A stretch of DNA of 27,674 nt from a virus (Duplodnaviria; Caudoviricetes), in IMG/VR virus record IMGVR_UViG_3300033076_001150, positions 1 to 27,674 of that record. The stretch is one strand, 5' to 3'. The number at the start of each line of letters is the position of its first letter. Position 1 is the stretch's first letter. Below the pieces are notes generated by a model. The model worked only from the letters and a program-made list of their open reading frames with translations. It was not told the origin of the DNA and searched no databases. Below are positions 1 through 27,674 of the stretch, piece by piece. A program made the position numbers and the translations under genes.

Positions 1-108
1 GAGCTTGTTACGCGTGCTGACTGGAAAGCAATGTCTAGCAAGGAACGCGAACAAGCACTTATCGAGCTTCTTTTCGAGCTAGTTGACGTGTATGTAGAAG
101 ACGAGTAA
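1..108 (+). CDS. 3' end of a hypothetical protein (partial)
   Basis: Frame 1 is open from the window start (ELVTRADWKAMSSKEREQALIELLFELVDVYVEDE) to TAA at 106-108, followed by a terminator hairpin. Confidence 0.55.
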   Translation, partial: ELVTRADWKAMSSKEREQALIELLFELVDVYVEDE

Positions 109-129
109 GTGCAGCATCAGTACAGCATC

Positions 130-158
130 GAGCCCCCGCCACGGCGGGGGCTCTTTCG
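130..158 (+). terminator. Intrinsic terminator (copy 1 of 39-bp repeat 120-158)
   Basis: GAGCCCCCGCC-AC-GGCGGGGGCTC hairpin followed by TTTCG. Confidence 0.75.
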
Positions 159-182
159 TGCTTGCGCCCCCGGCTAGACCAG

Positions 183-210
183 TTGACAACCGAGTGATGC
201 CGTGTACCAT
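183..210 (+). promoter_or_regulatory. Sigma70/HrdB-type promoter, conserved-spacer family copy 1, probably leaderless transcript
   Basis: TTGACA(183-188)-accgagtgatgccgtg-TACCAT(205-210); ATG 6 nt after the -10 with no RBS. Confidence 0.75.
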
Positions 211-216
211 GTAAGC

Positions 217-717
217 ATGACGAACGAGAGCACTTTCGCAGGCAAGACAGCTTCCGAGTGGCGCCTCATGGCCGCCGACGCGCGCAAGCGCAGTTCCGAC
301 AGCTTTGACCGTTGCGACACGGACGGGTTCTTGTCGCAATGGGCTTCCGATGTGATGGCCCGGCGGTACGATTGGTGCGCTAAGGTTGCGGGAAATGGTG
401 GACGGCTGGAGATTTCTGCCATCTTTGACCTGAACGGAAAGCTTTTGAGCTTTGATTACCGCGAGGGTCAGTATGGTTCGTACTACCTTGTCAAGTCGCC
501 CGACTGGACGGGTAGGCCGTTCGTCACCACGAGCGGTGCTCGCAAGTTCAGGACGCGCGCCGCCAACAACGCAAAAAAGGGTGTCACTGAGGGCACCGTC
601 TCCGTTCCTGCCTACCTTGACGGTCGGACAGGCGAACCTAAGCCGGACCTTGTTGCAGCGCGGGCCGGTGATGTCCTGGTCGTCAGCGTTGATGCCCATC
701 AGAGCGTCGACCACTAG
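217..717 (+). CDS. Hypothetical protein in a self-contained promoter-gene-terminator cassette
   Basis: ORF 202..717; ATG at 217 (MTNEST...) fits a leaderless start; bounded by promoter and terminator. Confidence 0.75.
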   Translation: MTNESTFAGKTASEWRLMAADARKRSSDSFDRCDTDGFLSQWASDVMARRYDWCAKVAGNGGRLEISAIFDLNGKLLSFDYREGQYGSYYLVKSPDWTGRPFVTTSGARKFRTRAANNAKKGVTEGTVSVPAYLDGRTGEPKPDLVAARAGDVLVVSVDAHQSVDH

Positions 718-743
718 GCCAGCCCCCTGGTAGGTACAGCATC

Positions 744-772
744 GAGCCCCCGCCGTGGCGGGGGCTCTTTCG
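744..772 (+). terminator. Intrinsic terminator (copy 2 of 39-bp repeat 734-772)
   Basis: GAGCCCCCGCC-GT-GGCGGGGGCTC-TTTCG, identical to copy 1 except the 2 loop nt. Confidence 0.75.
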
Positions 773-828
773 CGCTCCGGGCCGCCGGATGTAGGTACAT
801 TCCAACGTCGGCATGTAGCATGTGCTTC

Positions 829-1026
829 ATGGATCAGCAGGGTCGCGCCGTGCAGTGGGGCCGGCTGGCCGCCGTGCGCTCACCCCTCATGGTGCTAATG
901 GGGCTGGCCTTCCTGTGCGTGTCCGCCTTCCTGTGGGCGCCCGTGGCGGGCTGGGCGGCGATCGGAGTAAGCTTGATCCTGTTGGCGTACCTCACTGATG
1001 GGCCGACCGGCGGGGCGCGACGATGA
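829..1026 (+). CDS. Small two-TM membrane protein upstream of portal
   Basis: Hydrophobic LMVLMGLAFLCVSAFLW and GWAAIGVSLILLAYL; start at 820 or 829. Confidence 0.65.
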   Translation: MDQQGRAVQWGRLAAVRSPLMVLMGLAFLCVSAFLWAPVAGWAAIGVSLILLAYLTDGPTGGARR

Positions 1027-1169
1027 GTGAGCGCAAGCTCATTGCGCAGACGCCGCAAGGCACCCCCAGGAGGCGCCGGCACCCTCCTGAGGGTGTCTTG
1101 CCTGCCGAGATGCCGCCCGGTGTGCGCACCATTAAGGCGCTGCGTAACCGCAGGCGGGTGATCGAGTGA
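1023..1169 (+). CDS. Small basic hypothetical protein (48 aa, below ORF-track cutoff)
   Basis: MSERKLIAQTPQGTPRRRRHPPEGVLPAEMPPGVRTIKALRNRRRVIE; ATGA overlap with upstream stop and GTGA overlap with portal start. Confidence 0.5.
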   Translation: MSERKLIAQTPQGTPRRRRHPPEGVLPAEMPPGVRTIKALRNRRRVIE

Positions 1170-2662
1170 TTTCTCCCCTTGACTTGCTGGGGCGTTTTGG
1201 CGATCGTCTCTCGTTCGGCGCGCGGCGCGACCTGGAGCGAGTCCAGAACGTCTCCCCCGTGCCGCTGGCGAAGCGTAACCAGAGTTGGCGCATGCCTGGT
1301 CTGGGGCGTTCGGAGTACGTGCGGCAGATGGAGACGTACGGCCTCGATGCCGTGGTGTACCCCATCGTCAACCGTCTGTTCACCGCCGTAGGCGAGGCGG
1401 AATGGAGCATGCGGACTCGCGCGGCGCGTGAGGAAGATCGAAAGGTCGTGGAGAGTCACCCCGCGCTCGATCTCATTACCACGCCCATCCCTCGCTTCAT
1501 GAACGGCACGGAGCTTATCGAGGCCGGCCAGCAGCATAACGAATTGACGGGCGAGACGAACATCATCGTGGGGTTTACGCCCGGAGTGAAGTACCCGACA
1601 GACCTGTGGCCGTGCCGTCCGGATCGACTGGAGCCCGTGCCGGACGAGAGCGGCTGGCTGCGCGGGTGGATTTACACCGGGCCGGATGGGGATCGTATCC
1701 CGCTGGAAACCACCGAGTTGTTGCGTCACAAGTTGCCGAATCCTCTTGACATGTATCGAGGCATGGGGCCCGTTCAGGCGCTGTTACTTGACATCGATTC
1801 GCAGAGGTACGGGAAGGAGTGGCAAGCCCAATTCTTCCAGAACAGCGCGCGCCCTAGCGGTATCATTCAGGTCGATCGCCGTCTCGGAGATGAAGAATTC
1901 GACGAGATGCGGGACAGGTGGGAGGAGCAGCATCGTGGTGTAAGTAAGGCGCATCGGGTAGCCATCATCGAAAATTCCCAGTGGATCGAATCGTCTTTCT
2001 CCATGCGTGATCTGCAAATGGTGGAGATGGATGCGGCTAGTCGGGACCGCGCATTGGTGGCTTTCGGCTTCCCTAAGAGCATGCTTGGCATTGTGGAAGA
2101 CGTGAATCGCGCGAACGCTGAGGCGGGGGAGTACGTTTTCGCGCGCTGGCTCACTCAGCCACGCCTGAAGCGTTGGCGATCCATGTGGAACACGCAACTA
2201 CTCCCGCTGTACGGCAACGGGACGGAGAAAAGGGTGATGCTCGATTTCACCTCTCCTATTCCGGCCAACAGCGAGGTTGCATTGCAGGAATTGGACGTCA
2301 AGAGTAGAGCGCTCTTAACGCTGGCCGGCACCGGACCTTTTGACGCGGCCAAGGTGCTCGACATGTTGGAGTGGCCAGACCTCGGCTACAAAGAGCCGCC
2401 CCCGCCCACCATTGTTGCGCCGCGCGACGCTCCCGATGAGGAAACGCCGCAGGCGTCATACGACATGGCGATGCGTTGGCAAGTCAGGGGTGAGGATGAC
2501 GACAACGCCTGTGAGCCATGCAAGGAAAACCACGGAAAGCTGTACCGCAACCGGAGTGACGCGTACGCGGACTACCCGGGCGGCAAAGGATACATCAAGT
2601 GCGTAGGCGCTCAGTACGGTAACCAGTGCCGTTGTGAAGTGGTGAAGCGGAGAGCTAAGTGA
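1166..2662 (+). CDS. HK97-family phage portal protein with C-terminal Cys-rich extension
   Basis: HPALDL, GETNI, PNPLDMYRGMGPV, FFQNSARPSGII, FGFPKSMLG and NRANAE portal motifs; upstream of protease and capsid. Confidence 0.93.
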   Translation: MISPLDLLGRFGDRLSFGARRDLERVQNVSPVPLAKRNQSWRMPGLGRSEYVRQMETYGLDAVVYPIVNRLFTAVGEAEWSMRTRAAREEDRKVVESHPALDLITTPIPRFMNGTELIEAGQQHNELTGETNIIVGFTPGVKYPTDLWPCRPDRLEPVPDESGWLRGWIYTGPDGDRIPLETTELLRHKLPNPLDMYRGMGPVQALLLDIDSQRYGKEWQAQFFQNSARPSGIIQVDRRLGDEEFDEMRDRWEEQHRGVSKAHRVAIIENSQWIESSFSMRDLQMVEMDAASRDRALVAFGFPKSMLGIVEDVNRANAEAGEYVFARWLTQPRLKRWRSMWNTQLLPLYGNGTEKRVMLDFTSPIPANSEVALQELDVKSRALLTLAGTGPFDAAKVLDMLEWPDLGYKEPPPPTIVAPRDAPDEETPQASYDMAMRWQVRGEDDDNACEPCKENHGKLYRNRSDAYADYPGGKGYIKCVGAQYGNQCRCEVVKRRAK

Positions 2663-2898
2663 ATGAGTCTCAGCCGTTCGATGGGCGGCACCCCAGTGTG
2701 GCGCACTTCAAGCCGCTATTTTCCTACGCGCACTTACCAGAGGGTAAGCTACGCGACACGTCGGCTTTCGTTTCTTCGCTCGCTGAGACGATGGTGCGTC
2801 AACTGCCAGATGGTCCTGAGCTGAGCGCTGGTTTGCGCAAGTTGCTAGAAGCGAAGGATTGTTTCGTTCGCGCCGCAGTATTGGAGCGTGAAACGTGA
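2659..2898 (+). CDS. Small helical phage protein (FxYxHLP...LRKLLEAKD family), possibly Acb2/Tad1-like
   Basis: GTGA coupling on both sides; motif FSYAHLP...GPELSAGLRKLLEAKDCFVRA. Confidence 0.75.
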   Translation: MNESQPFDGRHPSVAHFKPLFSYAHLPEGKLRDTSAFVSSLAETMVRQLPDGPELSAGLRKLLEAKDCFVRAAVLERET

Positions 2899-3752
2899 AT
2901 AGGCGTAGGCGAGAGTTGCTGGCCGCGCTTCAGCCAGCCGTAGACGCAGTAATGGCGAAGTGTCCGCCCGGTGAGCGTGCGAGCATTCCAGGTCTAGCCG
3001 TGCGCAACGATGGGGGCGCGCGGGAACTGATGATCTATGGGCGCATCGGTGGCGGCGGCTGGTTTGATGACGGGATCGGCGCGAGTGACATTGCAGCCGC
3101 TCTCCGCGAGTTGGGCAGCGGCCACGTAGATGTGCGCATCAACAGTGGCGGTGGGGATGTGTTCGATGGCGTTGCCATCCACTCCCTGTTGGCGCGGCAC
3201 AGCGGTGGCGTCACCACACACATCGATGGATTGGCGGCCAGCGCGGCATCCTTCATCGCCATGGCGGGTGACCGCGTGGTGATGGCGCGCAATGCGTTCA
3301 TCATGATCCATGACGGTATGACGATGACGTATGGCAACGGCAACACGCATCGCGCGAGCGCCGAACTGCTGGACATGATCAGTAACACTATCGCGGACAT
3401 CTATGCGGAGCGTGCCGGCGAAGATGTGGAGCACTGGCGCAACCTCATGACGGTGAACGGCGAGGATGGCACGTGGTACAGCGGCCAGGACGCGCTGTCT
3501 GCCGGCCTGGTGGATGAGCTGACCGGCCAGCCCGACGAGGATGCGCCCGACGCGCGCCTACTCTCTGGCTGGAGCGACGTGCTCCCGGAGCGCATCGTTG
3601 CGTTGCTCCCGAAGCGACAGAGCACGGAGCAACAGGAGAGCGAAAGCACTTCTGTTGCGGAGCAAGATTCAGATGAGGACTATCGCTACCGCATGACGAT
3701 GTGGCAGTGGAGTAACGGCCACACGGCCAGAGAGGAATCAGCATGTCTGTAA
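2895..3752 (+). CDS. ClpP-type head maturation protease
   Basis: RINSGGGDVFDG, IDGLAASAASFI (catalytic Ser), MIHD (His), TWYSGQDAL..GLVDE. Confidence 0.93.
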   Translation: MNRRRRELLAALQPAVDAVMAKCPPGERASIPGLAVRNDGGARELMIYGRIGGGGWFDDGIGASDIAAALRELGSGHVDVRINSGGGDVFDGVAIHSLLARHSGGVTTHIDGLAASAASFIAMAGDRVVMARNAFIMIHDGMTMTYGNGNTHRASAELLDMISNTIADIYAERAGEDVEHWRNLMTVNGEDGTWYSGQDALSAGLVDELTGQPDEDAPDARLLSGWSDVLPERIVALLPKRQSTEQQESESTSVAEQDSDEDYRYRMTMWQWSNGHTAREESACL

Positions 3753-5107
3753 AGCTGGCCGTGCCAGAGACGGCCGAAGGTCTTCAAGAAATGCTCCTGG
3801 ACCGGAAGAAGATGAACACTCTCATGGATGAGGGCTCGCTCCCGGAATTCATGACTGCGTACGTGAAGAAGTTCCACACGAATGACGCTTCCATCACAGA
3901 GCAGATGCGGGCGCTCATTGATGAGGGTTTCGCAAACTTCGTGCGCGAAAACAACATCGCGGAGTTTCGTAAGGGTGGGCGGAAGCTCACACGTGCCGAG
4001 GTCATTCAGGACGACTTTCAGCAAAAGAAGACCACGGCGCGGTGGAGTGACAACGCCCCTGGGTCGTCACTCGACGGCAAGTTTGATGGGCTGTTCGACT
4101 TTCTTCGAAAATGCGATTTCAAGACCGACCCGGACAACGCCGAGGTGATGAAGCTTCGCCGCGAGGTGAAGGCTGCTCTTTCGAGCACCGACCCCGGCAG
4201 TGGTGGCTTCCTGATCCCGGAAGAGTTTCGGACGGAGTTGCTGCGTGTGGCGCTGGAAAGCGCCATTGTTCGGCCGCGCGCTCGCGTCATTCCGATGGCT
4301 TCACTGCGCACGTCGTGGCCCGCTATCGACAGCACCACGAACAACGGCAGCGTGTACGGCGGCATCATCGGCTACTGGACCGAAGAAGGCGCTGCACTCA
4401 TTCAGAGTCAACCCGCCTTCCAGCGTATCGCACTGGAAGCGAAGAAACTTACCGCCTACACCGAGGTCCCGAACGAGCTTATTCAGGACAGCAGTCCGTC
4501 CGTGGATGCTCTCGTGAATGAGCTGTTCCCGGAAGCGGTAGCGTGGTTCGAGGACATCGCTGGCTTGCGTGGCAGTGGCGTTGGTGAGCCGCTGGGTGTT
4601 CTGAATGCCAGCAACAATGCGCTGATCTCAGTGGCTGGCGAGACCGGCCAGCCGGCCAGTACGATCCAGTGGGAAAACATCGTCAACATGTATGCCCGCA
4701 TGCTCCCTGCTTCGCTCGGCAAGGCTGTATGGCTGGCGTCTCCGAACACCTTCCCGCAGCTCGCCACTATGGCGCTGTCGGTCGGCACGGGCGGCTCAGC
4801 CATCTGGCTGAACAACGGTGTCGAGGGTCCTCCTGTCACCATTCTGGGGCGTCCCGTCATCTTCACGGAAAAGGTGACTTCGCTCGGCGGTGCTGGCGAC
4901 CTTGCGTTCATCGACTTTTCTCACTACCTGTGGGGTGACCGCATGGCGATGAGCGCTGAGGTTTCGCCTCACTACAAGTTCGGTAATGATGTCACGGCGT
5001 ATCGGTTCATCGAGCGGGTGGACGGTCGGCCGTGGATGCAGAGTGCCATCACTCCGCAGAACGGCAGCTCTACCCTGAGCCCGTACGTTCAGCTCGCCGC
5101 TCGTTAG
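3743..5107 (+). CDS. Major capsid protein (HK97 fold)
   Basis: GGFLIPEEF, WTEEG, KKLTAYTEVPNELIQDS, TILGRPVIFTE, FIDFSHY, RVDGRP; GAGGA RBS. Confidence 0.95.
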   Translation: MSVKLAVPETAEGLQEMLLDRKKMNTLMDEGSLPEFMTAYVKKFHTNDASITEQMRALIDEGFANFVRENNIAEFRKGGRKLTRAEVIQDDFQQKKTTARWSDNAPGSSLDGKFDGLFDFLRKCDFKTDPDNAEVMKLRREVKAALSSTDPGSGGFLIPEEFRTELLRVALESAIVRPRARVIPMASLRTSWPAIDSTTNNGSVYGGIIGYWTEEGAALIQSQPAFQRIALEAKKLTAYTEVPNELIQDSSPSVDALVNELFPEAVAWFEDIAGLRGSGVGEPLGVLNASNNALISVAGETGQPASTIQWENIVNMYARMLPASLGKAVWLASPNTFPQLATMALSVGTGGSAIWLNNGVEGPPVTILGRPVIFTEKVTSLGGAGDLAFIDFSHYLWGDRMAMSAEVSPHYKFGNDVTAYRFIERVDGRPWMQSAITPQNGSSTLSPYVQLAAR

Positions 5108-5112
5108 TAGCT

Positions 5113-5159
5113 TGCCGCCGGGGCGTGTTTTTGTCCCTCACTCCCACGCCCTGGCGGCA
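5113..5159 (+). other. 15-bp hairpin directly after the capsid stop
   Basis: TGCCGCCGGGGCGTG / CACGCCCTGGCGGCA with a 17-nt pyrimidine-rich loop. Confidence 0.7.
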
Positions 5160-5160
5160 C

Positions 5161-5254
5161 GCCCTCCGCATCCTTGCTCGCTTCGCCCCCGGGCAAGGGT
5201 CGCCATCCTCAGGTGGTTGCGCTGGTGCGTCGGTTCGATTCCGACCGGAGGGCT
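5161..5254 (+). ncRNA. tRNA-like element (8-bp acceptor, canonical T-arm, extended D-arm, non-canonical anticodon arm)
   Basis: GCCCTCCG/CGGAGGGC acceptor; GTCGG-TTCGATT-CCGAC T-arm; CCTTGCTCG/CGGGCAAGG stem; GCCAT-CCTCAG-GTGGT arm; no encoded CCA. Confidence 0.65.
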
Positions 5255-5314
5255 CGCATTAGTTGATAGATCGGCAGTGACGCCCCGATCACCCTACAGA
5301 TGGGAGATGAGTCA

Positions 5315-5734
5315 ATGGGTTCAATCAACCCCCTGGGTCAGCTTTTCGACCTGGAGACCAGCGCCACAACCTCGAACAACCGTGTCTCGCTGCGTGACGC
5401 GAGCGGCGTGACGTTCGTCCTGATCGGCGCCACCTCTGGTAACGCAACCATCCAGGAGCACACCGCATACTCTGGTGGTACCCCACAGAACCTCGCGTAC
5501 TTCACGGAGTACTACCGGAAAAACTCCGGCGTGTGGGCGCGAGTGACGCAGGCGGCGGCGGCCACAGTGACTGCCGGCACGGGTGGCCTGCTGGCCGTAT
5601 TCGTTCCCGCTAGCGCGCTGTCGGATGGCTTCTCGTATGTGAGCATTTCTCACGCGTCGGGTAGTTTCGTGTCGATCCTGTCTCCGCTGAACGTTCAGCG
5701 GAAGCCCGCCAATCTCCGCAGCACAGCGGCCTAG
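5315..5734 (+). CDS. Putative head-associated (decoration-like) virion protein
   Basis: Directly after capsid; GGGAG RBS favours ATG 5315; beta-rich Ala/Ser/Thr composition. Confidence 0.7.
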   Translation: MGSINPLGQLFDLETSATTSNNRVSLRDASGVTFVLIGATSGNATIQEHTAYSGGTPQNLAYFTEYYRKNSGVWARVTQAAAATVTAGTGGLLAVFVPASALSDGFSYVSISHASGSFVSILSPLNVQRKPANLRSTAA

Positions 5735-5750
5735 TTAGGAGGTATGGCGC

Positions 5751-6206
5751 ATGGCGACAGGGATTCCTGGACGGAGCGCGCGGCAACTGGCGTTCGGTAC
5801 TCGCGTGTATCGTTCTGCCGCGAACCTCCCGCAGACCACGAACGCGGCCATCTTCACGGTGTCCGGCGGTCGGGTGATGATCACCTCGTTGGTTGGTTCG
5901 GTGACCACAGCCATTCAGAACCAGGCGAACAATACCAAGCTCACCACGAACAGCACCACGGGCAACATTACGTCCGATATCTGCGCGAACGTGGATACCG
6001 CAAATGCGGCCGTTGGAACGCTGTTCGGCATTACCGGGGTGCGCACGGATGCCGCGCAGCTTTCCGGCAATGCTGTTCAGCCGAACGAGTTGGTGATTCA
6101 GGCCGGCACGATTCGTCTCGTGTGCGCGGCAAGCAATACCGGCCAGATGGATTGGACGCTCACGTACATTCCGCTCGATGACGGCGCGTCCGTCACCGCT
6201 GCCTGA
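5751..6206 (+). CDS. Putative virion structural protein
   Basis: AGGAGG RBS; Thr/Asn/Ala-rich; operon context. Confidence 0.75.
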   Translation: MATGIPGRSARQLAFGTRVYRSAANLPQTTNAAIFTVSGGRVMITSLVGSVTTAIQNQANNTKLTTNSTTGNITSDICANVDTANAAVGTLFGITGVRTDAAQLSGNAVQPNELVIQAGTIRLVCAASNTGQMDWTLTYIPLDDGASVTAA

Positions 6207-6221
6207 TAGGAGGTAGGCGCC

Positions 6222-6512
6222 ATGGCTTACCGCGTTAGCGATTCCGCCACGGTTACATCTGTGGCGCTTACCGCCACCAGTAGCACTCCAGCCGCGTTGG
6301 CGAGCGGCGCTGGCCGCAACTTCAGGGCGATAAGCAATATCAGTGGTCAAATTGTTTACGCTCGGTTCGGTGGGGGAACGGCGAGCGCAACAGATCACAC
6401 TGTTGCCATCGCGGCTGGCGCCTACTACGAATTTCCCCAACCGCTGTTCGGTGGCGCTATTGCTCTAGTGATGGCAAGTGGTTCGGGAAACGTCTTGGTA
6501 ACCACCTACTGA
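6222..6512 (+). CDS. Small putative virion protein
   Basis: AGGAGG RBS; beta-rich 96 aa. Confidence 0.75.
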   Translation: MAYRVSDSATVTSVALTATSSTPAALASGAGRNFRAISNISGQIVYARFGGGTASATDHTVAIAAGAYYEFPQPLFGGAIALVMASGSGNVLVTTY

Positions 6513-6529
6513 GCAGTAAGGGGAGATTG

Positions 6530-6751
6530 ATGCCGAAAGCTAATCACGTGGGCGCAACGTATTACGGCTATGAAGGCCACGTCGAAGATGCGCACGGTCG
6601 CTTTTCGGAACTGGACCCTTCCCGCAACGTCGATGGATCGACAGTCGATGGTTTCGAGTCGGAAGATCGAAACATCGGAGAGCAGGAAAGCGACAGTGCC
6701 GAACGGGCGAAGAATTCGCGCACATCTCGCACGCCGGGGAAGAATCAGTGA
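6530..6751 (+). CDS. Small hypothetical protein (MPKANHVGATY...)
   Basis: GGGAG RBS; GTGA overlap with next gene. Confidence 0.65.
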   Translation: MPKANHVGATYYGYEGHVEDAHGRFSELDPSRNVDGSTVDGFESEDRNIGEQESDSAERAKNSRTSRTPGKNQ

Positions 6752-7167
6752 CTGTTCGGATTAGTACCGCTGCCCGCAACGCGAGCGTTAACGCGGTTGC
6801 GGCGCTTGTCGACGCCGGCAGCGCCGCAGGAAAGTTGCGCATCTATACGGGCACTCAGCCTGCGGGCGGGCCGGGCGATGCGGCAACGGGAACACTCCTG
6901 GTCGAGATCCCCCTGGCCGATCCTGCGTACGCGAGTGCGTCGAGTGGCACAGCGCTAGCTGATGTCGATCCGGTTCCGACCGCGAACGCGTCCAACACTG
7001 GCACTGCCGGGTGGGCGCGCATCCTGGACAGCAACAATAATGCCATCGTGGATGGAAGTGTCACGGTCACGGGTGGCGGCGGAGACTTCACGGTCAACAC
7101 CACGACTGTCACGAGTGGTCTCGCGGTGAACCTCACAAGCCACTCACTCAGTCAGCCGGCGAGTTAG
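6748..7167 (+). CDS. Putative virion structural protein
   Basis: LRIYTGTQP...GTAGWARI...DGSV motifs of a common phage structural family. Confidence 0.75.
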   Translation: MTVRISTAARNASVNAVAALVDAGSAAGKLRIYTGTQPAGGPGDAATGTLLVEIPLADPAYASASSGTALADVDPVPTANASNTGTAGWARILDSNNNAIVDGSVTVTGGGGDFTVNTTTVTSGLAVNLTSHSLSQPAS

Positions 7168-7171
7168 TCGA

Positions 7172-8101
7172 ATGGCTGTCGAGGCAATCGATTGGATCAA
7201 TCCGCCATCTTTTACCGATGCCGAGGATGGCGGACAGAATTACAATCTCGGTTGCCGATTTACGCTGGACAGCGATCAGCCCTGTCCCGGTGTCCGTTGG
7301 CGCGTTCCCGATACGGTGAGCGCGCCAACGGGTGGGACGCATATTGCGTCTGTATGGAGTGATGAGGGTGGTGGCCGGCTTGCCCTTAAGGCTTTCACGC
7401 CGACACCGGGCGGTGAACAAGATATCCTCTTTGACACTCCAATCAATCTGCTTTCGGGTGTCAACTATCTAGCTCTCGTCTTCACCGTTCACTACACGGC
7501 GCGCAATGGCGGCTATCCCTATAGCAGCCCTAGCGGAGTCATCGATACGATCACGGGTGTTTTTCGCGGCACCACGGATCCGGACGATGCGCTCACCAGC
7601 AACACAGCTAACGTTTTTTACATCAGTCCCCTGATCGGGACGGTCGATGCGTCCACACCCATCGACGCGAGCGGCACACTGAACCTCCCAGCGTTCGGCT
7701 CCAGCGGAACGCTGACTCTGGTGAACAATGTCGATGCGGCACTGTCGCTGCCAACGATGTCCACCGGTGGTGCCCTGGCAATCCCTGTTGCGCTCGATGC
7801 AGCGCTGTTGTTGCCGCCACTGGTGGCGGCGGCAACGCTGGTAAATCCCATCACGCTCGATGCAGCACTGTTGTTGTCGCCACTGGCGGCGGCGGCAACG
7901 CTGACAAGTGATGGTGTAGCGCCGACCCCGACCGCGCCGAACGGGTGGCGTGGATTGCAGGCCATTATGCAGACAGCACGAGAGCAACGCAGAGAGGATG
8001 ATAGTGCGCGTCCTGTTGCTTGCCCGAACGATGGCGAACCTCTGCTCGAAAATCGCGGTGTACTTTACTGCCCGTATGACGGGTGGAAAGAGAGGGGATG
8101 A
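7172..8101 (+). CDS. Virion protein: DUF4082-like N-domain, four 21-aa repeats, C-terminal CPND..CPYD motif
   Basis: YNLGCRFT..GVRW resembles DUF4082; LDAALLL repeats; ACPNDGEPL...YCPYDGW. Confidence 0.7.
   Translation: MAVEAIDWINPPSFTDAEDGGQNYNLGCRFTLDSDQPCPGVRWRVPDTVSAPTGGTHIASVWSDEGGGRLALKAFTPTPGGEQDILFDTPINLLSGVNYLALVFTVHYTARNGGYPYSSPSGVIDTITGVFRGTTDPDDALTSNTANVFYISPLIGTVDASTPIDASGTLNLPAFGSSGTLTLVNNVDAALSLPTMSTGGALAIPVALDAALLLPPLVAAATLVNPITLDAALLLSPLAAAATLTSDGVAPTPTAPNGWRGLQAIMQTAREQRREDDSARPVACPNDGEPLLENRGVLYCPYDGWKERG
7658..7909 (+). repeat. Four 63-bp (21-aa) coding tandem repeats, approximate bounds
   Basis: PIDASGTLNLP.. / NNVDAALSLP.. / VALDAALLLPPLVAAATL / ITLDAALLLSPLAAAATL; last two nearly identical in DNA. 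Confidence 0.7.
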
Positions 8102-8102
8102 A

Positions 8103-8363
8103 GTGACGCAACCTATTCCGATTTTTCTTCAGGATCGTACCGTGACCGTGCGGTTGAGCAATGAGGCAACGCTGGCGCTTGGTGCAATCGTGGGCACAGA
8201 GTTTCCCCTGCGCTCTCTTCAGGTGCTGGGCGGCTACTTGCTAGCCGAGTATCAGAACGACGCGGACACCATCACGCGATACCTCCTGCCACCTGGAGCC
8301 GTAATGTATGCCCGTCAGCAAATCGACCTAGGTCCCGCTCCGCAGCCGCCGGTGGCCGGGTGA
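8103..8363 (+). CDS. Hypothetical protein
   Basis: GTG at 8103 after GAGGGG RBS within ORF 7950..8363. Confidence 0.6.
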   Translation: MTQPIPIFLQDRTVTVRLSNEATLALGAIVGTEFPLRSLQVLGGYLLAEYQNDADTITRYLLPPGAVMYARQQIDLGPAPQPPVAG

Positions 8364-8437
8364 CCTAATGTAGTAACATTCCATCAGATCCTCATCGGGC
8401 ACCTAGTCGGGTGCCTAGGCCAGAATGCGAGGCAACG

Positions 8438-9475
8438 ATGCGGGAGCCGGTCTACTGCACGCGTGAATCTGTCATGTACGCGCCAGACATCCGCGCCACC
8501 GCCTACATCGGCGATCAAATCGATGACGCAATCATCAGTGGCGCGCGTAGCGTAGACAAACTTACGCACCGCACCTTTTACCCGTGGTACGGCACTCGAA
8601 CTTTCGATTGGCCTAACGCGCAGAACGCGGGATCATACCGCCTGTGGCTCGATCAGAACGACTTGACCAGCCTCACATCTGCTAGCAGTGGCGGAATCGA
8701 CATCAGCTCCAGCGTCTTGCTGTCTCCGGCCAGCGGCCCCCCTTTCACACGTATCGAGTTGGATCGCGCTACGGGCGCGGCATTCAATCAGGGGAGTGGA
8801 ACGGGGCAGCGGAGCATTAGCCTGACGGGGGTGTGGGCGTACTCCAATCAGGAAAGCTTGGCCGGGACGATTGCAGTCGACGCTTCCTCGGGCGATAGCA
8901 CTATTCGGTACACCCCGATAGCCAGGGTCATCGGAATTGGTGCGACGGCGCGCATCAACGCCGAGAGGTTGCTGGTCAGCGGAAAACAGTGGGTGGACAG
9001 CGGCCAGAGCGGTTCGCTGGCCGCGAGCGCGGCGGCCACATCGCTGAGCGTTTCCGACAGCTCAGTGTTCATTCCCGGCGAAGAATTGATGATCGACAGC
9101 GAAGTTCTGTTGGTTCAGGGCGTGCGTGCCGGCGCGCTGATAGTCAAGCGCGCATGGGCGGGTAGCGTGCTGGCCGCTCATAGCGCCAGCGGAATCTACT
9201 GGCCGCGCGACCTCTTAGTTGAGCGCGGAGCGCTTGGTACAACAGCCGCAGCGGCTACGTCTGGCACCCAGATTCATCTCCATAATCCGCCTGCACCCAT
9301 AGCGCAACTGAATCGCGCGTATGCACTCGATACCTTGTTTCAAGAGGGAAGTGCATACGCGCGCACCGTTGGTTCTGGCGACAGCGAGCGGCCAGCAACG
9401 GGGCGGGGCGTGCGAGAGTTAGAGGATCGCGTGTATGGCGCTTACGGCCGACGTTACCGGGCGCGTGCGGTATGA
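8438..9475 (+). CDS. Head-to-tail adaptor-like protein with extra beta domains
   Basis: YCTRESV..IDDAI..ARSVDKLTHRTFYP..TRTFDW N-terminus; position between head and tail genes; GAGG RBS. Confidence 0.7.
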   Translation: MREPVYCTRESVMYAPDIRATAYIGDQIDDAIISGARSVDKLTHRTFYPWYGTRTFDWPNAQNAGSYRLWLDQNDLTSLTSASSGGIDISSSVLLSPASGPPFTRIELDRATGAAFNQGSGTGQRSISLTGVWAYSNQESLAGTIAVDASSGDSTIRYTPIARVIGIGATARINAERLLVSGKQWVDSGQSGSLAASAAATSLSVSDSSVFIPGEELMIDSEVLLVQGVRAGALIVKRAWAGSVLAAHSASGIYWPRDLLVERGALGTTAAAATSGTQIHLHNPPAPIAQLNRAYALDTLFQEGSAYARTVGSGDSERPATGRGVRELEDRVYGAYGRRYRARAV

Positions 9476-9846
9476 GTGACGTCATCGTGAACGGCCCTGT
9501 ATTCGATGGTCGCGCAGACATCGCACTGACTCAGGCATGCCGCGAGAGCGAACGCAGTATCGCGATACTCGGAGCTAGCAGGATGCGTAGCTTTTTGCAA
9601 ACGGTGCTACGCAAGCAGACGCCGTACTACAGATTGCAGGTCGAGGCTTCACCGGATCACCCCGGCTGGAAGGTTTGGGACCAGAAAGTCATTTATGGTC
9701 CGTGGCTAAATGGCACGGGTTCGCGAAATAAGACTACGCGATTCAAGGGATATTTTCACGTGCGCGTAACGGCGCAGTGGATGCAGGCCCGCGCTGTCGC
9801 GATGTGTGAGGCAGTATTTCGCACATATGCGAGTAGGTGGCAATGA
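9472..9846 (+). CDS. Neck / tail-completion protein (HK97 gp10-like position)
   Basis: VIYGPWLNGTGSRN..TRFKGY motif; ATGA overlap. Confidence 0.65.
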   Translation: MSDVIVNGPVFDGRADIALTQACRESERSIAILGASRMRSFLQTVLRKQTPYYRLQVEASPDHPGWKVWDQKVIYGPWLNGTGSRNKTTRFKGYFHVRVTAQWMQARAVAMCEAVFRTYASRWQ

Positions 9847-10298
9847 GTATAGACTCACGTGGCATCCTCGCGGAAATCGAATCTTTCGCTCTATCGAGCG
9901 GCTTGTTTGATCAAGTGAATCGCCACGAACCAAAGAGTGCGCCAGCGCGCACCGGAGTTACTGCCGGCATTTGGTCGTCAGGAATGCGTGCGGGAACAAG
10001 TGGCCTAGACAGGGTCAGTGTTGTTCTGACGTTTCAGCTTCGTATTTATACGAGCATGTTGCAGGAACCACAAGACGAAATCGACCCGCGCTTACTGGAC
10101 GCCACCGATGCGATGTTCGCCGCCCTGGCTGGAAACTTCACCTTGAGCGGTAAATCTCGGTACGTCGACATTTTTGGTAGCGACAGCGATGGACTGAGTG
10201 CCACCCCTGGCTACCTCTCGCAGGACAGCAAAATTTTTCGAGTGATGGACATTGCGATACCCATTATCGTCAATGACGCGTACGCGGAGGTAGCTTAG
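9843..10298 (+). CDS. Putative tail terminator
   Basis: Size and position; HEPKSAP; translational coupling. Confidence 0.6.
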   Translation: MSIDSRGILAEIESFALSSGLFDQVNRHEPKSAPARTGVTAGIWSSGMRAGTSGLDRVSVVLTFQLRIYTSMLQEPQDEIDPRLLDATDAMFAALAGNFTLSGKSRYVDIFGSDSDGLSATPGYLSQDSKIFRVMDIAIPIIVNDAYAEVA

Positions 10299-11047
10299 TG
10301 GCTAAGCAGGGTGGACTAGGTGATACCGCGTACGTAGACGGCTATGACCTCGGCGGGGACATTACCGCCATCGGGTCTATTGGTGGCGGGCCGGCAACGG
10401 GCGATGTTACGAGCATAAAGAAAAGCGCTATTGAGCGAATCGGCCTCTTGCGTGACGGTCGCATCGAATTCACCAGCGCTTTTAATGATGACCCCGGACC
10501 GGGGTCAAGTACCGGAGCACACCCGGTACTGAAGACGCTTCCTACGTCCGATCGCCTGGTGACGTACTTTCGAGGACAAGCGGTTGGCTCGCCAGCCGTC
10601 AGCCTGGTTGCGAAGCAAATCAACTACGATGGCACACGCGGCACTGACGGCTCATTGTTCTTTTCGGTGAGCGCACAGGGCAGCGGGTACGGACTGCAAT
10701 GGGGTGAACAGCTCACGGCTGGCTTGAAAACAGATACAGCGGCCAGCAACGGGACGGGCACCGACTTTGGCGCGGTTAGTACCGCGTTCGGCTGGACGGC
10801 ATATGTTCACCTGACGGCATTCACGGGAACGTCCGTCACCTTTAACGTGCAGGACAGCGCAGACAATGTCACATTCGCCACCCTGAGCGGCGGCAGCTTC
10901 GGTGCCATGACGGGCATTGGGGCCGCGCGCCTGACGGGTGGCCTAACGGACACTGTCCGCCGGTACGTGCGCATCAATACCAGCGGTACATTCAGTAACG
11001 CCGTTTTCGCTGTGAATTTCGTGCGCTACCTGACGGCTCAGTCATGA
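10298..11047 (+). CDS. Tail-tube-like protein with C-terminal extra domain (paralog of 11485..11889)
   Basis: MAKQGGLG...DVTSIKKSAIERIGLLRD...FND; GGAGG RBS. Confidence 0.7.
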   Translation: MAKQGGLGDTAYVDGYDLGGDITAIGSIGGGPATGDVTSIKKSAIERIGLLRDGRIEFTSAFNDDPGPGSSTGAHPVLKTLPTSDRLVTYFRGQAVGSPAVSLVAKQINYDGTRGTDGSLFFSVSAQGSGYGLQWGEQLTAGLKTDTAASNGTGTDFGAVSTAFGWTAYVHLTAFTGTSVTFNVQDSADNVTFATLSGGSFGAMTGIGAARLTGGLTDTVRRYVRINTSGTFSNAVFAVNFVRYLTAQS

Positions 11048-11481
11048 TGCTATTCACTCCGTTTCGCACTGAGCCAAAAATGGACGTCAGTGCGTACAAG
11101 TCCTATGAATACCGCCTTCCGCGCGGCACGCATACACGTAAAGCGAGTTGCGAGGAAGTCGGGTGCGAAGCGTACCGACTCGGCTGGAAAACAACCCTCG
11201 ACCTGACAACGCATCGTGATCACGCGCTATGGGTGATCAACGAAAGTGGACGGCACGGGTCGCATGAAATTGATGGCATGCTCATCACCTTCACTTTTCC
11301 GCGCGGCCAGCAGTGCTTTAGGACGCATCATGTCCCAACACGACCCGGTATATACACGGTGCGGGATGGGGATTGGCGCGGCAACCCCTCTGGGTCAAGG
11401 TGGACGATGAGTGCCGAGAGTTGGCTAGACGACTTTGGGGAACACCAGCAAACACTCTACGATCAACAACAGAAAGGCTGA
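11044..11481 (+). CDS. Hypothetical tail-region protein with Cys/His residues
   Basis: ATGA overlap; ASCEEVGC, GQQCF..HH motifs. Confidence 0.7.
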   Translation: MMLFTPFRTEPKMDVSAYKSYEYRLPRGTHTRKASCEEVGCEAYRLGWKTTLDLTTHRDHALWVINESGRHGSHEIDGMLITFTFPRGQQCFRTHHVPTRPGIYTVRDGDWRGNPSGSRWTMSAESWLDDFGEHQQTLYDQQQKG

Positions 11482-11484
11482 GAC

Positions 11485-11889
11485 ATGGCGAAAGAAGGCG
11501 GACTTGGGATGTCGGTCGCTGTCGATGACAGCACTGGCACCGCACGCACCATCAGTAACGACATCACGAACCTGACGATCAGTACTCCGCGTGGCGTCCA
11601 GGACGTGACGGGTGTGGACAAAAGTGCCATCGAGCGGCTGGTTTTGCTGGCCGACATGAGCGTCACCCTGAATGGCGTGTTCGATGATGGCTCGAACCTC
11701 GCGCACAGCGTGTTCCGCACGGTGCCGTCTACCAGCGTAGCGCGCACCACTACGATCGGAGTGAGCGGCCAAACGCTCGCCGGCGAGTTGCTTTACACGG
11801 ACTACGGGCTCACGCGTGCGAACGATGGTGCCCTGACGTGGAGCGCGCCTGGTGTGCTGGCCGATGGCACCGTCCCTACTTGGGCGTAA
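11485..11889 (+). CDS. Probable major tail (tube) protein
   Basis: Immediately before the tail chaperone; QDVTGVDKSAIERL..LAD; ends GTVPTWA. Confidence 0.7.
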   Translation: MAKEGGLGMSVAVDDSTGTARTISNDITNLTISTPRGVQDVTGVDKSAIERLVLLADMSVTLNGVFDDGSNLAHSVFRTVPSTSVARTTTIGVSGQTLAGELLYTDYGLTRANDGALTWSAPGVLADGTVPTWA

Positions 11890-11916
11890 TTCGATATCAA
11901 ATAGTGGAGTGAGGGA

Positions 11917-12339
11917 ATGGGATTCAAGCGCAAGCGCAAGCTGTATTTGCTGGACTTCGAGGGAACGACGCTAGAGGGGTTGGAAATGGTCATGCACGGC
12001 ATGACCGTAGATGAGGCGCTGAAGCTGTCGGAACTTCAGGATCTTGATCGTTCCGACAGCCCGGTGCATGAAAAACAGGAAGTTATCCGCGAGTTGTTCG
12101 CATTCGTCGCGAGCAAAGTAGATCGCTGGAATCTGGAAGATGATAACGGCATCCCTATCAAACCGTCATCCGACGAGTTTATGAGTTGGGATGCCGGCGA
12201 AGCTTTCAACGCTATCAAGGTGTGGCAAGAGGCGGTACAGGGGGTGGACGCCCCTTTAGAGCGGCCATCGAGCGGTGGCAAAAAGTGGGTGGGGCCACCG
12301 ATTCCTATGGAGATACCGTCACCGAACCTGCCGCACTGA
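11917..12339 (+). CDS. Tail assembly chaperone (gpG-like)
   Basis: Acidic 140 aa between tail tube and tape measure; WNLEDDNG motif. Confidence 0.8.
   Translation: MGFKRKRKLYLLDFEGTTLEGLEMVMHGMTVDEALKLSELQDLDRSDSPVHEKQEVIRELFAFVASKVDRWNLEDDNGIPIKPSSDEFMSWDAGEAFNAIKVWQEAVQGVDAPLERPSSGGKKWVGPPIPMEIPSPNLPH
12252..12258 (+). other. Programmed -1 frameshift slippery heptamer
   Basis: C CCT TTA (XXXYYYZ) in the chaperone reading frame; -1 frame stays open to 12467. Confidence 0.7.
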
Positions 12340-12467
12340 TTCGCGCACGGCTTGTAGTCGGATTGTGTGAACGATTCTCCTGCCTCCCTAGCGCGCTGCT
12401 AGAGGAAGACGCGGAGCTGTTTCAGATGTTGACACTAGTAAGACTAGGGGAAGGCGAACACGAATGA
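12252..12467 (+). CDS. Frameshift extension of tail chaperone (gpGT-like)
   Basis: -1 frame ..FRAAIERW..LCERFSCLPSALLEED..; stop overlaps the tape measure ATG. Confidence 0.7.
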   Translation, partial: PFRAAIERWQKVGGATDSYGDTVTEPAALIRARLVVGLCERFSCLPSALLEEDAELFQMLTLVRLGEGEHE

Positions 12468-14464
12468 GTAATGACGTTCTTATTCGTGTTCGTGTGCGAC
12501 AGGATACGCGAGACGGTTTCGCCGCTATAGCCAGGGAAGCGGAGAAATCCGCGCAAGAAAGCGCCGACAGGTTTACGGCCAGGTTCGGCGTCGTGTTTTC
12601 GCGCGTGGGTACGTTGCTGGCCGCTCACACAAGGAATGCCGGTGGTGTGATCGGCCAGCAGCTAGGCGAGCACGCAGGCCAAAACTTCATAACGCGCATG
12701 ATCGCGGGGGTGAACGCCAACGCTCAGAAATATGCGCAACTAGGTCAGAATATTGGCCAGCGTGTTGGCGATAGTATTTCTTCGGAGATTACGCAAAGTA
12801 TATTTCGCAGTGTGCGCAACGGAGATGCCGGCGATAGCCGGAGCACTTTTCGCTCAAGTAGCAGGAGTGCGGGGGGCGGCTCGTCTCGGAGCGATAGCGA
12901 CTTTAGCAATAGGGGTCGTTCTGGGGGAAAGGGTGGTGATGGTGGCACCACTCGAATCGACGTGGACAGACAGAGTTTTCTAAGTCGAATCGCGGGATGG
13001 GGTACTGAAGCAGCTAAAGGTTTCTACGGGAATTTCAGTGGAGCACTGAGTACATTGCTCAGTGGCGACCTAATTTCCACTCTCGTGAAAGTCTTTTCGG
13101 TGACCTCGATCGCTACCGCGCTGTCTATTCCTTTAGCGGCAGCATTTAGCTCAGCCGTGCTGCTCGCGCTGGGCGGCGGAGTTATTGCTGCTGGAATCGC
13201 GGGAGCATTCAAGGACCCGCGCATCACGGCGGCAGCAAAGGAGCTTGGAACAAAGCTCGAAAAGGCTTTCACCAAGTTTGGTGAGCCGTTCCGTGGGCCT
13301 GTGGCAAATTTCTTCGAACGGCTAGTTCGTGACTTCATGCCACAGCTAGAAAAAGCCGGGAAAGAGATCGGCAAGGTTTTTGCGCCACTTACTGGCAAGC
13401 TCGGCGATGGAATCATCGGAGCACTTCAGAACATACTCCCCGGCCTCACTGATGGACTAAAGGGGGCAGCGCCCGTTATCGAGGTGCTGGCGAAGCGCCT
13501 TCCGGACATCGGACAAGCTATTGGCGACTTCTTCAGCATCATCGGTGAAAACGGAGACAGTGCGGCGGTATTCTTTAATGATCTCATCACCGTAGTTAAT
13601 GGGGTGATCACAGCAGTTGCTAGGCTGATTAGCACCCTTACGGGCCTCTATGGCGGCTTTCGCGATGTTGCGATGGCGACGCTTGAACTATTCAAGGCTA
13701 TTTGGAATTTTATCGAAGAGCTTACAGATAGTCTCGCCGCTTCCATAGTAGGCGCATTCCGGAGGATGCGCAGCGGAGTGCAGTCAACCCTCACGGGATT
13801 GGCAAGCTCGGGCGCTAACGCACTTAACAGGTTGTGGAACGCCATCGGTAGCGGCGTGAATCGTGCCCGCGCGTTCTTTCGTAGTTTCGTCTCGTATGCA
13901 ATCTCCATGATGGGGAGCCTGCTGAATGGTGCGATAGCAGCACTGAGCTGGATTCCTGGCATTGGTGGAAAACTCGCGGTCGCGCGTGCGGCATTCAGCA
14001 GATTCAAGAGCAGTGTTATTGGGGATCTCAACGCCATCCCTAAAAGCAAGACCGTCACCATCAACGGCATCAACAATGTCGGATACGCCGTGGGTAGCGC
14101 ACTGAGATCCATCGCTCGCCTGACTGCCACCAACTACGTCGGGATTACCGGGAAGTACACCGGTGGTGTGACCGGGTCGCTACCCGCAGAGATCGGACGC
14201 GCGGCCAGTGGGGGCATCCGCAATGGCCTTACGCTAGTCGGCGAATATGGTCCCGAGCTTGTGGACGTCGCACCGGGCAGCAAGGTCTATAGCAACGGAG
14301 ACAGCGCACGCATGATGCGTGGTGGCAGTGATGGTGGAGCGCTGGCCGTTCAAGCTAGCTGGGTGGGGACAGCCGACCCCCTAATTCGCGAGATTATGAA
14401 CAGCATTCAATTTCAGGTGGTTCGTAGGTACAACGGAAGCGTTCAATCGGCGATGGGGCGGTAA
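12464..14464 (+). CDS. Tape measure protein
   Basis: Long Ala/Gly-rich helical protein after the chaperones; C-terminal RAASGG..TLVGEYGPELV. Confidence 0.9.
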   Translation: MSNDVLIRVRVRQDTRDGFAAIAREAEKSAQESADRFTARFGVVFSRVGTLLAAHTRNAGGVIGQQLGEHAGQNFITRMIAGVNANAQKYAQLGQNIGQRVGDSISSEITQSIFRSVRNGDAGDSRSTFRSSSRSAGGGSSRSDSDFSNRGRSGGKGGDGGTTRIDVDRQSFLSRIAGWGTEAAKGFYGNFSGALSTLLSGDLISTLVKVFSVTSIATALSIPLAAAFSSAVLLALGGGVIAAGIAGAFKDPRITAAAKELGTKLEKAFTKFGEPFRGPVANFFERLVRDFMPQLEKAGKEIGKVFAPLTGKLGDGIIGALQNILPGLTDGLKGAAPVIEVLAKRLPDIGQAIGDFFSIIGENGDSAAVFFNDLITVVNGVITAVARLISTLTGLYGGFRDVAMATLELFKAIWNFIEELTDSLAASIVGAFRRMRSGVQSTLTGLASSGANALNRLWNAIGSGVNRARAFFRSFVSYAISMMGSLLNGAIAALSWIPGIGGKLAVARAAFSRFKSSVIGDLNAIPKSKTVTINGINNVGYAVGSALRSIARLTATNYVGITGKYTGGVTGSLPAEIGRAASGGIRNGLTLVGEYGPELVDVAPGSKVYSNGDSARMMRGGSDGGALAVQASWVGTADPLIREIMNSIQFQVVRRYNGSVQSAMGR

Positions 14465-17301
14465 TGGCTACCGATAACGTGACGTCCGAGTTTTACATCG
14501 ATGGCGCGTGGCAGACAGCGGTTAGCGGAACGAACCTTGATGAGCGTGTGCGCAAGAATCCCGGCGTTCTGATCACGCGTGGCGCTAGCGACCAGCAGGG
14601 AGCTATCACCCCATCTGCTAGCGATTTCGAGGTAAACAACCGTGACGGCGTGTTCAGTAACCGCAACCCCTCTAGTGTGCTGTACGGGAAATTCCCACGC
14701 TACACAAAAGTTCGTCACAGCATCCCGAATGCGGCCGGAAACCTCGATAGCTACGTTCGGTTTCTCCAGCCCAACAATGCAGGAACGTTGAGCACCACAG
14801 ACAAGGCTGGAATTGAATTTGCGGGGGACATTGATATTCGGTTCGAGATAACGCCGGATACCTGGACGCCGGTCGAGGGTTTTACCATCTGTGGCCGCTA
14901 TCAAGTCACGGGCAACAACCGGGTATGGATGGTGTGGCTGGACTATCTAGGTCGGTTCGTGCTCCGCACCAGCACCAACGGAACCACTACGGTCGACAAC
15001 ACCTTTGCGGAATGGCCGGCCACGCGATACGGGCGGCAAGCCGTACGGATCACGCTGGATGTGGACAGCGGCGGCGGCAACCGCACGGCCACCCTGTACT
15101 ACAGTGACAATATTGGTGGCACCTGGACGCAGCACAGTCAAATTGTGACGGCTGGCACTACCTCGATCTACACGTCTAGCACGGCCCCCTTAGAGGTGGG
15201 CAACGTAGGCGGCGGTGCGCAGATCACCAATCAGACGATGATGTATGGCAAAATACACGCGTTCGAGCTGCGTAACGGAATCGACGGGACGCTGGTAGCG
15301 AACATGAGCGCGGCCAGCCGGGCGGTAGGCGACACAAGCTGGAGTGACGGACTTGGTAACACGTGGGACATTACGGGCACGGCGCGCATTGGCACCGACC
15401 GCATCCGCCACACCGGAGAAATCGACGTGGTTGACTACCGGTGGGATGAAACCGGGCGCGACGCATGGATGCCCCTAAAGAGCCAGGGGGCGCTTAACCG
15501 ACTTCAGGAAACAGACGCACCCGCCGAGAGTCCGATCTATCGGAACCTGATTCAATACGACCAGACGGCGGGCTACTGGCCCCTGGAAGACGGCAGCAGC
15601 AGTACCGTTGTCAGCAGCGCGGCAGGTACTACATCCACGAGCGCGCTCGTGGATTGTTCATTCACGGGAAGTGTGCCGACTGGTCTATACGGAAGTAGCG
15701 GCAGCCTCAAGCTGAATAGCACATCCAGCTACTTCACGGTGGAGGCGGCTGGCCGGAGCAGCACGGGCGAAAACACGATTCTCTTTTACTTTCGCCTCGC
15801 TACTAGTAGTCTGCCGGCTGCTAATCGCCTGTTCGCCTACATTCAGACCACGGGCACGATCCGCCGATGGGAAATCCTAATCGGGCCAACCGGCTATCAA
15901 TTCATAGGTTACAACTCAGCGGGAACTGCTGTCACGACGGACAGCATTGCTTTCGGAAGTGGCGGCAATCCGAACGGGTTTTGGGTTGGAATGCAGCTCA
16001 CTCTTAGTCAGGTTGGCGCGAACGTCAACTATACGTGGCGCTGGTGGGGTGTGCTCAGCGGTACGTTTTGGGTGCACGCACTGGGCGGAGGCACGTACGC
16101 GGGCACGGTCGGCCGTGCGCGTTATTTCACGGCCGGAGCGCTTTCCGATGCTACATTCGCGAATGCTGAAGTAGCACACCTCATCATGACGATGGACGTA
16201 TTCAGCGTCAACAGCACCATTTTCCGGGATAGCAGCAATGGCTACAATGGAGAATTGGCGGGTGTGCGCGCCGCCCGTCTGGCGAGCGAGGAAGGCATCA
16301 CCCTTGAGATTTATGGCGACGTGGCTGACACGCAAGCCATGGGGCCACAGACGTCTCAAGAGGTGTACAATCTAATCGAAGAGTGCGTGCAGATCGACGG
16401 CGGACTCTTGTTCGACTTGCGTGACAAGTTTGGGATGGGGTTCCGTACGCGCGTAGATATAGAGAATCGAAACTGTGACGGCTTTACCGTCCCGTACTCC
16501 AGTAGCTACCTAAGTGCAACTCCGGCATTCACCGAGGACGGCCGGTATACAAAAAACATCATGACGGTAAGTCGGCCCAGCGGAGGTAGCGCACGTGCTA
16601 CAAGAACCGACGGGCCGCTCAGTATCAGTGAGCCACCGTCCGGTATCGGCCAGCGGCCAGGGAGTGTCAGCCTCCCTGGGTACAGTGATTCACAGGTGCA
16701 GCGGCTGGCTGAGTTTCAGGTGTGGCTACGGACGCAAGACGAACTTCGCACACCGCAACTATATTTCGAGTTGCATCGCAACTCAGTCGAGGCAAGCACG
16801 CTTGTTGCCGAAAGAATCATCGCGGCGCATTTGGGTGACTGGTTGACCCTGACTGGTCTTCCGTCTTTCGTAAGTCCAGACGATCGAAAGTTGATGATTC
16901 TCGGCTATTCAGAAAGGTTTAACGGACTTCAGTGGGAAGTGGCGTTCAACGTCATCACGGCGGATGGGTACCGCACCCCCCGCCTAAACTTCGCCGTCCT
17001 GGCCGATAGCGGCACAACCACACTGAATGCCGGAATCAGTAGCAGTGCAACAACCATGGTTTTGAAAACTCCCGTTACTTCACAGGCATGGATCGATAGC
17101 ACAAACTTTGCTAGCGACTTTCCGCTAGTGGTGAGGCTGGGTGGCGAGGTTATGACTATTACCGCACTGACCACACCCAGCGTTGTAGGCAGCGATTATC
17201 AACAAACCGCTACGGTGACACGTAGCCAGAACGGCGTACAGAAATCACACAGTGCTGGGGATGTCGTCGAGGTTCGCGACGCGTATTACATTGGAATGTG
17301 A
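14464..17301 (+). CDS. Large minor tail / baseplate protein with LamG-like beta domains
   Basis: 945 aa after tape measure; ITRGASD, NNRDGVFSNRNPSS.LYG, YWPLEDG motifs. Confidence 0.8.
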   Translation: MATDNVTSEFYIDGAWQTAVSGTNLDERVRKNPGVLITRGASDQQGAITPSASDFEVNNRDGVFSNRNPSSVLYGKFPRYTKVRHSIPNAAGNLDSYVRFLQPNNAGTLSTTDKAGIEFAGDIDIRFEITPDTWTPVEGFTICGRYQVTGNNRVWMVWLDYLGRFVLRTSTNGTTTVDNTFAEWPATRYGRQAVRITLDVDSGGGNRTATLYYSDNIGGTWTQHSQIVTAGTTSIYTSSTAPLEVGNVGGGAQITNQTMMYGKIHAFELRNGIDGTLVANMSAASRAVGDTSWSDGLGNTWDITGTARIGTDRIRHTGEIDVVDYRWDETGRDAWMPLKSQGALNRLQETDAPAESPIYRNLIQYDQTAGYWPLEDGSSSTVVSSAAGTTSTSALVDCSFTGSVPTGLYGSSGSLKLNSTSSYFTVEAAGRSSTGENTILFYFRLATSSLPAANRLFAYIQTTGTIRRWEILIGPTGYQFIGYNSAGTAVTTDSIAFGSGGNPNGFWVGMQLTLSQVGANVNYTWRWWGVLSGTFWVHALGGGTYAGTVGRARYFTAGALSDATFANAEVAHLIMTMDVFSVNSTIFRDSSNGYNGELAGVRAARLASEEGITLEIYGDVADTQAMGPQTSQEVYNLIEECVQIDGGLLFDLRDKFGMGFRTRVDIENRNCDGFTVPYSSSYLSATPAFTEDGRYTKNIMTVSRPSGGSARATRTDGPLSISEPPSGIGQRPGSVSLPGYSDSQVQRLAEFQVWLRTQDELRTPQLYFELHRNSVEASTLVAERIIAAHLGDWLTLTGLPSFVSPDDRKLMILGYSERFNGLQWEVAFNVITADGYRTPRLNFAVLADSGTTTLNAGISSSATTMVLKTPVTSQAWIDSTNFASDFPLVVRLGGEVMTITALTTPSVVGSDYQQTATVTRSQNGVQKSHSAGDVVEVRDAYYIGM

Positions 17302-17310
17302 GACATAAGC

Positions 17311-17814
17311 ATGGCGAAATACCCTGCGCTCAGAGTCGGCCAGAGGTGGACGGCGGACCTCGCGTCAAGCATGCTTCCCGACTATGCCTATAAAGTCGGT
17401 ACAACCGCTCGCATTAGCACCACAACCCGAACAAGCGACCCGGATCTACAGCTTTCCGTTGCAGCGGATGCTCTTTACGAGTTGCACCTGAGCGCACAGT
17501 TCACCAGCGCGGCGGCGGCTGACATAAGTATTGGGTTTAGTGGGCCTAGCGGTGCAGGTATGCAGTGGGAGATTGCTAGTCTGGAGTTGAGCGCCACGGG
17601 CTTTACGGGGGACCTGACGGGCGCATATGCGCTTGGTAGCGCTGTCACCGTGGCCGGCCTTTCGCCTACCGGCACACCAATTGTGATCAGCGGCTTTCTG
17701 GATACCGCTAGCACGGCTGGCACACTGGCCTTTCAGTGGGCGCAGGGCACATCGACTGCCAGCAACACCACAGCCCTGTCCGGCAGTTGGATGAAGCTTA
17801 CTAGAATCGCGTAG
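17311..17814 (+). CDS. Minor tail protein
   Basis: DPDLQLSV, GTLAFQWAQ, GSWMKLTRIA pattern of actinophage minor tails. Confidence 0.75.
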   Translation: MAKYPALRVGQRWTADLASSMLPDYAYKVGTTARISTTTRTSDPDLQLSVAADALYELHLSAQFTSAAAADISIGFSGPSGAGMQWEIASLELSATGFTGDLTGAYALGSAVTVAGLSPTGTPIVISGFLDTASTAGTLAFQWAQGTSTASNTTALSGSWMKLTRIA

Positions 17815-17829
17815 GGAGGAGTCGAGTCG

Positions 17830-18654
17830 ATGGCGCAATCACCAGAGTATCCGCACCTGAAGTGGGTACCGCCGCGTAGCTGGACTAATGCCAACCGGAC
17901 GAGCGTGCAATTGATTGTCATTCACACCACTGAGGGTAGTTCGCACGCGAACAGCGCAGAGGACGGCGCGGCATACGATCAGCGCCGCACCGATGGAGTT
18001 AGCGCGCACTACTACGTGGATAGCGACAGCGTTATTCAGTGCGTGCACACGGCGGATATCGCCCACACCGCAATGACAGCAGGAAACCGGCGTGGCATCC
18101 ACTACGAGTTGTGCGGTAGGGCTAGCTGGAGCGCCGCCACGTGGCGCGGAGAGTATGCGCTGGCGATGCTGCGCCGCGCCGCCGCTCAGGTAGCTATAGA
18201 CGCGCGAGACTGGAAGATTCCAGTGCGCTACGTTAGCTCGGATCAGGTGCGCAACGGCGTAGGTGGCCTGTGCGGGCACCGGGAAATCACTTATGCTTTC
18301 AAGGAAAGCACGCACACCGACCCCGGGCCAAATTTCCCATGGGACCTGTTTCTCGGCATGGTGAAAGAGGAACAGGCAAAACTCGAAGAAAAGGAAGTGA
18401 CCGGAGAGATGACACCTGATGATGTAGTGGATGCCATCGAAAGGCGCCTAGCGGATAAAAGCAGCAAGCTCTATGCCCTTGATCGCAGTATCGAGCTACA
18501 GTACCCGGCGGATACCGACGAGACTCCGCGTAGCTTACTGTCCGTCATCATGGACTCTGTAAAGCTCATCGAGTCCCTTTCGGGGCAGGTGGCCGCCCTG
18601 CGGGAACAAGTGGAAGAAGTAAGGGGCGCGGTCGTTCGCAGCCCCAGTAACTGA
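17830..18654 (+). CDS. Endolysin, N-acetylmuramoyl-L-alanine amidase (Amidase_2)
   Basis: IVIHTTEG, SAHYYVD, GIHYELCG, GHREI, HTDPG Zn-amidase motifs. Confidence 0.92.
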   Translation: MAQSPEYPHLKWVPPRSWTNANRTSVQLIVIHTTEGSSHANSAEDGAAYDQRRTDGVSAHYYVDSDSVIQCVHTADIAHTAMTAGNRRGIHYELCGRASWSAATWRGEYALAMLRRAAAQVAIDARDWKIPVRYVSSDQVRNGVGGLCGHREITYAFKESTHTDPGPNFPWDLFLGMVKEEQAKLEEKEVTGEMTPDDVVDAIERRLADKSSKLYALDRSIELQYPADTDETPRSLLSVIMDSVKLIESLSGQVAALREQVEEVRGAVVRSPSN

Positions 18655-18668
18655 AAGGTCGGGCATGA

Positions 18669-18935
18669 GTGGACGCTCCGGAGCAACGGAATGGAAAACC
18701 CTCACGTTTCGCAAGAATCCGGGACACAATCACGTTTATTCTTGGATGGGGCCTAATCTGGCAACAGGCGCTATTGGTAAAGCCAACCGAAGTAAACGAG
18801 ACATTCCTGTTGCTGGCGGCAACGTTGCTCGGAGTGCCGTTCGGGGCAGAGGCCCTAAGTCGAATCCGTGGCACATCTACTATGCAGCCAGATTCGCACT
18901 CGCAATCAGTGGATTCGTCACCATCGTCGCGCTGA
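18669..18935 (+). CDS. Two-TM membrane protein of the lysis cassette
   Basis: TITFILGWGLIW and FLLLAATLLGVP hydrophobic segments. Confidence 0.6.
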   Translation: MDAPEQRNGKPSRFARIRDTITFILGWGLIWQQALLVKPTEVNETFLLLAATLLGVPFGAEALSRIRGTSTMQPDSHSQSVDSSPSSR

Positions 18936-18948
18936 TCGTACTGGGGAG

Positions 18949-19245
18949 ATGAAGTCATTGAGTAGTGAACAGAGGGGCGGCTGGCTGATGATGATAGCCG
19001 CACTGATGGTTATCACCAGCATGGCGTTCACCGCCATCTACTCTCAACACATCGCCTCAGAAAGCGAAAAACGTGACTGTGATGCTCTGGCGGCAGACAT
19101 TCATGTTTATCAAGAAACACCACCGGTATCCAAAACTGGCTTGAATCAGTGGCGAAGCAAGGTGGAAAGGTACACAGAAATCGGTTGCAAACCTCAATTC
19201 AAAAGCCCGGTCGTTTCGAACACAAAAGGAAGTGGCAATGACTGA
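18949..19245 (+). CDS. Single-TM membrane protein with two Cys (lysis cassette)
   Basis: WLMMIAALMVITSMAFTAIY TM; start 18949 or 18958. Confidence 0.65.
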   Translation: MKSLSSEQRGGWLMMIAALMVITSMAFTAIYSQHIASESEKRDCDALAADIHVYQETPPVSKTGLNQWRSKVERYTEIGCKPQFKSPVVSNTKGSGND

Positions 19246-19543
19246 GACTCCCGCAGAGCTTCCGTCACCCAGCAAAAAAACAGAGTGGAAGGTGCGTGCG
19301 GCCACCTGGGCGGCCTTCCTGTCCTCCCTGGCCGGAATCACCGCGCTTCAGGCCACGGTGACAGACATGGTGCCGACACTGCCGGACTGGTTGGAGACCC
19401 CCGCGTATAGCTTGCTGATCGCGGCTGCGACGTGGCTGGCCGGCTACAACACTCGAACGCGGCCAGACAGCGTGAGTGAGAGCACGCGTGACGCTATCGC
19501 GGAATGGATGCGGCGACACGCACCGCGCTACCCCCCTCGCTAG
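19238..19543 (+). CDS. Holin-like protein
   Basis: KVRAATWAAFL...LPDWL...TWLAGY; two TMs; last gene of the lysis cassette. Confidence 0.7.
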   Translation: MTETPAELPSPSKKTEWKVRAATWAAFLSSLAGITALQATVTDMVPTLPDWLETPAYSLLIAAATWLAGYNTRTRPDSVSESTRDAIAEWMRRHAPRYPPR

Positions 19544-19546
19544 ACT

Positions 19547-19607
19547 CTGAACACATAAACGCGCGACCCGTCTCATTTTCAGACGGGTCGCGCGTTTATG
19601 TGTTCAG
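19547..19607. terminator. Perfect 27-bp inverted repeat, bidirectional terminator between convergent arms
   Basis: CTGAACACATAAACGCGCGACCCGTCT-cattttc-AGACGGGTCGCGCGTTTATGTGTTCAG. Confidence 0.85.
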
Positions 19608-19894
19608 TTTTGGTTCATGTCCGCTCTCATTTGCATTTCTGCCCGAATGATGTCGTCCGCGGTTATCTCCGGGTGACTGGCGAGATATCCCCTCATCACT
19701 ACTTTGGAGAATTTCAGTGCCGCTACCGCATCGCCGGTAATGAGGGCGTAGTGGACGACAAGCCTCGACAATTCTTCGATGAAGTCAGAAATGCCCAGTT
19801 GGGTCATCGGGACAACGGCCGTGTCACCGGCGGCGGTGAAGGCTGCCAGTTCATCCGCGCTCATGATCCCTTGCTCGACGCACATATTGCACAT
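19604..19894 (-). CDS. Hypothetical protein (MCNMC N-terminus)
   Basis: AAGGGG RBS, own promoter upstream, terminator downstream. Confidence 0.7.
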   Translation of the reverse strand: MCNMCVEQGIMSADELAAFTAAGDTAVVPMTQLGISDFIEELSRLVVHYALITGDAVAALKFSKVVMRGYLASHPEITADDIIRAEMQMRADMNQN

Positions 19895-19912
19895 GACTAC
19901 CCCTTGAGGCTC

Positions 19913-19960
19913 GACAACCGAGTGATGCCGGTAGTCTACCCGGCATCACTCGGTTGTCAA
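19913..19960 (-). promoter_or_regulatory. Conserved-spacer promoter copy 2 embedded in a 19-bp inverted repeat
   Basis: Minus strand TTGACA-accgagtgatgccggg-TAGACT; arms 19913-19931 and 19940-19958. Confidence 0.75.
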
Positions 19961-20338
19961 CTACCCCCTACAGCCGGGGCAGTGGATGCCGATGCAGGCA
20001 CTGACTCATCGCGTCGTCTCCAGCCGCATGGTTCCGGGCATGGTCTGCCACGGCACAAGACCAAAAAAGTGAACATCAACAATCTCCGGGTTGGACTTGT
20101 CCGGCTGGACTGCCTCTACTACCTGGCGCTCACCACGCCAGATCACTCCGTCTCCGCGCTTGAGATCGGCTGCCCTCACTCGGGCGGTCATACAAGCACC
20201 TGCCCGATTGGCAGGTCAATCTGCCGGGCGGCGGCATGATCGCGCAAGTGGTACATGAGCACGTTTACCGCATCCTTGATCTGCCGGTGCACGATGACTA
20301 CCCCCTACAGCCGGGGCAGTGGATGCCGATGCAGGCAC
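19960..20338. repeat. 42-bp exact direct repeat (19960-20001 and 20297-20338)
   Basis: ACTACCCCCTACAGCCGGGGCAGTGGATGCCGATGCAGGCAC occurs twice. Confidence 0.9.
20006..20191 (-). CDS. Small SH3/KOW-like beta protein
   Basis: VRAADLKRGDGVIWRGERQVVEAV pattern. Confidence 0.55.
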   Translation of the reverse strand: MTARVRAADLKRGDGVIWRGERQVVEAVQPDKSNPEIVDVHFFGLVPWQTMPGTMRLETTR

Positions 20339-20777
20339 CTCGATGACTGATCGATTTCTTCGCGATCAAGGTAGCGAGAGCTGCACCAGCAATCGCCACC
20401 GGGAACACGTAGCGACTCTCCCACAGCAGATAGCCGACAGCTAGTAACGCCATAACGACCGCCGCAACTAGGACGGGGACCCACACACCCCTAGCCGCTT
20501 GACGCCGTTTCGCGAGGCGAATGTACTCCACCTGAAACACTCCTTTAGTGATGCGCGGATTGTAGACATTCTGAGCAATCTCGCCGCGCGCTGCCATCTC
20601 GCGCAACTCTTGCATCAAAGAGTGGCGCTGGTGTGCCGGCGCTACCGCAGTGCCTACCTGAACCCTTTCTGTCTGCGCTCCTGCGCCGTCATGCCACCAT
20701 AGGGGAGTCCCCATAATCCCGGCTTTCGTCCCTCGCCGACCGTTACCCACTTTAAACACTTCTCCCTCACTGGACAC
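20298..20777 (-). CDS. Membrane protein with C-terminal CxxxHCxxC; start uncertain (possibly 20615)
   Basis: Two TMs, ends CIGIHCPGCRG; the 5' part overlaps the WhiB-like gene by 124 nt. Confidence 0.6.
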   Translation of the reverse strand: MSSEGEVFKVGNGRRGTKAGIMGTPLWWHDGAGAQTERVQVGTAVAPAHQRHSLMQELREMAARGEIAQNVYNPRITKGVFQVEYIRLAKRRQAARGVWVPVLVAAVVMALLAVGYLLWESRYVFPVAIAGAALATLIAKKSISHRGACIGIHCPGCRG

Positions 20778-20932
20778 GAGTCACTTATCATAGCGAGTTG
20801 CATTTCAGCTTCCTCGCCGCCGCGTTCGAGAATTTTATCGACAAGCTTTCTGCCGATGTCGCTATTGCAACGTGCGCCATCAAGCTCAGGCGGGTTGCCG
20901 ATCGCCTCTAGAAACCACGAAACATTACCCAT
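20654..20932 (-). CDS. WhiB-like transcription factor (second Cys replaced by Ser)
   Basis: GARC...ISDSCPVREKCL...WGLPYGGMTAQERR resembles WhiB C..CxxC-x5-C and GVWGGxxxxER. Confidence 0.7.
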   Translation of the reverse strand: MGNVSWFLEAIGNPPELDGARCNSDIGRKLVDKILERGGEEAEMQLAMISDSCPVREKCLKWVTVGEGRKPGLWGLPYGGMTAQERRQKGFR

Positions 20933-21474
20933 CCAATACCGCCCCAGAATGTCAGCGCAGGCGCTATGCGTACCAAAAAGACCAACGCCTGAAGCACGTA
21001 CCCCTCTACAGTTCTCTCAGCCTTCTCTCTGGCAATACGTTGCCGCCCTGCTTTGGCTGGAGTGATGCGTCTGGGGTTGCGCTTATTTCCCCTCACATTG
21101 TAGACGGGGAGAAGAAACAAAATCCAAGCAGACTCACTAAATTCTCTCCAGAATTTGAACCGGGGGAACAAGCAAGGGAGCGGGTAACATTTTGGATCAA
21201 GGTCTGACCAGTCTTTACCTGCCGCGCCGTGGCGTCGATCGCCGTACAGATGCTGCCTATCTCGATTGCGCCGACTGGATGTTTGCCCCACGTAGGCATT
21301 GTGCCGACCACTGAAAAACAGCGGCACCAGCGCAGGCCACCACGGAGCGCCGAGACTATGAAGCATCGTCGCGGCCACCAAGCAGGCTGGAAGCAAAAAC
21401 CGCAGAGGAAGCCCAAATCTCGCATGGGGCTTACGTGTGCGCCAGAGATAGCATCCGCGCGTCTTCCAACTCAT
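20908..21474 (-). CDS. GIY-YIG nuclease-like protein with transmembrane segments
   Basis: GCYLW...AYVGQT..R..QH...E..I...PVYN; hydrophobic insert between the two motifs and a hydrophobic C-terminus. Confidence 0.65.
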   Translation of the reverse strand: MSWKTRGCYLWRTRKPHARFGLPLRFLLPACLVAATMLHSLGAPWWPALVPLFFSGRHNAYVGQTSSRRNRDRQHLYGDRRHGAAGKDWSDLDPKCYPLPCLFPRFKFWREFSESAWILFLLPVYNVRGNKRNPRRITPAKAGRQRIAREKAERTVEGYVLQALVFLVRIAPALTFWGGIGWVMFRGF

Positions 21475-21821
21475 TACGCTTCCGTGTCCTTGTATTTGTA
21501 GATGACTCGTCGGACGACATCGATGGATACCTGATTGCAGTCTGCTATGGCACGCAACGTCATACCCTCTTTTCTCTGCTGCTTTATGACTCCGATAAGT
21601 CTCGGAGCGAGAGCGCTTTTGTGATGCGTTTCTTCGGAGGGGAGGTCAGGTAGGCCCATGAGGACTTTTTCCATGTTCGACACCACGATTGAACTACGCT
21701 CCACACGCATATACGTAGAAGCACGGATGCGCTTAATGGCCTCGATTCTGGCCTGCCCATGCAACTTCCGATCAATTAACCGGTAAACCCTCTGCCGCGC
21801 GGCTTTCGTACCGTGGTTCAC
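21474..21821 (-). CDS. HTH DNA-binding protein
   Basis: C-terminal GMTLRAIADCNQVSIDVVRRVI helix-turn-helix. Confidence 0.7.
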   Translation of the reverse strand: MNHGTKAARQRVYRLIDRKLHGQARIEAIKRIRASTYMRVERSSIVVSNMEKVLMGLPDLPSEETHHKSALAPRLIGVIKQQRKEGMTLRAIADCNQVSIDVVRRVIYKYKDTEA

Positions 21822-22006
21822 AATCCCGCCCGCTTCCTTAGGTACGCCTCACGCGCATTCAGTAACGCCCGCTCGGCTGCACTGCCTCGCTGCACGGCGA
21901 AATACACCCACCCCACGCCCGGCCAGTAGCGGCCCCGCACCACGAGGCGTGCGCCCCCTGTGTCATGCCGCGCCACAAGACCGCGAGCCTCATTCAGTCT
22001 GTTCAT
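21818..22006 (-). CDS. Small hypothetical protein
   Basis: ATGA/GTGA coupling on both sides. Confidence 0.6.
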   Translation of the reverse strand: MNRLNEARGLVARHDTGGARLVVRGRYWPGVGWVYFAVQRGSAAERALLNAREAYLRKRAGL

Positions 22007-23964
22007 CGAATTTCCCTCTCTGCCGCCTGCGCGGCACGTCGGCTACGCGCATAGGCAGCCATTTCATCCAGGTCATACAGCCATCCAGCATTGGCCGACC
22101 CACCTTGAATTCCAGGAAAGCCGCTCGGGTCACGCTTGCGCCAATTCCTGAGAACACTCTCCGTGACGCCTAGATGTGACAGTGCGTCTACCATGTCGGC
22201 CAGGGACTTCAGGGTACGCGGGGGGAGCTCGCGGGGTCTCGCTGGGTCATGACCCAGCGAATCCCCCAGCGTAATATGCGTGGATGTACCTACATTGGTT
22301 CGTTGGGTCACCCCTGCATTGACACTGGCAAACGGTGACGCAGCGTTAGAAATACCGGCACTAGCGTACTCGCGAGCCTCACTTTCTGTGACAAGGAGCG
22401 CTTGCACGTGCACGATCTCATCCTGCGCCCACACCACCCAACGCCCTAGCTCTTTCGGCTTGCGCACCGGCTTCAGTTCCGGGATGAGCATTTTCCATGT
22501 CTGCGGGGTGTAGCGACTGAGTAGCCGAATTTGGAAGTTCTCCCGTAGGTCTGCGTTGCCATTAAATACACGGCTACTAAAGCGCTGCGCGGCAAGGAAG
22601 TCGAACATGCCGAACGCGCGGCCAGCAAAGTCGAGACTCTGAAAGCCCATCAGTGCGGGACTCCGTACAGGCATGGCTCGCCGCTCGTCTGGTTCTGCCA
22701 TGTTCCGCAAGCGCGCCCAGTACTCCCAAAGTAGAACGCTCGTCATGTTCCACTCTTCGCGCACCACCAGCACTCTCGGACGGAGTGCTCGCTCTTCTTT
22801 CGAAAGTGCTTTGCGAATGTCCACCTCTTGCCCGATACGCTCCCCCATTTCATGGATGCCCTCAATGTCCGTGACGATGGTTACCCCCGGCAGACCCTGC
22901 GCCCACTCATGGCTTTCCGCTTTCCAGTCCAGGATAATTACGCTCCACCCCCAGTGGAGCGCCTGCATAATCACTGCACGCATGAGCATGCTCTTTCCTG
23001 CCCCGCTCCCGGCACTCAGTCCGATATGCGGAGAGGCATCGATCATCTCGGCACTCACTAGTTCATTGTTCGCACCTACTCCCAGAACGGGGCGGTACTC
23101 TTCACTCACCTGAGCGAAGGTGTCCATGTACTCGCGCCAGTGCGCCACCTTGGGTGGCTGTGGTGGGCAGCTCACTAGCACGCGTGGGTGGTTGCCGGCC
23201 AACTGCCAAGAGAACACGGGGTCCTGCAACCCCAGCTTGTTACCCACCACCCGCTCAATACCCCTAATGGACGCGGGGTCTCCGCCGAAGTTGGCCGGGA
23301 GCATGATCTCAACACTTTTGCCCCCTGGCTCTAGATAGTTGCGGGGGACACGAATCCACTCCAGATCTCCAGAGCGGAAGATGTTGTCCATACGCTCTGC
23401 CAGGGCCTTAGCTAGCGGCTCCACCACGGTACGCTGCCACTCCCGGCGCCCTTCATATACCTGCACGATGCGCAGACGTCGCACGGTCGGAGCATCCCGC
23501 TTCAGTTGCTCAGCGTCCATGCTCTCTACTTGTTCCGCCGTGTACTCCGTCTGCTCTCGAACCAGGAGCGGGAGACGTAGGCCGCGCTCCCGAATCTGAG
23601 AGCACTCCACGGCCAGGAGTACCGGAGAGAGCACCACCAGGTGAGCATGAGCGAGAGAGAGTAGAGCGCCCCACTGGCGAAGGAGCGCCAGCGCCAACAC
23701 AGGGAGCACCAGGAGCGCCAGCCATAGGAGCGCCAGCCTGATGACAAGGCGCTGCCAGCCAGCCAACCTCAGCCAGCGGTGCGGCTCCCCCCGGCTGGCC
23801 GGAGAGAAAAACGTGCTGTTGGTCCAACGCACGTTATCCATGGGCCGGCCCAGGAGGAAGCGATACCACCAGGCAAGGCGCGGCCGATTGCTGATGAATT
23901 GTGCTTCCGGGTAGTGGTGATACTCCACTACCTTCTCGGCGCGATCCCTACTGAACCAACCCAC
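22003..23964 (-). CDS. TraB-like FtsK/SpoIIIE-superfamily ATPase with N-terminal TMs and C-terminal HTH
   Basis: PHIGLSAGSGAGKS (Walker A), IILDWK, LVVREEWN (Walker B), GRAFGM..AAQR, LRENF; C-terminal LGVTESVLRNWRKRDPSGFP..LYDLDEM. Confidence 0.8.
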   Translation of the reverse strand: MGWFSRDRAEKVVEYHHYPEAQFISNRPRLAWWYRFLLGRPMDNVRWTNSTFFSPASRGEPHRWLRLAGWQRLVIRLALLWLALLVLPVLALALLRQWGALLSLAHAHLVVLSPVLLAVECSQIRERGLRLPLLVREQTEYTAEQVESMDAEQLKRDAPTVRRLRIVQVYEGRREWQRTVVEPLAKALAERMDNIFRSGDLEWIRVPRNYLEPGGKSVEIMLPANFGGDPASIRGIERVVGNKLGLQDPVFSWQLAGNHPRVLVSCPPQPPKVAHWREYMDTFAQVSEEYRPVLGVGANNELVSAEMIDASPHIGLSAGSGAGKSMLMRAVIMQALHWGWSVIILDWKAESHEWAQGLPGVTIVTDIEGIHEMGERIGQEVDIRKALSKEERALRPRVLVVREEWNMTSVLLWEYWARLRNMAEPDERRAMPVRSPALMGFQSLDFAGRAFGMFDFLAAQRFSSRVFNGNADLRENFQIRLLSRYTPQTWKMLIPELKPVRKPKELGRWVVWAQDEIVHVQALLVTESEAREYASAGISNAASPFASVNAGVTQRTNVGTSTHITLGDSLGHDPARPRELPPRTLKSLADMVDALSHLGVTESVLRNWRKRDPSGFPGIQGGSANAGWLYDLDEMAAYARSRRAAQAAEREIR

Positions 23965-23966
23965 GA

Positions 23967-24191
23967 TCAGCGACCACCTTTTTTATCTTGCGACGTGACA
24001 TGCCAGTGATCGCCCCATTGACATTCGATCACTCTTTTTGGCATGGCGTACCTGCTTTCTGCCGCCGCGCGCCTAGCCGGATCGAGATACAAACCCAATA
24101 ACCAGCGCTGCGCCTCATCGAAGGTTGGAAAGATGATCTTCCCCGTTCTGCTACAGCGGCTTTTCATTACAACGCCACCATCCCACCGCAT
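23967..24191 (-). CDS. Small Cys/His (putative Zn-binding) protein
   Basis: CSRTGKIIF...RVIECQWGDHWHVTS. Confidence 0.65.
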   Translation of the reverse strand: MRWDGGVVMKSRCSRTGKIIFPTFDEAQRWLLGLYLDPARRAAAESRYAMPKRVIECQWGDHWHVTSQDKKGGR

Positions 24192-24201
24192 GCCATGCTA
24201 T

Positions 24202-25047
24202 TTATCGCACACGCGCCCTATTCATGTGGTCGCGGATGACCGCAACCAGGTCCGACCGGACGCTACGCCCGTCCACCTTCGGGCCAATATCCGCGCGAGG
24301 GTCGTTACGCAGCAGACGTGCAATCTTCATGTACAGGCGAATAGTTGCAACACTCACGCCGGTCTTGTCCTTGATGTCCGCAACCGACATGCCGGGCATC
24401 TCTTCGAGAATGAGGCGAACGGCTTCACCAATTACACCGCTGTCCTTGCGGGCACGTGCCGGCACAATCTCGCGAGCCGCCGCCTCAAGGCGTCCCTTGC
24501 GAACGGCTCCACTGATTACAACGCTGTCCCTGCGGGCATGTGCCGGCACAACCTCGCGAGCCGCCGCCTCAAGGCGTAGTCCAAGGTTTATCGGCTCGCT
24601 CCCGACCGGCCCGCCCTTCTCGTGCAGCGGGTTTTCGGCGGGGGTTTCCTGCGCTGGCCGCTTCCGCGTAAGAAGAACGGTCATGGTGCAGCCGATCATT
24701 AGTCCGTCAATGGCAAGGGGACCAATGAACTGAATGACGGAAGTCTCGCCCATCATGCCCAGCAGGGTAAATTGGTGCTCATAGCTGGTGATGGCGGCCG
24801 GCACAGATGCGGCCAACAGCATCGTCCGAGTAAGGTTGTGGGTCCAGCGCTTTTCCCAGTAAACGCGAACCAATACTTCGATGCCGGCAAAGGTGAACAT
24901 GGGCCAGACGACCGCGCCGGGGACGCGGAGCCACAGAGATACATCACTGACGGCAAGCACGGCGTGCGTGATGTTCGCGGTCACGCTGACGATAAGCGCG
25001 ACTACTAGCCAAAAGCGGGCATAGTTGTGCCCATTGTTGTTGCCCAT
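24202..25047 (-). CDS. DUF2637/Spd-like four-TM protein with C-terminal HTH-like segment
   Basis: SVTANITHA, WP, AAITSYEH, PLAIDGLM motifs; MSVADIKDKTGVSVATIR; GAGGG RBS favours ATG 25047. Confidence 0.7.
   Translation of the reverse strand: MGNNNGHNYARFWLVVALIVSVTANITHAVLAVSDVSLWLRVPGAVVWPMFTFAGIEVLVRVYWEKRWTHNLTRTMLLAASVPAAITSYEHQFTLLGMMGETSVIQFIGPLAIDGLMIGCTMTVLLTRKRPAQETPAENPLHEKGGPVGSEPINLGLRLEAAAREVVPAHARRDSVVISGAVRKGRLEAAAREIVPARARKDSGVIGEAVRLILEEMPGMSVADIKDKTGVSVATIRLYMKIARLLRNDPRADIGPKVDGRSVRSDLVAVIRDHMNRARVR
24415..24576. repeat. Two 78-bp coding repeats with 84-bp period
   Basis: RLEAAAREVVPAHARRDSVVISGAVR / RLEAAAREIVPARARKDSGVIGEAVR. Confidence 0.85.
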
Positions 25048-25144
25048 GAATCGACCCTCACTTTTTCTTTCTCGCCCAAAGATGGGAAGCCGCGCCAGTG
25101 GCTGTGTCGAAACCGTTCGCTCCGCTAGCGCGACCTCATCTCTT

Positions 25145-25172
25145 ATGATACCCGCGATGAGTGAGATGTCAA
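25145..25172 (-). promoter_or_regulatory. Promoter for the membrane protein/TraB-like operon
   Basis: Minus strand ccagTTGACA-tctcactcatcgcggg-TATCAT, same 16-nt spacing but different spacer. Confidence 0.7.
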
Positions 25173-25211
25173 CTGGGTGCAGGGAGGTACGCCTGCGTGC
25201 AACTTGCACTC

Positions 25212-25245
25212 AAAAGCGACGAGGCGCCGTAGCGCTCTCGCCGCC
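25212..25245 (-). terminator. Probable intrinsic terminator after the amidase gene
   Basis: Minus strand GCGGCGAG-a-GCGC-TACG-GCGC-CTCGTCGC-TTTT. Confidence 0.6.
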
Positions 25246-25272
25246 CCGCCCTGGATGCCTACTGACGTAGCT

Positions 25273-25890
25273 TTACCACTCCTGGTTGTCGCGCCAGCCT
25301 GCCACGTGCGGGATCAAATGCCTTCCTGGCATCGACATTAGCTTCAGGAATAGCTCGGACGGAACTACATCCTGCGGCAGTCGCCCATCGTCGAATACGT
25401 GGAAACCGGCGTCGGCCAGAGCCTGATCGACCAACTGACTGCACATCATGGTGCGCGTGCTCGTGATGTAGTCGGACAGGCGTGAAGAAGAAACGCCAGC
25501 CGCGCGCAGCGCCAGAGCGAGGTACGTCAAAAAGTTGTACGGCGTGCCGACACTTGCGCTGGCTGCCGCCACCACTGCGTTAGCCTGATCATCGACGTAC
25601 TCTGGCCTAATGTAGACGTGCTTAGACGTCCATTGATCCTCTGTCACAGTCACGCACTCCGCGCCGCCCGGCATAGCTTGCACAAAGCGGGGGTAAACGA
25701 GTCCGGCTGGCGTGCCGACAATTACGCCAACATGCCGTATGTTCCACCAGCGCCGCCAGGATATGCGCTCTTTCCGGCCAGCCAGTGCGACCTGTCCGAC
25801 CCCGACCGGAACAACGCCAGGGAAAAACCCCCCGATGGGGCCAAACAGGATATCTCCCGGACGCAGACCATACAGCTCCATTGCCCTCAC
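25273..25890 (-). CDS. Permuted papain-like amidase (YaeF/YiiX, circularly permuted NlpC/P60)
   Basis: LRPGDILF, RHVGVIVG (His), VGTPYN, MMCSQLVDQAL (Cys), VVPSEL. Confidence 0.8.
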   Translation of the reverse strand: MRAMELYGLRPGDILFGPIGGFFPGVVPVGVGQVALAGRKERISWRRWWNIRHVGVIVGTPAGLVYPRFVQAMPGGAECVTVTEDQWTSKHVYIRPEYVDDQANAVVAAASASVGTPYNFLTYLALALRAAGVSSSRLSDYITSTRTMMCSQLVDQALADAGFHVFDDGRLPQDVVPSELFLKLMSMPGRHLIPHVAGWRDNQEW

Positions 25891-25910
25891 CCCTTTCGTA
25901 GATCAATGCA

Positions 25911-26005
25911 TGATCTGACAGAAAACCGCGCGTGCACCCTTCCCGGGTAAGTCCCTACCTCTCCGGGGCGGGGACGTGCACGCGCGGCAGTCTGTCAGAT
26001 CAGGC
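25911..26005 (-). ncRNA. Structured intergenic element A
   Basis: Minus strand TGATCTGACAGA-CT-GCCGCGCGTGCAC [38 nt] GTGCACGCGCGGT-TT-TCTGTCAGATCA. Confidence 0.65.
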
Positions 26006-26362
26006 TCAGATGTCCTGAACGTCCTCGTTGAGGTCCTGAGCGTCCTCGCGAGCTGCGCGCTCCGCCTTGCGGAGCGCGCGAAGCCGGCCACTCACGACCA
26101 GCATGGCCGTGTCCGGATCAGCAGCGATGGAAATCACGGTGCGCTCGATCGCCTCGCTGCGAAAAACCTCATCCTCTGAATCCCACGCTGTCCCAAGGTC
26201 CTCGTCGTCCTTCACCTGGACCAGCGTCACGGACAGTTCAGCCGACTCGCTGACGACGGAAGCCGCCCCCATCTTCGCGACGTAGCTGACGATGTCCACG
26301 CCACCAGCCGCGTGAGCGACGGTGTGTCCATCGGTGTGCATGTGCAGGAAATACTTGTTCAT
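26006..26362 (-). CDS. Hypothetical acidic protein
   Basis: AAGGGG RBS; 118 aa; fills the space between elements A and B. Confidence 0.7.
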   Translation of the reverse strand: MNKYFLHMHTDGHTVAHAAGGVDIVSYVAKMGAASVVSESAELSVTLVQVKDDEDLGTAWDSEDEVFRSEAIERTVISIAADPDTAMLVVSGRLRALRKAERAAREDAQDLNEDVQDI

Positions 26363-26429
26363 TACTCGCCCCTTCGTAGGCGCAACGGAAAGTCAACTAG
26401 CACTCTAGCTGTTGACTGTAGCCGAAAAC

Positions 26430-26533
26430 TGATCGACCAGAAAGCCGCACGTGCTCAATCTAGGAAAGATTCTTCGGCGCGCGGAGGGCACGCCTTCATC
26501 AAAGAGCACGTGCGGCAGTCTGATGGATCAGGC
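26430..26533 (-). ncRNA. Structured intergenic element B (homolog of A)
   Basis: Minus strand TGATCCATCAGA-CT-GCCGCACGTGCTC [47 nt] GAGCACGTGCGGC-TT-TCTGGTCGATCA. Confidence 0.65.
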
Positions 26534-27145
26534 GTTACTGATCTTCACGTCCCACGCCTGCCCCTTAACGCCGGGGTCCATCAGGCGGCGCACAGTGATG
26601 CGCTTCCCGATGAGGGCAGCAGGGTTGTTGATCGGCTGAGGCGCGCTAGCGTTGTACACCTTGATCGCCTCTTGCGTGGCGCGAATGTCCACCACCCAGC
26701 CGCGCTCGCCTTCATCGCCGCTGGCCGCTTCCGCGTCGAATTCCAGCATCGAAACCTCAGCAGGAGAGAGACGGTACTCCGTGTCGAGGATGAACACTGT
26801 ATCCATCACAGGACGGTTCGGCTTGCCGTCCATACCCACATCGTTGCCCGTCGGCTTGACTCCCTTACCGCTCTGGCCTGCCGGCCAGTACTTCAGCCCA
26901 CCACCCTCATTCGGGTGGAAGCTTGCGTGCACGTCCTTGATGTCCCTGATGACACCTGTGCGCTCCGTGCCCTTGAAATGCGTGCGGTTGAAAAGTCCAG
27001 GGCGGCGCTTGCCGCCACCGAACAGCGACCCGCCACCAAGTTCGCCGCCTTGCGGCATCAAACTCGCGCCAGCCGCACTACCGGCCGCCGCCGCGTTGCT
27101 CTGTGGGCTGGTTTGCGCCGCCGCCCATGCGTCCTGCTGCGTCAT
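26528..27145 (-). CDS. Probable actinophage-type ssDNA-binding protein
   Basis: GAGGAG RBS; TGVIRDI..LKYW..PVMDTVFILDTE..DEGER..LIGKRITVR pattern recalled from actinophage OB-fold SSBs. Confidence 0.55.
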   Translation of the reverse strand: MTQQDAWAAAQTSPQSNAAAAGSAAGASLMPQGGELGGGSLFGGGKRRPGLFNRTHFKGTERTGVIRDIKDVHASFHPNEGGGLKYWPAGQSGKGVKPTGNDVGMDGKPNRPVMDTVFILDTEYRLSPAEVSMLEFDAEAASGDEGERGWVVDIRATQEAIKVYNASAPQPINNPAALIGKRITVRRLMDPGVKGQAWDVKISNA

Positions 27146-27196
27146 CCGCGTTTTCTCCTCAGCTTGCGATGCTTACTCTTTGCGCGTGTTGCGCAG

Positions 27197-27274
27197 CGCC
27201 CCCGGCCGGATTCGAACCGGCATACCCTGTCGTTACGCCATGGCTCAGTGCTCTACCGATTGAGCTACAGGGGC
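27197..27274 (-). tRNA. tRNA-like gene with aberrant anticodon arm (isotype undetermined)
   Basis: GCCCCTG/CGGGGGC acceptor; TA-GCTC-AATCGGTA-GAGC D-arm; GCCGG-TTCGAAT-CCGGC T-arm; 22-nt anticodon region with only CTG/CAG paired. Confidence 0.75.
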
Positions 27275-27280
27275 GTTCCT

Positions 27281-27315
27281 GTTGCCGCTACAGCAGTCGT
27301 GGCCGTAGCGGCAAC
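27281..27315 (-). other. 14-bp leader hairpin between promoter and tRNA-like gene
   Basis: Minus strand GTTGCCGCTACGGC-cacgact-GCTGTAGCGGCAAC. Confidence 0.7.
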
Positions 27316-27328
27316 TCGACGCTCTTGC

Positions 27329-27356
27329 ATCGTACACGGCATCACTCGGCTGTCAA
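27329..27356 (-). promoter_or_regulatory. Conserved-spacer promoter copy 3
   Basis: Minus strand ccagTTGACA-gccgagtgatgccgtg-TACGAT. Confidence 0.75.
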
Positions 27357-27357
27357 C

Positions 27358-27652
27358 TGGCCTAACCGTTCCCGCTGCCATTTTCGCCGCCGTAGCCATA
27401 GCTGTCACCGCTGCCGACGCCGACGCCGTAGCCGTCGCCGTCGCCGTCGCCGCCGTAGCCGTAGCCGTCCCCGCCACCGCCGCCATCTCCGCCGCCGTAG
27501 CCATCTCCGCCGCTGTCGCCGCCACCGCTACCGCCGCCGCCGTAGCCGTAGCTGTCGTAATCTGATGCGCTGTTCACTCGGGCACTCCCTCGATGCTGGC
27601 GCGAGTCCTGCTTGGCCTAACCGTTCCCGCTGCCATTTTCGCCGCCGTAGCC
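27358..27652. repeat. 40-bp exact direct repeat (27358-27397 and 27613-27652)
   Basis: TGGCCTAACCGTTCCCGCTGCCATTTTCGCCGCCGTAGCC occurs twice. Confidence 0.9.
27362..27577 (-). CDS. Gly/Asp/Tyr-rich low-complexity protein
   Basis: GAGGGAG RBS, GTG start; GDGYGYGGDG repeats. Confidence 0.65.
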   Translation of the reverse strand: MNSASDYDSYGYGGGGSGGGDSGGDGYGGGDGGGGGDGYGYGGDGDGDGYGVGVGSGDSYGYGGENGSGNG

Positions 27653-27673
27653 GTTCCCGCTGCTGTCGCCGTC
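27617..27673 (-). CDS. 3' end of another Gly-rich protein (partial)
   Basis: DGDSSGNGYGGENGSGNG-stop, same C-terminus as 27362..27577. Confidence 0.55.
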   Translation of the reverse strand, partial: DGDSSGNGYGGENGSGNG

Positions 27674-27674
27674 A

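Follow-up and report, generated by a model that had tools for sequence, protein, structure and literature searches.

The window, by which we mean the whole 27.7-kb stretch of DNA analysed, is part of a tailed-phage genome of roughly 43 kb and holds portal, Clp protease, capsid, tape measure and amidase genes. The seven open reading frames in which a plasmid-style transfer operon had originally been predicted were all found in place, tightly spaced on the minus strand (Table 1). Only the ATPase gene and the DUF2637 gene could be tied to plasmid tra loci, which narrows the transfer assignment to these two.

Table 1. Position and basis of the features identified in the module and directly upstream of it
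Feature	Position	Strand	Basis
Likely terminator behind the C92-like gene: GC-rich hairpin, short U tail	25205..25245	-	Folding
Sigma70-type promoter TTGACA-16-TATCAT; phage-wide motif with four copies in the window	25145..25172	-	Also at this position in G001 and L015
Diverged DUF2637/Spd-type membrane protein, 281 aa, 3-4 TM, HTH-like tail	24202..25047	-	phrog_2342; homologues over Pfam cut-off
Cys/His protein, 74 aa	23967..24191	-	phrog_3424, E 2e-4
Tra-like FtsK/TcpA-fold dsDNA translocase, 653 aa, 'pRL2-11' clade	22003..23964	-	Fold, motifs, 2 TM, MerR/Xis-type HTH
62-aa ORF	21818..22006	-	Homologue searches blank
115-aa protein, weak C-terminal HTH	21474..21821	-	HTH_23, E 0.012
Likely GIY-YIG nuclease, C-terminal TM	20908..21474	-	Motif level only
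WhiB-like regulator	20654..20932	-	E 5.5e-5
Membrane protein, 2 TM, CxGxHCxGC motif at end	20298..20777	-	Hydrophobicity, synteny

Genes and signals of the module

The promoter expected to head the run was confirmed. It matches 11/12 consensus bases, and in two of the four relatives examined (G001 and L015) a promoter of this type precedes the DUF2637 gene by 103-104 nt. In G001 the promoters carry a palindrome across the -35 box, which could be an operator. The terminator proposed to insulate the run from upstream transcription was recovered as a hairpin with a z of -3.4 (2/200 shuffles were equally good), but its tail counts only 4 U. No regulator of the TraR/Kor type was seen in the module.

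The DUF2637 gene starts at ATG 25047, with GAGG upstream, and contains an internal 84-nt duplication. Its product had been described as a four-TM, DUF2637/Spd-like protein. Three TM segments scored above 1.5 and the fourth fell below the threshold. The protein itself gave no PF10935 match in Pfam, whereas homologues exceeded the cut-off (27 bits vs 22.8 for the close homologue in L015, E 2e-13 for that in L020). Direct homology to the spdB2-like protein of SLP2 or to SpdB of pIJ101 was not detected, nor was a match among cultured phages.

For the protein thought to combine a GIY-YIG domain with a TM segment, the motifs YVG..R..H..E..PVYN were invariant in 9/9 sequences and the C-terminal TM was found, but the domain was seen at motif level only: profile support was weak (hhalign probability 3%, E 0.013) and Pfam, the PDB and the Atlas returned no match. 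It is predicted as a likely GIY-YIG nuclease. The WhiB-like regulator was borne out, and its gene is kept downstream of the ATPase gene in relatives. The start of the membrane protein gene at 20298..20777 is uncertain, being either ATG 20615 or a GTG further upstream.

The order DUF2637-ATPase-GIY-WhiB-membrane gene was found in five other phages, with ATPase identities of 39-53%. Conservation of the run as a unit thus applies to this five-gene core and does not extend to the Cys/His gene (sole match phrog_3424), the 62-aa gene and the HTH gene, which had no scored homologue in the related phage loci; for the 62-aa ORF profile searches gave none either. The module is carried by 4/17 near-complete structural relatives, is absent from 13/17, and is accessory.

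Fold, phylogeny and distribution of the ATPase

The predicted model of the ATPase had a pLDDT of 95 and a best Foldseek match at E 1e-15. Its closest solved structure is TcpA (E 1.5e-15, vs 4e-14 for FtsK), with TM scores of about 0.55-0.59 over 370-425 columns. Both matches extend over the RecA-like motor fold with its alpha and beta domains. TcpA itself serves a relaxase-dependent system as its coupling protein. A PDB profile search agreed with the FtsK/SpoIIIE/TcpA motor fold. Throughout the family the catalytic residues are retained (Walker A lysine and Walker B EE, both 50/50; arginine finger, 49/50; sensor Q, 48/50). Walker B reads EE and not DE, as it does in TraB of pJV1 and pSN22. Two N-terminal hydrophobic segments were present, predicted as helical in an early model (4-sequence alignment, pLDDT 56). 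The FtsK-family ATPase with N-terminal TMs was thereby verified; PF01580 gave no match, and only DUF87, AAA_10 and T4SS-DNA_transf appeared, all below cut-off. The C-terminal HTH is likewise present, but its weak matches are to MerR/Nu1/Xis/AlpA types; no match to FtsK-gamma was seen, and the classic TraB winged HTH that had been supposed is unsupported.

In a fast maximum likelihood tree of 45 motor cores, the phylogenetic check that had been suggested, the ATPase stood apart from chromosomal FtsK and grouped with linear-plasmid proteins in a separate monophyletic 'pRL2-11' clade (SH-aLRT 100). A chromosomal FtsK carried as a moron was rejected on this placement. The clade joins pFiD188, pZL12 and pJV1/pSN22 at an SH-aLRT of 90.8, on long branches. 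Core identity to the linear-plasmid members (pRL2, pPR2, pFRL3, pFRL6, pNPL1) was 31-39% and to transfer-tested Tra proteins 15-22%; Tra of pIJ101, SLP2 and pZL12 gave no match to the family HMM even at E 10. No transfer test of any clade member was found in the literature.

The clade occurs on linear plasmids of actinomycetes, on AICE-like elements and in phages. It counts 630 cluster representatives at E <= 1e-10, and AICE surveys based on PF01580 would likely miss it. Plasmid records matching the ATPase number 81, 61 of them from Streptomyces, and the plasmid members fetched were linear in 9/9 cases. In pRL2, pPR2, pFRL6 and pFRL3 a DUF2637 gene precedes the ATPase-family gene; in four of the nine fetched plasmids no DUF2637 gene is annotated next to it, and in a fifth the family member there lacks annotation. 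In pFRL3 and pFRL6 the gene occupies the slot of the FtsK-type tra of SLP2, with the spdB2-like gene on one side and further conjugation genes on the other. Within 3 kb of the ATPase gene, 17/20 viral and 22/25 genome loci have a gene with several TM segments, the latter count being based on robust markers; among the viral loci the marker family AAA_25, wrongly scored as structural, affects L031 alone. Mycelial genera account for 24/25 genome loci, and a phylum-wide search returned 5/401 genomes, a figure that has no bearing on host morphology. Dagobah has a 309-aa form of the ATPase without TM. Sequence comparison supports an origin of the ATPase and the DUF2637 membrane protein in the tra-spd gene pool of actinomycete plasmids and AICEs.

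The host is likely a filamentous soil actinomycete, and we infer a mycelial one, probably of the Micromonosporaceae. A CRISPR search of 301 genomes from a single family gave no host spacer; the two short matches that scored best lay outside arrays.

Possible functions of the module

We lean slightly towards the explanation that the ATPase and the DUF2637 protein pump phage dsDNA between hyphal compartments during infection, without virions. What the analysis shows directly is the fold, the catalytic motifs, the TM anchor, the tra-spd pool origin, the synteny, the promoter and the lack of detectable integrase and ParA in complete relatives. Newly replicated phage dsDNA would be driven by the membrane-anchored ATPase across hyphal cross-walls or hypha-to-hypha contacts, and neighbouring compartments would thereby be seeded without virions. 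The module would be expressed early from the phage-wide promoter, ATPase hexamers would form at septa, the MerR/Xis-type HTH may load DNA at a specific site or at DNA ends, and the DUF2637 protein would serve as the pore, by analogy with SpdB2. According to PMC4447253, TraB is sufficient for DNA transfer, and spreading depends on pores formed by SpdB2. More speculatively, the membrane-bound GIY-YIG-like protein might cut concatemers at the pore.

A role in phage DNA metabolism within the infected compartment (membrane tethering of replication, protein clearing, or handling of concatemers or host DNA with the GIY-YIG-like nuclease) appears unlikely. It would agree with the position of the ATPase gene in the early/replication arm, behind genes for SSB, nuclease and helicase, and with the GIY-TM gene as its neighbour in both integrase-less phage groups and not in temperate loci or plasmids, where GIY genes were counted only at loci with the ATPase. 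Rackow et al. interpreted the FtsK-like gene of Geonosis as related to replication (PMC11536984), and phage FtsK-like genes exist in unicellular hosts; pIJ101 Tra matches 155 records from Bacillus phages and 52 from Mycobacterium phages, whose hosts are non-mycelial. However, this role would leave unexplained why the DUF2637 partner is retained, why the motor has a TM anchor and why, in the genome scan, the clade is confined to mycelial genera, and most structural relatives replicate without the ATPase. A packaging role was rejected, since the complete relative G001 has its own terminase.

The locus had originally been read as a possible phage/conjugative hybrid. A true hybrid would persist as an extrachromosomal replicon and conjugate between mycelia like pZL12, which PMC3583192 cites as a plasmid-phage of Streptomyces. 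Besides this precedent, iteron-like repeats follow a primase-helicase gene in G001 and G002, and G001, of which 39 non-structural proteins were scanned with Pfam, has an RHH regulator and the promoter palindrome. Against this, the search for an integrase or replicon found tyrosine integrase in 0/27 records, serine recombinase in none of 10 carrier records and ParA in none of 13 records (AAA_31, this partition type only); neither integrase nor ParA was detectable in ten carrier genomes, whereas pZL12 encodes ParA and ParB, an integrase and a regulator of GntR type. The combination of integrase, Rep and Tra that defines an AICE (PMC3218068) was not seen, with no tyrosine or serine integrase in the 10 carrier records and the window itself only partial. 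Nor were the clt repeats of TraB systems recovered: no 8-mer cluster lay beside the ATPase in 5 phage sequences, in a scan that recovered the pJV1 cluster, was negative for pIJ101 and pRL2 and thus misses some real loci. Because integrase, ParA and clt-type repeats were not found, the plasmid-like conjugative hybrid is unsupported and we regard it as rather improbable; spread within the mycelium during infection is, we infer, the likelier of the two.

Delivery of phage DNA into developing spores or branches, with WhiB altering development as a persistence strategy, would suit the FtsK/SpoIIIE fold and the conserved downstream WhiB-like gene, and a connection of phage FtsK-like and WhiB genes with host development is drawn in PMC13587820. 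We consider it quite improbable: the ATPase clade is plasmid-derived and not chromosomal FtsK, WhiB is common in actinophages generally (PMC13587820), and the proposal partly overlaps with pumping between compartments. A role of the membrane proteins in exclusion or host inhibition, through Kil-like toxicity or a block to superinfection or plasmid entry, is very improbable, as a fully conserved 650-aa motor with all catalytic residues exceeds that need, even though unregulated traB is toxic in plasmids (PMC4447253) and the module joins a strong consensus promoter to the lack of a visible Kor regulator.

Several observations were counted against pumping between compartments, namely the low identity to tested Tra proteins, the relaxase dependence of TcpA, the lack of a clt-type cluster and of TraR/Kor, the 13/17 relatives without the module, the TM-less Dagobah form, the FtsK-like genes in phages of non-mycelial hosts and the 4/9 linear plasmids with no DUF2637 gene annotated beside the ATPase.

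Tentatively, and with considerable doubt, the pumping explanation may be carried further. A strictly lytic actinophage clade might use as 'movement proteins' a translocase of linear-plasmid type, a Spd pore and a nuclease bound to the membrane. Concatemers would be cleaved at the septum and their DNA pumped, end first, into adjacent compartments and touching hyphae, infection would run ahead of lysis and beyond receptor-level and extracellular defences, and Woodruffviruses would have arrived at the same solution with a different Tra. Phage spread through septate multicellular bacteria is poorly known. Were naked DNA passed from compartment to compartment by a lytic phage, infection would resemble the cell-to-cell movement of plant viruses, adsorption barriers and developmental containment would be bypassed, and a route of gene flow would exist in antibiotic-producing actinomycetes. 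A direct test could be made with cultured phages that have a pIJ101-like Tra and with cultured Micromonosporaceae whose prophages carry the clade.

Comparison with known systems

With the TraB/Spd systems of pSVH1, pIJ101, pJV1 and pWTY27 the phage module shares an N-terminal TM, FtsK-type motor and C-terminal HTH, an SpdB2/DUF2637-type membrane partner, coupled genes and the lack of a visible relaxase. It differs in its motor, which forms a separate clade below PF01580 detection and has an HTH of MerR/Xis type, in the lack of clt-type repeats or TraR/Kor, in its single Spd-type gene as compared to 3-7, and in its virion-encoding genome. The linear plasmids pRL2, pPR2, pFRL3, pFRL6 and pNPL1 belong to the same clade and several have the DUF2637 gene upstream, whereas the phage locus is without transglycosylase or VirB4-like genes. 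The genome of pZL12/phiZL12 also unites tailed-phage genes, an FtsK-type tra and an adjacent membrane gene, but it is a 90-kb circular replicon with the partition, integrase and regulator genes named above, none of which is detectable in the present group of ~43 kb; its motor gp71 is 15% identical to the phage ATPase.

Plasmid-type Tra also occurs in the cultured phages YDN12, TP1604, Xkcd426 and Geonosis (Woodruffvirus) and in the Satis group, one of which is predicted to be virulent, and in Xkcd426 a membrane gene lies two genes upstream of Tra. The pIJ101-like Tra of cultured Woodruffviruses (43-51% identity) is a separate, independent capture. The FtsK-like motors of cultured phages are taken as replication or development genes in PMC11536984 and PMC13587820. 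SpdB2 homologues are present in phiC31 and VWB, and PMC4447253 proposes that phage SpdB2 spreads phage DNA; with this suggestion and pZL12 already in print, the newness of the idea is reduced. In the cultured Streptomyces phages the motors are pIJ101-like, whereas here Tra, DUF2637 and GIY-TM genes occur together.

Genome layout and transcription signals

The window comprises an entire record of 27,674 bp, a partial tailed-phage genome of ~59% GC whose structural genes resemble those of Streptomyces phage Dagobah (49% for the capsid). Genes for portal, Clp protease, capsid, tail, tape measure and amidase make up the + arm, which the - arm meets convergently at a 27-bp perfect inverted repeat; the module forms the distal portion of the - arm. 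Re-examination of the sequence agreed with the original prediction of a coupled run of ORFs under one promoter, in ORFs, coupling and promoter alike. The promoter motif is not peculiar to the module: it occurs four times in the window and eight times in G001, a complete relative. In G001 and at phage locus L015 a copy likewise lies ~100 nt ahead of the DUF2637 gene; none was found within 260 nt of this gene at loci L002 or L004. In G001 and G002 the -35 box lies within a palindrome (CCAGTTGACAACTGG), which may be an operator for the RHH protein.

The permuted papain-like gene upstream of the module, retained in G001, G004 and G420, could act on the cell envelope. The stem-loops resemble the sites at which RNase III processes early phage transcripts, and the arrangement around the 42-nt repeat suggests a minor insertion or a duplication.

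Features of the window and of related phage genomes and loci
Feature	Sequence	Position	Strand	Remark
Repeated phage promoter family	window	183, 19960, 25172, 27356	+, -, -, -	
Intergenic long stem-loops, related	window	25908-26005, 26429-26531	-	common lower stem and 2x2 internal loop; z -8.1 and -8.4
Permuted papain-like gene	window	25273-25890		C92/NlpC-type
42-nt exact direct repeat	window	20297-20338		3' end of last membrane gene
Region of its copy	window	19913-20001		337 nt downstream; then promoter, own sequence repeated inverted as 19-bp hairpin
Low-complexity ORF	window	27362-27577		Gly/Asp/Tyr-rich, beside promoter
40-nt exact repeat	window	27613-27652		flanks this ORF
Globin-domain gene	L012 (in G001)	2256-2960		Pfam E 7e-6; downstream of module
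Three 25-bp tandem repeats	G001	39496-39570		at convergent junction
Iteron-like repeats	G001	14931-15116		follow primase-helicase gene
Iteron-like repeats	G002	32623-32775		follow primase-helicase gene
Motor-only gp87	L005 (Dagobah)	43826-44755		
Motor-only gene	L031	3437-4372		

Fold and phylogeny of the ATPase

The structure model of residues 164-549 (ATPase numbering counts from four codons into the 653-aa protein) was built from 131 sequences and reached a pLDDT of 95 and a pTM of 0.90. It matched TcpA (E 1.5e-15) and FtsK motors (4e-14) across both domains, with EccC and HerA ranking lower, and a PDB profile search ranked the motors identically. The latter search gave weak MerR/Nu1/AlpA/Xis matches for the C-terminus; phrog_66 matched there at E 0.001. 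Across 50 family sequences the Walker A lysine and the EE of Walker B never vary; 49 keep the arginine finger and 48 the sensor glutamine. At E <= 0.001 the family counts 908 representatives. The pRL2-11 clade, to which the ATPase belongs, was monophyletic (SH-aLRT 100) in a fast tree of 45 cores whose deep branches are uncertain. Its core shares 15-22% identity with Tra of pIJ101, SLP2, pSG5, pJV1, pSN22 and pZL12, and 21-22% with chromosomal FtsK. PF01580, by which AICEs are defined in PMC3218068, does not match the window ATPase. TM-less, motor-only members of 309-311 aa, in Dagobah and at L031, form the basal branch of the clade.

Distribution in phages, plasmids and genomes

Clade members were found at 21 viral loci, two of which (L002 and L003) seem to come from a single phage. 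In the window's group (G001, G002/3, G004, L015 and L173) the order DUF2637-ATPase-GIY-WhiB-membrane is kept, adjoining convergent lysis genes; at L016, ATPase and GIY are present and the sequence starts just before the ATPase. In a second group (L026-28, L030, L053) these components recur with the ATPase inverted, and a third set has integrases nearby (e.g. L019, L020, L022-25). The TM-bearing GIY-YIG-like gene accompanies the ATPase in the integrase-less groups only. Since the closest ATPase (L015, 53%) belongs to a phage whose tail and lysis genes gave no match to those of the window, the - arm has switched virion modules.

Conservation was sampled by a tail gene, meant to avoid ascertainment on the ATPase: 70 loci gave 20 records >33 kb, short contigs and one duplicate being excluded. 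The full ATPase is present in four of the 20 (4/17 near-complete records), a fifth match spanning only the HTH. The DUF2637 profile matches three of these four records; the fourth has a weak match to the window DUF2637 protein. A DUF2637-like gene occurs in 2/16 records without full ATPase (relatedness uncorrected). We therefore regard the pair, from these uncorrected sequence counts, as accessory but co-occurring.

Among plasmids, 81 records match the clade, 61 of them from Streptomyces. All nine fetched are recorded as linear, and four (pRL2, pPR2, pFRL6, pFRL3) have an annotated DUF2637 gene directly upstream; in pRL2 a GntR gene diverges from this operon. TraB is noted on rhodococcal linear plasmids in PMC6852188. 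The species-genome scan used clade-specific peptides and thus maps this clade rather than all Tra genes. It gave 25 loci. At 11 of them a homologue of tape measure, tail or capsid lies no more than 10 kb away; others are AICE-like (integrase, Prim-Pol, DUF3631) or plasmid-like. By family, we assign 20 to Micromonosporaceae, four to Pseudonocardiaceae and one to a Dormibacteraceae bin. Two Micromonospora loci, L039 and L041, look like satellite elements in which the DUF2637-Tra pair accompanies an integrase, AAA_25 and a capsid gene; no tail genes were found within the fetched flanks.

Among the phage records that pIJ101 Tra hits, 22 are from Streptomyces phages; those of Woodruffviruses are 43-51% identical. 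In cultured Woodruffviruses and the Satis group the pIJ101-like Tra genes are annotated solely as 'FtsK-like DNA translocase'; in Xkcd426 (L061, gp76-78) a membrane-protein gene lies two genes upstream.

Lifestyle and a possible role in DNA movement

The complete G001 (43,111 bp with terminal repeat) encodes helicase, primase-helicase, nuclease, RHH regulator and terminase; a Pfam scan of its 39 non-structural proteins gave no integrase or partition match. Tyrosine integrase was found in 0/27 records, serine recombinase in 0/10 carriers (2/3 control records positive) and ParA in 0/13 records, which fits a lifestyle that is lytic or, at most, a transient carrier state. A mycelial actinomycete is suggested as host by WhiB, by the range of the clade and by tail-gene matches at the DNA level (65-74%) to several genomes of Micromonosporaceae.

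According to PMC4447253, plasmid TraB by itself transfers dsDNA between hyphae, and SpdB2 makes pores on which spreading through the recipient mycelium depends. For a phage that lacks maintenance genes, conjugation as a stable replicon would bring little benefit, but such a phage could profit from seeding adjacent compartments with its DNA before lysis. We lean slightly towards such seeding by the ATPase and the DUF2637 protein. A repeat scan found no clt-type cluster and the clade's plasmid members are linear, which makes loading at DNA ends, as in an 'end first' model, plausible. That the GIY-YIG-like TM protein would cut concatemers is speculation.

Against movement, most relatives are without the module, Dagobah and L031 carry TM-less forms, and phages of unicellular hosts also carry FtsK-like genes; we also know of no clade member that has been tested. 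Searches of the open literature, subscription journals being mostly outside coverage, turned up no study in which an integrase-less phage was tested for spreading without virions. Tra/FtsK-like phage genes are treated as related to replication or development in PMC11536984 and PMC13587820, and the accessible part of PMC7650747 does not mention FtsK for Dagobah.

The DUF2637-ATPase pair is real and conserved, a core of two genes that derives from plasmids, in a group of actinophages that appear to be lytic. For pZL12, transfer is cited as requiring a tra gene plus two neighbours (PMC3583192). This plasmid-phage has ParAB, integrase and GntR, whereas neither integrase nor ParA was detected in the carrier records.
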